A stretch of DNA of 51,967 bases from an uncultured Gammaproteobacteria bacterium (GTDB lineage Bacteria; Patescibacteriota; Microgenomatia; Levybacterales; UBA12049). Where the stretch lies: contig CAZNAA010000001.1 in assembly GCA_964571255.1 (NCBI GenBank), positions 82,167 through 134,133 on the forward strand, given 5' to 3'. A program made the position numbers and the translations under genes. Numbering within the stretch: the stretch's first letter is position 1; every line of letters starts with the position of its first letter. The notes under the pieces were generated by a model. That model did no database searches. It saw only the letters and a program-made list of their open reading frames with translations, and was not told where the DNA came from. Shown one piece after another: positions 1 to 51,967 of the stretch.

Positions 1-79
1 GTGTTAGACCAATAATAATAGCAATCATGACACCTATTGCAGCCACCACAAAAATGAGTAATTTCTTATTAATAAGCAT
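1..79 (-). CDS. 5' end of a CDS running off the window (hydrophobic N-terminus, hypothetical membrane/secreted protein)
   Basis: Reverse-strand ATG at 79..77 opens MLINKKLLIFVVAAIGVMIAIIIGLT... with no stop before position 1. It is absent from the ORF track because it is truncated. Confidence 0.3.
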   Translation of the reverse strand, partial: MLINKKLLIFVVAAIGVMIAIIIGLT

Positions 80-140
80 ATCTTGAGAATAAAGAAATTT
101 ATAAAAGAAGTCAATTTGTATTACAGCTTTTTTAGAAGAC

Positions 141-1664
141 TTATAAGGAGAGTTTTGATCTTTTCTGAGCTTGTGAGGTGAGGTAACGGCTTTTATATTG
201 AATATTGTTCTTGCTACGCTCTTGATTTTTTTGTTCTGCTTGAGTATAAGGGTTATTCAATGAAGTAATTTGTTTTCTGCTAGTATCTTCTGGAAAAATT
301 AATAGAGGAGCTTTAATTTTTCCAGATGTTGTAATAAAGGTATATGGTTTTTCTACAGGTTGACTAGACACTTCTTTTGCGAATAATCCCTGGATAGCTT
401 TACTTTCCTCTATAGTAAGTGTTATACCACGTGCACCGTTTGTCAATTGCTTATTCCCAAGTGCTATATATGTAGGCGAAACATATTGTGCTCCCATTAG
501 AAATGTCCCAAGGCCCATTTTGTCAATGTATGATTTTGTACTTGGATCTTCTACTACAGCTTTGCTAATAGCTGTAAGAAGAGTAACTGCTCCTTTTTCG
601 TCAACAAGAACGTATCCCTGTCGATCAATGTTGAACATAATAGATCCTTTAACATAGTTACCTGGTCTCTCAAGAAGCTTATTATTAACCTCTACTATAC
701 TTCGAACTCCGTACATAGGTTCTATTTTAGTATCTACCATTTCTTGATCTCCTTTAAATGTCTCTAGTTTATGGCCTCTAACTGTATATTGTCCGCCACC
801 GGCAAAGACTAGTTTCTCATACCATCCAGGTACAGATTGATCAACTTTACTTGCTGCTTCTGGATTATGCGCTAAGAATCCTTTTTCATGGGTTATCATA
901 GCTAAATCAAACAATGCTTTTTCTGCCTCTGGATAACGAGGGTTTGTTTTAAATTCTATTTTGTCTAACCCCGCCTGTTCACCATTAAATTCAGACGTAT
1001 GAACAAAATTCTTTCTTCTTTCTTGTTCACTTATAATTTGCGCAGTACGATCAGGTGTAGGGGTAGCTATAGGTACTGTTGGAGTCGGTGCTTCTGTAAG
1101 AGTTACCTCCGGAGCTCTTGTAGGCGAAACTGTTGGTGTAGCAGTAGGCCTTATAGTAGGAGTGGATTCCAGAGTAGCAGTAGCTTGAACAATAGAAGGG
1201 ACTCCTCCAGGAATGACAATACCTGGTTCATTTGATTTGGGCTTGGGAGTATTAGGATTATTCTTATTATCGCTCTCTGCTCCTCCTCTGCTTGCAGCAA
1301 ATAGTCCAATAGCAGTTGCTAAAATTGCCGCACCTCCTGCCATTGTCCATCTTTTCCATCCTCCAATAGGTCGTATAGGCCCTGTAGGAAAAGGATATTG
1401 GTTAAAAGAAGAAGAGTCTAGGTCTCCAAAAGGTTGTAATGGCATTCTTCCTTCATCTACTGGGATACTAGGGGCGGAGATCACTTTTAACTCATTTTGT
1501 GTATCTTCAATTCTTGCAGCCCGCTTAGTAAAATCTTCTGATTGAGTGTCTGGGACGGAAGGAGAAGGGGAAGCAGCAGGTAATAATCCCTTACGTGCTA
1601 AGGTTCTCTCTTTTGGAGGTTCCATAATATTATATCCATTAAATTCTTCAGCCTTAAATGTCAT
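141..1664 (-). CDS. hypothetical single-pass membrane protein with Pro/Thr-rich linker and C-terminal extracytoplasmic domain
   Basis: 507-aa ORF. It has one hydrophobic helix (WTMAGGAAILATAIGLFAA) followed by a PT-rich linker (TPTIRPTATPTVSPTRAPEVTLTEAPTPTVPIATPTP). I recognise no catalytic motif. Confidence 0.6.
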   Translation of the reverse strand: MTFKAEEFNGYNIMEPPKERTLARKGLLPAASPSPSVPDTQSEDFTKRAARIEDTQNELKVISAPSIPVDEGRMPLQPFGDLDSSSFNQYPFPTGPIRPIGGWKRWTMAGGAAILATAIGLFAASRGGAESDNKNNPNTPKPKSNEPGIVIPGGVPSIVQATATLESTPTIRPTATPTVSPTRAPEVTLTEAPTPTVPIATPTPDRTAQIISEQERRKNFVHTSEFNGEQAGLDKIEFKTNPRYPEAEKALFDLAMITHEKGFLAHNPEAASKVDQSVPGWYEKLVFAGGGQYTVRGHKLETFKGDQEMVDTKIEPMYGVRSIVEVNNKLLERPGNYVKGSIMFNIDRQGYVLVDEKGAVTLLTAISKAVVEDPSTKSYIDKMGLGTFLMGAQYVSPTYIALGNKQLTNGARGITLTIEESKAIQGLFAKEVSSQPVEKPYTFITTSGKIKAPLLIFPEDTSRKQITSLNNPYTQAEQKNQERSKNNIQYKSRYLTSQAQKRSKLSL

Positions 1665-1869
1665 AAATTCCTCCTATAGTATCATAAATAATAAGAAAAA
1701 GCTATAGGACAGTTATTTTTTTTAGTGTTTTTTTTAAGCTTGAATTTAACTTTCTGCCTCAGAGTATAATGGATTTGTAAGAATGTCAAGTGTTTATTTA
1801 TAAGAAATTGATTAGAGATATGGATATTGTCTATTTTACAGCTAATAGAGAGAAAATCTGATAATATAA

Positions 1870-3120
1870 GTGTATTCTATGCAATTTATTTATCTCCGTT
1901 TCCCAAAACGACTCATTCATTTTTTTCTTCTTTTGTTCGTTCTTTGCGATATTATTCTTATTGGTATTCTTTTGTCCCCCAGATTTCAACTACAAAAAGT
2001 GAGTGCAGGAGAATTAGAAAAAGTGGGGAATAAGATAGTTCAGATGTGTGATAACAAATCAGGCAAAGGTGGATGGAGAGATTGTTATGGGAGACAACTT
2101 GCAGAGTTTACAAAAAAGCAGTCATTTAGTGATGTAATGCGACTACTAGCAGTAATTCAAAAAAAAGATGCTAATACGAGAGACTGTCATATCCTTGCTC
2201 ATCGAGCTGTTGCTGAAGAAGTTGCTAAAAACCCAAGTAACTGGTCAGATGTTCTTGATGTAATTAGGCCAGATATGTGTAATTATGGGTTTATTCATGG
2301 GATCGTTGAAGCCCGTTCACGGTTTGATAACACATTTATCTTAAACGATAAAACAATCCCAGCTTTTTGTGAAGAGGTAGTAAGAAAGAAAAATATGCAG
2401 TCATTAGATCAAACCTGTGCTCATATTATGGGGCATGTATTACTGGCTGAGGAAAAAGGGGACATTAACGCTGCTGTCTCGATTTGTGATAAGTTGCCAG
2501 TAACCTTGCAATATCAATGCTACGGAGGAACATTCATGGAAAATTTTACTCGTGATAATCTAGTTGCTCATGAGGTCGCTGAATATATTCCTTGGTCTTG
2601 GGAAAACACTTTGCTACAAGAGGGTATCTGTAATAAGTATTCAGGCTTAACTGCAAGAGGTTGCTGGATGGAGATTTCACATATGTATAACAATCAATTT
2701 ATGTATCAACCAGAGAAGATTTTTGAACTATGTTCTCGGTCTCTTCAAGATGATTTCAGAGATGAATGTTATCTTCATGGAACTGCCACTCTTATTCAAC
2801 AGGGGAATCCGACTGATTCTTATCTTAGTTCTTTGTGTCAGCCGTATATTTTAGATAAGAAGTTGTATCCACGCTGTGTAAACGGAATAGTTACTGGTCT
2901 TCTCTACTCTTCAGCAGATTTTGCAGATAGAGCTATTCAAATGTGCTCGGTTACGCTTGATACATATAAAGAGGATTGTTATCGTCAAGTAGGAAGGGTT
3001 TTGAGTCGAGTCATATCAAAAAATGATGTACAAAAAGCATGTGCTACAGTTCCACCTCCTTTTAACTCTGTATGTTCATGTCCTACTTGCACTCTGAAAA
3101 AAGAAGAAAAAAGCAGTTAA
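1870..3120 (+). CDS. membrane-anchored Cys/His-rich repeat protein (paralog A), function unknown
   Basis: 416-aa ORF with an N-terminal TM helix. It carries about 7 units of C-x(10-16)-C-[YWVA] plus the motifs CHILAH and CAHIMGH, and it aligns with the next ORF. The ATG at 1879 is a likelier start than the GTG at 1870. Confidence 0.6.
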   Translation: MYSMQFIYLRFPKRLIHFFLLLFVLCDIILIGILLSPRFQLQKVSAGELEKVGNKIVQMCDNKSGKGGWRDCYGRQLAEFTKKQSFSDVMRLLAVIQKKDANTRDCHILAHRAVAEEVAKNPSNWSDVLDVIRPDMCNYGFIHGIVEARSRFDNTFILNDKTIPAFCEEVVRKKNMQSLDQTCAHIMGHVLLAEEKGDINAAVSICDKLPVTLQYQCYGGTFMENFTRDNLVAHEVAEYIPWSWENTLLQEGICNKYSGLTARGCWMEISHMYNNQFMYQPEKIFELCSRSLQDDFRDECYLHGTATLIQQGNPTDSYLSSLCQPYILDKKLYPRCVNGIVTGLLYSSADFADRAIQMCSVTLDTYKEDCYRQVGRVLSRVISKNDVQKACATVPPPFNSVCSCPTCTLKKEEKSS

Positions 3121-4247
3121 TTAGTATTTTGTTAGTGGGCTTTTTAGGAATTAATGTTGTTTTGCTCTGTATTATAATTCAAGGAAAGTTGTTTCAGTCT
3201 TCTGTTGTGAACAAAGAGCTTATTGCGCAGCAACTCTATGAAAATTGTTCACAAAGAGGAGAAAAAGGAAAGTGTTATACAGACCTTTTTGCAGATATTG
3301 CAAAAAAATATCCATTGCAAATCTCTGAGGAGATTCTTCACATATTGCAAGGAAAAGATACAACAGTCGAATATTGTCATGGAATTGCTCACAAGATTGC
3401 TAATATTGAGGTCGAAAAGGATAGTAAAAATTGGCTTGACTTGTTTAGGTTCGTTGATCTTAACGCTTGTTCAAGAGGGTATTTCCATGGGGTTATAGAA
3501 GGGTATACGAGGTTTAATCCTCAGTATGTGCTGAATGAGGACAATATTCCTCCTTTGTGTACTGATATTTCAGAGAAAGTTAAAGAAAGAGTGGAAAAAT
3601 CTCATGCTGTAAGAATTTGTCTTCACGCGATAGGTCATATGCTTCTTGTTCAAGAAAAAGGAGAGGTAGAGAAAGCGAATACTATTTGTAGTAAGTTAGG
3701 AAAAGAAAAAGAATACGAATGCTTTGTTGGTGTATTTATGGAGTTTCTTGGGAGAGGAAATTTAATTATTCATGAAATTCTACCAAGGCTGCAATGGTCT
3801 GAGGAGGCAGTACCTTTCATTACAGACCTTTGCTTAAAGCAAACGGATAAACAAATAATTATTGCTTGTTGGCAAAGTACGAGTGAGATGTATGCTTCTA
3901 TAAGTCGTTCAGCAGACAGCTTACATATCTTTTGTGATAAAGCTCAAACGTATGAAGCTAAAGTAAAATGTAAGGTGCAAGGGACTGGATTTCTCGGATT
4001 TCTTTTTAACTCGAGTAATGAAGATACATCGTCACTGTGTTTTAAATTTCAAACTGTAGCAAAAGAGTACACGCAGTGTATTGAAATGGTAATACAGTAT
4101 ATAAGAAATTCTACTTCATCAAATAGGTCAAATGAGTTAACGCTGTTTTGTGAGAAGCAGAATGAATTTGCAGCAGTGTGTTTTTCGTACTTGGAAAGAA
4201 TTCAAGACAAACAACGCTCTCCAAATCTTTTAGAAGAAAGAAGCTAG
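3072..4247 (+). CDS. membrane-anchored Cys/His-rich repeat protein (paralog B), function unknown
   Basis: 391-aa ORF with an N-terminal TM helix. Motifs CHGIAH, YFHGVIEG, CLHAIGHMLL and ECFVGVFMEF are collinear with paralog A (CHILAH, FIHGIVEA, CAHIMGHVLL, QCYGGTFMENF). The start overlaps the end of paralog A. Confidence 0.6.
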   Translation: MFMSYLHSEKRRKKQLISILLVGFLGINVVLLCIIIQGKLFQSSVVNKELIAQQLYENCSQRGEKGKCYTDLFADIAKKYPLQISEEILHILQGKDTTVEYCHGIAHKIANIEVEKDSKNWLDLFRFVDLNACSRGYFHGVIEGYTRFNPQYVLNEDNIPPLCTDISEKVKERVEKSHAVRICLHAIGHMLLVQEKGEVEKANTICSKLGKEKEYECFVGVFMEFLGRGNLIIHEILPRLQWSEEAVPFITDLCLKQTDKQIIIACWQSTSEMYASISRSADSLHIFCDKAQTYEAKVKCKVQGTGFLGFLFNSSNEDTSSLCFKFQTVAKEYTQCIEMVIQYIRNSTSSNRSNELTLFCEKQNEFAAVCFSYLERIQDKQRSPNLLEERS

Positions 4248-4732
4248 GGAAGAAGATAGAAGTATCCTGCAATCGCACTCTCTGTTCCACATCGGTATGC
4301 ATACGCTCCTAATCCTTTTGTAGCTGTAATGGTAATTTTTTTCTTCTCTTTTGGAGCAATAGAATAGGGAGTATCTCCATATTTAATAATAGCATGTGTA
4401 GGCATATTATTTACAAGAAGAACTGAAGATTTATTCTTCATTTTTATAATTCTAGGTTCTGTAGTACACGTACCTGAAATAGTCATTGTATCTGTTACAA
4501 CAGCAGCATTTCGAATTTCAGTATCTCGTTGAGTTCTTTGGTCTCTGGTTGCGTTTTGTGGAAGAGGAGTGAATAGAGATGTTGTTTCTGAAGTATTTTG
4601 GGTACTTGAAGAAGGAGTATTTGTTATGTTTGATGTCTTTTTAGGAAAGATATAGGGATATGCAAGATAACTTAACATTGCTGTTATCAATAATAATACA
4701 AAAAAAAGAGAGAGATACCCTTTATTACTCAT
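4244..4732 (-). CDS. hypothetical membrane-anchored small beta-rich protein
   Basis: 162-aa ORF with an N-terminal TM helix, a Ser/Thr-rich linker and a C-terminal region of about 90 aa that looks beta-rich. It sits in the same strand block as the cupredoxin-like gene. Confidence 0.5.
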   Translation of the reverse strand: MSNKGYLSLFFVLLLITAMLSYLAYPYIFPKKTSNITNTPSSSTQNTSETTSLFTPLPQNATRDQRTQRDTEIRNAAVVTDTMTISGTCTTEPRIIKMKNKSSVLLVNNMPTHAIIKYGDTPYSIAPKEKKKITITATKGLGAYAYRCGTESAIAGYFYLLP

Positions 4733-4753
4733 CCTTTATATCATATCAACTTC

Positions 4754-6289
4754 TTAGAGTCTGTCAATATTTTTAAATACAGTAATAGTAAGTGAGGGTG
4801 ATGAGTAAATAACTTCTGTTGTTTTTTCTATAGCACATATAGCTTGAGTAGGATGATAACATACAGTAAACTGAAGAGGTGATGGTAAAGAAGCAATTTG
4901 ATAAATTCGATTTGGGTCATTTTTGAGAAATAGTATTTTTGTTTCTAGACGATATTCAAGTGGAGTGAGAAGGACTGTGTCAGAGATAAAGTGAAGCTGT
5001 CTTTCTGATTTGCTTGCATGTGGATAAAATGAAGAAAGTGTAAAAAAATAAAAGTCAGGATAATGCATTTTCTCTTTTTCTTTTCTAATATACTTTTCAA
5101 GGGCTTCTATTCCTTGAGTAATTTCAGCTTGTTGGTTAGTTAATCGATTAGTATTAGTTAATCGGGTATAGGTATTTATTACTTGTGGAAGAAGAACTAG
5201 AGAGCAAGATGTAACAACAAGACCTACTCCAATGTGTTTCCAAGAAATCTGTGTCCAACCTCTCCAGATGATACCTAAACTATAGGTGAAAAAAGGAATG
5301 GCAAGAAGAAAGAAATACACCCCATGTTGAAATCGGGAAAAACTCATACTAAAAAGATAGAGGTTAATTCCTAGAAATAATATAAAGAAGTATCGTTTAT
5401 ATAAAACATTTTGCTCAAGTAAAAAATAAACTAGAGACGAGATAAGAATAAAGCACATAAAAAACCAATTACCATAGAGGAGATGTGTATAGAAAAGAGA
5501 GTAAGTGTTGATAACTTTTTTAATAGAAAAAAGTTCCTCGAGAGGAATTTGAGAAGTGAACTTAGTTTCTGAACCAATATAATAAAAAAGGATTGGGAAG
5601 TGGGTAAAAAGGAGACATAGAAAAAAAAGAATATATCCTATTAGAATTTCTTTTACTGAAATAACGTTCTGCTTCCACAGCAGAAAAATGAGAAAGAACA
5701 TCCAGAAAGTAAAACCAAGCGTACTTGTATGGAAAGTAATGCTTAAAGAAAAGAGAATAAGGGAAAGGTAATAGAAGTATTTTTTTTTCGTGAAGTAAGC
5801 AAACGATAAGAAAATAAACGTGCCTGTGATAAGTGGAAGCGCAAAAAGCGGTAACCATACAAGTCCTGTGTATTGGTGAACTAAGCTCGTTGTAAGATAG
5901 ATCGCTCCAAATGATATTGCAGTGCATATTCCAAACTGTTTCATTAAAAAATATAAACTTACGCAAAAGGTGATTGTTAAAAGTAAGATACTTATAATTT
6001 GAAGAGTAAAAAAACTATCGTATATCAGAAGAAAAAAAGCAAGAAAATAAAAAAAGAAAGGACTATATTTAATGATATCTTTTGTTCCGCTATTATATGG
6101 ACCCAATAATGGATATTCCTGATACTTTATTATGTGACTCGAAATCGTATAGTGAGCCATATCATCTCCCTCAGTTCTTAGAGAAGAAGAAAGTGATTGA
6201 GTAGTTTGAATTAAAAAGAAAAAAAGAAAAGAACTAAGAAGAATAAAAAGAAAGATAAGAAACCTAAGTCTCTTTATGAGAGTGATCAT
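4754..6289 (-). CDS. polytopic membrane protein, GT39/ArnT-like (PMT_2-type) glycosyltransferase candidate
   Basis: 511-aa ORF with more than 10 hydrophobic segments over the first roughly 370 aa and a soluble C-terminal domain. This architecture is typical of GT-C glycosyl/arabinosyl transferases. The assignment rests on architecture only. Confidence 0.5.
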   Translation of the reverse strand: MITLIKRLRFLIFLFILLSSFLFFFLIQTTQSLSSSLRTEGDDMAHYTISSHIIKYQEYPLLGPYNSGTKDIIKYSPFFFYFLAFFLLIYDSFFTLQIISILLLTITFCVSLYFLMKQFGICTAISFGAIYLTTSLVHQYTGLVWLPLFALPLITGTFIFLSFAYFTKKKYFYYLSLILFSLSITFHTSTLGFTFWMFFLIFLLWKQNVISVKEILIGYILFFLCLLFTHFPILFYYIGSETKFTSQIPLEELFSIKKVINTYSLFYTHLLYGNWFFMCFILISSLVYFLLEQNVLYKRYFFILFLGINLYLFSMSFSRFQHGVYFFLLAIPFFTYSLGIIWRGWTQISWKHIGVGLVVTSCSLVLLPQVINTYTRLTNTNRLTNQQAEITQGIEALEKYIRKEKEKMHYPDFYFFTLSSFYPHASKSERQLHFISDTVLLTPLEYRLETKILFLKNDPNRIYQIASLPSPLQFTVCYHPTQAICAIEKTTEVIYSSPSLTITVFKNIDRL

Positions 6290-6290
6290 A

Positions 6291-6671
6291 CTACTTAACA
6301 GTAATCTTACCTACTTGTTTTGGGAAAAGGTGGTCATGGAATTTCCAAGTCCCAGGTTTAGTAAACGTAAAAGACCAGGATGATCCTGAAGCTACCGGTT
6401 GTTTGGGATCAAACTCGGGATAGATTCCATGTGTGGGGTGCATGTCTGATGCAGGCCATCTTTCTGTGGAACTTTTATTCTCAAAACGAACAAGAGTACA
6501 TTTAGTAATAGATAATTCATCAGGAGAGAACCCTTCATTCGTTATGGTAATAGTTTGTTGGTTTTGCAGAAGACAGAGTGAGTCGGGCATATAGTTTTTA
6601 AAGTAATAGAGGCCTCCTGCAAGAAGAATAAGGGGAAGAAAGGGAATAAAGTGCTTTAAATGATCCTTCAT
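6291..6671 (-). CDS. cupredoxin-like domain protein, membrane anchored
   Basis: 126-aa ORF with an N-terminal TM helix. The body ITITNEGFSPDELSI...VRFENKS...SWSFTFTKPGTWKFHDHLFPKQVGKITV fits a cupredoxin beta-sandwich pattern. The canonical Cys ligand is absent (FHDH in place of a C-x-x-H motif). Confidence 0.6.
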   Translation of the reverse strand: MKDHLKHFIPFLPLILLAGGLYYFKNYMPDSLCLLQNQQTITITNEGFSPDELSITKCTLVRFENKSSTERWPASDMHPTHGIYPEFDPKQPVASGSSWSFTFTKPGTWKFHDHLFPKQVGKITVK

Positions 6672-6801
6672 AAGAAAAGTATACTCTAGTAATTTGGTAG
6701 ATAAAAGTAGAAGTTTAACTATATTTCATCAGTCAAGGATTATTCTTAATCTTGTGTATAGTTTTTCTGAAGAGTACAATAATCACACTTGCCTATTGGT
6801 C

Positions 6802-7977
6802 ATGGTAAATTTTGAGCAGGAAAAAGCGAAAGTAGGGATTATAGGAACAGGCTTTATTGGGTCTGGACTTGCATACAGCCTAGAGTGTCATAGAAATGTT
6901 GCTGTTTCTGCTATTCTTACTAGAAGGAATCCATCAGAGATAAAACACCTTCCTCCAGAAAAAGTTACAGATTCTTTACAACAAATTATTGAAGAGTCAG
7001 ATGTTGTAGTAGAGTGTAGTGGTGACCCTCTTTATGCCACAGATTCAGTATATAAAATTCTTCAAGCTGGGAAACGAGTTATTAGTATGAATGCTGAAAT
7101 GCAAGTAACCTCTGGAAGTTGGTTATCTCAACGAGGATATCTCACTGAAGCAGAAGGAGATCAACCAGGTAGTTTAGCTGCACTTCGAGAAGAAGTCTTA
7201 GAAATGGGTTTTGACCCCATAGTTTATGGGAATATTAAAGGATTCCTTAACCATACTCCAACAAGAGAAGAAATGGAATTTTGGTCAAAAAGACAAGGAA
7301 TAAGCTTAGAACAAGTTACTTCTTTTACAGATGGAACTAAAATTCAAATAGAACAAGCTTTGGTTGCGAATGGACTAGGAGCAAGAATAGGTCAGCGAGG
7401 TATGTATGGAATCTCAACTGATGGATATCAAGAAGGTGGGAAATTATTAGGAGAAAAAGCGGAAGAAATTGGTGCCCCAATCAGTGATTATGTCCTTTCA
7501 CCAAAATCCCCAGCGGGAGTGTTTATTACCGCAACTCATCCAGATGAGAGACAAGCAAGTTATTTAGCCTATTATAAAATGGGAGGTGGTCCTCACTATG
7601 TTTTTCTTCGTCCTTTCCATCTTTGTCATTTAGAAATTATAAAAACAATAGAAAGAGTACTTGGTGATGGAGGCATATTACTTAATAATGGAAAAAATCC
7701 GACTGTAAGTGTGGCAACAGTTGCTAAACGTCCTCTTAAAAAAGAAGAAATAATTAAACGTGGAATTGGAAGTTTTGATGTTCGTGGGGAAGCCGTAGAG
7801 ATAAAAGATGCTGTTAACCATTTACCAATAGGACTGGTTTTTGATGTAAAATTGAAATATGATATTGCTCAAGGAGCAACAATTACATTTGGAGATGTTG
7901 AAATACCTGAAAGTATGGCTCTTCTTGCTTGGAAAGAAACAATAAATAACAGTGAAAGAACAACGACCTCAAACTAA
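6802..7977 (+). CDS. NAD(P)-binding oxidoreductase with C-terminal SAF domain (COG4091-like, homoserine-dehydrogenase-like)
   Basis: Rossmann motif VGIIGTGFIGSGLA lies right after the ATG at 6802. The C-terminal VAKRPLKKEEIIKRGIGSFDVRGEAV is SAF-like. The ORF-track start at 6694 is a TTG, adds 36 non-conserved-looking residues and leaves only 22 nt of spacer to the divergent upstream gene. Confidence 0.6.
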   Translation: MVNFEQEKAKVGIIGTGFIGSGLAYSLECHRNVAVSAILTRRNPSEIKHLPPEKVTDSLQQIIEESDVVVECSGDPLYATDSVYKILQAGKRVISMNAEMQVTSGSWLSQRGYLTEAEGDQPGSLAALREEVLEMGFDPIVYGNIKGFLNHTPTREEMEFWSKRQGISLEQVTSFTDGTKIQIEQALVANGLGARIGQRGMYGISTDGYQEGGKLLGEKAEEIGAPISDYVLSPKSPAGVFITATHPDERQASYLAYYKMGGGPHYVFLRPFHLCHLEIIKTIERVLGDGGILLNNGKNPTVSVATVAKRPLKKEEIIKRGIGSFDVRGEAVEIKDAVNHLPIGLVFDVKLKYDIAQGATITFGDVEIPESMALLAWKETINNSERTTTSN

Positions 7978-9211
7978 TATACCTCCTTTCCTTGCTGATA
8001 CATGGTGGTATGGAATGACAACTCGTTTTTCTGATAAAGAATTTGTTTCCTTGGCAAAAAAACGTAAAGAACAAGGCTTTTCTGCAATCCAAATAGTAGT
8101 TGGAATCCCTCCAGAAGTAGGGCTTAGCCATCCCTCAGCAGCGAGTGAATATGGTCCTGCCTGGAATCTTAGAGGAGAGGTTAATAAACACTATTTAGAT
8201 TATGCAAGAAAAAGAGTTGAAACATTAAACTCTTTGGGTTTACTTGCAATTATATATGGCGCATGGGGATATCAAATTGAATGGTTAGGAGTAGAAGGGA
8301 TGGTAAACTGGTGGAAAGAAATTATTAGAACCCTTGATAAGTTGGATGTTTTATATTGTCTTACTGGAGAAAGTGATCTCTGGGTACGAAGAGAGAAACA
8401 ACTATTGCCAAACAAAACAACTGATATGTTAGGTAATCAAAGAGTTGGAAAAATATTACCAGGAAGAGTACGTAGCCTAATAAAACGAGCAGTAGGTTAT
8501 ATTGAATCCCCCCTTTTTGTAGCAGGAGAAAAAGAAAGGCAACAAAAATGGAGTAATGTTCTTGCGTCTGTGCGTCCACTGACTAACAAGCCATTCTTAA
8601 TCCATCCTCTTCCTGGAGAAGTAAGTGAAGATATAGTAAGAGATCCAGAAGCGCTTGATGCTGTTACTGTACAAACAGGTCATGATAAAGGTGCAAAAAA
8701 TCAGTTATGGCAACTCCCTTATGAAGCAATGCGGGAGTATCCTCAGAAACCTTTCATAAATTTAGAACCTTGGTATGAAGGAATAAGGAATGACTTTTAT
8801 ACTGGAGATCAACTATATGCTTACTGGTCTTCAATGATGAGTGGTGCTACTGCTTACTGTTACGGGGCACATGGAATTTGGAATGGAGGAGACGGGAAAT
8901 TTCTCGCACATTGGGGGAAACAAACATTTTCTCAAGCAGTAAAGTTAGTAACACCAGGATTGCTTGGGAAAAGTCATGAAGTCTTTACTAGTCAAATACA
9001 GGGGAAGTTTACAAATATTCAGATAGTTCAGCAGAATAATAAGTTACTTCAAATCACTCGGCAAGATTCTCATAAGAGATGTATTCATTTTATTCCTGAT
9101 GTAACTAAAATGTACAAAGTACAGCATGAAGGAGAATTTTTTGATCCTATATCAGGAGAGTGGAAAACAAAGATTCCACAACAAGGGCCTGTAGTAATTT
9201 TTCCAAGATAA
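7952..9211 (+). CDS. DUF4038/GH140-like TIM-barrel glycoside hydrolase family protein
   Basis: The N-terminus PFLADTWWYGMTTRFSDKEFVSLAKKRKEQGFSAIQIVVG matches the family signature I recall (DTaW ... R..GF..iQ). This is an assignment from memory. Confidence 0.5.
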   Translation: MKEQRPQTNIPPFLADTWWYGMTTRFSDKEFVSLAKKRKEQGFSAIQIVVGIPPEVGLSHPSAASEYGPAWNLRGEVNKHYLDYARKRVETLNSLGLLAIIYGAWGYQIEWLGVEGMVNWWKEIIRTLDKLDVLYCLTGESDLWVRREKQLLPNKTTDMLGNQRVGKILPGRVRSLIKRAVGYIESPLFVAGEKERQQKWSNVLASVRPLTNKPFLIHPLPGEVSEDIVRDPEALDAVTVQTGHDKGAKNQLWQLPYEAMREYPQKPFINLEPWYEGIRNDFYTGDQLYAYWSSMMSGATAYCYGAHGIWNGGDGKFLAHWGKQTFSQAVKLVTPGLLGKSHEVFTSQIQGKFTNIQIVQQNNKLLQITRQDSHKRCIHFIPDVTKMYKVQHEGEFFDPISGEWKTKIPQQGPVVIFPR

Positions 9212-9364
9212 TAAAGTACTGTGATCGTGAACAATAGTAAGCCGTTAAGAAAGTATAAAAGGAAGTATTTTAGATAACTATAATGAAAAGAGTACAGGAT
9301 TGCTAGAAAAGATATTTAAAAATACCCAGGTTACTGGATAATCTTATTTATGTGAATAGACTAC

Positions 9365-9403
9365 TTGACAAGTACTATAAATAGTTATAACATTGTTATA
9401 ACT
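9365..9403 (+). promoter_or_regulatory. promoter (-35 TTGACA) plus perfect 9-3-9 palindromic operator of the AbrB-Doc module
   Basis: TTGACA at 9365..9370. AGTTATAAC (9383..9391), ATT, GTTATAACT (9395..9403) form a perfect palindrome that abuts the ATG at 9404. Confidence 0.55.
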
Positions 9404-9643
9404 ATGACCCAAGCAATTATACAGATTGGTAACTCTGCAGGTATTATATTCCCTCAAGAGTTAAGAAAAGCACTTAACTTAAAAGTTGGAGATAAAATTA
9501 CTATGGAAAAAAAGAAAAATGTTATCGTAGTTACTCCTATAAAAAAACAAGCAATAAAAGGCATTGACGCTTCGTTTGCAAAAATAGTTGACGAATTTAT
9601 TGATGAACATGAGGATGTTCTTGCAGAATTAGCGAACAAGTGA
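9404..9643 (+). CDS. AbrB/MazE/SpoVT-family antitoxin
   Basis: IQIGNSAGIIFPQELRKALNLKVGDKI is a swapped-hairpin AbrB-type motif. Its TGA stop overlaps the GTG start of the Doc gene (GTGA). The TTG start at 9365 in the ORF track coincides with the promoter -35 element. Confidence 0.75.
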   Translation: MTQAIIQIGNSAGIIFPQELRKALNLKVGDKITMEKKKNVIVVTPIKKQAIKGIDASFAKIVDEFIDEHEDVLAELANK

Positions 9644-10026
9644 AATATTTAACACCTCAGCGAATTCTTCTTATCCACGATCGATTAATAAAACGTTTCG
9701 GAGGTTCACTTGGATTGCGAGACAAAGGACTTCTTGAGTCTGCCGCAGCAAGATTAAAGGTAACATTTGGTGGAGAAGATCTTTATCCTACTATTTTTCA
9801 TAAAGCTGCAGCTTTACTTCATTCGCTCTTGAAAAATCATCCGTTTGTCGATGGGAACAAAAGAACAGCACTTGCATCAGCAGGTATTTTTTTAAAACTA
9901 AACGGATACAAATTAATAAATCAGCATGAAAAAGAACTAGAATTTGCTTTAAAGATTGAGAATGAGAGTTTGTCGTTTGAAGAAATTATCAAGTGGCTTG
10001 AGAAGAACTCCGAAAAGTTAAAATAA
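9640..10026 (+). CDS. doc: Doc (death-on-curing) / Fic-family toxin
   Basis: Contains the Doc-type Fic motif HPFVDGNKRTA. Its size of 128 aa and its position immediately after a small antitoxin gene also fit. Confidence 0.85.
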   Translation: MKYLTPQRILLIHDRLIKRFGGSLGLRDKGLLESAAARLKVTFGGEDLYPTIFHKAAALLHSLLKNHPFVDGNKRTALASAGIFLKLNGYKLINQHEKELEFALKIENESLSFEEIIKWLEKNSEKLK

Positions 10027-10066
10027 CGATTGCTTCTTTTTAGTAAGGTGTCTTATACTACTGCAT

Positions 10067-10636
10067 ATGGTTCTCTCAGATCGAGATATAAAAAAAGCCC
10101 TTAAGTCAGGAAAAATAAAAATTGATCCTCTTCCTGATTTTGAAACTCAACTTGGTTCTTGCTCCATTGATTTACGACTTGGAAATGTTTTCCGAGTTTT
10201 TGAATACGTAAAAAAACCCTATATTGACCCTTCAAAAAAAGATTACAGTAATGAAATTACTGCAGAAGTTATTCTGAAAGATGGAGATCAATTCATCATG
10301 CAGCCAGGAGAGTTTGTCTTGGCTGTAACCCTTGAAAAGGTAACTATTCCACCGGATATGATGGGAAGGTTAGAGGGAAGATCATCACTTGGAAGACTTG
10401 GAATAGTTGTTCACTCTACAGCAAGTACCTTTGATCCAGGGTGGGATGGGAAATGTGTACTAGAACTTGGAAACTTAGGGAGAATGGCAGTTGCTCTAAC
10501 AGTTGGGATGAGAGTGTGTGCCATGGGATTTGAACAGTTATCCTCACCTGCAGAGATTCCTTACGGGAAAAAAGCTAGTGCAAAATATAAAATCCAAGAA
10601 GGAGTTCAGGAAAGTCGTATTCACCAGGACAAGTAA
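10067..10636 (+). CDS. dcd: dCTP deaminase
   Basis: Collinear with E. coli Dcd along its length: SDRDIKKAL, IDLRLGN, PGEFVLAVTLE, GRSSLGRLG, DPGW.G...LEL, AKY..Q.G....RI..D. Confidence 0.9.
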   Translation: MVLSDRDIKKALKSGKIKIDPLPDFETQLGSCSIDLRLGNVFRVFEYVKKPYIDPSKKDYSNEITAEVILKDGDQFIMQPGEFVLAVTLEKVTIPPDMMGRLEGRSSLGRLGIVVHSTASTFDPGWDGKCVLELGNLGRMAVALTVGMRVCAMGFEQLSSPAEIPYGKKASAKYKIQEGVQESRIHQDK

Positions 10637-10865
10637 AGATTAACTAACTATTTATTTCTAAGTTGGTTAATTGTCGGAATAGATGAATCAATAAGTTTTA
10701 AAGGCAATATTAAATTGGAATTGGTACGATTTGCCATACTAAATTTAGGCATATAATATAGTGTGAGTTCCTGTAGTGCTGAATTATACCATCGATTCTA
10801 ATAACTAGTGGTAGTTGATGAGAGAAGTTATCGGAGCTTCAGGCTGAATGATACTTTTCTATTGC

Positions 10866-11081
10866 TCAAGTGAGCTTCGAATTTGGTTCCAATTCAAAAA
10901 ATTTGGGAACCATTTTCTCAGTTAATGAAGTAATAAAATCTGTGTCTTTTTCGCCATACGGAGCATTCTGTATATCTCCGTAGTAAATATAACTTTCTTG
11001 AGGAAAATGAGTATTGAGGGATTTAAGAATTGTTAGCCCTCCAACTCCTGAATCGATAACACCAATTGGCCGATTATTCAT
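10866..11081 (-). pseudogene. murI: truncated glutamate racemase (murI) N-terminal remnant
   Basis: The 71-aa ORF begins with the MurI N-terminus (PIGVIDSGVGGLTILKSL...IYYGDIQNAPYGEK). It stops before the catalytic ACNTA region. The 229 nt downstream (10637..10865) contain no ORF continuing it. Confidence 0.6.
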
Positions 11082-11140
11082 AAAACCTATTATACCTCTC
11101 CTTGCTTCTTCTTTGAAACTTTTTTAAAGTATAAAGCAGA

Positions 11141-11827
11141 GTGAAACAGTTTTTAAATCTTGAAATTACATTTCGAAAAAATCCCTATTCAGGAATTTAT
11201 ATCGCTATTGAAGGAGTTGATGGATCTGGTAAGTCCACTCAAGCTCAGAAGATAAAAGAATATCTTGAACAGAAGGGAAAAACAGTTACTACTACCTATG
11301 AGCCAAATCTCTCCCTTTTCGGAGGAGAAGATATTTTAAAAGTATTTAGTAGTGAAAAACAGATTCCTCCACAAGCTCTGCAATACTTGTTAACAGCCAA
11401 TCGACTTATTAATCATGCAGAGATTGTTGAACCCACCCTTAAGAAAGGAAATATGCTTCTTACTGATAGATCATTTTGGTCAGCAGTAGTCTATGGCTGT
11501 ATGGATTTGAATAACACCTACTCTTTGGAAGATTCACGCCGTATGTTAGTGACCCAAAGTATTTTATCCATGTATCATCAATCTATTGTTCCTGATATTA
11601 CCTTTTATCTTTCTGTTTCTGCAGAAACAGGACTGGCTCGTCTTCAGGAGCGAAAAAAGAGTAGAGAGAATGATTTGTATGAGAAAAAAGAAAAGTTGGA
11701 GAAAGTTGTTGAAGGGTATACCTGGCTAGTAAATAACTATCCAGAGCAATTAATACAGATAGATGGAGAAAGAGCTATTGATGAAATCACCTCGGACATG
11801 ATACAAATTATTGAGACAAAAATATGA
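11141..11827 (+). CDS. tmk: thymidylate kinase
   Basis: P-loop IAIEGVDGSGKSTQ and a LTDRSFWS-type DR motif, with a size typical of Tmk. The start is a GTG. Confidence 0.9.
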   Translation: MKQFLNLEITFRKNPYSGIYIAIEGVDGSGKSTQAQKIKEYLEQKGKTVTTTYEPNLSLFGGEDILKVFSSEKQIPPQALQYLLTANRLINHAEIVEPTLKKGNMLLTDRSFWSAVVYGCMDLNNTYSLEDSRRMLVTQSILSMYHQSIVPDITFYLSVSAETGLARLQERKKSRENDLYEKKEKLEKVVEGYTWLVNNYPEQLIQIDGERAIDEITSDMIQIIETKI

Positions 11828-12363
11828 TTCTAGGACCAAAAATATTACTTGAACTTGTTAAAAAAGAAAAGCTTGTTGAGAACTTAGCAGAGCGTGAGCT
11901 TACTAACCCAGAAGGTGCAGGATTTGATCTGCGGGTTGGAGAAGTCTATAAAATTACAGGAGATGCATTCCTTGGAGAAACTGAGCGGAAGACTCCTGAT
12001 ATTGAACTGGTTGAGGAATATAAGGAAGGAGAAAAGCGAAGTATTACTATTAATCCCGGAGACTTTTTTCTCGTTAAGACAATGGAAAGTGTGAATATGC
12101 CCCAAAACCTTACGGCTAATATGAAACCGAGATCAACTACCTTTCGAAGTGGGATTATGATTCGTACAGGAAATATCCCTCCTGGATATTGTGGGGGACT
12201 CACCTTTGCTCTGAAAAATGAAGGACCAGTTCCCGTAACAATTGAGATGGGAGCTCGGATTATCCATGTTCAGTTTGAAGAGGTTGAAGGTGGAGGAAAT
12301 ATGTATCGGGGACAATGGCAAGGTGGAAGGGTCAGTGCAACGAAAAAAGAAACCCAAGTTTAA
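11824..12363 (+). CDS. dCTP deaminase/dUTPase-superfamily protein (possibly a Dcd-like dUTPase)
   Basis: Shows Dcd/Dut-fold motifs (GFDLRVGE, PGDFFLVKTMESV, PRSTTFRSG, PPGYCGGLTF). At the position of the Dcd catalytic Glu (VLEL in the first paralog) it reads FALKN. ATGA overlap with tmk. Confidence 0.7.
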   Translation: MILGPKILLELVKKEKLVENLAERELTNPEGAGFDLRVGEVYKITGDAFLGETERKTPDIELVEEYKEGEKRSITINPGDFFLVKTMESVNMPQNLTANMKPRSTTFRSGIMIRTGNIPPGYCGGLTFALKNEGPVPVTIEMGARIIHVQFEEVEGGGNMYRGQWQGGRVSATKKETQV

Positions 12364-12420
12364 ATAACACTAATAACTGGCAGAATTACCTTCTTATCTA
12401 TACATCAAAAACTCAATCTC

Positions 12421-12456
12421 TTGACAAGAATACTCTTTAGTAATAAAATATTACTA
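12421..12456 (+). promoter_or_regulatory. promoter (TTGACA-17-TAAAAT) plus 8-3-8 palindromic operator of the VapBC module
   Basis: TTGACA at 12421..12426 and TAAAAT at 12444..12449. TAGTAATA (12438..12445), AAA, TATTACTA (12449..12456) form a perfect palindrome ending 2 nt before the ATG at 12459. Confidence 0.6.
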
Positions 12457-12458
12457 GT

Positions 12459-12755
12459 ATGAAAATAGGATTATTTGCAACGGCCAATGATAAAGGACAG
12501 ATAGTTATTCCTAAAGAAATTAGGGACATTTTGGGTATTGATATAAATGTAACCTTCAGTCTCACCATTGCTGGTAATGGAATATATCTTTATCCTGTTG
12601 AAGAATTTGTTACAAAAGCAGAGAGAGAGAGTTCCTATGTAAACCTTTTAGAAAAAACAAAAGGAAGCTGGAAAGGTGAAGAGTGGGATGAGATAAACAA
12701 GAACAGATCTCTTATTGAGTTAGAAGCTTCAAAATTAAGAAAAAAACCATGGTAA
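12459..12755 (+). CDS. vapB: AbrB/SpoVT-type antitoxin (VapB-like)
   Basis: GQIVIPKEIRDILGI is an AbrB-type DNA-binding motif. The gene overlaps the PIN toxin gene by 7 nt. Confidence 0.75.
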   Translation: MKIGLFATANDKGQIVIPKEIRDILGIDINVTFSLTIAGNGIYLYPVEEFVTKAERESSYVNLLEKTKGSWKGEEWDEINKNRSLIELEASKLRKKPW

Positions 12756-13153
12756 TCCTTGATACGAATATCATTATTGATCATTTAAGACTATCTGAAA
12801 AACAGGATTCTGAATTGATAAAAATTGCTAAACAAAAACCAAAAGAAGTACTTGCTATATCAATGATTAGTGTGCAGGAGTTATATGAGGGTAGGAGTAC
12901 TAAGGATAACGAAAAAGAACAATATCTACTTGCAACTATTAGCCCTTTGCAAATACTGCCATATACATATGAGATTGCTCAATTGGCAGGAGAAATAGCA
13001 AGAGATTTAGATCATCCTATAGAGCTTGCAGATGCTATTATAGCAGCTACAACGTTACTTAACGGAGCATCACTTCTTACTCTTAACAAGAAAGATTTTA
13101 TAAGTATTGAAAATCTTAGAGTTATCGAATCCTCCGAAATTGATAGTAACTGA
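12749..13153 (+). CDS. vapC: PIN-domain ribonuclease toxin VapC
   Basis: N-terminal ILDTNIIIDHL supplies the first acidic residue and a later LADAIIAATT motif follows. At 134 aa it has the usual VapC size. Confidence 0.85.
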   Translation: MVILDTNIIIDHLRLSEKQDSELIKIAKQKPKEVLAISMISVQELYEGRSTKDNEKEQYLLATISPLQILPYTYEIAQLAGEIARDLDHPIELADAIIAATTLLNGASLLTLNKKDFISIENLRVIESSEIDSN

Positions 13154-13202
13154 GTGAGTTATACATCTTGTCTCCTCAAATTATTCCTTGTAAAGTAGTA
13201 TC

Positions 13203-13538
13203 ATGTTAACTCAGGGTGATCTAAAACAGATAAGAACAATTATTAGAGAAGAAGGAGAAAACGAAGTCGTTAGGGCTAAAAATAGAATTCAATCTGATAT
13301 GGCTATAGTCGAGACTGGCATAAGTACAATCAGTGAGGGTGTTGAAGAAGTAAATAAAAGACTCACTAGTGTTTCGATGAAAGTAGATAGCATGGCAAAG
13401 AAGATAACTAGTTTGGAAAGAAAGACGAGAAAAATAGATAAAGATGTAAGTGCTCTTATAAAACGTACAGATAGAGAGGATGTTCTGTTACAAAAACGAG
13501 TAAGTAAAATCGAAACGCATTTAGGTTTATCAATATAA
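13203..13538 (+). CDS. hypothetical coiled-coil protein
   Basis: 111-aa charged, heptad-like sequence. It ends 1 nt before the thyA start, so it is probably co-transcribed. Confidence 0.45.
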   Translation: MLTQGDLKQIRTIIREEGENEVVRAKNRIQSDMAIVETGISTISEGVEEVNKRLTSVSMKVDSMAKKITSLERKTRKIDKDVSALIKRTDREDVLLQKRVSKIETHLGLSI

Positions 13539-13539
13539 T

Positions 13540-14523
13540 ATGAAAACTCCACAGGATCATCCAGAGTATGCCTACTTAAATCTTCTCCAAGATGTTTTGG
13601 ATCATGGATCTAAAATTGTTGATCGGGGAACTGATGTAACTTTGTATAGTGTCTTTGGAAGACAAATTCGATTTGATCTTTCCAAAGGTTTTCCTCTTCT
13701 AACTACGAAAAAAGTTTTCTGGAAAGGAATAGTTTCTGAGTTGTATTGGTTTATGTCAGGAATGACCAATATTAAATATTTAGTAGATAACAATTCTCAC
13801 TTTTGGGATGATTATCCTTATAAAATCTATAAGGAAAAAGTAGCTAAAGGAGAATTTCCTGAGATTACGAAAGAAGAATTCATTCAAAAAATAAAAGATG
13901 ATAGTGATTTTGCTTCAATCCATGGAGAACTGCCGAAAATCTATGGAGAGATGTGGAGAGCCTGGCCAACTAGAACTGGAGGAAAGATTGATCAGCTAGG
14001 ATGGGTAATTCAAGAATTAAAAGACGACCCATTTGCAAAAAATCTTATCGTTAATTCCTGGAACCCAGAATATCTCTACACCATGGCAACCAATGCTGAT
14101 GCTTCTCGGTTTCCGATTTGTCACAATATGTATCAAATCAGCGTCAAAGAAGGAAAGCTTTCACTCCAACTCTATCAAAGAAGTGCAGATCTATTTTTAG
14201 GGGTTCCATTTAATATTGCCAGTTATGCACTCCTTGCCTTAATTCTTGCCCAAATCACAGGATATAAACCTGGAGAGTTTATTCACACCTTTGGAGATGC
14301 ACATATTTATGAGAATCATTTATCTCAAGTAAAAGAACAATTAACTCGAGATCCAAAGCCATTCCCAACAGTTACTCTTGATCCATCATTTAAAACACTT
14401 GATGAATTCAAGGTGGAACATGTAACTCTTAATAATTATGATCCTCACCCAGGACTGAAAGGGGAGTTAACTGTTGCTGGTGGACTGTACGTCAAAAAAG
14501 AAGACGAAGAACAAGCTGCATGA
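13540..14523 (+). CDS. thyA: thymidylate synthase (ThyA, long form with insertion)
   Basis: Has NSWNP, the catalytic-Cys motif FPICHNMYQ, and LYQRSADLFLGVPFNIASYALL. A roughly 50-aa insertion resembles that of Lactobacillus/Bacillus-type ThyA. Confidence 0.93.
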   Translation: MKTPQDHPEYAYLNLLQDVLDHGSKIVDRGTDVTLYSVFGRQIRFDLSKGFPLLTTKKVFWKGIVSELYWFMSGMTNIKYLVDNNSHFWDDYPYKIYKEKVAKGEFPEITKEEFIQKIKDDSDFASIHGELPKIYGEMWRAWPTRTGGKIDQLGWVIQELKDDPFAKNLIVNSWNPEYLYTMATNADASRFPICHNMYQISVKEGKLSLQLYQRSADLFLGVPFNIASYALLALILAQITGYKPGEFIHTFGDAHIYENHLSQVKEQLTRDPKPFPTVTLDPSFKTLDEFKVEHVTLNNYDPHPGLKGELTVAGGLYVKKEDEEQAA

Positions 14524-14972
14524 GTACTCCTGAAACAAAAGAAGAAATAAAACCCATCCCTACTGTAGGAATTACCGTATTTAATGAAGATAGAGTTCTT
14601 CTTGTGTGTCATGGAGAGTCTGCCGGACATATAACCGGAATATATGGAATTCCTTCAGGAAGACTTGAAGAAGGAGAAACTGATGAAGAAGCAGCAAGAA
14701 GAGAGCTTAAAGAAGAGGCAGGACTTGAAGCTGAGGAGATTCAAGAATTTCCAGACAATAGGTTTATTGCTGATATTCCCCGAAAAGATGGAACTATTAG
14801 AAGATACTCTTGGAGAGTATTTCGGGTTACGAAATATAGAGGAGAGCTAGAAGGAAGTGACGAGACAACTCCTGAATGGGTAACAGATGAAAGATTGCAG
14901 GAATTAGCAGAAAATGATCAATTACTTCCTAACACTTTAGTTGCAATAGAAAGAGCCAGAAAAAATGTATAG
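14520..14972 (+). CDS. NUDIX hydrolase
   Basis: Nudix box GRLEEGETDEEAARRELKEEAGL. ATGA overlap with thyA. Confidence 0.8.
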   Translation: MSTPETKEEIKPIPTVGITVFNEDRVLLVCHGESAGHITGIYGIPSGRLEEGETDEEAARRELKEEAGLEAEEIQEFPDNRFIADIPRKDGTIRRYSWRVFRVTKYRGELEGSDETTPEWVTDERLQELAENDQLLPNTLVAIERARKNV

Positions 14973-15426
14973 TAACACTCCAGAAAACTATATTTGTCCT
15001 ATCTGTATTGGATTAAGTGGGGAAGAGAGTGAGAGAACCTTAATGCGCCAATCAGATGTCGTTTATAAAGATGACTTGGTGACAGCGTTTATTAACTCTT
15101 TTTTTGTAGGGAAAAATCCAGGACACGTTATTGTAGTTCCCAATACTCATTATGAAAATATTTATGATCTCCCAGTCTCTGTTGGAGCAAGAGTGTTTGA
15201 GATTTCTCAAAAAATCTCTTTAGCCATGAAGAAAGTATACAGTTGTGACGGGATTACCATAAGGCAAAACAATGAACCTGCAGGAGATCAACACGCCTTT
15301 CATTATCATCTCCATATTTTCCCCAGGTATACTGACGACGGATATAATAATACTGGTGGAGAGAAACGATTGGCAGATCCAATAGAGAAAAAAGAATATG
15401 CTGAGAAGTTAAAACCTCATTTATAA
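14965..15426 (+). CDS. HIT-family nucleotide hydrolase/transferase
   Basis: Histidine triad HAFHYHLHIFPR. The start overlaps the NUDIX gene. Confidence 0.8.
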   Translation: MYSNTPENYICPICIGLSGEESERTLMRQSDVVYKDDLVTAFINSFFVGKNPGHVIVVPNTHYENIYDLPVSVGARVFEISQKISLAMKKVYSCDGITIRQNNEPAGDQHAFHYHLHIFPRYTDDGYNNTGGEKRLADPIEKKEYAEKLKPHL

Positions 15427-15433
15427 TACTTCT

Positions 15434-15925
15434 ATGATTTCACTAATCGCTGCAATTGATGACAAAAACGGGATGGGAAAAAAAGGGTTTCTTCCATGGC
15501 ATATTTCAGAAGACATGAAATGGTTTCGTGAAACAACTAGAGGTCATCCTGTCATTATGGGAAGAAAAACCTTTGATTCTATTGAAGGAAGAGTCCTTCC
15601 GAACCGAACAAATTTTGTTATAACTCGAGATATTTCTCAGATTGAACCTCAAGAAAATCTAATTGTCCTTACCTCACTTACTGAGGCAATTGAGAAAGCA
15701 CAAAAGGTAGAAGGGGGAGAGGAAGTATTTATTCTTGGTGGGGGACAAGTTTATGAACAGGCAATACATCTGGTCGACAGACTCTACCTGACAAGAGTAG
15801 AGGGGGACTTTGACTGTGATGTCTTTTTCCCGGATTATTCTCAATTTTCTAAGGAAGTATATAAAAGAGAGAGTAAGGATGAAGAACACTCTTACACATT
15901 TTATATTCTCGAAAAAACGATCTAG
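15434..15925 (+). CDS. folA: dihydrofolate reductase
   Basis: Has MISLIAAIDDKNGMGKKGFLPWH, VIMGRKTFDSI and GGGQVYEQ, which are FolA signatures. Confidence 0.9.
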   Translation: MISLIAAIDDKNGMGKKGFLPWHISEDMKWFRETTRGHPVIMGRKTFDSIEGRVLPNRTNFVITRDISQIEPQENLIVLTSLTEAIEKAQKVEGGEEVFILGGGQVYEQAIHLVDRLYLTRVEGDFDCDVFFPDYSQFSKEVYKRESKDEEHSYTFYILEKTI

Positions 15926-15934
15926 TTTGTTCTC

Positions 15935-15963
15935 TTGACACTCTTTTCTTCTCCATTTATAGT
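15935..15963 (+). promoter_or_regulatory. sigma70-type promoter of the serine/glycine operon (TTGACA-17-TATAGT)
   Basis: TTGACA at 15935..15940, a 17-nt spacer, and TATAGT at 15958..15963. Confidence 0.6.
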
Positions 15964-15969
15964 GTTTGT

Positions 15970-16097
15970 GTGATGTACAAATGAATCCACGAGTAGACTT
16001 TTATAACAACTATTCTCCATGTAGTGCCTCCTCAGTTTAGTGGGAGGACCTTGTCGTGGAAGAAAAGACATACCTCCCAGAAGCGGGAGGTTTTTTT
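15970..16097 (+). promoter_or_regulatory. structured 5' leader with mutually exclusive helices (attenuator or riboswitch-like) ending in a terminator that also sequesters the SD
   Basis: Segment 1 is CCTCC (16027..16031), segment 2 TGGGAGG (16041..16047), segment 3 CCTCCCA (16073..16079) and segment 4 GGGAGG (16085..16090), followed by T7 (16091..16097). Pairings 1:2, 2:3 and 3:4 are all possible. Segment 4 is the only SD for the ATG at 16098. Confidence 0.55.
16072..16097 (+). terminator. intrinsic terminator hairpin inside the ser leader
   Basis: ACCTCCC-AGAAGC-GGGAGGT followed by a 7-T run immediately before the ATG at 16098. Confidence 0.6.
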
Positions 16098-18002
16098 ATG
16101 AAAAAAACATATTTTATTATCGATTTTGACAGTACGCTTATCCAAAAAGAAGGGTTAGATGAGCTTGCTGGAGTTGTGCTCAAAGATAATCCGAAAAGAG
16201 AAGAAATTCTTCTGAAAATTCAGGAGATAACTGATGCAGGGATGGAGGGAAAAATTGCTTTTGATGAGAGTTTGAATAAACGACTTCAGTTACTTTCAAT
16301 AACGAGTTCTTCTATTGAGGAAACACGTAATCTTCTAAAGAAACAAATTACTCCCTCTTTTTTGAAAAATAAATCATTCTTTTCCAAATTTAAAGACTCA
16401 ATTTATATTGTCTCAGGTGGGTTTAGAGAATTTATTATCCCTGTTGCTAAAGAGTTAGGGATTAAAGAGTCACATATTTTGGCAAATACATTTGTTCTTG
16501 ATAAAAAAGGAAACGTAGTGGGAGTAGATATCAAAAATCCTCTTTCTCAAAAAGGAGGAAAAGCAAGAGCAGTTGAGTCACTTAAATTAGAAGGTGAGAT
16601 ATTTGTTATAGGAGATGGATACACTGACTATGAAATAAAAGAGACGCTAAATGAAAAGGGGAGTAAAGAAATCAAATTTATTGCCTTTACAGAAAATAAG
16701 TATCGAGAGAGCGTTGTGACAAAAGCTGATTATTCTGTCCCTAATTTTGATGAATTTTTATATGTATATGGTTTTCCTCCCTCAACCTCCTATCCAAAGC
16801 ACCGGCTTAGTGTCCTGTTACTTGAAAATATTCATCAAAAAGCAATAATAGCTTTTGAAAAAGAAGGATATGCAGTAGAGTACTTTGAAAAAAGTATTTC
16901 TCAAGAAGTACTCAAAGAAAAGATTCCCCATGTTTCACTCTTAGGAATCAGATCAAAAACGCAAGTGACAAAAGATATTTTACATGAGGGAAAGCGCCTT
17001 TTAGGAATTGGAGCCTTTTGTATTGGAACAGATCAAATTGATTTGTTAGAAAGTAAGAAAAGAGGAGTAGCTGTTTTTAATGCACCGTATTCAAATACTC
17101 GAAGTGTGGTGGAGTTAGCAGTTGGCGAAATTATTATGCTGAGTCGGGGAGTATTTGAAAAAAGTAATAAGCTTCATCAAGGGATCTGGGATAAAAGCGC
17201 TACTGGTAGTATGGAGACTAGAGGAAAAACACTAGGGATTGTGGGATATGGGAATATTGGGTCTCAGTTATCTGTTCTTGCAGAGAACTTGGGGATGAAA
17301 GTAGTCTTTTTCGATACAGACGAAAAACTAGCCTTGGGAAATGCGAGAAAATGTGAGTCATTAAAAGAACTATTCAAAGTATCTGATGTTATTAGTCTTC
17401 ATATTGATGGATCTGAAAAGAATAGAAATTTGATTGATAAAAAGTCTTTTGCTCAAATGAAGCAAGGAGTTATCTTTCTCAATCTTTCTCGAGGTATTGT
17501 TGTTTCAATTCCTGATTTGACTGAAGCACTTAAAAGTGGGAAAGTACGAGCAGCTGCACTGGATGTTTTTCCAGAAGAACCAGAAGGAAAAGGAGACAAA
17601 TTTGTTTCTTCTCTTCAGCTCTTTCCCCAGGTTATTTTAACTCCACACGTTGCAGGAAGCACACTAGAGGCTCAAGAAGAAATTGGAGAGTTTGTGGCAA
17701 AGCGTCTTATTGAGTACTTAAATACGGGAAGTACCATGCTTTCAGTCTCTCTCCCGCAGATTAATCCACCTAAAATGGAAAAAACACATCGGTTGCTGCA
17801 TATTCATACAAACACTCCTGGAGTGTTGGCGAAGCTTAATCATGTTTTGGTAGCTCACAAGAGAAATATTTTAGGACAGTACTTAAAAACAGACGAGCAG
17901 ATAGGATATGTGGTTACTGATATTAATAAAAAATATGATGAAACTCTTTTATCAGAATTGAAACAAATTGACGGAACAATAAAAACGAGAATTCTTTACT
18001 AA
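16098..18002 (+). CDS. serA: fused phosphoserine phosphatase (HAD, SerB-like) / D-3-phosphoglycerate dehydrogenase (SerA) with C-terminal ACT domain
   Basis: The N-terminal ~220 aa carry the HAD motifs DFDSTL, VSGG and K...GDGYTD. The remainder has the 2-hydroxyacid dehydrogenase motif GIVGYGNIGSQL and HVAGST, then the ACT-like HRLLHIHTNTPGVLAKLN. I place the start at the ATG at 16098, because the GTG at 16056 in the ORF track would read through the terminator hairpin. Confidence 0.8.
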   Translation: MKKTYFIIDFDSTLIQKEGLDELAGVVLKDNPKREEILLKIQEITDAGMEGKIAFDESLNKRLQLLSITSSSIEETRNLLKKQITPSFLKNKSFFSKFKDSIYIVSGGFREFIIPVAKELGIKESHILANTFVLDKKGNVVGVDIKNPLSQKGGKARAVESLKLEGEIFVIGDGYTDYEIKETLNEKGSKEIKFIAFTENKYRESVVTKADYSVPNFDEFLYVYGFPPSTSYPKHRLSVLLLENIHQKAIIAFEKEGYAVEYFEKSISQEVLKEKIPHVSLLGIRSKTQVTKDILHEGKRLLGIGAFCIGTDQIDLLESKKRGVAVFNAPYSNTRSVVELAVGEIIMLSRGVFEKSNKLHQGIWDKSATGSMETRGKTLGIVGYGNIGSQLSVLAENLGMKVVFFDTDEKLALGNARKCESLKELFKVSDVISLHIDGSEKNRNLIDKKSFAQMKQGVIFLNLSRGIVVSIPDLTEALKSGKVRAAALDVFPEEPEGKGDKFVSSLQLFPQVILTPHVAGSTLEAQEEIGEFVAKRLIEYLNTGSTMLSVSLPQINPPKMEKTHRLLHIHTNTPGVLAKLNHVLVAHKRNILGQYLKTDEQIGYVVTDINKKYDETLLSELKQIDGTIKTRILY

Positions 18003-18003
18003 T

Positions 18004-19083
18004 ATGATTTATTTTACTGTTGGTCCAAGCCAAATTCATCCACACATTACTGCTTTTCTTTCTGACGCAGCTGCATCTGACATCATGTCACTTCATCATA
18101 GAAGTCCTGAGTTTCAGGAGTTGTATAAACAAACGAGTGAAGAATTAAAAAAACTTTTTGAAATACCCAGTAATTTTCACATTTTCTTTACGGCTTCCTC
18201 TCTGGAGAATATGGAGCGAGTTATTCAAAATACGGTTGAGAAAAAAAGTTTACATATCATAACTGGAGCTTTTGGAAAAAAGTTTTTTGAGATTGCAAAA
18301 GAGCTTGGCAAGTCGCCTGAAAAAATCGAGTTTCCCGTTGGTGAAAAAGTTTCTTTTGCATCTCTTCCTCCACTAACTGGTATTGAAGTCATCGCTCTTA
18401 CGCAAAACGAGACAAGTACAGGAGTAGTGGTTTCGATGGATGATATTTCAGAAATAAAGAAACAATATCCCTCTTCACTTATTGCACTTGATATTGTCTC
18501 TAGTGCTCCGTATGCACCTGTTGATTACTCTTTAGTGGATATTGCCTTTCTTTCCTCACAAAAACTTTTAGGACTTCCTGCAGGAGTTGGTATTCTTATT
18601 GTGAGTGAGAAAGCTATCAAAAAAGCACGAAGTCTTCAAGAAAAAGGAGTAAGTATTGGAAGTTTTCATAATTTTGTTGCACTTGAGGAAGCAGAAAAAA
18701 AGTTTTTAACAGTTGAGACACCAAATGTTTTAGGAGTATATCTTCTGTGGAGAGTACTCAAAGATATGAATAAAAAAACCATACAGTCTATTCGGAAAGA
18801 GATCAAGGATAAATCAGATAAACTCTATGCATATTTTTCTTCCCATTCAGAATTTTCTCCTGCAGTAAAAGACATTGAGGCTCGAAGTGATACAACGATT
18901 GTCATTGATGTGAAAGGAAAATCAGAAGACCTTCGCTCCTTTGCTATGAAAAAAGGATTTGCAATTGGTGAAGGGTACGGAGCTCTCTCCAAAGAGCAGA
19001 TTCGAATTGCTAATTTTCCATCTCATACGATAAAACAGGTAGAGGAGTTACTGACTGTTATTTCAGAATATAAAACAAATTAA
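18004..19083 (+). CDS. serC: phosphoserine aminotransferase (class V aminotransferase)
   Basis: The PLP-lysine context FLSSQKLLGLPAG is SerC-like, and the size is 359 aa. It lies between the serA fusion and glyA. Confidence 0.75.
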   Translation: MIYFTVGPSQIHPHITAFLSDAAASDIMSLHHRSPEFQELYKQTSEELKKLFEIPSNFHIFFTASSLENMERVIQNTVEKKSLHIITGAFGKKFFEIAKELGKSPEKIEFPVGEKVSFASLPPLTGIEVIALTQNETSTGVVVSMDDISEIKKQYPSSLIALDIVSSAPYAPVDYSLVDIAFLSSQKLLGLPAGVGILIVSEKAIKKARSLQEKGVSIGSFHNFVALEEAEKKFLTVETPNVLGVYLLWRVLKDMNKKTIQSIRKEIKDKSDKLYAYFSSHSEFSPAVKDIEARSDTTIVIDVKGKSEDLRSFAMKKGFAIGEGYGALSKEQIRIANFPSHTIKQVEELLTVISEYKTN

Positions 19084-19139
19084 TCTAGTAAGTTATAGTA
19101 GACAAGCTATATTGGAGAGATTAGAATGGAGGTACGTTT

Positions 19140-20462
19140 ATGAAGCATTTAAAGCAAGTTGATAGAGAAATTTATGATTTAGTAAAACAAGAAGAGAAAC
19201 GTCAACGAGACGTTTTGGAAATGATTCCTTCTGAAAATTATACTTCCAGTGCTGTTCTTGAAGCCCTAGGAACTGTTCTGAACAACAAATACTCCGAAGG
19301 ATATCCCAAAAAGAGGTACTATCAAGGGAATGAATTTGCCGATCAAGTAGAAATTCTGGCTCAAGAGAGAGCCAAGAAACTTTTTGGTGTAGAACACGTC
19401 AATGTGCAAGCATTATCAGGTGCTGCAGCAAATACGGCTGCACAACTTGCCGTTTTGGAAAACGGAGAGAAGATTATGGGGCTCAAACTCTCTTTTGGAG
19501 GACATCTAACTCATGGTGCACCGGGAACTTTTTCAAGCCGATTTTTTACTGCAGTGAATTACGAATTAGGAAAAGATGGAAAACTTGATATGGATGCGAT
19601 TGAGAAACAAGCCATAAAAGAGAAACCACAAATGATTATTTGTGGTTTTACCGCCTATTCTCGAACAATTGATTTTAAACGCTTTGGTGAAATTGCAGAA
19701 AAGGTGGGAGCATACCTTCTCGCTGATATTTCACACATTGCAGGACTTGTTTCAAGTGGAGTTCACCCTAGTCCCGTACCATATGCTCATATTGTAACGA
19801 CAACGACTCATAAAACGCTGAGAGGTCCTCGGGGTGCTCTTATTATGGTTACTGCCAAAGGACTTGAGAAAAATCCGGATTTATCGAAAAAGGTTGATAG
19901 TGCTATTATTCCAGGTCTTCAAGGAGGACCACATGATAATCAAACAGCAGCCATTGCTGTTGCTCTGAAAGAAGCTGATACTGCCGGTTTTGTTAAATAC
20001 TCTGAGCAGATTGTTGAAAACACGAAGTATTTGGGAGAGGAGTTAATGAGTAAAGGCTATGAGGTAGTTAGTGGAGGGTCTGATAACCATTTACTTCTTA
20101 TTGATTTGCGAAGTAAGAATGTCAATGGAAGAGTGGCTGCTCTTGCTCTTGAGAAATCCGGTGTAGTACTTAACTATAATGGAGTTCCCTATGACACAAT
20201 GCCCCCTCTCTACGCATCAGGTATTCGACTAGGGACACCAGCCATTACAACTCGGGGGATGAAGAAAAAAGATATGAAAAAAGTGGCTGAGTGGATAGAT
20301 AGAGCCATTAAGGAAGTTGAGGGAAGTATGCTTTCTGCAACAGATAAGGAACAAAGACAAGAACAAATGAAGGAATATAGACGACTTATTCGAAAAAATA
20401 AAAACTTAAGTAAGATTGCGACAGAAATAAAAGCCTTTTGTAAAGGATTTCCTCTTCCATAA
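19140..20462 (+). CDS. glyA: serine hydroxymethyltransferase
   Basis: Has SENYTS, YSEGYPKKRYY and the PLP site TTTTHKTLRGPRG. Confidence 0.95.
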   Translation: MKHLKQVDREIYDLVKQEEKRQRDVLEMIPSENYTSSAVLEALGTVLNNKYSEGYPKKRYYQGNEFADQVEILAQERAKKLFGVEHVNVQALSGAAANTAAQLAVLENGEKIMGLKLSFGGHLTHGAPGTFSSRFFTAVNYELGKDGKLDMDAIEKQAIKEKPQMIICGFTAYSRTIDFKRFGEIAEKVGAYLLADISHIAGLVSSGVHPSPVPYAHIVTTTTHKTLRGPRGALIMVTAKGLEKNPDLSKKVDSAIIPGLQGGPHDNQTAAIAVALKEADTAGFVKYSEQIVENTKYLGEELMSKGYEVVSGGSDNHLLLIDLRSKNVNGRVAALALEKSGVVLNYNGVPYDTMPPLYASGIRLGTPAITTRGMKKKDMKKVAEWIDRAIKEVEGSMLSATDKEQRQEQMKEYRRLIRKNKNLSKIATEIKAFCKGFPLP

Positions 20463-20533
20463 TTTTAAATTTCAGGCGAATAATATTCTTATTAGAGGGA
20501 ATTTCGTCTTTGTTTTAAATAAGTTTTTAATCA

Positions 20534-21094
20534 CTAGAAATTCTTTAAAAAGTATTCTTTTAGTTGAGCATAATGACCATCATTTCTGACATATGTCTCA
20601 TCATCGAGTAGTTCTGCAGTAGTTTTATCCTGTCTTTCTGGCATGAAGACTTTATCTGCATACCACCCACTCTTTCCTCTGGCTTCTGTTGCAATATTTC
20701 CTTTTTGATGTGTGTAGAAAGTCACTGGTTTACCACCAGGTTCACAATAAGAGATAGCATATTCCCAATATGCAGAGCGGTCTTCTTTTCCGTTCATGAG
20801 TGAGATAAATCCATCTGTCTCGATCCATTTCTCAATTTGATTTAAATATGGTCCAGGAAATCCTTTGAGGGCGTTGAAATAGAGTCCAATATCTTCTTTT
20901 ACTACAGGAAGGTTAAATTTATTTGCTGCCCACTCAGCTGAGAAACCCGCAATTTCCTGATTATTCTCGGCTTGGATCTCTGGGGTTTCTTCACTGAGTT
21001 GTTCCATCTGAATTTCTGAAGCATTGATAGCTTCAGAAAACTTCTGGAATTTGTAGTTATTTTTTGTTACAAAATATATTTTCTTCATGGTCAT
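20534..21094 (-). CDS. non-canonical purine NTP pyrophosphatase (Ham1/RdgB/ITPase family)
   Basis: Shows the Ham1-type pattern KIYFVTKNNYKF ... KEDIGLYFNALKGFPGPY ... SAYW. Confidence 0.75.
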   Translation of the reverse strand: MTMKKIYFVTKNNYKFQKFSEAINASEIQMEQLSEETPEIQAENNQEIAGFSAEWAANKFNLPVVKEDIGLYFNALKGFPGPYLNQIEKWIETDGFISLMNGKEDRSAYWEYAISYCEPGGKPVTFYTHQKGNIATEARGKSGWYADKVFMPERQDKTTAELLDDETYVRNDGHYAQLKEYFLKNF

Positions 21095-21117
21095 ATTATA
21101 CTTGAAATTGTCTAGAT

Positions 21118-21765
21118 TTAAAGAGTTAGTTCTCTCACTCTCTCCTGAAGAGTAGCCAAGTTTGCGGTTACATTATCAGTTCTGTTCCAAATCGTTTTTA
21201 AACTAGCACCTGTATGACGAGCAAAAGTGGATACTGTTTCTAAAGCGACATCTTGATGAAGAGCAATATCTTCAACAGTTTCTACTGGTCTTACTCGTGA
21301 GGCATCTTGAGCTCTCCAGGTAGCAATTTGGTCAGGTTCACTCCAAACAAATAAATAACCGTGTGGTTTCATCTTTTTATCAATATCGGGATTAGAAATA
21401 AGACTTTCTCTCTGTCTATAAACCACATGTGTATTTAGAGTTACCGGTTGTGCCTGAATAATTCTTCCAATAACTCCCAGCACACCTAGATGTACTTCAT
21501 CCTGGTTGAGTAATGTACGAATATCATCTCTGGTTTGAATTTGTGGAAATACACTCTTCAAATAAACAAATAGCTCAGTACTGAAACTAATAGATCTAAC
21601 AAATGAAGGTAACATCTCTTGTTTAGCTGCTTCATCTAATAAATAATCCTTTCCAGAACCAGGAACACCTGTTACTACAAGGATCTTGTTATGATCTTCT
21701 CCTTCTTTTGGACGATACCTTTCTATATATCTCATAGTTAATCTTTTATGTGGATATTCATCCAT
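21118..21765 (-). CDS. P-loop kinase resembling archaeal-type adenylate kinase (AdkA)
   Basis: P-loop ILVVTGVPGSGKD. It is collinear with the AdkA pattern as I recall it: VVTGVPG.G / SF...F / RD..R / ..TH / P....v...p..I..R...D.sR.R..E....I..HQ. Not verified by alignment. Confidence 0.5.
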   Translation of the reverse strand: MDEYPHKRLTMRYIERYRPKEGEDHNKILVVTGVPGSGKDYLLDEAAKQEMLPSFVRSISFSTELFVYLKSVFPQIQTRDDIRTLLNQDEVHLGVLGVIGRIIQAQPVTLNTHVVYRQRESLISNPDIDKKMKPHGYLFVWSEPDQIATWRAQDASRVRPVETVEDIALHQDVALETVSTFARHTGASLKTIWNRTDNVTANLATLQERVRELTL

Positions 21766-21777
21766 GGGGCAGTCTTG

Positions 21778-21806
21778 TTGAAATAATCCTCTCTTTATCC
21801 TATAAT
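21778..21806 (+). promoter_or_regulatory. sigma70-type promoter (TTGAAA-17-TATAAT)
   Basis: TTGAAA at 21778..21783, a 17-nt spacer, and TATAAT at 21801..21806, upstream of the 607-aa ORF. Confidence 0.55.
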
Positions 21807-21838
21807 TATATCATATCAACCTGCCATCAAAGTAAGTT

Positions 21839-23662
21839 ATGAGTAAATTTGAAACGTCTATACTCCATTCTAGAACAGGTGAATCATTTCACCGGCTAAA
21901 TGCTGCAGCAAGAAGAGAACAAATCTCCCAACTGAACTTATCCCTCACGACATACGGTGCTGACGCTGAACATATGACGAAAGCTTTCCAGGAAATGGAA
22001 AAACTAGGTTTTACTCCTGTAAGATTACAAGCTTTATTACAAGGAATGGCATGGCTAATGAGACGGGAACATATTACTTTACCTTCAGGAAAAAAACAGA
22101 AACAGGAAAGAGGTAAAGTAACAGGAGAGTTACTTGGACGAATGGATTTTCAGCAAGGGGAGAAAAATAACTTACAAGTAAATGTGCAGCTACAAGAAGG
22201 AGGAGAGCGAGATATCCTTAACGAGTCCTTAGCTTTTGGCGACCTACTCGCTGAAGATGTGAGGTACTTAGCTAGTGATACAATGGTTTTAGGGAAAGTA
22301 CTACAAAAGATAAAAGACTTGGCAAAAGAACGCCCCTTATTGGTTTTTGAAGAAAATATTCCAGGTCAGATTCCTGTCAATGGTCCTCGACTTCTTTTAC
22401 ATTCCGAAGCTTCTGCGATACATCCAGATATGAGAAGAAAAGCAGATCATATCATCACAGCACAGAAACCGGAAGGAATACGGTTTGGTGTACTTCGAGA
22501 AGTAGTAAGACAAACACATGTTGATGTAAGAAGAAAAGAGCTTACGCAAGCATTGGAAGGTCGTGAAATTATTACAGTACCTAAGTTTAGGTTAGATAAT
22601 TGGCCAACAGATGCTTTAATGAGTAGCACTCGAGCACAAGTAGCTGCTGTGGTTGATGAATATATTCGATCTCAAGGTATTCTTTGTGATCCTCAGGATC
22701 TGAAGTACCAAGCATTATTTCGATTAACAACTGTAGGTGTAGTTGATGCTTATACAGATGGACAAAATCTCGAAGATTATTTACAAGAACAAGGTGCTTA
22801 TAGGAACTGGCGTAATATCCTCACACTTGATAGAAATTTTCTCAAACAATTCAGAGTAAAACCAGAAGTGCTACATCTTATTATTGAGGAACAAGCATCA
22901 ATAATTCGAGATCGTCTCAGAAGAAGTTCTCTTCCTATTGAAAGATTACTACCTAGATCAGGAATGTTTGCAGAGCCAGGATGGGTGATTCAGAAAAGAG
23001 GAAATAGTATATTTGCTGCGCAAGAAGAAGGTGTTACTGCTGCAAGTGGACTAATTCCTTTGGAGTTCAAGGAAATAGATCCGGAACTAGCAAAACAGTT
23101 TCACGGTGATCTCCATTATATCCATACTCCTCGTGCTGATGTTGCGTTTGGTTTATATGCTAGTGGAGATGATTTACCATTTTCAGTATTAGCTGTTGAG
23201 AAAATCGATCGTGCATATAAACAGAATATGCTACTCATCCAAGGATACGATCCTCGATATTGTTATGATCTAACTAGGTTGTATAGTAGACCAGGAACAC
23301 CCGGAAATACGAGTAGTAGTATGTTTTCATTAACGTTTAACTACATGAAAACCGCTTATCCTGAAACTCAAGCAGTTGTTTCGGCTTTTATGCCTACGTA
23401 TGCAACAGGAATTTCTATGACATCAGGAGGTTTCGATAATCCAGTACTCATAAAGCCACTTGTTCATACCTTTGAAGAACGAACTATTAATGGAAGTTCC
23501 GTTTGGGAACACGTTACTAAGCGTCGTCAACAAGATGGTGGAGGAAGAAGAATAAGAAGTAAATTCCCACTACTTCCAACAGTTGAGCTTATGTCGTCTT
23601 TGCAAAGTTCACGATATGTGCCTCTATCTGGAGTAAAGGATTTTATGGTTGAAGTAATCTAA
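21839..23662 (+). CDS. large hypothetical protein (607 aa), no recognised domain
   Basis: Long uninterrupted ORF with its own canonical promoter. The C-terminal ~200 aa (LTRLYSRPGTPGNTSSSMFS...) faintly resemble an acyl-CoA N-acyltransferase motif-A region. This is unverified. Confidence 0.6.
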   Translation: MSKFETSILHSRTGESFHRLNAAARREQISQLNLSLTTYGADAEHMTKAFQEMEKLGFTPVRLQALLQGMAWLMRREHITLPSGKKQKQERGKVTGELLGRMDFQQGEKNNLQVNVQLQEGGERDILNESLAFGDLLAEDVRYLASDTMVLGKVLQKIKDLAKERPLLVFEENIPGQIPVNGPRLLLHSEASAIHPDMRRKADHIITAQKPEGIRFGVLREVVRQTHVDVRRKELTQALEGREIITVPKFRLDNWPTDALMSSTRAQVAAVVDEYIRSQGILCDPQDLKYQALFRLTTVGVVDAYTDGQNLEDYLQEQGAYRNWRNILTLDRNFLKQFRVKPEVLHLIIEEQASIIRDRLRRSSLPIERLLPRSGMFAEPGWVIQKRGNSIFAAQEEGVTAASGLIPLEFKEIDPELAKQFHGDLHYIHTPRADVAFGLYASGDDLPFSVLAVEKIDRAYKQNMLLIQGYDPRYCYDLTRLYSRPGTPGNTSSSMFSLTFNYMKTAYPETQAVVSAFMPTYATGISMTSGGFDNPVLIKPLVHTFEERTINGSSVWEHVTKRRQQDGGGRRIRSKFPLLPTVELMSSLQSSRYVPLSGVKDFMVEVI

Positions 23663-23833
23663 TGCAATTCTAGATAAGAAATTTGACGTAGTGTACATTT
23701 TATGCAAACAACTAAGTATAGCCTGGTATAACAGTACTATCGCTATCTTGTTTTATTAAGCTAATTTTGATAAGATATCCCTATCACACACATCTGTTTG
23801 ATGTCCTGTCTCTATAAGAGATGAAAAGAACAG

Positions 23834-24697
23834 ATGGAGGTTAAAGGACACACTATGAGAACAGTCACACTTGAAGAACTATTAGAAGCTGGGTGCCATT
23901 TTGGTCACCAAGTAACACGTCAAAACCCCAAAGCACGAGAATTCGTTTTCGAAGCCCGTGATGGAGTCCACATTATCGATCTTGCAAAAACCAAAGAAGG
24001 ATTGGAAGAAGCTGCAGTATTTGTTAAGGAATTAGCAAAGAGCGGTGGAACAATGGTTGTTCTTGGAGCAAAGCGTCAAGCAGAGCCAATTGTTCGTGAA
24101 CAAGTTAAAAGAGCACTTGATGCTCAAGCCACAGGTCTTTTCTATGTAACTAGTCGCTGGATTGGCGGACTTCTTACCAACTTTTCCGAAGTAATTAAAA
24201 ACATTAAGAAATTAGAAAATGTAACTGATCTGTTATCAAATGACACAAAAAGATCAAAATACACCAAAAAAGAACTTTCTTTAATGGATAAGGAAAAAAG
24301 TAAACTAGAAAAGTTCTATGGAGGAGTAGCAAATCTTTCCGCAGTTCCACAAGCTATTTTTATTATCGATACACACATGGAAGATTTAGCAGTAAGAGAG
24401 GCGAGTGCCATGAATATTCCAATTGTTGGAATTACTGATACGAATGCTGATCCAACCATGGTTACGTATGCAATTCCAGCCAATGACGATGCGGCAGGAT
24501 CAATTGAATGTATTACTGCATACATTATTGATGCTTGGATTGAAGGAAAAAGTGGAAAAGAAACAAAGAGTGAGAAAAAAGCAAAAGAAGAAACAGCTAG
24601 TGAAGAAGGAGTAGCACCTGAGGAAAAAACAGAAACACCTGCAGAGGTAAAAGAAGAAGCTCCTAAAAAAAAGAAAGCTAGTACAAAAGCTGAATAA
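23834..24697 (+). CDS. rpsB: 30S ribosomal protein S2
   Basis: Has LLEAGCHFGHQVTRQNPK and ITDTNADP, with a Lys/Glu-rich C-terminal tail. The ATG at 23855 (MRTVTLEELL) is an equally plausible start. Confidence 0.93.
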   Translation: MEVKGHTMRTVTLEELLEAGCHFGHQVTRQNPKAREFVFEARDGVHIIDLAKTKEGLEEAAVFVKELAKSGGTMVVLGAKRQAEPIVREQVKRALDAQATGLFYVTSRWIGGLLTNFSEVIKNIKKLENVTDLLSNDTKRSKYTKKELSLMDKEKSKLEKFYGGVANLSAVPQAIFIIDTHMEDLAVREASAMNIPIVGITDTNADPTMVTYAIPANDDAAGSIECITAYIIDAWIEGKSGKETKSEKKAKEETASEEGVAPEEKTETPAEVKEEAPKKKKASTKAE

Positions 24698-24704
24698 TAC
24701 TCCT

Positions 24705-25163
24705 ATGGCACAAGCTGATATCAAACTTCTTAAACAACTCCGTGAAGAAACCAGTGCATCTATTGCTGATTGTCGCATGGCACTTGAGGAATCCAACAAT
24801 GACGTAAAAAAAGCCCAAGAGTGGCTCAAAAAAAGAGGACTTGAGAAAGCAGAGAAAAAATCAGATAGAGAAACTAGTCAAGGAATGATTGAGTCCTATG
24901 TTCATAATGGACGAGTAGGAGTACTTTTAGAGATGCTTTGTGAAACTGACTTTGTGGCTAGAACTGATGACTTTAAAGGACTTGCGAAAGAAGTAGCCAT
25001 GCAGATTGCTGCAATGAAGCCTGAATCTGTTGAGGATCTTTTGAAGCAAGAATATATTAGAGACTCTGGTCAAACCATTGAGCAACTTGTTAAAAGTGTC
25101 ATTGGAAAGCTAGGAGAGAATATTACGGTTAAACGATTTACTCGTTTAGCCATAGGTGAGTAA
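24705..25163 (+). CDS. tsf: elongation factor Ts (short form)
   Basis: N-terminal UBA-like LKQLREETSASIADCRMALEESNNDVKKAQEWLKKRG and the TDFVA motif. At 152 aa it lacks most of the dimerisation/core duplication. Confidence 0.85.
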   Translation: MAQADIKLLKQLREETSASIADCRMALEESNNDVKKAQEWLKKRGLEKAEKKSDRETSQGMIESYVHNGRVGVLLEMLCETDFVARTDDFKGLAKEVAMQIAAMKPESVEDLLKQEYIRDSGQTIEQLVKSVIGKLGENITVKRFTRLAIGE

Positions 25164-25204
25164 TCTCACTTGATTCCTGGATTAGATCCTCGTACAATAC
25201 TGCT

Positions 25205-25759
25205 ATGGATAGCGTACTCCAAAACCTCAACGAACATATCCAAAAAATTCTTGAGCTTATCAAACAAGATATTGCGACTATTCGAACTGGCAGAGCAACA
25301 CCTGCTTTGGTTGAAAACATTTCTATATCTGTATATGGAGGGAGTGCTCATATGAAAGTATTGGAGCTTGCAACCATTGGAGCACTCGATAGCCAAACTC
25401 TTGTCATTACTCCTTTTGATCATTCAGTAATTCATGAAATAGAAAAAGGAATTCGAGAAGCAAATACAGGCATTAGTCCAGTAATTGATGGACAAGTACT
25501 TCGTATATCCCTTCCTCCTCTGTCTCAAGAAAGGCGAGAAGAATTGATAAAGCTTATGAGACAAAAGTTAGAAAATGGACGAGTAATGATCAGGCAAGCA
25601 CGCCATGATGGGATGGAAGAAGTGAAAAGGAATAATGAGGGAATCTCAGAGGATGAAGTTGAGCGAATTGAAAAAGAAGTTCAAAAACAAATTGACACGG
25701 CTATGAATATGATTGATGGTCTTGGCAAACAAAAAGAAGACGAACTTCTCCAAATTTAA
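25205..25759 (+). CDS. frr: ribosome recycling factor
   Basis: Has IRTGRATPALVENI, RISLPPLSQERREEL and the RQARHD pattern. Length is 184 aa. Confidence 0.93.
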   Translation: MDSVLQNLNEHIQKILELIKQDIATIRTGRATPALVENISISVYGGSAHMKVLELATIGALDSQTLVITPFDHSVIHEIEKGIREANTGISPVIDGQVLRISLPPLSQERREELIKLMRQKLENGRVMIRQARHDGMEEVKRNNEGISEDEVERIEKEVQKQIDTAMNMIDGLGKQKEDELLQI

Positions 25760-25807
25760 TTCTTTTCGCTCAGGTAACTGAGGAGAAAGAATGCTATAAT
25801 AATCCCT

Positions 25808-26974
25808 ATGTTGTCTCTTCTGATCTTTCTTCTCATTCTCTCCCTTCTTGTTCTTATTCACGAAGCTGGGCATTATTTTGCCGCTAAATTTTTCAATGTG
25901 AAAGTTGAGGAGTTTGGCTATGGCTTTCCTCCACGTGCTTGGGCAAAAAAAATTGGAGAAACAGTCTATTCCATCAATTGGCTTCCAATTGGAGGATTCG
26001 TAAAACTCTTTGGAGAAGATGAGGCTGGAGGAGGAAAGATTACTCTTTCAAAGAAAGAACAAACTGACGATGTCTCTCGAGCCTTTTTTGCTCGTCCTGC
26101 CTGGCAAAAGGCAGTAATTGTTGTTGCAGGAGTAGTCATGAATATTCTCCTTGCGGTAGTAATTTACTATTTCTACCTTGGATTTTCTGGATTTAAAACA
26201 GAAATCCCACTTATTGCTCCATTTGAATTTAAAGGCGTTCACCAAGAAAAGAAAACAGAAGTTATTATTACCGGAGTTTCTCCAGATTCTCCAGCCGAAA
26301 AGGCAGGAATTACTCCTTCCTCTCTTGTTACAGCGTTTAATGGAAAAGTCGTAGGAGATACAGAGTCTTTTCTTAAACAAATCCAAGCCAGTAAAGGCAA
26401 AGAAGTAACTATTTCTTGGCAAGCAGAAACAGGGGGGGAAATAAAAACAGCAAAACTCACTCCTCGTCTCAATGCGCCAAAAGATCAAGGAGCATTAGGA
26501 GTATCGTTCTTCCCAGCCGAAATGGCTGTTCTTTCCTATGATACTCCTGTACAAAAAGTTTTTTCAGGAATTACGTACCCGTTTAATTTAATGTCTTATA
26601 ATCTTGTTGTCATTAAGCATTTAGTGTCTATTTCTTTACAAGAAAAAACAGCAGAGCCAATTAGTCAGGGGTTATCCGGACCAGTTGGAATTTACTCAGT
26701 TGTTGGAACGATTGTGGATATTCCAGATTTTAAAGAGAGAGCGTTGAATCTTTTAAATTTGGCAGGGCTTTTATCTATGTCTTTGGCTTTTTTTAATATT
26801 CTTCCAATCCCAGCACTAGACGGAGGACGGCTATTTTTTATTCTGATTGAGCTAGTTTTTAGAAGAAAAGTAAATCAGCAAGTTGAGGCAGTAATTCATC
26901 AGATAGGTATGGCAGTTTTGCTTCTTCTTTTGGTCTTAGTGACCTTCAAAGACGTTTTCCAATTCTTCTTATAA
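25808..26974 (+). CDS. rseP: RIP site-2 metalloprotease RseP (M50) with PDZ domain
   Basis: HEAGHY zinc motif in the first TM helix, a central PDZ-like GVSPDSPAEKAGI, and a C-terminal NILPIPALDGG motif. Confidence 0.88.
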   Translation: MLSLLIFLLILSLLVLIHEAGHYFAAKFFNVKVEEFGYGFPPRAWAKKIGETVYSINWLPIGGFVKLFGEDEAGGGKITLSKKEQTDDVSRAFFARPAWQKAVIVVAGVVMNILLAVVIYYFYLGFSGFKTEIPLIAPFEFKGVHQEKKTEVIITGVSPDSPAEKAGITPSSLVTAFNGKVVGDTESFLKQIQASKGKEVTISWQAETGGEIKTAKLTPRLNAPKDQGALGVSFFPAEMAVLSYDTPVQKVFSGITYPFNLMSYNLVVIKHLVSISLQEKTAEPISQGLSGPVGIYSVVGTIVDIPDFKERALNLLNLAGLLSMSLAFFNILPIPALDGGRLFFILIELVFRRKVNQQVEAVIHQIGMAVLLLLLVLVTFKDVFQFFL

Positions 26975-27020
26975 ATTTACTTCTCTTGCCTTTTTTTCCT
27001 ATTCACTTTACTCTATATCT

Positions 27021-29042
27021 ATGAAAATAGTTTCTTTTAGTTTAGGTCTTATCCTCTTGTTTTTTTTCTGTTGCAGCTCTTTTACTCAGACTCAAGCTGA
27101 TGGAACGTATGCCACTTTAGGAACGGCTGATTCATTAGATGGAAGCAATGATGCAATTAATTTTAGTCAAGGAAGAGTATGGACTATAGACCAGTATGGA
27201 AAATATATTTGGTTAACCCAACAAAGAACTGGGCCGACTTCTCACTGGGCTTGGTCAAACGATTTAGGTGCTAATTGGTCACAAGGAAATGAATCTTACG
27301 CTGCTTTGACGAGAGGGTCTGTTGCCTATGACAGTATTAATGATGTATTACACGTAATATGGGCAGCTACAGATACAAACGATGGAATTATTTATCGAAG
27401 GTATAGTATCACCAGGGATGGCAGTAATAATATTACAGCGATTCAGCGAGTAGATTCAGGCACAGTGAATTTGCAATTAGATGTATCCGCATCCCGCTCT
27501 CTTGAGCAACCTGTTGCTTTATGGGTGAATGATGGATCAACAGATGGAAGTTTAGTGGCCATTTGGATTAAGCAAGGAACCAGCTTAACAGAAACTAGAG
27601 GGTCGATGAGAAAGCTTACTATGACTGCAGCAGATGGAGTAGCAGGAAACTGGCAGGCACTGGATAATTCAGCGGATACTTTCTCAACAGATTCACCAGC
27701 AGTTGCTGCAGACAAAATTTATGGCATTACTTCTTCTTCACGAGTTACTGCTTCGGCGATTATTCGTGGAGGAAGTGGAAGTAGGAAAGATGATCTCTAT
27801 ATCTTTACAGCAGTTTCAAATAGCGATGCTGTTTTAGCCTATCGTGCTATTTGGGATAGTGCAAATAAAGATTGGAGGGGAGGATTTCAGTCTCCAGTAA
27901 CAGTGGGTAGTATGGATGACTCAACAGGATATAGCTTGAAAGAACAACTCATTACTAAACCTGTTTTAGATTCAACTCATGACAGGCTCTATATTGGATG
28001 GGCACGATGGAAAGATGTTTCAGCAGGTGATACTGTTAGTATTGCCTATCTAAATAGTTCAGATACTGCTTCAAGTACAGTTGATATTTATAGTGCCAAT
28101 GGGACTCACTCTTATGCTCCTACTTTAGATATCGCGTATGATTCAACACTTGATGAGGTATATATCTCCTACATTGAATCAACCACAAATGGAGATAATG
28201 GTTCCATAAATTATAAAACCTATAATGGATCAACGCTAAGTGACTCCACACGTTTTTATACTAGCCCTGGAGGAAGTGCAGGAGCAAATGGAAGTGCAGA
28301 TATTCCAATTCTTTATGAGAACCGTACCAGTAATAATAGACTCCTTTTCGCATTTCGAATAAATGGAGCACTACCTCCAACAGGAGTAAATCCACATAGT
28401 ATTGATTGGGGATATATTTCCCTAGCACAACCAACTTCTACTCCTACGCCTACTCCAACACCACAACCAATTTCTATCCCGTCTAATACTAGTTCAAGTA
28501 CCACCTCCTCTTCCTCGCCAAATACTACGTGTACTATGGCGTCTCCCACTTCGATACCTACTCTTTTTCAACTATCTCAAAACGGGTATAGTGTTGCACT
28601 ATACTTTAGTCCTGTTCAAGGGAAACACACAGGATATACTATTAGCTATGGAATGAGTGCAAATGCAGATCAATACACCTCGTCTTTTGGATATACCGAT
28701 ACTTCAGGTGTTGTTAGTCATACTATAAACTATTTAACGCCAAATACTACGTGGTATTTTAAAATACGAGGGAATAATGAGTGTAGTACTGGCAACTGGT
28801 CTAAGACATTATCCATAAAAACAGGAAAATTACCTTCATTAATTTCTTCATCTCGTTCTCAAGCTATACATCAAAATAGTTGCCAAAACTATGTAGTTCA
28901 ACCTGGAGATACATTGTGGAAGATTTCACAAAAGCTATACGGCAATGGAAGTAAATATCAAAACATTCTAAGTAAGAACAAAACAGTTATTAATTCTCCG
29001 AATCTTATTCGGGTAGGGTGGCGGATTCAACTGGGGTGTTAG
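27021..29042 (+). CDS. secreted multidomain protein: BNR/Asp-box beta-propeller-like region, PT linker, FN3-like domain, C-terminal LysM
   Basis: Has a signal peptide, the Asp-box SNDLGANW, the linker PTSTPTPTPTPQP...SSSTTSSSS, and an FN3-like YFKIRGNN..STGNWSKTLSIKT. The C-terminus is LysM-like (YVVQPGDTLWKISQKLYG...YQNIL..N....PNLIRVGWRIQL). Confidence 0.7.
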   Translation: MKIVSFSLGLILLFFFCCSSFTQTQADGTYATLGTADSLDGSNDAINFSQGRVWTIDQYGKYIWLTQQRTGPTSHWAWSNDLGANWSQGNESYAALTRGSVAYDSINDVLHVIWAATDTNDGIIYRRYSITRDGSNNITAIQRVDSGTVNLQLDVSASRSLEQPVALWVNDGSTDGSLVAIWIKQGTSLTETRGSMRKLTMTAADGVAGNWQALDNSADTFSTDSPAVAADKIYGITSSSRVTASAIIRGGSGSRKDDLYIFTAVSNSDAVLAYRAIWDSANKDWRGGFQSPVTVGSMDDSTGYSLKEQLITKPVLDSTHDRLYIGWARWKDVSAGDTVSIAYLNSSDTASSTVDIYSANGTHSYAPTLDIAYDSTLDEVYISYIESTTNGDNGSINYKTYNGSTLSDSTRFYTSPGGSAGANGSADIPILYENRTSNNRLLFAFRINGALPPTGVNPHSIDWGYISLAQPTSTPTPTPTPQPISIPSNTSSSTTSSSSPNTTCTMASPTSIPTLFQLSQNGYSVALYFSPVQGKHTGYTISYGMSANADQYTSSFGYTDTSGVVSHTINYLTPNTTWYFKIRGNNECSTGNWSKTLSIKTGKLPSLISSSRSQAIHQNSCQNYVVQPGDTLWKISQKLYGNGSKYQNILSKNKTVINSPNLIRVGWRIQLGC

Positions 29043-29086
29043 TGCTTGACGGTTTGTAAGGAATATTAGTAACATGTGATCAATAT

Positions 29087-31597
29087 ATGAATAAAAGTTT
29101 AAGACTATTTGCTTTTGTTTCTCAGAGAAAGCATCTCACACTTTTTTTCTTTCTTTGTATTTTGTTAAGTCTTCCCCTTTTTATATTTACTCTTTCCCAA
29201 AGCCAAGATAATAGAAATAGGGCAGCAAGTAATTCTCAGGTTTCTTTTGTAGATGCTTCTAATCAAGAAATTAGTCAAACTACTACTCCTGAAGTAAGAG
29301 TGCGTTTGAACTCTCCCTGGCCAGTTAGTACAACAGCAATGCTACCTCTTGATTCTGATGTATTGGGTCAAGCCTCTGGGATTTTTCAAGTAAATAGCTC
29401 ACTGGATGATTTGAATGAAGTAGGAGGGAAGATAGACACTGGATATCCTGCCTCTTCCAACTCGATATGGATAGGTAATGGAGGAACTCGTGACACGAGT
29501 TATACGGGACTTCGTTATACGAATATCACTATTCCTCAAAATGCTCGAATTCTCAGTGCTCAGCTTCAACTGCGTCCTACTCAAGAGTCCTGGATTGCTC
29601 TTGCTATGAGTATTGCAGGAGAGAATAAAGGAAATAGTAGTGCTTTTTCTGAAACATCTCTTCCTTCATCTCGGGTATTAACTACCCAAAAAATATCTCA
29701 TCAATCAAATGCTAAATGGAAAACGGGCAGATGGTATATTCTTTCAGATGTCAGTCCTATTGTCCAAGAAATTGTCAAAAGAAGCGATTGGCAAAGTGGA
29801 AATAGTATGTCTCTTATTTTAAAAGGGACAGGTGGAAGTTTTGGGAGAAAACTTGTATATAGTTTTGATGGAAATACTTTGTATGCTCCTCGACTATCAG
29901 TAGTATATGAGACTACTGATAGTGCAAATCCAACCCCAACAAGAGTTGTTACAGGTGCTCCTTTCATAACTCCAACGAATACTCCAACACCTACGAGTCG
30001 ACCAACGAATACTCCAATTCCTCAAACGAGTTATATTCAATCAATTACGTTAGCAGAAGATGCTGCATTCACCAAAAATAGCAAAACTATTGATTCAGTT
30101 ACTGAAAACCCCTTGATTACTCCTTATACCTTTTCTTCGTCTGATATTGGTCAAAAAACTCTTTACGTTAAATTCACTTCTACAACTGGTGAGACAAGAG
30201 TATATTCAGGAGTTATTGTATTTGTTGTAAATACTCCAATACCAACACATACATCAGACCATGATATGGGTGGAAATAGTATGGCAATGGGAAGATGGAG
30301 TCCTAATCCCAAATACGATACATGTCCTAAGGCAGAGGATACTGTGCGAATTAAAGAAATACATGATGCATACAAAGTAATGGGGCCAGATGGAAAATGG
30401 TATCCCACTTGGCATCCTCCAGTTGATCCTGCAACAGGATGTAAATTCGGTCATGAACATGGACGTGATCCTAAAGGCTCGACAATGTTTACTTTTGTCC
30501 AGCAAACATATGGTCATGATGCAAATACTGATGGAACGGTTAGTGGTAATGAATTAGCAACTGCTGGTGTTCCTTTTGGCTACGTTAATGAACAACTAGA
30601 TGTTTGGAATGCGTCTAAGGGAATTACTGATGGGATGAGGCATGAAGATCATGTGGGACATAAGGTTGAATGGGAGAATAATATTCAAAGAGATTGGAGT
30701 ACTGTGAATGGAGGATCAGGACGAGTCCCATCAGGTATCTCGTGTGACTTCTTTATGAAAATGCACCAAGGTACTCACTCAAAAGATGCATTCACCAACA
30801 ATCTTCATGAACTGATTCAAGGGTATCAATGCACTGATGGAATAAAAATGGCTAATGCAATAATGATTCGTTTTGGAAAACCTGGAGAATTTTCAGTAGG
30901 AGGAGTAGCAGGTGGATTTACTACCGTACCAGTTGGTCCAGCAACTCCCCCAAATTCTCCTTCTGGAAGTGGATTGAGATCTATTTCAACGGTTGATCGT
31001 GTAAAAGAGTTTATTCTTAAACCTGAGGGACAATGGTCTCTTTATAGTGAGGGAGTATATGAAGATTGGATTTCTGGAAACTATGTGCGAACACCAAATG
31101 GAACTCAATTAGCCTACTTTGATCCACACTTTGCTGTTTTTGGTCCGAGTCGTTTCTATTGGTCTGGGAAAGATACGAATACCTATGGCATTACTAGAAC
31201 TGTTCAAGACATTACTGATAATGTTGGTCGCTCGATTGATGTGTGCTTTATGCAGGAAAATAACAGCGCTGAAAAGGCACGTGGAGGAGAGTGCGAGTCA
31301 TTAACAAATTATGGCCAAATAAAAACACAGATACCCTACGACGATCCTCGCTCGCCATTTAATGGAGTGAAAAGAGAATTCTACTTCAATAACTTAACTG
31401 TTGAAAATACTGGTAATACAACCCTTTGGTACTCAGATCCATTCGGAAATAATGCTCAAACCACCCCTTTTGTAGGAGGAGTAAAACAGTATCTTAAGCC
31501 TAAAAACGATCCTCAACCGTATCAATATCCATTTGAGTCAAATGCAATTGGTGGAGATAGATATTATGGTGGAGACGGTGTTCATGCTCCTAACTAA
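29087..31597 (+). CDS. secreted/membrane-anchored large hypothetical protein with PT linker and His-rich C-terminal domain
   Basis: 836-aa ORF with an N-terminal TM/signal segment and the linker PTPTRVVTGAPFITPTNTPTPTSRPTNTPIP. The C-terminal ~450 aa contain GHEHGRDP and RHEDHVGHKVEWE. Confidence 0.6.
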   Translation: MNKSLRLFAFVSQRKHLTLFFFLCILLSLPLFIFTLSQSQDNRNRAASNSQVSFVDASNQEISQTTTPEVRVRLNSPWPVSTTAMLPLDSDVLGQASGIFQVNSSLDDLNEVGGKIDTGYPASSNSIWIGNGGTRDTSYTGLRYTNITIPQNARILSAQLQLRPTQESWIALAMSIAGENKGNSSAFSETSLPSSRVLTTQKISHQSNAKWKTGRWYILSDVSPIVQEIVKRSDWQSGNSMSLILKGTGGSFGRKLVYSFDGNTLYAPRLSVVYETTDSANPTPTRVVTGAPFITPTNTPTPTSRPTNTPIPQTSYIQSITLAEDAAFTKNSKTIDSVTENPLITPYTFSSSDIGQKTLYVKFTSTTGETRVYSGVIVFVVNTPIPTHTSDHDMGGNSMAMGRWSPNPKYDTCPKAEDTVRIKEIHDAYKVMGPDGKWYPTWHPPVDPATGCKFGHEHGRDPKGSTMFTFVQQTYGHDANTDGTVSGNELATAGVPFGYVNEQLDVWNASKGITDGMRHEDHVGHKVEWENNIQRDWSTVNGGSGRVPSGISCDFFMKMHQGTHSKDAFTNNLHELIQGYQCTDGIKMANAIMIRFGKPGEFSVGGVAGGFTTVPVGPATPPNSPSGSGLRSISTVDRVKEFILKPEGQWSLYSEGVYEDWISGNYVRTPNGTQLAYFDPHFAVFGPSRFYWSGKDTNTYGITRTVQDITDNVGRSIDVCFMQENNSAEKARGGECESLTNYGQIKTQIPYDDPRSPFNGVKREFYFNNLTVENTGNTTLWYSDPFGNNAQTTPFVGGVKQYLKPKNDPQPYQYPFESNAIGGDRYYGGDGVHAPN

Positions 31598-31629
31598 TCT
31601 CTTACAGAAGATGATATAGTAGAGGAAGA

Positions 31630-32331
31630 ATGAAAAATAGTATTGTTTCATCTTCTCAAGAGGCTTTTTCCACATTACACTCTCTTTTTGAATCTCTTGT
31701 TACTTCTCAAACTCTTCTTTTTCTCTCTGGTGGAAAAACACCTATTCCTTTTTATTCTTCTCTTTCTCAAACTCCTACCTTTCTCCCTGAAAAAGTCTAT
31801 ATGGTAGATGAGAGATATGGAGAAAAGTTTCACGAAGAGAGTAATGAGGCTACGATGCGAGACACAGGACTTCTGGCGTCTTTAGAAGAAAAAAAAATCC
31901 CTTTTGTTTCCATCCTTCATCATTTACCTCTTTCTTTGGAAGAGACAGGGAAATCGTATAATGAGCAAATAAAAGAAGCTATGAAAACCTCTTCAAAAAA
32001 AGTTGCACTTATTGGCATTGGACCAGATGGACATATTGCAGGGATTGCTCCCAATAGAGGGGATTTTTTAAGCCCGTTATTCTCTTTACCAGACGACGTA
32101 CTTGTTTCCAGTTTCACTGATTTTAACGGACAATTTGGCCGAAGGATTACCTTAACGTTTGCTGCTCTTTCTCAAATGGATCATTTGATTGTCTTAGTCC
32201 TTGGAGAAAATAAACAATATGCTTTAAAAAGAATGAAAGAGGGAGGACGAGAAGAAGAACTCCCTGCAACGTTTTTGATGCGACCTGAAGTGAGTGAGAA
32301 AGTAATTCTTATTACTGATCAAGTGATTTGA
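31630..32331 (+). CDS. pgl: 6-phosphogluconolactonase
   Basis: Has LSGGKTP and LIGIGPDGHIAGI, motifs of the NagB/Pgl family. It lies in a cluster with zwf and gnd. Confidence 0.8.
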   Translation: MKNSIVSSSQEAFSTLHSLFESLVTSQTLLFLSGGKTPIPFYSSLSQTPTFLPEKVYMVDERYGEKFHEESNEATMRDTGLLASLEEKKIPFVSILHHLPLSLEETGKSYNEQIKEAMKTSSKKVALIGIGPDGHIAGIAPNRGDFLSPLFSLPDDVLVSSFTDFNGQFGRRITLTFAALSQMDHLIVLVLGENKQYALKRMKEGGREEELPATFLMRPEVSEKVILITDQVI

Positions 32332-32382
32332 TATAGATAGTCCTCTTGAAGAAATAGATAGAGTTTGTAAAAATTGTTCCAC

Positions 32383-33123
32383 ATGCCAGTAAATACAGAT
32401 CGTATTACCTCTTTTCCTGATAGTCATGCTGATCCAATTTCTTTCTATGCTCAAATTATTCTTCCTGAAAGTCGTTTGAATGAATTGTACGTGAGTCTTC
32501 CTTTAAGTGGGGGACCGGCACAAAGGTATGTAGCAGCAAGAGGAGAACATGCGTCAGAAGCGGAGCTTCATAAAAAAACAGTCGAAGCAAATGTAAGAGG
32601 GATTGAATCTATTATTCCCAGTCTCCTTCTTCATTTTCCCGATATGCTTATTACTCTTCCTTATCTTCTTGGAAATAAAAAAAATTGGAGACAGATTGAC
32701 TATAATGCATTTTGGACACTTTGGATCTCAGGTATACCTTCAGAAGTAGCACAAGGAGTAGTAGAGGAAGTGCCTACTTTATGTGTAAGTCTTAACTCAG
32801 GACAAGAAATTCCAAAAGCGGAAAGAAGAGATACTTATCGAAGAATTGGTGAAGAGTTTGCAACAGTGGTTAGCAAAAGAGGAATCCCTGTTAATCCGGT
32901 TGGGCAAATGGTTCATCTTCCTGGACATAGAGAATCAGACGGTGTAACTCATGAAGCTGGACTTGCAAGCCTTTTGGGAATTCCTAAAAAGGAAGTCTTC
33001 TTTAATAGGAGACACCCTGTATTTCAACGAGACGTTGTACCACATGCTCCCTGGCTAGGGAGTGGAGAGCATACAGTAAGAAAAGAAAAAGGAAATAGGG
33101 TTTTTGTTTTTAAAGCATTTTGA
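32383..33123 (+). CDS. hypothetical protein embedded in the oxidative pentose-phosphate cluster
   Basis: The ORF has no motif I recognise. I prefer the ATG at 32383 over the TTG at 32374. Confidence 0.5.
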   Translation: MPVNTDRITSFPDSHADPISFYAQIILPESRLNELYVSLPLSGGPAQRYVAARGEHASEAELHKKTVEANVRGIESIIPSLLLHFPDMLITLPYLLGNKKNWRQIDYNAFWTLWISGIPSEVAQGVVEEVPTLCVSLNSGQEIPKAERRDTYRRIGEEFATVVSKRGIPVNPVGQMVHLPGHRESDGVTHEAGLASLLGIPKKEVFFNRRHPVFQRDVVPHAPWLGSGEHTVRKEKGNRVFVFKAF

Positions 33124-33149
33124 TCACAAGTTGTATATACTGAAGCTAC

Positions 33150-33287
33150 ATGAATGATATTCGCTTGGATTACCTTAAACGGTTTTTGGATTCCATAAAG
33201 CAGCAAAGTGGTATTGTTGCTTTATTTGTCTCACTTATTACTCTTATCTTAACGATCATGTCTTTTTTTGTTCTTCTTAATATATGA
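33150..33287 (+). CDS. candidate 45-aa single-TM micro-protein
   Basis: ATG at 33150 to TGA at 33285..33287 encodes MNDIRLDYLKRFLDSIKQQSGIVALFVSLITLILTIMSFFVLLNI. Its stop overlaps the zwf ATG (ATGA). It is below the ORF-track size cutoff and has no clear SD. Confidence 0.3.
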   Translation: MNDIRLDYLKRFLDSIKQQSGIVALFVSLITLILTIMSFFVLLNI

Positions 33288-34723
33288 AATTAATGTCACC
33301 ATTTGTTCTGGTTCTTTTTGGAGCAACAGGAGATTTAGCCAAAAATAAGTTATTTCCTTCTCTTTTTTCTCTATTTGTCAGAGGAGAGTTATCAACTGAT
33401 GCCCATATTGTAGGATTTTCAAGACGGAATCTCTCAGAGCAAGAATTTCTTGCATATGTAAAAGAAATTTTATCAACTCATGCTTCTTTTACAGAAGAGT
33501 TATGGAGTACTTTTTCAAAAACCATATCCTATCAACAAGGGTTATTTGATGAAGAAAAAGGGTATTTGGAATTAATTGAAAAACTGAATAGGTATGATGA
33601 GCAAATCGGAGCCTGTATCACTAGAATTTTCTATTTAGCAACTCCTCCTAGTAACTATCCAGAAATACTAAAGCATCTCTCTCGTACGAAACTTTCTGAA
33701 GGGTGTGGACAAGGAAGTGACAAGTGGACTCGAATTGCGATTGAAAAACCTTTTGGAAAAGATTTAGAAACGGCAAAAGAACTTGATACGTCTCTCTCGG
33801 ATATTTTTGAGGAGAGACAGATCTTTCGAGTAGATCACTATTTAGGCAAAGAAACAGTGCAAAACATGCTAGCTTTTCGCTTTGCAAACAGTATTTTTGA
33901 GCCAGTTTGGAACAAAGAATATATTGATCATGTACAAATAACCTTTGCAGAGAAAAAAGGAATAGGTACTCGGGGAAAGTTTTTTGATGGAGTTGGAATA
34001 CTTCGAGATGTGGCTCAAAATCATTTACTTCAACTTCTGGCTGCAGTTGTCATGGAGCAACCGAAAAGTTTTACCAAAGAAAGTGTTAGAGATGCACGAG
34101 CAAAAGCTATTGAGGCTTTGCTTCCAGTACTGCATGAGGATGAGATAGTAGCTGGACAATATGATGGATATTTAGAGGAAAAAGATGTGAATCCTACCTC
34201 ACAAACAGAAACATTTGTCGCCTTAAAGATACAGGTAAATACTCCACGTTTTGAAGGTGTACCATTTTATATTCGAGCGGGGAAAATGATGCCTGAGAAT
34301 TTAGTGGAGATCAATATCGTTTTTATCCAAACGTGTCATGTATTGTTTAAAGAATACGGTTGTCCAGAGATTGGAAATGTACTCAAGATCAGAATCCAAC
34401 CTAATGAAGGAATAGGGCTTCGAGTGATTGCTAAAAACCCAGGAAGTGGATTAGCACTGGGAACAGTTGATATGAAATTTTCTTATGAAAGTGAGTTTGG
34501 ACACAAAGGAATGGATGCGTATGAAAAATTACTTTTAGATATCCTCGTAGGTGACCAAATGCTATTTAACAGATCAGACGAATTGCAAAGTTCCTGGATC
34601 TTTATTACAGAAATTCTCAAAAAATGGGAGAAGAAAAAACAACTCTTCGCGTATGTTAATGATATATGGGGACCTAATCAAGCGAATACGCTTATTGAAA
34701 AAGACGGAAGACACTGGTTATAG
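33284..34723 (+). CDS. zwf: glucose-6-phosphate 1-dehydrogenase
   Basis: Has FGATGDLAKNKLFPSL, the active-site motif RVDHYLGKE, and EKPFG. Confidence 0.93.
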   Translation: MKLMSPFVLVLFGATGDLAKNKLFPSLFSLFVRGELSTDAHIVGFSRRNLSEQEFLAYVKEILSTHASFTEELWSTFSKTISYQQGLFDEEKGYLELIEKLNRYDEQIGACITRIFYLATPPSNYPEILKHLSRTKLSEGCGQGSDKWTRIAIEKPFGKDLETAKELDTSLSDIFEERQIFRVDHYLGKETVQNMLAFRFANSIFEPVWNKEYIDHVQITFAEKKGIGTRGKFFDGVGILRDVAQNHLLQLLAAVVMEQPKSFTKESVRDARAKAIEALLPVLHEDEIVAGQYDGYLEEKDVNPTSQTETFVALKIQVNTPRFEGVPFYIRAGKMMPENLVEINIVFIQTCHVLFKEYGCPEIGNVLKIRIQPNEGIGLRVIAKNPGSGLALGTVDMKFSYESEFGHKGMDAYEKLLLDILVGDQMLFNRSDELQSSWIFITEILKKWEKKKQLFAYVNDIWGPNQANTLIEKDGRHWL

Positions 34724-34743
34724 CTGTGATACACTAATTACGT

Positions 34744-35676
34744 ATGGAGCTTATTTTTTTAGGACTAGGGAAAATGGGATATCGCATGGCACAAAAGTTA
34801 GTTCGTAGTGGTCATTCTCTAGTTGTCTGGAATAGAACTCAAGAAGTATCAGAAGAGTTTCAAAAAGAACTCGCATCAGGATCTATCCCTGTTACCGTTG
34901 CTTTATCAATTCAAGATGCAGTTGAGAAAACTTCATCTCCAAAGATTATATGGATCATGCTCCCATCAGGAGAAGCAACAGAGCAAACATTAGAAGAGGT
35001 AAAGAAATATGTTGAAAAGAGAGACATTGTTATTGATGGAGGCAACTCATTTTATAAAGATACGCAAAGAAGATACGAAGAGTTTACAACACTGGGAATA
35101 CGCTACTTAGGCATTGGAGTGAGTGGAGGGATTATTGCAGAAACTGAAGGATACCCCATGATGGTTGGAGGAGACAGGAGTGCCTATGAAGAAATTATTC
35201 CATTTCTTAACAGTCTCTCACTACCTCGTGGAGGACATGAATACTTTGGAGAAGGAGGAAGTGGGCATTTTGTCAAAATGGTTCATAACGGAATTGAGTA
35301 TGGCATGATGCAAGCTATTGGAGAAGGCTTTGGCGTACTTGAAAAAGCACCATACAAATTCGATTTACTTTCTGTTTCTACTCTTTTTCAAAAAGGAACT
35401 ATTGTTTCTAGTTTTTTAATTGATAGGGCACATGACGCATTGGAGAAAGATCCTGTACTTTCTGATATTGTTGGGGAGATTAATGCAACAGGTGAAGGAG
35501 AGTGGACTATTAATCAAGGAAAAGAAGAAGGAGTACCTGTTGAGAATATTGAGCAATCATTGGATTTTCGAAGAAGATCAAAAACAGATGAGTCAATTAA
35601 AAACTCCTTTGCGGCAAAAATGGTTGCTGCATTGAGACGAGAATTTGGGGGACATGCAGTAAAAGGAAAAGAGTAG
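34744..35676 (+). CDS. gnd: 6-phosphogluconate dehydrogenase, decarboxylating (short Gnd-like form)
   Basis: Has GLGKMGYRMAQKL, IDGGNSFYKDT, GVSGG and HFVKMVHNGIEYG. Confidence 0.88.
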   Translation: MELIFLGLGKMGYRMAQKLVRSGHSLVVWNRTQEVSEEFQKELASGSIPVTVALSIQDAVEKTSSPKIIWIMLPSGEATEQTLEEVKKYVEKRDIVIDGGNSFYKDTQRRYEEFTTLGIRYLGIGVSGGIIAETEGYPMMVGGDRSAYEEIIPFLNSLSLPRGGHEYFGEGGSGHFVKMVHNGIEYGMMQAIGEGFGVLEKAPYKFDLLSVSTLFQKGTIVSSFLIDRAHDALEKDPVLSDIVGEINATGEGEWTINQGKEEGVPVENIEQSLDFRRRSKTDESIKNSFAAKMVAALRREFGGHAVKGKE

Positions 35677-35698
35677 CTTTAAAAAAGAAGATGTATAT

Positions 35699-36709
35699 CT
35701 ATGCTACATTCTCTTTCGGGAGAAACTTTTTTCTTAACTCTTCTGGATTTGGGAACTTGAGAACGCCTCTCCTAAATGTCGCTTGGTATTCTTTCTCTTC
35801 TTTAGATAGTACACGATCCTTGCTGATGTGTTTGACTTGGTCATCAAAAGCAGATTGTACATACCATTCAAGAGAGTTATGAATAGTTGGATTCACTTCT
35901 GCTAAATGTACCCATGCTTGAGTTACAGCCTCTTGGTGATATCTCAGCGCACCTTCGCGAGACTCAATAACAACCTTTTTGGTCGCAAGAAGTAGCTGAG
36001 GTAGGAGCGTAAGTTTATCTTGTAAAAGCTCGAAATTTGCATAGGGACCAATTGGTGGAGGCACTTTCAGATTTTGTAATTTCCTTAATCGTTCTGGTGT
36101 AATTCCCTCAAGTGCTTCGAGCCCTGCAATTAGTTGGGCTGTACTGAGGTAGAATCCTACTTGATTATCAATACTAAGAAATGTAGGGTCACCATCTGGT
36201 GGAACATGATAGTGTCCTTGATCAAACAATAGTTGTCTTTCTTGGCTCGAGTACACTGGATTTACTCTTTTATCTTCTGGGTGAGCTATCATGTATGCTT
36301 CTCTTGCGCCATAAAAATCTGGACGTAAGGTCTGAAGCCTTCCTTGAAAATATTCTGGGAATGATAAGCCTGAGGGATGTCCTGCATTCTCTTTACTAAT
36401 CAGTTTACGCTGTTCAGTACCAATACTTATACCTGCATCAACTGGAAGGATATCAAGATCTGAATATATATCCATTCTTCCTCGAAGAAGCGATCCAATA
36501 GGAATAATAATTCCATATTTCTCAATAAATTGTTGAACAGGAAGTGGTGGATGTTCTTGAGTAAATAGTTCGTGAGTATATTCTCGAAGGAGTTGCATCA
36601 CGGTGCGGGAGAAATCCGTTGGTGACTCTGGATGGAGCAGGAGTTCTGATGCAGCATCTACACTAAGGCTAGGTGAGAATACCTTTTTTTCTCCATCTCC
36701 CTTTTCCAT
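35699..36709 (-). CDS. nucleotidyltransferase (Pol-beta superfamily) domain protein
   Basis: IGSLLRGRMDIYSDLDIL matches the G-S-x(n)-D-x-D NTase signature. The rest of the 336-aa protein is unassigned. Confidence 0.5.
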   Translation of the reverse strand: MEKGDGEKKVFSPSLSVDAASELLLHPESPTDFSRTVMQLLREYTHELFTQEHPPLPVQQFIEKYGIIIPIGSLLRGRMDIYSDLDILPVDAGISIGTEQRKLISKENAGHPSGLSFPEYFQGRLQTLRPDFYGAREAYMIAHPEDKRVNPVYSSQERQLLFDQGHYHVPPDGDPTFLSIDNQVGFYLSTAQLIAGLEALEGITPERLRKLQNLKVPPPIGPYANFELLQDKLTLLPQLLLATKKVVIESREGALRYHQEAVTQAWVHLAEVNPTIHNSLEWYVQSAFDDQVKHISKDRVLSKEEKEYQATFRRGVLKFPNPEELRKKFLPKENVA

Positions 36710-36747
36710 AAGGATAGTGTATCAGAGTAATAGGTGAAATATAATGC

Positions 36748-36776
36748 TTGACAGGTATTGTGCAAAGCAGTAATAT
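36748..36776 (+). promoter_or_regulatory. sigma70-type promoter of the T-box leader (TTGACA-17-TAATAT)
   Basis: TTGACA at 36748..36753, a 17-nt spacer, and TAATAT at 36771..36776. Confidence 0.6.
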
Positions 36777-36782
36777 AACAGA

Positions 36783-36957
36783 AAGCGTTTGAGTTTAGTT
36801 TCCTGCTAAACGAGCTGACTGCGATAAGCAGTACGGAGTATAAACCGTAAAAGAGTTTATAAGCTTTAGAGAGATCTAAAGGAAACAAGGTGGTACCACG
36901 AGAATGCCTCGTCCTTGTATTTCACATTTGTGTGGAATGCGAAGATGAGGTTTTTTT
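36783..36957 (+). promoter_or_regulatory. T-box riboswitch leader (candidate tRNA-Pro specificity) with terminator/antiterminator
   Basis: The T-box core GGTGGTACCACG lies at 36889..36900. The antiterminator is canonical: helix CAAGG (36886..36890)/CCTTG (36913..36917), a 7-nt bulge TGGTACC (36891..36897), and helix ACGAG (36898..36902)/CTCGT (36908..36912). The competing terminator pairs CCTCGTCCTT (36907..36916) with GAAGATGAGG (36941..36950), followed by T7 (36951..36957). A CCT triplet at 36802..36804 sits in a hairpin loop (GTTTAG-TTTCCTG-CTAAAC). Confidence 0.8.
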
Positions 36958-37287
36958 ATGGATACAATACAAGCATTTGAGGCACTTGATATACGGGTTG
37001 GTAAAATACTCAGTGTTGAAAAATTACCAAATCCTCAATACACTACTCATAAGTTAATAATTGACTTTGGAGAGGAAATTGGACAAAGGGTATCAGGAGC
37101 TCGAGTAATCCGATATACTGATGAGGAGCTAGTTGGAAGACTGATATTAGGTGTAGTCAATTTGCCTGAAAAACAAATTGGACACTTACTGTCTCAATCG
37201 CTTACTCTTGGAGTTCCAGGGCTTGACGGGGAATGCGTACTTCTCTCTGTAGAACAACAGGTTCCACTAGGAGGAAGGGTATATTAA
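36958..37287 (+). CDS. tRNA-binding domain protein (CsaA/Trbp111-like OB fold)
   Basis: The pattern DIRVGKILSVEKLPN...KLIIDFGEE......G is typical of the EMAP/CsaA tRNA-binding domain. Confidence 0.75.
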   Translation: MDTIQAFEALDIRVGKILSVEKLPNPQYTTHKLIIDFGEEIGQRVSGARVIRYTDEELVGRLILGVVNLPEKQIGHLLSQSLTLGVPGLDGECVLLSVEQQVPLGGRVY

Positions 37288-37288
37288 T

Positions 37289-38518
37289 ATGAGATATTCA
37301 CAAACATTTGCAAAAACACAACGAACTGATCCAAAAGATGAAGTAGCAGTAAATGCCAAATATCTCATGCGGGGTGGATTCATTGACAAGTTAATGGCAG
37401 GATCCTATACCCTTCTTCCTTTAGGGAGACGAGTTGAGCGAAAGATTGAGCAAATAATTAGGGAAGAGATGGATAAAACAGGTGCTCAAGAAATTCTTAT
37501 GCCTCTTTTACATCCAAAAGAAATATGGAATGAGACAGGTAGATGGGATAAGGCCAAAGAGGTCATGTATCAATTTGAGAAAGATGAGAAAGAATATGCA
37601 CTTTCTTTTACCCATGAAGAGATTGTCATGGATTTAATCCGCAAAAACCTTTCCAGTTATAAAGACCTTCCTATAAAACTCTATCATTTCTCAACCAAAT
37701 TCAGACAAGAGCTGAGAGCTAAGTCTGGAATTCTCAGAGGAAGAGAGTTTTTAATGAAGGATTTATACAGTGCACATGCAAGTGAGGAAGACTTGATGAA
37801 CTACTACTGGAAAGTAGCACAGGCATATATGGAAGCATTTAAGCGCATAGGGCTTGATGTTGTTATTGCTGAAGCTGATGGAGGTGTTTTTACTGCTAGT
37901 CATACCCATGAATTCCAACTGAAAACAGAGGCAGGGGAAGACACCATTTATATGGCTAAGGGATGGGAATATTGGAAAAACAAAGAAATCATGACTGAGG
38001 AGGATTTTGCAAATCCTACTCTTACTTCCATAAAAACGATTGAAGTGGGAAATATTTTCCCACTGGGTACGATGTATGCTGAAAAAATGAATGCGTATTT
38101 CACAACAGATTCAGGTGAGAAAAAACCTGTTTGGTTTGGCAGTTACGGCATAGGGCTTACTCGATTAGTTGGAGCAGTGGTTGAAGTGTGTCATGACGAA
38201 AATGGAATTATCTGGCCAGAAAGTATTGCTCCCTATACTGCTCATCTCTTGCAGCTTAACTCTGATAACCCATCAGTTGCAGAGACTGCCGAGACAGTGT
38301 ACACCCAGTTACAATCAGTGGGAATTGAAGTATTGTTTGATGACCGAAAAGAAACTGGAACTGGAGAAAAGTTTGCGGATGCTGATTTAATTGGAATTCC
38401 TTATAAGTTAGTAGTGAGTAGTAAAAATGGTGAGATGATTGAAGTGAAAAAGCGAAATGAAAAAAATAGTAAACAATATTCCTTAGAAGAAGTAATCAAT
38501 CTACTTAGAAACATATAA
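37289..38518 (+). CDS. proS: proline--tRNA ligase, bacterial type lacking the INS editing domain
   Basis: The N-terminus is ProRS-like (MRYSQTF.KT.R..PKDE..V.NAKYLMRGGFI..L.AG.YTLLPLG.RV..KIE.IIREEM). Motif 2 is KFRQELRAKSGILRGREFLMKDLYS and motif 3 is GSYGIGLTRL. At 409 aa there is no room for the ~180-aa INS insertion. Confidence 0.85.
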   Translation: MRYSQTFAKTQRTDPKDEVAVNAKYLMRGGFIDKLMAGSYTLLPLGRRVERKIEQIIREEMDKTGAQEILMPLLHPKEIWNETGRWDKAKEVMYQFEKDEKEYALSFTHEEIVMDLIRKNLSSYKDLPIKLYHFSTKFRQELRAKSGILRGREFLMKDLYSAHASEEDLMNYYWKVAQAYMEAFKRIGLDVVIAEADGGVFTASHTHEFQLKTEAGEDTIYMAKGWEYWKNKEIMTEEDFANPTLTSIKTIEVGNIFPLGTMYAEKMNAYFTTDSGEKKPVWFGSYGIGLTRLVGAVVEVCHDENGIIWPESIAPYTAHLLQLNSDNPSVAETAETVYTQLQSVGIEVLFDDRKETGTGEKFADADLIGIPYKLVVSSKNGEMIEVKKRNEKNSKQYSLEEVINLLRNI

Positions 38519-38526
38519 ACATATCC

Positions 38527-39273
38527 TTATTTTACTGGGGCATATCTCAGTGAGTCATCTTGAACAAGTCCTCGTTGTGCTAGAGCAGTAGCTACTTGTA
38601 AAAATGCATCCTTGTCTCCTGTAACTTTATAGATTGTAGAGTTATCTGCTACTTTTTTACCTTCTTGAGGTGGATTCACAATGTAGAGTCCTTTTAGTAC
38701 AGTGGGATTTAGTCTGACTCTTGGGCTCTCTTCAGTATAGCTATGGGGAGTAATGAAGGTAATATTAGGGCTAGAAATATTTAACCCATAAAAAATTGCT
38801 CCTTCACTTCCAAGGATTGAAGGAAGAAGCCCTGCTTTTTTTAATTCCAGTTCTAATACGACTCCAATTGAATTTTTATTCTGATCCAGAGAATACCGAG
38901 CTGAGCCGCTTAAGCCAGTACTTAAGAATGCGTAACTATCATGTTTTCGTACTGCAGGGTTAGTAGCTGAAGCTTTAAATCCTTCAACAATAATATTTAT
39001 CAGTCCATGTAAGCCTGCTTTTGTAAGACCGTGGTACAAACGAATATCTCCTTCGGGTGGATCTTCCTTTGATGGTTGATAGTCTTTAAGCGGAGTTGCC
39101 TGAGGAATTTGAAAACTAGAGTCATATTCATGAATCTTCCTAAAAACTTGTTCCAGTATTTCTGTTTGACTAAGTGATGGAGGTAAACCTGTTTCAGGTT
39201 TTGCTAAGAATGGCAAAAAACTTCTTAAATGTTGCCAAGCTGAAGGAGATTGGTCAACTGTTTGCTCAGACAT
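38527..39273 (-). CDS. hypothetical protein with possible H-Y-E ADP-ribosyltransferase-like motifs
   Basis: 248-aa ORF. It contains RLYHGLTKAGLHGLINIIVEGF (compare PARP/Tpt1 hHG[ST]....I...G[FL]), then SYAFLS...SARYS, then GVVLELEL and GSEGAIFY. This is a pattern match only. Confidence 0.55.
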   Translation of the reverse strand: MSEQTVDQSPSAWQHLRSFLPFLAKPETGLPPSLSQTEILEQVFRKIHEYDSSFQIPQATPLKDYQPSKEDPPEGDIRLYHGLTKAGLHGLINIIVEGFKASATNPAVRKHDSYAFLSTGLSGSARYSLDQNKNSIGVVLELELKKAGLLPSILGSEGAIFYGLNISSPNITFITPHSYTEESPRVRLNPTVLKGLYIVNPPQEGKKVADNSTIYKVTGDKDAFLQVATALAQRGLVQDDSLRYAPVK

Positions 39274-39280
39274 AAGTTAA

Positions 39281-40009
39281 CTAGAAAGGAAGAGGATAGT
39301 TAAGAAGCTTCATCCATAAAACTGCATAGATTGCAAAGAAGATCAGAGCAACTACAAACAAAAGAATTCCTTTCATTCCTCCAGACTTCTCTTCTTTTAC
39401 AGGAGATGCGATATGGGGAGTGGTTGTTGCTGCATGAAGAGTTGAGGTTGGTCTGGTAAGGGATGGTTGTAAAGAGGTTGTTGCTCCTGAGGGAGGAGTA
39501 GAATTCCCAAAAGGTGATGGTGGAGGAGGTGGTGTTATGGTCCCTGTTGGTGGAAGAGGAGTTGGTGGAGTGATAGGTTTAGCAGATGTGCCAAATCCAG
39601 GAGGAGTAGATGCGTTTGCAACAGGTGGGGGTGAGCTTGCTGGAGGAGTATTTGGTGAGGGTGTAGAAAGTCCGTTAGCAGGAGGTGGGACAGAAGAGGA
39701 GGTTGCTAGTGGTGTTCCCATTGAAAGAGGGGAGGAGGAATTTAGTGATGAAGGAGGAGTAAGTGGCGTTACAGGAGATACGGGGGTTTGACTTGGTGCA
39801 GGTGGAGTAGAAGAAGTTAAAGGAGGAACAACAGTTCCTGTTTGAGCGTGAGGAGTTGAAGTGCTTAGTGGTGAACCTATTGGAGGTGCTGGAGAAGTTG
39901 CAGGAGACTGAGGCATACTTCCTGGAGTTGCAGGACTAGCCATTCCCATGACTCGATCATAAGCAGTTTTTAACTTTGGATCAAGGGCAGATAGATTTTT
40001 AGGATCCAT
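39281..40009 (-). CDS. Pro/Ser/Thr-rich low-complexity protein with C-terminal TM anchor
   Basis: 242-aa ORF. About 180 aa are P/S/T-rich, and the protein ends in the hydrophobic helix GILLFVVALIFFAIYAVLWM. It lies 7 nt upstream of the 248-aa ORF on the same strand. Confidence 0.55.
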   Translation of the reverse strand: MDPKNLSALDPKLKTAYDRVMGMASPATPGSMPQSPATSPAPPIGSPLSTSTPHAQTGTVVPPLTSSTPPAPSQTPVSPVTPLTPPSSLNSSSPLSMGTPLATSSSVPPPANGLSTPSPNTPPASSPPPVANASTPPGFGTSAKPITPPTPLPPTGTITPPPPPSPFGNSTPPSGATTSLQPSLTRPTSTLHAATTTPHIASPVKEEKSGGMKGILLFVVALIFFAIYAVLWMKLLNYPLPF

Positions 40010-40097
40010 ACCTTATGGTATGTTTTTTTTAACAATTTTGTCAACATACTCTTTCTTGCATCGGATGATGGATTTTCTTCATAATAGTAGGTAGAGT

Positions 40098-41780
40098 ATG
40101 GAAGACAAAAGAGATGGGGGAGAAAAAAAGAGATGGGGAATTCTTAGTAAGTGGAAAAAAGGTTCACAGGTATCTCCTATAAGACCATCACCACAAGAGC
40201 CTGAAAGAGTCAGAGATGAGAATAAAATAGAGCCTGGTGAAAGAATGAAAATAGATGAGGCTACTCATCTTACAGCTCCTGACAATAGTCTGTATATTGT
40301 TCCGACAACTGCAGTGGAGAGAGATGGGAGAGGATACAAATTTATTCCTGCTGTTTATATCGTAACTGGAAGAGGGGATATTACTAGACAAGTAGCAGTA
40401 GATATGCCTGAATCATCTGATCAAAATGGGCCAGGGTTTCATATTGTTCCCGCACTTGATCGTCAGACGACAATAATTAATAATACTCCAATACCTTTTG
40501 GCATGAGGAACGTTGAACAGGTCCCCACGAGGAAGAAAATCAAAAAAGGGGGTTGTGAAGGCTTTATTCTTCCTGAGGAGCCTGTGACACTTGTTCTTTC
40601 TCCTTCTACTCAAGTGACATTTGGAGAAGATAATCAGGGGAAATATGCGTTGTTTTATGGAGAGCAAATTGTACCTCTTCGTCCCGATGAACAAGAAATA
40701 CTTCGAGTAAAATTTGGAAGACAACCAGAACCCAATAGTTTGATAATACCTTCTCCAGAAATTTCTCGATCCCATGGAGAAGTTATGGTTATGTATGGAG
40801 GTGGTAAAAGATACGTCTTTATTACAGATAGTATGTCAAAAAACGGGATAGAGGTTGCTTACTCTAAGCGATACCCTTTACGAAAAGATCAAGTTACACA
40901 TGATAGAGACAGACTAATTCAGGGCGCTGAGAATAATAAATGGTTTGTTTCAGATAAGGCAGATGAGTTAAAGAACGAAACACTTGAAGGAGAAAGGCAG
41001 GGGTATTTTACCTTTATTTTTCCCACAGGAACTTCTCCAGAACTACGAACACAAATTTTCGGAATCTCCACTTCCTTAAATGCTCAACTAAGAATACCAG
41101 ATACACGCGAGACATCTACTACGTTGATGATTGTACCAAGTAAAGAATATCTTACGAGATCGTGTGCTTCAGGGTCGGATATTCTTATGAATACTGCTGC
41201 TCCTGATGTTGCGGCTCATGAGTTAATTCATGCAAAACTCTATGGACAATACGGAAAAAGTGCAGCAGATGCAGTTGTCGAGGGTATGGCAGTTTATATT
41301 ACCTTTGAAGTAGTGACTGAGGCACCTCATAATAACGTAGAAAAACATTATGGATATAACGATGCATTAGCATTGGACGATCAGAACCTGCTAGTGGGCT
41401 TATCTCATACGGCTTTTGTTGAAAACGTAGGGAGAGAACTAGATACTCAAGGTGTATACGAACGTTCATATAGATTTGGAAGATATTTAGTTGAGTATAT
41501 TGATACAACGTATGGAAGAGATTTTCTTTTAGAATTTTATAAAAATACTTGTAATCGAGTTATAGATAAGACGGGGAGAGTACTTGCTAACAACGGGCAT
41601 TTAGAGGAGCAAGTAAAGCAAAGAGATATTATTGCAGCTGCTATGGAAAACACTGCTTCCTTACAAGGAGTACCATTTGATATAGCTGTATTTAACACTA
41701 ATTGGGATACTTTCTATAAAGCAAAAACTCGAGAGATTAAAAATAAGGGTTTACTTCCTCCTTGGGTTGATGGGTTATAA
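40098..41780 (+). CDS. FHA-domain protein fused to an HExxH metallopeptidase-like C-terminal domain
   Basis: FHA signature FGRQPEPNSLIIPSPEISRSHGEVMVMYGGGKRYVFITDSMSKNGIEV at about nt 40650..40863. HELIH at nt 41217..41231 is followed by EGMAVYI. Confidence 0.65.
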   Translation: MEDKRDGGEKKRWGILSKWKKGSQVSPIRPSPQEPERVRDENKIEPGERMKIDEATHLTAPDNSLYIVPTTAVERDGRGYKFIPAVYIVTGRGDITRQVAVDMPESSDQNGPGFHIVPALDRQTTIINNTPIPFGMRNVEQVPTRKKIKKGGCEGFILPEEPVTLVLSPSTQVTFGEDNQGKYALFYGEQIVPLRPDEQEILRVKFGRQPEPNSLIIPSPEISRSHGEVMVMYGGGKRYVFITDSMSKNGIEVAYSKRYPLRKDQVTHDRDRLIQGAENNKWFVSDKADELKNETLEGERQGYFTFIFPTGTSPELRTQIFGISTSLNAQLRIPDTRETSTTLMIVPSKEYLTRSCASGSDILMNTAAPDVAAHELIHAKLYGQYGKSAADAVVEGMAVYITFEVVTEAPHNNVEKHYGYNDALALDDQNLLVGLSHTAFVENVGRELDTQGVYERSYRFGRYLVEYIDTTYGRDFLLEFYKNTCNRVIDKTGRVLANNGHLEEQVKQRDIIAAAMENTASLQGVPFDIAVFNTNWDTFYKAKTREIKNKGLLPPWVDGL

Positions 41781-41827
41781 GGTAAGATTGCACCTATCTT
41801 AAAAAGAAGCTATACTTTGCCTTGCAG

Positions 41828-42727
41828 ATGAAAATTATTGTTACACATTTATCTCCAGATTGGGATGCCATTGGTGGTGCTTGGGTTATTAAGAAATATC
41901 TTCCTGGATGGGAGGATGCCACTGTTGAATTTGTTCCTGCAGGAGAAAGAAGTGAGCGTGTAAAAGATCTTCCAATTGATGAGGTTATTCAATACGTTAA
42001 AGATAATGAAATTATCCACGTTGATACAGGTATGGGGCCACTTGATCATCATCAGACCTCAGATAAGAGTCAATCTGGAACAGGGAGAGCGTGGGAGTAT
42101 GTACTAGAGCAGAGAGAAAAAACAGGACATAATATTCGAAAAAGCCAGGAGGAAGCTGTAGATAAAATCGTTCGCTTCATCGTTTCAACAGATCATTTTC
42201 AAGAAGTTTTTTGGCCAGAGGCAGCATCAGATCGATATGATTTGACTATTCTAGGACTTCTGGAGGGAATGAAGTACATGAAGCCTGAGAAGCATCAAGA
42301 ATATGTAGACTTTGGGATAGAGTGTTTGAATGCGTTAGTTCATACCTTTGAAAATAAAATTTGGGCAGAGCGTGAGCTTAAAGAGAAAGGCATAGAGTTT
42401 GAGGCAAAGATGGGAAAAGGAATTGCTTTAGAAACAGAGAACGATACTGTTTTGAAACTGGCTCAAAAAATGGGATATATGTTTGTCGTGAGGAAAGATC
42501 CCGATAAAGGGTATATTCGTATAAAGGTACGTCCTTCAACCAGTAACGAAGATGATATTGACTTGACTACCGCCTATGAGGAAATAAAAAAACAAGAAAC
42601 AAGCGGTGATTGGTTTTTACACGTTTCAAAAAAAATGCTTCTTAATGGTGGTTCAAAAAATCCTACTCAAAAGTCTTCATCTCTTTCTATCCAATCGATT
42701 ATTGAAATATTGCAGAAGTTATATTAG
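41828..42727 (+). CDS. DHH-family phosphoesterase
   Basis: DHH motifs THLSPDWDAIGG (I), HVDTGMG (II) and LDHHQ (III). I prefer the ATG at 41828 over the TTG at 41822. Confidence 0.7.
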   Translation: MKIIVTHLSPDWDAIGGAWVIKKYLPGWEDATVEFVPAGERSERVKDLPIDEVIQYVKDNEIIHVDTGMGPLDHHQTSDKSQSGTGRAWEYVLEQREKTGHNIRKSQEEAVDKIVRFIVSTDHFQEVFWPEAASDRYDLTILGLLEGMKYMKPEKHQEYVDFGIECLNALVHTFENKIWAERELKEKGIEFEAKMGKGIALETENDTVLKLAQKMGYMFVVRKDPDKGYIRIKVRPSTSNEDDIDLTTAYEEIKKQETSGDWFLHVSKKMLLNGGSKNPTQKSSSLSIQSIIEILQKLY

Positions 42728-42745
42728 AATCCAAGTAGAAAAACT

Positions 42746-43060
42746 ATGGAAAATTGTATTTTTTGTAAGATAGTTAAAAAAGAAATTCCAGCAGAAATTG
42801 TATATGAGAATGACCAAGTGCTGGTTTTCCCTGATATCAATCCTCAATCAAAGCGTCATTTACTTATTATTCCCAAACAACACATTGATGAGTTTGTAAA
42901 GGCTGATGATATTGGCCTTTTTGGCACATTATTTCATACAGCCAGTGAGATATTACGAAAAGAAAGTTTAGGGGATAAGCACTACAAAATCGTGGTAAAT
43001 GGGGGAGGACGACAGGATGTTGACCATTTACATATTCATCTTATTGCCGGGTTAACATAA
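42746..43060 (+). CDS. histidine triad nucleotide-binding protein (HinT-like)
   Basis: Has CIFCKIV...IP and HLHIHLIAG. Confidence 0.85.
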   Translation: MENCIFCKIVKKEIPAEIVYENDQVLVFPDINPQSKRHLLIIPKQHIDEFVKADDIGLFGTLFHTASEILRKESLGDKHYKIVVNGGGRQDVDHLHIHLIAGLT

Positions 43061-43182
43061 CTTACTACATATAGGACTTACTTTTTCTCTTACACGATTT
43101 ACTTTCTTCTCATATTTTTGTACAATATAAGATATAGTTCTTGTTTTCCACTAAAAAGAAAACAGGGAGGGGGTGTTCTTTT

Positions 43183-43371
43183 ATGGTATATGTTAAAAAA
43201 CAATCAGGTCAAAGTGATGATGCACTTATTCGTCAATTTACAAGAAAAGTTGTTGATGCAGGAATTGTCCAACAAGCAAAATCTCGTCAATTCTATTTAA
43301 AGCCATCACAGCGCAAGAAACAAGAAATTCAAGATGCTCGTAAGCAACAACGCCGAGTTTCTTCTTCTTAA
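43183..43371 (+). CDS. rpsU: 30S ribosomal protein S21
   Basis: VYVKKQSGQSDDALIRQFTRKV...YLKPSQRKKQEIQDARKQQRR fits S21. The SD GGGAGGGGG lies upstream of the ATG at 43183, and the TTG at 43141 in the ORF track adds 14 unlikely residues. Confidence 0.85.
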   Translation: MVYVKKQSGQSDDALIRQFTRKVVDAGIVQQAKSRQFYLKPSQRKKQEIQDARKQQRRVSSS

Positions 43372-43376
43372 TTCTC

Positions 43377-43766
43377 ATGCATACAATCACTATTTTTGTT
43401 GAAAGTCGATATAAAGTTAATCGCAAGAAAATCAAACAAGCAATTGAGGAAGTTCTTCTGGAAAATGGTATTCAAACTCCTTGTGAAGTGAATGTGGCTA
43501 TTGTGGGAGATAGGAAGATGAAATTTCTCAATGAAACGTACCGAAAGAAAGAAGGAAGTACTAATGTATTGTCTTTTGTGGCCTCAGAAGGAGAGCAACT
43601 TCCTCAGTCTGTTGCCGGGATGGAAAATAAGTTGGGAGACATTGTTGTTTCCTATCCAAAAGTCATTATGGAAGCAGCAGAAGATGAGGTATTAGTTGAC
43701 GAGAAAGTAGATGAGTTAATAAGACATTCTATGCTTCATCTATTAGGACTACATCACGAAGAATAA
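43377..43766 (+). CDS. ybeY: rRNA maturation endoribonuclease YbeY
   Basis: Has TNVLSF and the zinc motif HSMLHLLGLHH. Confidence 0.88.
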   Translation: MHTITIFVESRYKVNRKKIKQAIEEVLLENGIQTPCEVNVAIVGDRKMKFLNETYRKKEGSTNVLSFVASEGEQLPQSVAGMENKLGDIVVSYPKVIMEAAEDEVLVDEKVDELIRHSMLHLLGLHHEE

Positions 43767-43829
43767 GCCTCTATATTATTCCTATAAGGCCTTGGAGGAG
43801 AAAGGCTTTGCTGCTATGATGACTGCACT

Positions 43830-45347
43830 ATGGTGTACTATCTCAAATATCGTCCGCAAACCATTGACCAACTAGATAATTCACTTGTTCGTGAGAAACT
43901 TACTTCACTCCTTTCTTCTCAATCTTTCCCTCATGCATTTTTGTTCACCGGACCTAAAGGGCTTGGGAAAACTTCTAGTGCCCGAATTCTGGCCAAGGCG
44001 GTTAACTGCATGGAGAAAAAAGAAGGAACAGTTGAACCATGTAATCTGTGTGGTATTTGTACCTCAATAACCAATGGGTCATGTATTGATGTCATTGAAA
44101 TTGATGCAGCCTCAAATCGGGGAATTGACGAGATACGGGAGTTAAAAGAAACGATTCGTCTCACTCCTTCTCAAACAAAAAAGAAAATCTACATTATTGA
44201 TGAAGTCCATATGTTAACAACAGAAGCTTTTAATGCACTATTAAAAACTCTTGAGGAACCTCCAGGACACGCATTATTTGTTCTTTGTACAACAGAGGTG
44301 CATAAAGTACCAGAAACAATTCTTTCTCGGTGTTGTCATATTGCCTTTTCAAAAGCCACAAAAGAGGAACTTCTTCGCTCATTTAATCGAATCGTCACTG
44401 GCGAAAAAATAAAAATAACCCCAGAGGCACTTGATTTAATTGCTAAATTTTCAGACGGAGGATTTCGAGACGGAACAAAACTTTTAGAAGAAGCAGTAGC
44501 CTTTAGTGGAAAAGGAGAAATAACGCCTGAAAAAATTGAGCAGCAATTACATATGGGTTCTTTTGCCTTACTTCGAGATGAACTAATTCAGTCCTTTTTA
44601 ACAAAAGATGTTACGAAGGCATTGAACGTGTGTAAGCAAATTGAAGCGAGTGATATGGATGTACGGTTTTTTATGACTGAGTTACTAGAAAAACTCCATA
44701 CGCTTCTTTTGGTAAAGATTGGAATAGAAAAGAGTGATGAAGCAGAAGATACAAACGCATCGATTGGTGAGCTAACCAGTCTTTTGGAGTTGATTTCAAA
44801 ATCCACTGCTGAAGTGCGATTTTCTTATCTGCCTCTCTTGCCTTTGGAGTTAGCTATAGTCAGTTGGTGTGAAGAGAAAGGCGAAACTCTAACACCTTCT
44901 ATAAAGACAGAGGAGATAAAAGTAGTCGGGAAGACAGATACAGGAAGTATTACCGTTACGTCTCTAAAAAAAGAAATTGGAGAAATAGAAAAGAAAAAAG
45001 CTCTGTATGGAGAGGAAGAAGTAGTGAAAGAAGAATCAGCTGATTCAAAGGTGACAAAAATGGAAATTCATAATGCACCCAACGGAGGAGAGGTAACACA
45101 GGAGTGGCTTAACACATTTTGGAAATCTCTTATTAATGAAGTGAATAAGATAAATAGAAAACTTGCTGGAGTATTAAGAGGATGTGCTATCTCAGCATAC
45201 AGCTCTGATGGCTTAATCATCCAAGCATCTCACTCATTTCACAAAGAGCAACTTGATCAATCACAAATGATGGAAATTTTGATTGAGACTACTAAGATCT
45301 TAGTAGGAAAACCAATAAAGGTAGAAGTAGTACTCAGAGGAAATTGA
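43830..45347 (+). CDS. dnaX: DNA polymerase III subunit gamma/tau
   Basis: Has KYRPQT, FTGPKGLGKTSSARILAKAVNC, a Cys zinc module, the DEVHML Walker B, and the SRC motif. Confidence 0.9.
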   Translation: MVYYLKYRPQTIDQLDNSLVREKLTSLLSSQSFPHAFLFTGPKGLGKTSSARILAKAVNCMEKKEGTVEPCNLCGICTSITNGSCIDVIEIDAASNRGIDEIRELKETIRLTPSQTKKKIYIIDEVHMLTTEAFNALLKTLEEPPGHALFVLCTTEVHKVPETILSRCCHIAFSKATKEELLRSFNRIVTGEKIKITPEALDLIAKFSDGGFRDGTKLLEEAVAFSGKGEITPEKIEQQLHMGSFALLRDELIQSFLTKDVTKALNVCKQIEASDMDVRFFMTELLEKLHTLLLVKIGIEKSDEAEDTNASIGELTSLLELISKSTAEVRFSYLPLLPLELAIVSWCEEKGETLTPSIKTEEIKVVGKTDTGSITVTSLKKEIGEIEKKKALYGEEEVVKEESADSKVTKMEIHNAPNGGEVTQEWLNTFWKSLINEVNKINRKLAGVLRGCAISAYSSDGLIIQASHSFHKEQLDQSQMMEILIETTKILVGKPIKVEVVLRGN

Positions 45348-45400
45348 TCTAGTAAGACATCTTGACGAAGAATTAAGTAAAGACATATCATAGTTTTCCT

Positions 45401-45658
45401 ATGCCATCTCCAGAAAGTAGTATTCCACAACTAGATCAGAAAACAGTCATACCGCAAGAAAAAGAACCACACCCAAGACCAGGAAGAAGTAGGACAGAAA
45501 TACTAGGATACTTTGGAGCCAATGCAAGAAGATTTCCTTGGCTTTTTACAGAAGAATATGCTCATATTCTTGAGGAGATAGTATCTCAAGGTGAAAAGAA
45601 AATTGTCCCTGAAGATAATAATAATGCCCCTAGACAAACTTCTCCTTCAGAGGAGTAA
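45401..45658 (+). CDS. hypothetical small protein
   Basis: 85-aa ORF in the gap between dnaX and the NUDIX gene, with no recognisable motif. Confidence 0.35.
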   Translation: MPSPESSIPQLDQKTVIPQEKEPHPRPGRSRTEILGYFGANARRFPWLFTEEYAHILEEIVSQGEKKIVPEDNNNAPRQTSPSEE

Positions 45659-45676
45659 ATCTGCTATTATTACCCT

Positions 45677-46144
45677 ATGGCAGAAAGACAAATTTCACAT
45701 TTAGCCGCATATTTAATTCTTATAAAGAATGATTCTATTCTTTTTCTTAGGCGATTTAACACTGGCTGGAAGGACGGATGGTATACTCCTCCGTCAGGAC
45801 ATGTAGATGATGGAGAAAGTATTATTACTTCTATGGCACGAGAAGCTAAAGAAGAATGTGGAGTTAGAGTAAAAGAGAAGGATTTAGAGATGATTCATGT
45901 TCTTCATGTTACTACGAATAAAGACTATATTTCTTTTTTCTTTAAAGCAGAAGAGTGGGAAGGGGAACCTTCTTTGGTAGAACCTGAGAAGAGTGATGAT
46001 ATGCAGTGGTTTCCTCTCAATAACCTTCCTGAAAAAACGTTACCTTTTATCAAATCCGTGCTAGAACACTATAACGAAGGAAAAATATTCTCAGAAATGA
46101 GATATTTTGATCCTGAGGAAGAAAATGAAGGAGGTGAAAAATAA
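45677..46144 (+). CDS. NUDIX hydrolase
   Basis: Nudix box GHVDDGESIITSMAREAKEECGV. Confidence 0.8.
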   Translation: MAERQISHLAAYLILIKNDSILFLRRFNTGWKDGWYTPPSGHVDDGESIITSMAREAKEECGVRVKEKDLEMIHVLHVTTNKDYISFFFKAEEWEGEPSLVEPEKSDDMQWFPLNNLPEKTLPFIKSVLEHYNEGKIFSEMRYFDPEEENEGGEK

Positions 46145-46441
46145 ATGATGAATCCATTTGGACAATTAGGTGAGTTAAAAAAAATGAGAGATCAAGCTCT
46201 CATGATTCAGCGCCAACTAGAAGCAGAAATTTTAAACGTAAATCATCGAGGAATTGATGTTGAGATTAATGGAGCACAAAAAATTCTTGATGTAAAAAAT
46301 TACGAAAATAAGTCAGCACGTGACTTGTGTGAAGCTTTAAACGAAGCAATTAAAAAATCTCAAGAATTGGCTGCAAAAAAACTTCAGTCAATGGCTGGAG
46401 GCTTAGGTGGACTGGGTAGTTTGATGGGAGGAGGAAAGTAA
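46145..46441 (+). CDS. ybaB: YbaB/EbfC-family nucleoid-associated protein
   Basis: The size, the LKKMRDQALMIQRQLEAE...V.I.G..KI.DV pattern and a Gly-rich tail fit the family. It lies between dnaX and recR, though the usual dnaX-ybaB-recR neighbourhood is interrupted here by three intervening genes. Confidence 0.85.
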   Translation: MMNPFGQLGELKKMRDQALMIQRQLEAEILNVNHRGIDVEINGAQKILDVKNYENKSARDLCEALNEAIKKSQELAAKKLQSMAGGLGGLGSLMGGGK

Positions 46442-46488
46442 GTTTTCTTCTTCTTGCTAGTTTGTTGTAACTTCGATAGGATAGCTAT

Positions 46489-47394
46489 ATGAAGATTTTT
46501 AGTGGTTCCTCAAACCTTGAATTAGCAGAAAGCCTTGCTAAAAAACTCAATATATCTTTGTCTCCTCGGGAAATCTTTCTTTTTCCTGATGGAGAGCGAA
46601 GAGTATATGTTGAGGAAGAAGTAGTAGGGGATGACTGTGTTGTTGTTCAGTCAACCACTCCACCAGTTGATGAAAATTATATGGAGCTATTCTTCCTCAT
46701 TGATGCCCTTACTTCCTCTGGTGCGAAAAGTGTCACCGTAGTTATGCCCTATATTGGCTATCAAAGACAGGACCATATTTTTCGAGTAGGAGAATCAGCT
46801 TCTCTTCGAGTCGTTTTGACTATTCTTGAAACATTAAAGATAGATAAGATTCTTTTTGTTGACCCTCATACCATTAAAGTCTCTGACATGCTTACTATTC
46901 CCTCAGTCTCTCTCTCAGCTCTTCCTTTATTTGCTGAAGAGATTTTGAAAAAAGGATGGAGTAAGGAAGACACGGTTCTTGTTTCACCTGATATGGGAGG
47001 AATTAGAAGAATTCGAATCATGTCCGAACTCGTGGACGGGATGGAATACGTGACAATTGAAAAGAATAGAGATTTAGCTACTGGAAACATTGAAGCGCAT
47101 CATTTTGACGGAATAGTGAAGAAAAGATGCCTGCTCGTTGATGATATGATTTCCAGTGGAAAATCCATGGTGCAAGCAGCTAACCTGATGCTTGAGAACG
47201 GAGCTGAGGAAGTCCACGCGTTTGTAACACATGCGATTTTCTCATCAGAAGCTCCAAAATTACTGCAAGATTCCTCAATCAGTACAGTAAACGTAACGGA
47301 TAGTGTTTTTCTTCCTGAAGAGAAACGATTTGAAAAACTCCATATTCATTCTTTAGCAGAACTTCTTTCTAAAGAGCTACACCTTGAAGCATAA
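46489..47394 (+). CDS. prs: ribose-phosphate pyrophosphokinase
   Basis: Has MKIFSGSSNLELA, YIGYQRQD, and the PRPP-binding loop LLVDDMISSGKS. Confidence 0.9.
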   Translation: MKIFSGSSNLELAESLAKKLNISLSPREIFLFPDGERRVYVEEEVVGDDCVVVQSTTPPVDENYMELFFLIDALTSSGAKSVTVVMPYIGYQRQDHIFRVGESASLRVVLTILETLKIDKILFVDPHTIKVSDMLTIPSVSLSALPLFAEEILKKGWSKEDTVLVSPDMGGIRRIRIMSELVDGMEYVTIEKNRDLATGNIEAHHFDGIVKKRCLLVDDMISSGKSMVQAANLMLENGAEEVHAFVTHAIFSSEAPKLLQDSSISTVNVTDSVFLPEEKRFEKLHIHSLAELLSKELHLEA

Positions 47395-47402
47395 TCTCTT
47401 AT

Positions 47403-48005
47403 ATGAAAATTCCCTTGGCTATTCAACAAGTAGTAGATGTATTTGAACGACTTCCAGGAGTTGGTCCAAAAACAGCCCAACGTCTTACCTTTTATCTCTT
47501 GCATGTTCCTCAATCAGAGCTTGATAAAATGGCACAGGCTTTCTCTAGTCTACGAAAAGGAACAACGATTTGTCATATTTGCTTTACCGTTGATGAAACT
47601 GACCCGTGTAGTATCTGTAGTGATGACAGACGAGACAAAACACTTATCTGTGTTGTGGAAGAGCCACTGGATGTATTGGCAGTTGAGAAAAGTGGATCGT
47701 ATAAAGGGGTATACCACGTACTTCATGGAAGAATTGATCCTTTAAATAATATTGGACCAGACGAGATTTATATTTCTCCTCTCATAAATCGTATAAAAAA
47801 TGGAGGAATTACTGAAGTGATTCTAGCAACGAATCCAACTATGGAAGGGGAAGCAACGGCCATGTATTTAGCCAAGCAGCTAAAAAATCTTTCTATGGAA
47901 GTAAAGATTACTCGTATTGGACGGGGACTTCCGATTGGAGCAGACTTAGAATATGCCGATAGTAGTACCCTTGATCGGGCACTCATTGGGAGACAAGACT
48001 ATTAA
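47403..48005 (+). CDS. recR: recombination protein RecR
   Basis: HhH motif LPGVGPKTAQRL, a C4 zinc finger (CHIC...CSIC), and a Toprim region LATNPTMEGEATA. Confidence 0.93.
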   Translation: MKIPLAIQQVVDVFERLPGVGPKTAQRLTFYLLHVPQSELDKMAQAFSSLRKGTTICHICFTVDETDPCSICSDDRRDKTLICVVEEPLDVLAVEKSGSYKGVYHVLHGRIDPLNNIGPDEIYISPLINRIKNGGITEVILATNPTMEGEATAMYLAKQLKNLSMEVKITRIGRGLPIGADLEYADSSTLDRALIGRQDY

Positions 48006-48038
48006 CTACAAAGAAGTTTGATGCTGTATGATTAAGAT

Positions 48039-48569
48039 ATGGCAAGTTTTGGAAGTCTTAGTCAAAATCCCTTTGAAACTGCGTGGGAGCAAGGAAAAAG
48101 TGTAGGACGAACGGTTGGAAAAACAGTCCAGCAACAATCAAAACAATGGAGTTCAATGGCAAATGGCCAAGTCTTAGGAACTCTTGTATCCACTGATCCT
48201 CGAGTGGATAGTTCTCCACAAAATGCCAAAGATTTCCAGCAAGAACTCCAAGGACAGAAAAAACCAACGCAAGCTGCTTCTCTTTCAGACCCATTTGGCA
48301 TGCAAAATCATCAACAGACTCAAGTAAAACTGGCTGATACTAGAGCCAAGCTACAACTTCTCAAGCAGCAACATACGGCAACCTATTTTAATCCTACCTT
48401 TAATAGTCGGAAGCATGAAGTAGCGCAGCAGCAAGAAGAGCAAAAGAAAGTACAAGAGCAGCGAGTAGATTTTGCTAAAAAAGAAGAGGAAAAGAGAAAG
48501 AAGTTTAACTTTAACGCTTTAACCCAATCTACACATAGAACAGAAACCTTTAGAGGTGCTTCTGGATAG
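48039..48569 (+). CDS. hypothetical Gln/Lys-rich protein
   Basis: 176-aa low-complexity polar ORF with host-like composition. Confidence 0.45.
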   Translation: MASFGSLSQNPFETAWEQGKSVGRTVGKTVQQQSKQWSSMANGQVLGTLVSTDPRVDSSPQNAKDFQQELQGQKKPTQAASLSDPFGMQNHQQTQVKLADTRAKLQLLKQQHTATYFNPTFNSRKHEVAQQQEEQKKVQEQRVDFAKKEEEKRKKFNFNALTQSTHRTETFRGASG

Positions 48570-48579
48570 GTCTTATAGT

Positions 48580-48608
48580 TTGCATTTCTCTCTTCTCAGG
48601 CGTATAAT
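48580..48608 (+). promoter_or_regulatory. consensus-like sigma70 promoter (TTGCAT-17-TATAAT) about 210 nt upstream of the foreign cassette
   Basis: TTGCAT at 48580..48585, a 17-nt spacer, and TATAAT at 48603..48608. Confidence 0.55.
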
Positions 48609-48818
48609 CCATCTTAGTTTTAGGCTTGAACTGTTTCTAATTGCAGAAGTTTAGTAGAACCTAAAATAGTTTAATTCTCTTGCACATTAATAGTTGTGGA
48701 AAATATTCTTTTGCTTTCTTTTGAAGCAAGGTAATAGGGAAGGAATTTCTTCTTTTTCTCTTGCCGTGCTTCAGAGCCTACCGGGAGTCCGGATAGGTCA
48801 AGAAGCGAAGGAGGAACA

Positions 48819-49334
48819 ATGATAGAGTTTGACATCTCCTTGTACCGTCTAATTATTGCCTTCAGGAAAGCTAACACCAACCTAATGGCGCGAAGGATCA
48901 ATGCACAGTCGATTACCGCTCTCAAAGGGTTGGATATCGACAAAGATCAGATCAAGAAGGTGCTTGAGGCAATCGTGCCAAAGGATCTGTTCGAGGCGTT
49001 AACTATCTTCGCCAACTTCGACATCCTTCTTGGCAAAGAATCCGATCAGCTGGTTAAGCGACAGCCGGACTACCGGGCGCTTGACGACGATCTGGCTATT
49101 GTCTTCTATATTGCCTCGGCGGAAGTCGTGGTGATGGAGGCACTGGTTCCGGTTCTTTACACCCATGGTAGGCAAATCGCATGGGCGTTCGTCCAGACCT
49201 TAGAAGAAAAGGAGCTGACTTTGTTCGCGAGTCTCTACATGCCAAATTCCAATGTGAGCTGGGGACCAAGGCGTGCGAAGATCAAGGAGCTCAAGTTGCC
49301 CAAGCTCAAGGAGGTAGGCTTGGAAGCTAACTAG
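48819..49334 (+). CDS. hypothetical protein A of a GC-anomalous two-gene cassette
   Basis: 171-aa ORF with the SD GGAGG 5 nt upstream of the ATG. Its G+C and codon choice (CGN Arg, GCG, CTC) are unlike the neighbouring genes. It looks helix-rich and has no recognised motif. Confidence 0.6.
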   Translation: MIEFDISLYRLIIAFRKANTNLMARRINAQSITALKGLDIDKDQIKKVLEAIVPKDLFEALTIFANFDILLGKESDQLVKRQPDYRALDDDLAIVFYIASAEVVVMEALVPVLYTHGRQIAWAFVQTLEEKELTLFASLYMPNSNVSWGPRRAKIKELKLPKLKEVGLEAN

Positions 49335-49356
49335 CAGAAAGGCAGAAGGGATCAAT

Positions 49357-49815
49357 ATGCTCGTTAGTCAGCGAACAGGTCTAGGGACAGGTATCCTCGT
49401 TGGAATTGCTCTCGTACGTGGAATCCGTTTCTATCGGTGGCATGTGGCTTATCTACGCAACTTCGAGTTGCAAAGCCAACAGCTTCGACAGCGCAGGAAG
49501 CGACCTCTCACTGCAACGGAGCGTCAGACTAGGATCAATGAGTTCCCACAAACAATGGATCAACTGCGGACACGCGAACAGCGCGAGGCAGTTGAAGCTT
49601 TCATCGACCTGATGACGTGGGTGATCGAAGATAACATTCTCCCACGTCGTCTCCAGTCCATGAACACTGTCAACCTCTTTAGCACTATTGGGTGGGATGC
49701 GATGTTCGTGTTCCTCAATGGTGTTAAGGAACACGGAAGGCAACACGGATATACTGCCCAGTATGCCCGTGATCCAAATACGAATGAGATCTATCTCCAT
49801 TTCTCCTACAACTAG
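49357..49815 (+). CDS. hypothetical protein B of the GC-anomalous cassette (N-terminal TM helix, Arg/Gln-rich segment)
   Basis: 152-aa ORF starting 22 nt after ORF A. It has an AAGGGA SD-like element, an N-terminal hydrophobic segment GLGTGILVGIALV, and then QSQQLRQRRKRPLTATERQTR. It is followed by a GC-rich hairpin. Confidence 0.6.
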   Translation: MLVSQRTGLGTGILVGIALVRGIRFYRWHVAYLRNFELQSQQLRQRRKRPLTATERQTRINEFPQTMDQLRTREQREAVEAFIDLMTWVIEDNILPRRLQSMNTVNLFSTIGWDAMFVFLNGVKEHGRQHGYTAQYARDPNTNEIYLHFSYN

Positions 49816-49826
49816 CAAGAGAAGGT

Positions 49827-49867
49827 GTCCCGCTGCATTACGCAGCGGGGCGCCAATCTCTTTTTTT
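49827..49867 (+). terminator. GC-rich stem-loop plus T-run ending the cassette
   Basis: GTCCCGCTGC (49827..49836) pairs with GCAGCGGGGC (42..51) around the loop ATTAC. The T-run at 49861..49867 starts about 9 nt after the stem, which is longer than ideal. Confidence 0.5.
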
Positions 49868-49930
49868 CTTTCTAAATTGTTTCCTCATACTAGTAATTAT
49901 GGTAAAATGCCACTATTGCTCTAATTTAAA

Positions 49931-51325
49931 ATGCTTACCCTTTATAATTCCCTTACACGCTCAATTGAAAACTTTACACCATTAACTCCACCTCACGTTG
50001 GAGTCTATACCTGTGGACCAACGGTGTATAGCTTTAACCATATCGGAAACTTTCGGACCTATATGCTTGGAGACTTAATTGTTCGTACGCTTCAACTTAC
50101 TGGGTTTGAAACAACGTATATCATGAATTTTACTGATGTAGGACATTTGACTGGAGACAATTCGGGAAATGCCGATTTGGGAGAAGATCGAATGGAATCA
50201 GCTGCAACAAAAGAAGGAAAAACAGTCTGGGAAGTATCACAATTTTATATTGATGCTTTTTTAGAGGATTTTGAGAATTTAAATATGCAACCTCCTACGC
50301 AATTTGTCAAAGCAACTGATCTTATTCCAGAACAAATTGAACTTATTGAGCGTCTTGAAAAAAAAGGCTTTACCTACCAAACAACGGACGGAATCTATTA
50401 CGATACCTCAAAATTCCCAACATATGGCCAACTCTCCTCACTTGATCAAATCAAAGAAGGAGCTAGAGTTGAGATAAATCCTGAAAAAAAGACTCCACGA
50501 GATTTTGCACTGTGGAAGTTTTCTACTCCTTCAGAAAAAAGGCAAATGGAATGGGAGAGTCCATGGGGAGTAGGATTTCCGGGATGGCATATTGAGTGTT
50601 CTGCCATGAGTATGAAGTATTTGGGGGAGTCATTTGATATTCATACTGGAGGAATGGATTTAAAAGAAACGCATCACCCAAATGAAATTGCTCAATCAGA
50701 AGCCGTAACGGGGAAAAAGTTTGTGAACTATTGGATGCATGGAGCGTTTCTTCTCGTTAATGGAGAAAAGATGAGTAAGTCAAAAGGAAATGTGTATCGA
50801 ATTTATGATCTAGTAAAACAAGGATATGATCCTCTTGCCGTCCGGTATTTATATCTCCAAACGCATTATCGGCAAGAAATGAATTTCACTTTTCCAGGAC
50901 TTGATGCAGCCCAAAATGCGCTGAATCACTTGCGATCTGATATGCTCACTCTTTCACCTAGTGAAGCAGTGAATGAGGAATACTTACAAAAGTTTTTAGA
51001 TTCTCTCTCAGATGATCTCAATACCCCTCAAGCATTATCAGTTGTTTGGGAAATGATGAAATCAGATATTCCTGCTGGTGAGAAACTCATGACTCTTTTT
51101 GAAATGGATAAAGTGTTAGGATTTAATTTGAAAGAATACTTCGAAACAGTGGGGAAGAAACTGGCTGAGCCCATCCCTCAAGAAGTACTGGATTTAGTCG
51201 AGGAGAGACGACTTCATCGAAAAGCAAAACAATATGTTGCTGCAGATCATATTCGAAATAAAATCAAAAAGTTAGGGTATGATATTGTTGATGATGGAAA
51301 AGGTACTCAAGTAAAAAAACTATAA
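49931..51325 (+). CDS. cysS: cysteine--tRNA ligase
   Basis: Class I motifs HIGN (NHIGNFRTY) and KMSKS, plus the zinc-site GWHIECS. Confidence 0.95.
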   Translation: MLTLYNSLTRSIENFTPLTPPHVGVYTCGPTVYSFNHIGNFRTYMLGDLIVRTLQLTGFETTYIMNFTDVGHLTGDNSGNADLGEDRMESAATKEGKTVWEVSQFYIDAFLEDFENLNMQPPTQFVKATDLIPEQIELIERLEKKGFTYQTTDGIYYDTSKFPTYGQLSSLDQIKEGARVEINPEKKTPRDFALWKFSTPSEKRQMEWESPWGVGFPGWHIECSAMSMKYLGESFDIHTGGMDLKETHHPNEIAQSEAVTGKKFVNYWMHGAFLLVNGEKMSKSKGNVYRIYDLVKQGYDPLAVRYLYLQTHYRQEMNFTFPGLDAAQNALNHLRSDMLTLSPSEAVNEEYLQKFLDSLSDDLNTPQALSVVWEMMKSDIPAGEKLMTLFEMDKVLGFNLKEYFETVGKKLAEPIPQEVLDLVEERRLHRKAKQYVAADHIRNKIKKLGYDIVDDGKGTQVKKL

Positions 51326-51328
51326 CAT

Positions 51329-51967
51329 ATGATTCCTACACATATTGCATTTATCATGGATGGAAATAGAAGATGGGCGAAAAAGCGTCTTCTTCCGACT
51401 CTCTTTGGCCATAAAGAAGGAGCAAAAAGAATTGAACCCTTAGTAAAGTATGCCAAAGAAAAAGGCGTAAAGTATTTGACCTTTTGGGCCTTTTCAACAG
51501 AAAATTGGAAAAGGGACAAGGAGGAGGTAGAGTATCTTCTCAATCTTTTTCGGGAAGTACTAAAAGATCCGATGATGGACCGACTTCATGATGAAGGAGT
51601 CCAAATTCGAGTGATGGGAGATATCACTGCTTTTCCAGAAGATATTAGTCAAATTGTTGAGGATTTAGTGGAAAAGACGAAAGATAACAACACCTGTGTT
51701 GTAGTTTTGGCTCTTAACTATGGAGGACGAGCAGAGATATTAAAAGCAGTAAATTCACTACTTAAAGATAATGTAAAAGAAGTAACAAGTGAGATTTTTG
51801 AGTCCTATCTTGATACCACAGGAATTCCAGATCCTGATATGATTGTTCGAACTGGAGGAGAAAAGCGCCTCAGTGGTTACTTACCTTGGCAAGCCATCTA
51901 CAGTGAGCTTTATTTTTGTGATACGTACTGGCCAGATTTTACTGAGGAAGAATTTGATAAGGTACTA
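51329..51967 (+). CDS. uppS: undecaprenyl diphosphate synthase (3'-truncated by the window end)
   Basis: The ATG at 51329 opens MIPTHIAFIMDGNRRWAKKR...TFWAFSTENWKR...LNYGGR, and the frame stays open to position 51967. It is absent from the ORF track because it has no stop. Confidence 0.9.
   Translation, partial: MIPTHIAFIMDGNRRWAKKRLLPTLFGHKEGAKRIEPLVKYAKEKGVKYLTFWAFSTENWKRDKEEVEYLLNLFREVLKDPMMDRLHDEGVQIRVMGDITAFPEDISQIVEDLVEKTKDNNTCVVVLALNYGGRAEILKAVNSLLKDNVKEVTSEIFESYLDTTGIPDPDMIVRTGGEKRLSGYLPWQAIYSELYFCDTYWPDFTEEEFDKVL

Follow-up and report, generated by a model that had tools for sequence, protein, structure and literature searches.

In the hok/sok type I system, the full-length hok mRNA is locked by a fold-back element, fbi. 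This fold-back inhibition, which involves fbi and tac, operates by pairing of the 5' and 3' parts of the message (PMC3562002). Phage morons are independent transcription units found in prophages, such as gene 15 of HK97, that possess their own promoter and terminator and a deviating G+C content (PMC3594210). Here we describe a chromosomal locus that invites comparison with both, as well as with type II toxin-antitoxin modules, integron cassettes, and MITEs and mobile insertion cassettes (MICs).

CPR/Patescibacteria have tiny genomes in which few mobile elements can be recognised. Gene exchange in these bacteria is abundant and its mechanics are unclear; it takes place mainly among the Patescibacteria themselves, in which genes for competence and pili are prevalent (PMC12455944). 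In a 51,967-nt stretch of DNA (hereafter the window) from an AT-rich, Levybacteria-like (CPR) genome, two small genes, A and B, lie between a conserved host gene, hyp176, and cysS. We conclude that these genes and their flanking elements probably constitute a horizontally acquired, self-contained expression cassette, with a predicted promoter, start and panhandle, that belongs to a small and previously undescribed family in Microgenomates (CPR/Patescibacteria).

Results

A foreign and ameliorating segment in a conserved gene interval

The initial annotation of this DNA had proposed that G+C content rises within the segment and that codon choice switches there, with CGN, GCG and CTC replacing AGA and A/T-ending codons. 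Windowed measurements bear out the rise: the G+C fraction over ORFs A and B is 0.498, as compared to 0.373±0.022 in windows of 1,050 nt taken elsewhere (maximum 0.446; z≈5.7), and the cassette forms the G+C peak of the whole 52-kb window. Third codon positions move in the same direction, with a GC3 of 0.651 for A and 0.536 for B versus 0.254±0.036 (maximum 0.346) for 52 other ORFs. The codon switch is likewise confirmed, in that per-codon log-likelihoods with host usage as the model yield z scores of -10.9 (A) and -8.4 (B); AGA accounts for 0 of 27 arginine codons in the cassette as against 44% in the host, and the cassette and host fractions diverge for CTC (0.34 vs 0.10), GCG (0.31 vs 0.08), TTC (0.88 vs 0.19) and AAG (0.75 vs 0.24). 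A further G+C bump at 39-40 kb was rejected as a second foreign segment, as it corresponds to a Pro/Ser/Thr-rich protein with a GC2 of 0.66 and a GC3 of 0.21.

Polarised third-position changes in A number 24 from GC to AT and 5 from AT to GC (7 vs 9 in hyp176), indicating that the composition of the gene is decaying toward that of the host. Between the window and ENA contig L001, A has a dS of 0.34, and the flanking genes have values of 0.28-0.48; both A and B are under purifying selection (ω 0.04-0.18), with a dN/dS of 0.04-0.10 for A and of 0.18 for B against L001. The cassette is foreign and horizontally acquired, and its composition is ameliorating toward the host.

The flanks consist of the housekeeping genes prs, recR, cysS and uppS, hyp176 follows recR across Microgenomates, and the order recR-hyp-cysS is maintained. 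Synteny comparisons of the recR...cysS interval show that the site between hyp and cysS is empty in most relatives, with a gap of 5-100 nt in most Microgenomates, and that L002 carries gene A in a neighbourhood different from that of the window. Unrelated inserts occupy the same hotspot elsewhere: L011 bears a GC-rich secreted-protein gene there and also a PD-(D/E)XK gene, L015 a 252-aa gene, and L039 a kinase-like gene together with a Fic-domain gene that is preceded by a small upstream ORF. Contig L006 additionally contains a TfoX_N gene ~7 kb downstream. The cassette encodes no integrase, no recombinase or transposase is present in cis, nor is a transposase apparent at any of the loci inspected. 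A search for flanking direct repeats, combined with inspection of the junctions, found neither target-site duplications nor terminal repeats where the cassette meets its flanks, and the window holds no tRNA or tmRNA that could serve as an integration target. The initial proposal of a foreign segment, devoid of an integrase and lying between a host hypothetical gene and cysS, is thus upheld by composition, by the empty site and by amelioration.

Because composition changes abruptly and Logan contigs end at 48673 (four contigs, at the left repeat) and at 49912, one might suspect that the assembly is chimeric or that contaminant DNA has been incorporated into the contig. Five independent Logan assemblies, derived from five separate sequencing runs, nevertheless span the cassette junctions (L010, covering 48207-49912, spans the left one, and L006-L009 the right one into cysS), while L001, at 91% identity, has prs, recR, hyp, A and B in the same order. 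The cassette dS also matches that of the flanking genes, and the amelioration signal implies long residence in an AT-rich genome. Mis-assembly is excluded by the spanned junctions and by L001, and we consider an artefact of either kind extremely improbable.

Limits and parts of the cassette

Homology to the L002 cassette sets in at 48570, immediately downstream of the stop codon of hyp176, returns past the variable gene and extends through the GC-rich hairpin and an 'AATCTC' tail. The segment had initially been placed at 48760-49867; the two genes and the closing hairpin of that proposal stand, and the start is moved upstream to take in an AT-rich promoter and leader (48570-48818), which, like the cassette-spanning inverted repeat, had not been recorded. 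A candidate hyp176 remnant upstream of the L002 cassette was rejected, the sequence being a copy of a 115-nt repeat.

Table 1. Features of the cassette and their positions in the window.
Feature	Position	Strand	Remarks
Whole cassette	48570..49862	+	Delimited by homology to sister cassettes
Predicted promoter, ATAGTTTGCAT-N17-TATAAT	48575..48608	+	-10 box at 48603-48608
Structured 5' leader, ~200 nt	48615..48818	+	Putative transcription start
5' box (TTCTCTTGC ... TAGTTGTGG), left arm of cassette-spanning inverted repeat	48675..48699	+	
Long leader hairpin, ~25 bp	48719..48776	+	Covariation in six sequences
Shine-Dalgarno sequence of gene A, AAGGAGG	48808..48814	+	Read directly from the sequence
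Gene A, 171 aa, conserved orphan core	48819..49334	+	
Gene B, 152 aa, swappable partner	49357..49815	+	
3' box (CTACAACTA GCAAGAGAA), right arm of inverted repeat	49806..49823	+	Overlaps last codons and stop of B
GC-rich terminal hairpin, 13-bp stem	49824..49854	+	Followed by AATCTC and a T7 run

The predicted cassette promoter (ATAGTTTG…TATAAT) scores 10/12 in a consensus scan and would be of a sigma-70 type, YATAGTTTG-N17-TATAAT. When written as a regular expression, the extended promoter motif matches twice in the 52-kb window; good hexamers occur only in the match that belongs to the cassette, as the other, at 36229, has TTGTCT and TACACT. The same motif precedes the cassettes of L001, L002, L004, L099, L101 (two), L092 (four) and L039 (two).

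The ORF coordinates agree with the initial description of two co-oriented genes of 171 and 152 aa that lie 22 nt apart. Each gene had also been assigned its own Shine-Dalgarno sequence, which is true of A, where the site is strong, and less so of B, which has only the weaker AGAAGGGA; within the host, a Shine-Dalgarno-like 4-mer of any sort accompanies just 8 of 52 ORFs. The closing hairpin comprises 13 pairs, ten of them G-C, with a ΔG of -28.5, and is both the most GC-rich and the most stable hairpin of the window, in keeping with the earlier view that it differs from the other terminators. Equivalent terminal hairpins, variable in sequence and for the most part without a U-tract, close the cassettes of L002, L004, L092, L101, L011 and L098.

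A covarying leader hairpin and complementary cassette ends

The leader folds with an MFE z of -3.8, is 71-85% identical across four A cassettes, and shares homology with two leaders of L092 that lie in front of other ORFs. A covariance model built on it (R1) matches L101 (3126-3314) and L011 (7597-7803), each match ending at the cassette start codon; both matches are marginal, with E values of about 0.01-0.02 under a rough calibration. Across six sequences, the 25 pairs of the leader hairpin are 96% paired and include compensatory double changes at six pairs. None of 500 shuffles reaches the observed covariation score, slid controls collapse, and in eight of eight cassettes the sense strand folds far more stably than the antisense strand. 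The predicted leader hairpin is supported by this covariation, the statistics here and below being based on 5-8 sequences.

Searches against Rfam 15 returned nothing at the gathering threshold in the whole window and, between 48300 and 50000, only a chance snoRNA match (E=0.2). Neither the 52-kb window nor L006 contains a second copy of the leader, and the leader pattern is absent from JGI metagenomes. Nine IMG/VR matches to the pattern (L091 and L102-L109) were dismissed as chance, as L091 lacks flanking similarity and L102-L109 lack a covariance-model match.

The 5' box of the leader is complementary to the 3' box at the end of the cassette (49806-49823). The duplex between them has a predicted ΔG of -22.8 kcal/mol as compared to a shuffle mean of -10.0, a value matched by none of 1000 shuffles; the pairing reaches p≤0.005 in each of five cassettes, whose two types covary, and the helix appears in the global MFE structure of all five transcripts, including that of the window at 1.25 kb. 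At the level of sequence, the complementarity of the two boxes is statistically significant and covaries with cassette type. Watson-Crick pairs make up nearly the whole of the inverted repeat, which shows no sense-strand bias; a DNA-level role, as ends for a recombinase or transposase, is equally compatible with the data. A suggestion from RNAalifold that the 5' box sequesters the Shine-Dalgarno sequence of A was rejected, as duplex energies are no better than those of shuffles (p 0.2-0.75).

An orphan protein with interchangeable partners

Neither A nor B matches sequence profiles from Pfam, NCBIfam, PHROGs, PADLOC or the PDB; the sole family match, of B to the TM2-HAMP region of CreC, falls far below threshold. 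AlphaFold2 yields poor models (pLDDT 48 for A and 57 for B), with which Foldseek retrieves nothing from the PDB at E<0.4. The initial remark that neither protein is recognisable therefore agrees with the profile searches and with Foldseek on these low-pLDDT models. The N-terminal transmembrane helix ascribed to B is marginal only, its best 19-residue Kyte-Doolittle window scoring 1.41.

Protein A belongs to an orphan family of ~10 members among 1.8 billion representatives; a second, iterated profile search of the family added no new members, and no relatives of A are present in GTDB genomes, IMG/VR or JGI metagenomes. Homologues of B are confined to B itself and a partial copy in L001. Inspection of sister cassettes reveals that the position of B is taken by an 88-aa ORF in L004 and by a 63-aa zinc-ribbon ORF in L002, with A still 86-88% identical, and that an A-family gene stands alone, as a single-gene cassette, in L101 and L098. 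A common C-terminal domain of B and B' was considered and rejected (BLASTP E=3), the shared last codons being those that the 3' box overlaps. Taken from sequence comparison, A appears to be an autonomous core that accepts interchangeable small partners; in this cassette the partner would be a helical protein with a weak membrane anchor, in others a zinc-ribbon protein. Our best guess is that A serves an accessory conflict or host-interaction function rather than forming part of a classical toxin-antitoxin pair.

A family of sister cassettes with exchangeable cargo

The family comprises ~11 cassettes on 8 contigs. Its general layout consists of a promoter, an AT-rich leader of ~200 nt with a long hairpin, a strong Shine-Dalgarno sequence and one to four GC-rich small ORFs, after which come a 3' box complementary to the 5' box of the leader and a 13-bp GC hairpin. 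The same ends enclose unrelated cargo in other Microgenomates contigs, among them an island of four tandem cassettes in L092 and the GC-rich gene of L011. The 3' box is retained after non-homologous cargo in L004, in L002 and twice in L092, and the partner gene is replaced precisely, ORF for ORF, between the conserved ends. GC-rich cassettes of the A family reside in AT-rich hosts in L101 and L092, and an A homologue is found in a GC-rich context in L098, where its flanking genes include DUF2130, YvlD-like and CofD-like ones. What the L039 cassettes have in common with the others is limited to the promoter motif and the hotspot; leader, GC bias and hairpin are missing. Apparent gene variability between samples in the island represented by L092-L097 was rejected, as the contigs are ~100% identical and differ only in their gene calls.

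Discussion

How might such a cassette arrive and function? Insertion would have taken place between hyp176 and cysS, an interval that receives unrelated inserts in other lineages. The mRNA may then close into a panhandle, which could insulate and stabilise expression in a host where most genes are themselves devoid of Shine-Dalgarno sequences or leaderless. Spread and cargo exchange might proceed by homologous recombination through the conserved ends and flanks following DNA uptake or, alternatively, through a recombinase acting in trans, with no enzyme encoded by the cassette itself. The donors may be GC-richer relatives, as a single contig, L098, suggests. More tentatively, the family could represent a new, CPR/Microgenomates-specific class of mobile expression cassette that is self-insulated and recombinase-free and whose ends act both as an expression chassis and as recombination handles; we regard this extension as possible, albeit doubtful. 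If it were true, GC-rich orphan genes from a common pool would be plugged in, swapped ORF for ORF, and expressed in AT-rich and largely leaderless hosts, amounting to integron-like gene shuffling without an integron.

The complementary boxes can also be read as the terminal inverted repeats of a non-autonomous DNA transposon, similar to a MITE or mobile insertion cassette, on which a transposase or invertase would act in trans and for which RNA pairing would be incidental. Inverted repeats of ~27-30 nt do bracket the ORFs in five of five cassettes and covary by type; their nearly complete Watson-Crick character and lack of sense-strand bias, the occurrence of the same cassette at different loci, the breakage of assemblies exactly at the left repeat (48673) and the absence of a recombinase in cis all point in this direction. 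We nonetheless consider a transposon rather unlikely, as no target-site duplication was found, the promoter and the GC hairpin travel with the cassette despite being external to the left and the right repeat, respectively, the examined 60 kb of the genome (window plus L006) contain a single copy, and every locus inspected lacks a transposase. The G+C content of phages is usually at or below that of their hosts, and the cassette is GC-richer than its host, a discrepancy that counts against its being a phage moron or the remnant of a decayed prophage or plasmid. The flanking genes are prs, recR, cysS and uppS rather than phage genes, tblastn with A and B finds 0 matches in 50,697 phage genomes and 72,556 plasmids, IMG/VR contains neither an A relative nor the leader motifs, and no PHROG match is significant. 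An origin of this kind is thus very unlikely, even though a predicted promoter of its own, a terminator-like hairpin and a G+C content unlike that of its neighbours reproduce the published description of morons (PMC3594210), and small orphan, zinc-ribbon and membrane cargo is typical of phage accessory genes.

The initial annotation had suggested a toxin-antitoxin, abortive-infection or minimal defence module, in which the proteins A and B would be obligate partners, one neutralising or triggering the other. This idea draws on the presence of two small genes, predicted to be co-transcribed, on a foreign cassette without an integrase, on the Fic-domain gene with its small upstream ORF (L039) and the PD-(D/E)XK gene (L011) at the same hotspot, on the weakly hydrophobic N-terminus of B, and on a 5'-3' fold-back that resembles the fbi element of hok mRNA (PMC3562002). 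The analysis does not support it: A and B have no match in PADLOC, Pfam, NCBIfam or PHROGs, nor in fold searches, and they are not a conserved pair. That B gives way to non-homologous genes in cassettes whose A remains 86-88% identical is unexpected for a co-evolving neutralisation interface and, together with the single-gene A-family cassettes of L101 and L098, argues against a co-evolving toxin-antitoxin pair; sizes of 171 and 152 aa and a spacing of 22 nt are atypical as well. PADLOC-DB v2 defence models give 0 matches for A, B and 10 sister-cassette proteins, with B' and B'' scanned against Pfam and NCBIfam only, and the sister cargo as a whole (10 proteins screened with PADLOC, 13 with Pfam, others with NCBIfam) contains no defence or toxin family. 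A two-gene toxin-antitoxin or defence system is accordingly an unlikely explanation.

A family of expression cassettes whose cargo is precisely replaced between conserved ends would provide a concrete, searchable unit for the study of CPR gene exchange. The leader hairpin, in combination with a kilobase-spanning 5'-3' helix, is a candidate for a new cis-regulatory RNA architecture, and the covariance model offers a handle for cataloguing the accessory genes of unculturable symbionts. The A family is a strongly conserved orphan (ω about 0.05-0.1), unlike anything known. Should the locus prove to be just another islet of hypothetical genes, its value would be smaller, and it would still furnish a clean example of amelioration and of the recR-cysS hotspot.

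Comparison with known systems

As in MITEs and MICs, inverted repeats (here bipartite 5' and 3' boxes, in 5/5 cassettes, p≤0.005) frame passenger genes without a transposase in cis; unlike those elements, the cassette lacks a target-site duplication, extends beyond its repeats to include a promoter and GC hairpin, and is low in copy number (a single copy in the window and L006, a tandem set in L092). Morons resemble it in lying between conserved genes, in spreading horizontally and in deviating composition (here a GC3 of 0.54-0.65 vs 0.25). The cassette differs from them in residing in a cellular chromosome between housekeeping genes, in having no phage homology, and in keeping a structured 200-nt leader and cassette-spanning inverted repeat across unrelated cargo; to our knowledge, neither a conserved structured leader nor such a repeat has been described in morons.

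With type II toxin-antitoxin modules, the cassette shares two adjacent, small, co-oriented genes with one promoter-like site and one downstream hairpin, on foreign DNA without a recombinase, whereas its proteins have no homology to toxin or antitoxin families, the partner is interchangeable, and A also occurs alone. The closest parallel to its predicted RNA fold is the hok/sok type I mRNA, in which, as in our in silico structures, a 5' leader pairs with a 3' element beside the terminator to close the full-length message. The two differ in that the cassette mRNA would be ~1.25 kb and encodes 171 and 152 aa rather than a hydrophobic toxin of ~50 aa (<60 aa), no antisense promoter stands out in a promoter consensus scan of the cassette, and pairing of the 5' box with the Shine-Dalgarno sequence is unsupported.

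Relative to integron cassettes, which are generally promoterless, each unit of this family has its own promoter and leader. Inspection of the cassette 3' end found GCAAGAGA, a perfect 13-bp GC hairpin and AATCTC, with no attC boxes (R''/L''/L'/R', RYYYAAC or GTTRRRY), and no IntI is encoded among the called genes of L092, L101, L002 and the window flanks, all of these contigs being short. The likeness to integron cassettes and CALINs nonetheless comprises small, mostly orphan and exchangeable ORFs, a conserved hairpin-forming 3' element, a tandem array in L092, and cargo that is replaced at a fixed site.

A foreign insertion at a hotspot between hyp176 and cysS

Genes A and B, which lie between the host genes hyp176 and cysS, form the most GC-rich stretch of the window (mean GC 37.6%), reaching 0.498 together as compared with 0.373±0.022 (maximum 0.446) in 1,050-nt windows outside the region (z ~5.7). 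Third codon positions carry most of this shift, with GC3 values of 0.651 for A and 0.536 for B against 0.254±0.036 (maximum 0.346) in the other 52 ORFs, and the per-codon likelihood under host usage is correspondingly low (z=-10.9 and -8.4, respectively). The switch in codon choice proposed in the initial annotation, like the rise in GC, is borne out: AGA drops from 44% of arginine codons in the host to 0/27 in the cassette, while CTC rises from 0.10 to 0.34 and GCG from 0.08 to 0.31. The window's next-highest GC bump encodes a Pro/Ser/Thr-rich low-complexity protein of 242 aa that carries a membrane anchor at its C-terminus; because its GC2 is 0.66 and its GC3 only 0.21, this bump reflects amino-acid composition rather than foreign origin.

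When third-position substitutions in A were polarised on the branches leading to the window and to the related loci L001 and L004, 24 GC→AT changes were found against 5 AT→GC; hyp176, with 7 and 9 such changes, is at equilibrium. The bias in A is the amelioration expected for GC-rich DNA in an AT-biased genome, and no other single argument for horizontal origin is, in our view, as strong. The cassette is foreign DNA whose composition is shifting toward that of the host. Between the window and L001, A has a synonymous divergence of 0.34 and the flanking hyp176, prs and recR have 0.28-0.48, a similarity indicating that the cassette is older than the split between the two. Strong purifying selection (dN/dS of 0.04-0.10 for A and 0.18 for B) indicates that both are real genes.

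Mis-assembly, which had been raised as a way in which the cassette might be spurious, is not supported. The window's own genome contig spans 772,860 bp, and an identical cassette sequence is present in five independent Logan assemblies, of which one (L010) covers the left junction and four (L006-L009) the right junction into cysS; the ENA contig L001 (91% nucleotide identity) has the same prs-recR-hyp176-A-B order. The cassette is an insertion, not an artefact. Four independent Logan contigs begin precisely where the left inverted-repeat box does, at 48673, and a fifth stops at 49912. Breaks in de Bruijn assemblies usually mean that the adjoining k-mers are present in a second context, and those at 48673 hint at such a context in the community, either other cassette copies or strain variants.

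Comparison of the recR-cysS interval among relatives shows that the order ybaB-prs-recR-small hypothetical gene-cysS is kept across Microgenomates, and that the cassette site is empty in most of them, with 5-100 nt between the hypothetical gene's stop and the cysS start, compared with 1.36 kb in the window. Unrelated inserts occupy the same spot in three other lineages (L011, L015 and L039; see table), making this junction an insertion hotspot across Microgenomates. The window's RecR is at most 73% identical to those of Candidatus Levyibacteriota and Microgenomates MAGs, and many of the closest RecR loci (L012-L015, L020, L025 and others) are deposited as 'uncultured Gammaproteobacteria'. The taxonomy of these records is probably wrong, since both RecR identity (66-73%) and the ybaB-prs-recR-hyp-cysS order fit Levybacteria/Microgenomates.

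Positions of features in the window and in related loci (L-numbers)
Feature	Position	Description
Predicted promoter	window 48575-48608	ATAGTTTGCAT-N17-TATAAT; opens the 250-nt AT-rich stretch
5' box	window 48675-48699	bipartite, in leader
Leader hairpin	window 48719-48776	25 bp; covariation
Gene A	window 48819-49334	171 aa
Gene B	window 49357-49815	152 aa
3' box	window 49806-49823	reverse complement of 5' box
Terminal hairpin	window 49824-49854	
Second GC bump	window 39281-40009 (minus)	low-complexity protein
115-nt repeat	window 10794-10907; L002 4837-4951, 5905-6017	only one copy in window
Racemase-like ORF	window 10866-11081 (minus)	MNNRPIGVIDSGVGGLT...PYGEK
Leader palindrome	L002 6126-6143, 6165-6185; L092 4075-4094, 5526-5545, 7589-7617	AATCCCGATTTAATCGGGAA and variants
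Zinc-ribbon protein	L002 6847-7038	free-standing, after A
Cassette island	L092 2643-9014	~6 kb
Duplicated tRNA 3' end (possible)	L092 1624-1648	
P0006	L092 4564-5181	A domain fused to C-terminal zinc ribbon
L011 insert	L011 6609-8438	PD-(D/E)XK gene; GC-rich (GC3 0.60) secreted-protein gene closed by GC hairpin
L015 insert	L015 6603-8230	252-aa orphan gene
L039 insert	L039 4870-7495	94-aa ORF; Fic-domain (PF02661) gene; kinase-like gene with HGDAHLGN motif

Conserved ends frame exchangeable cargo

The unit is larger and more structured than the initial annotation reported. Homology with the related locus L002, where A has a different neighbourhood and adjoins a YfbR-like gene, begins at window position 48570, directly 3' of the hyp176 stop, and takes in a 250-nt AT-rich stretch upstream of A. 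L004 is syntenic with the window in its flanks and in A, and there a non-homologous 88-aa ORF stands in B's place, the exchange beginning 6 nt ahead of the start codon and extending to the last two codons; the corresponding position in L002 is held by a 63-aa zinc-ribbon ORF. Across cassettes with such non-homologous partners A remains 86-88% identical, and the sequence following the cargo is likewise conserved. These comparisons show that conserved ends frame exchangeable cargo in a cassette seated at an insertion hotspot.

A further arrangement is seen in L092, where an island with a GC of 0.48-0.58 in a 0.39-GC host lies beside tRNA-Val, near a possible duplicated tRNA 3' end. The island consists of four tandem cassettes with a common promoter type, two leader types and two 3'-module types (two of the four carry the window-type leader and 3' module), each with a small CxxC...CxxC zinc-ribbon ORF. 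The fusion in P0006, an A homologue in one of the four cassettes, set beside the free-standing protein of L002, provides a Rosetta-stone hint that in some variants A may act together with a zinc-ribbon module; B of the window lacks cysteines altogether. In L101, an A-family gene and a 318-aa gene form two separate cassettes (GC3 0.65 and 0.54) between recO and a class-II tRNA synthetase gene (GC3 ~0.25). L098 has an A homologue amid GC-rich genes (GC3 0.6-0.7), a context that suggests what a donor might look like.

The initial annotation had also suggested a toxin-antitoxin, abortive-infection or other defence pair. A classical toxin-antitoxin or two-component defence reading is argued against because A, which is so well conserved beside non-homologous partners and can stand alone, does not form an obligate co-evolving unit with B; none of the sister-cargo proteins screened matches a defence or phage family. 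A itself is an orphan: among 1.84 billion representatives a profile search identified six credible relatives only, a second iteration added none, and no match was found in Pfam, NCBIfam, PHROGs, PADLOC or PDB sequences, nor in phage genomes, plasmids, IMG/VR, GTDB genomes or JGI metagenomes. The sole relative of B is a partial copy in L001. Foldseek searches with low-confidence AlphaFold models of A and B found nothing, and the N-terminal transmembrane helix ascribed to B is marginal (best Kyte-Doolittle 19-residue window 1.41).

A predicted self-contained transcription unit

The cassette is predicted to be transcribed as an insulated unit that combines a dedicated promoter, an RNA hairpin within the leader, a canonical Shine-Dalgarno (SD) sequence and a 5'-3' closure adjoining the terminal GC hairpin. 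An extended promoter motif, searched as a regular expression, matches twice in the window, with good hexamers only at the cassette (the other match, at 36229, reads TTGTCT and TACACT). In ~0.8 Mb of related loci the motif is hardly ever seen; it stands at the head of every cassette found (L001, L002, L004, L099, two in L101, four in L092 and two in L039).

The predicted leader of ~200 nt folds unusually well (z=-3.8). Its hairpin contains six pairs with double compensatory changes, with 96% of cells paired; none of 500 shuffles scored as high in covariation, and slid-register controls collapse. In 8/8 cassettes the sense strand gives a far more stable hairpin than the antisense strand, which points to a function at the RNA level. 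A covariance model of the leader yielded two more full-length matches (marginal E-values). Both end precisely where the start codon of a GC-rich ORF of a cassette lies, in one case that of the 318-aa gene of L101 and in the other that of the L011 gene at the hyp-cysS hotspot. A tiny palindrome is inserted at differing places within otherwise homologous leaders, and might represent either a mini mobile hairpin or an RNA stem able to expand.

The SD sequence assigned to each gene holds for A, which has a strong AAGGAGG, and less so for B, which has only a weaker AGAAGGGA; the 22-nt gap noted earlier between the ORFs also holds. Just 8 of 52 host ORFs are preceded by an SD-like 4-mer (approximate counts, since starts were taken from the longest ORFs; 54 ORF starts), and in many a TATAAT-like box lies no more than ~15 nt from the start codon, suggesting that leaderless or SD-independent translation may be widespread in this host. 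It is against this background of rare SD-like motifs and apparently leaderless ORFs that the cassette layout stands out.

At the 3' end, the consensus runs from (C)AAC-NN-GCAAGAGA through a 13-bp GC hairpin of variable sequence to ARTCTC. Most terminal hairpins lack a U-tract; that of the window is, as had been noted, unlike any other there, being the most GC-rich and the most stable. The duplex between 5' and 3' boxes has a predicted energy of -18.5 to -25.5 kcal/mol, where shuffled sequences average -9 to -12 (p≤0.005 for every one of five cassettes), and the helix, spanning >1 kb, appears in the global minimum-free-energy fold of 5/5 full-length predicted transcripts. Pairing is type-specific: 5' boxes pair with 3' boxes of their own type, whether window or L092, and L092-type 5' boxes pair poorly with 3' boxes of the window type. 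The idea that the 5' box pairs with A's SD was dropped, as that pairing is no better than chance.

Possible routes of spread and relation to known systems

Almost all pairs in the cassette-spanning repeat are Watson-Crick, so that in silico an RNA panhandle looks the same as terminal repeats acting at the DNA level. Once DNA has been taken up, homologous recombination through the conserved ends and flanks may allow the cassettes to spread and exchange cargo; another possibility is that a recombinase supplied in trans acts on the repeats. Competence and pili are common in Patescibacteria, in which horizontal transfer occurs mostly among members of the group (PMC12455944). A TfoX_N gene lies 7 kb downstream of the cassette.

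A separate structured repeat of ~115 nt, without a match in Rfam and terminating in a GGTTCC...GGGAACC hairpin, may mark recombination-prone or terminator sites. In L002 its two copies lie in the same orientation on either side of the YfbR-like gene, the second adjoining the cassette's left boundary, and its presence in both loci suggests that the host of L002 is a relative. A glutamate-racemase-like ORF in the window, truncated after ~55 residues, is probably a murI pseudogene or deletion scar, since it enters the repeat and stops there.

Among known systems, integron cassettes share the exchangeable cargo, but have attC sites and generally no promoter, whereas this cassette has a predicted promoter of its own and, on inspection, no attC site. 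Hok-type mRNAs have a similar predicted fold-back and differ in coding content. That recombinase-free, self-expressing cassettes of this kind form a class of their own in CPR bacteria is less probable than not, but the chance is appreciable. The phage moron comes closest among known concepts: morons carry both a promoter and a terminator of their own, and deviate in GC content (PMC3594210). The cassette resembles a moron in its own predicted promoter, terminal hairpin and deviant GC; it differs in being chromosomal, without a phage link, and in having conserved leader and panhandle elements that are common to different cargo.
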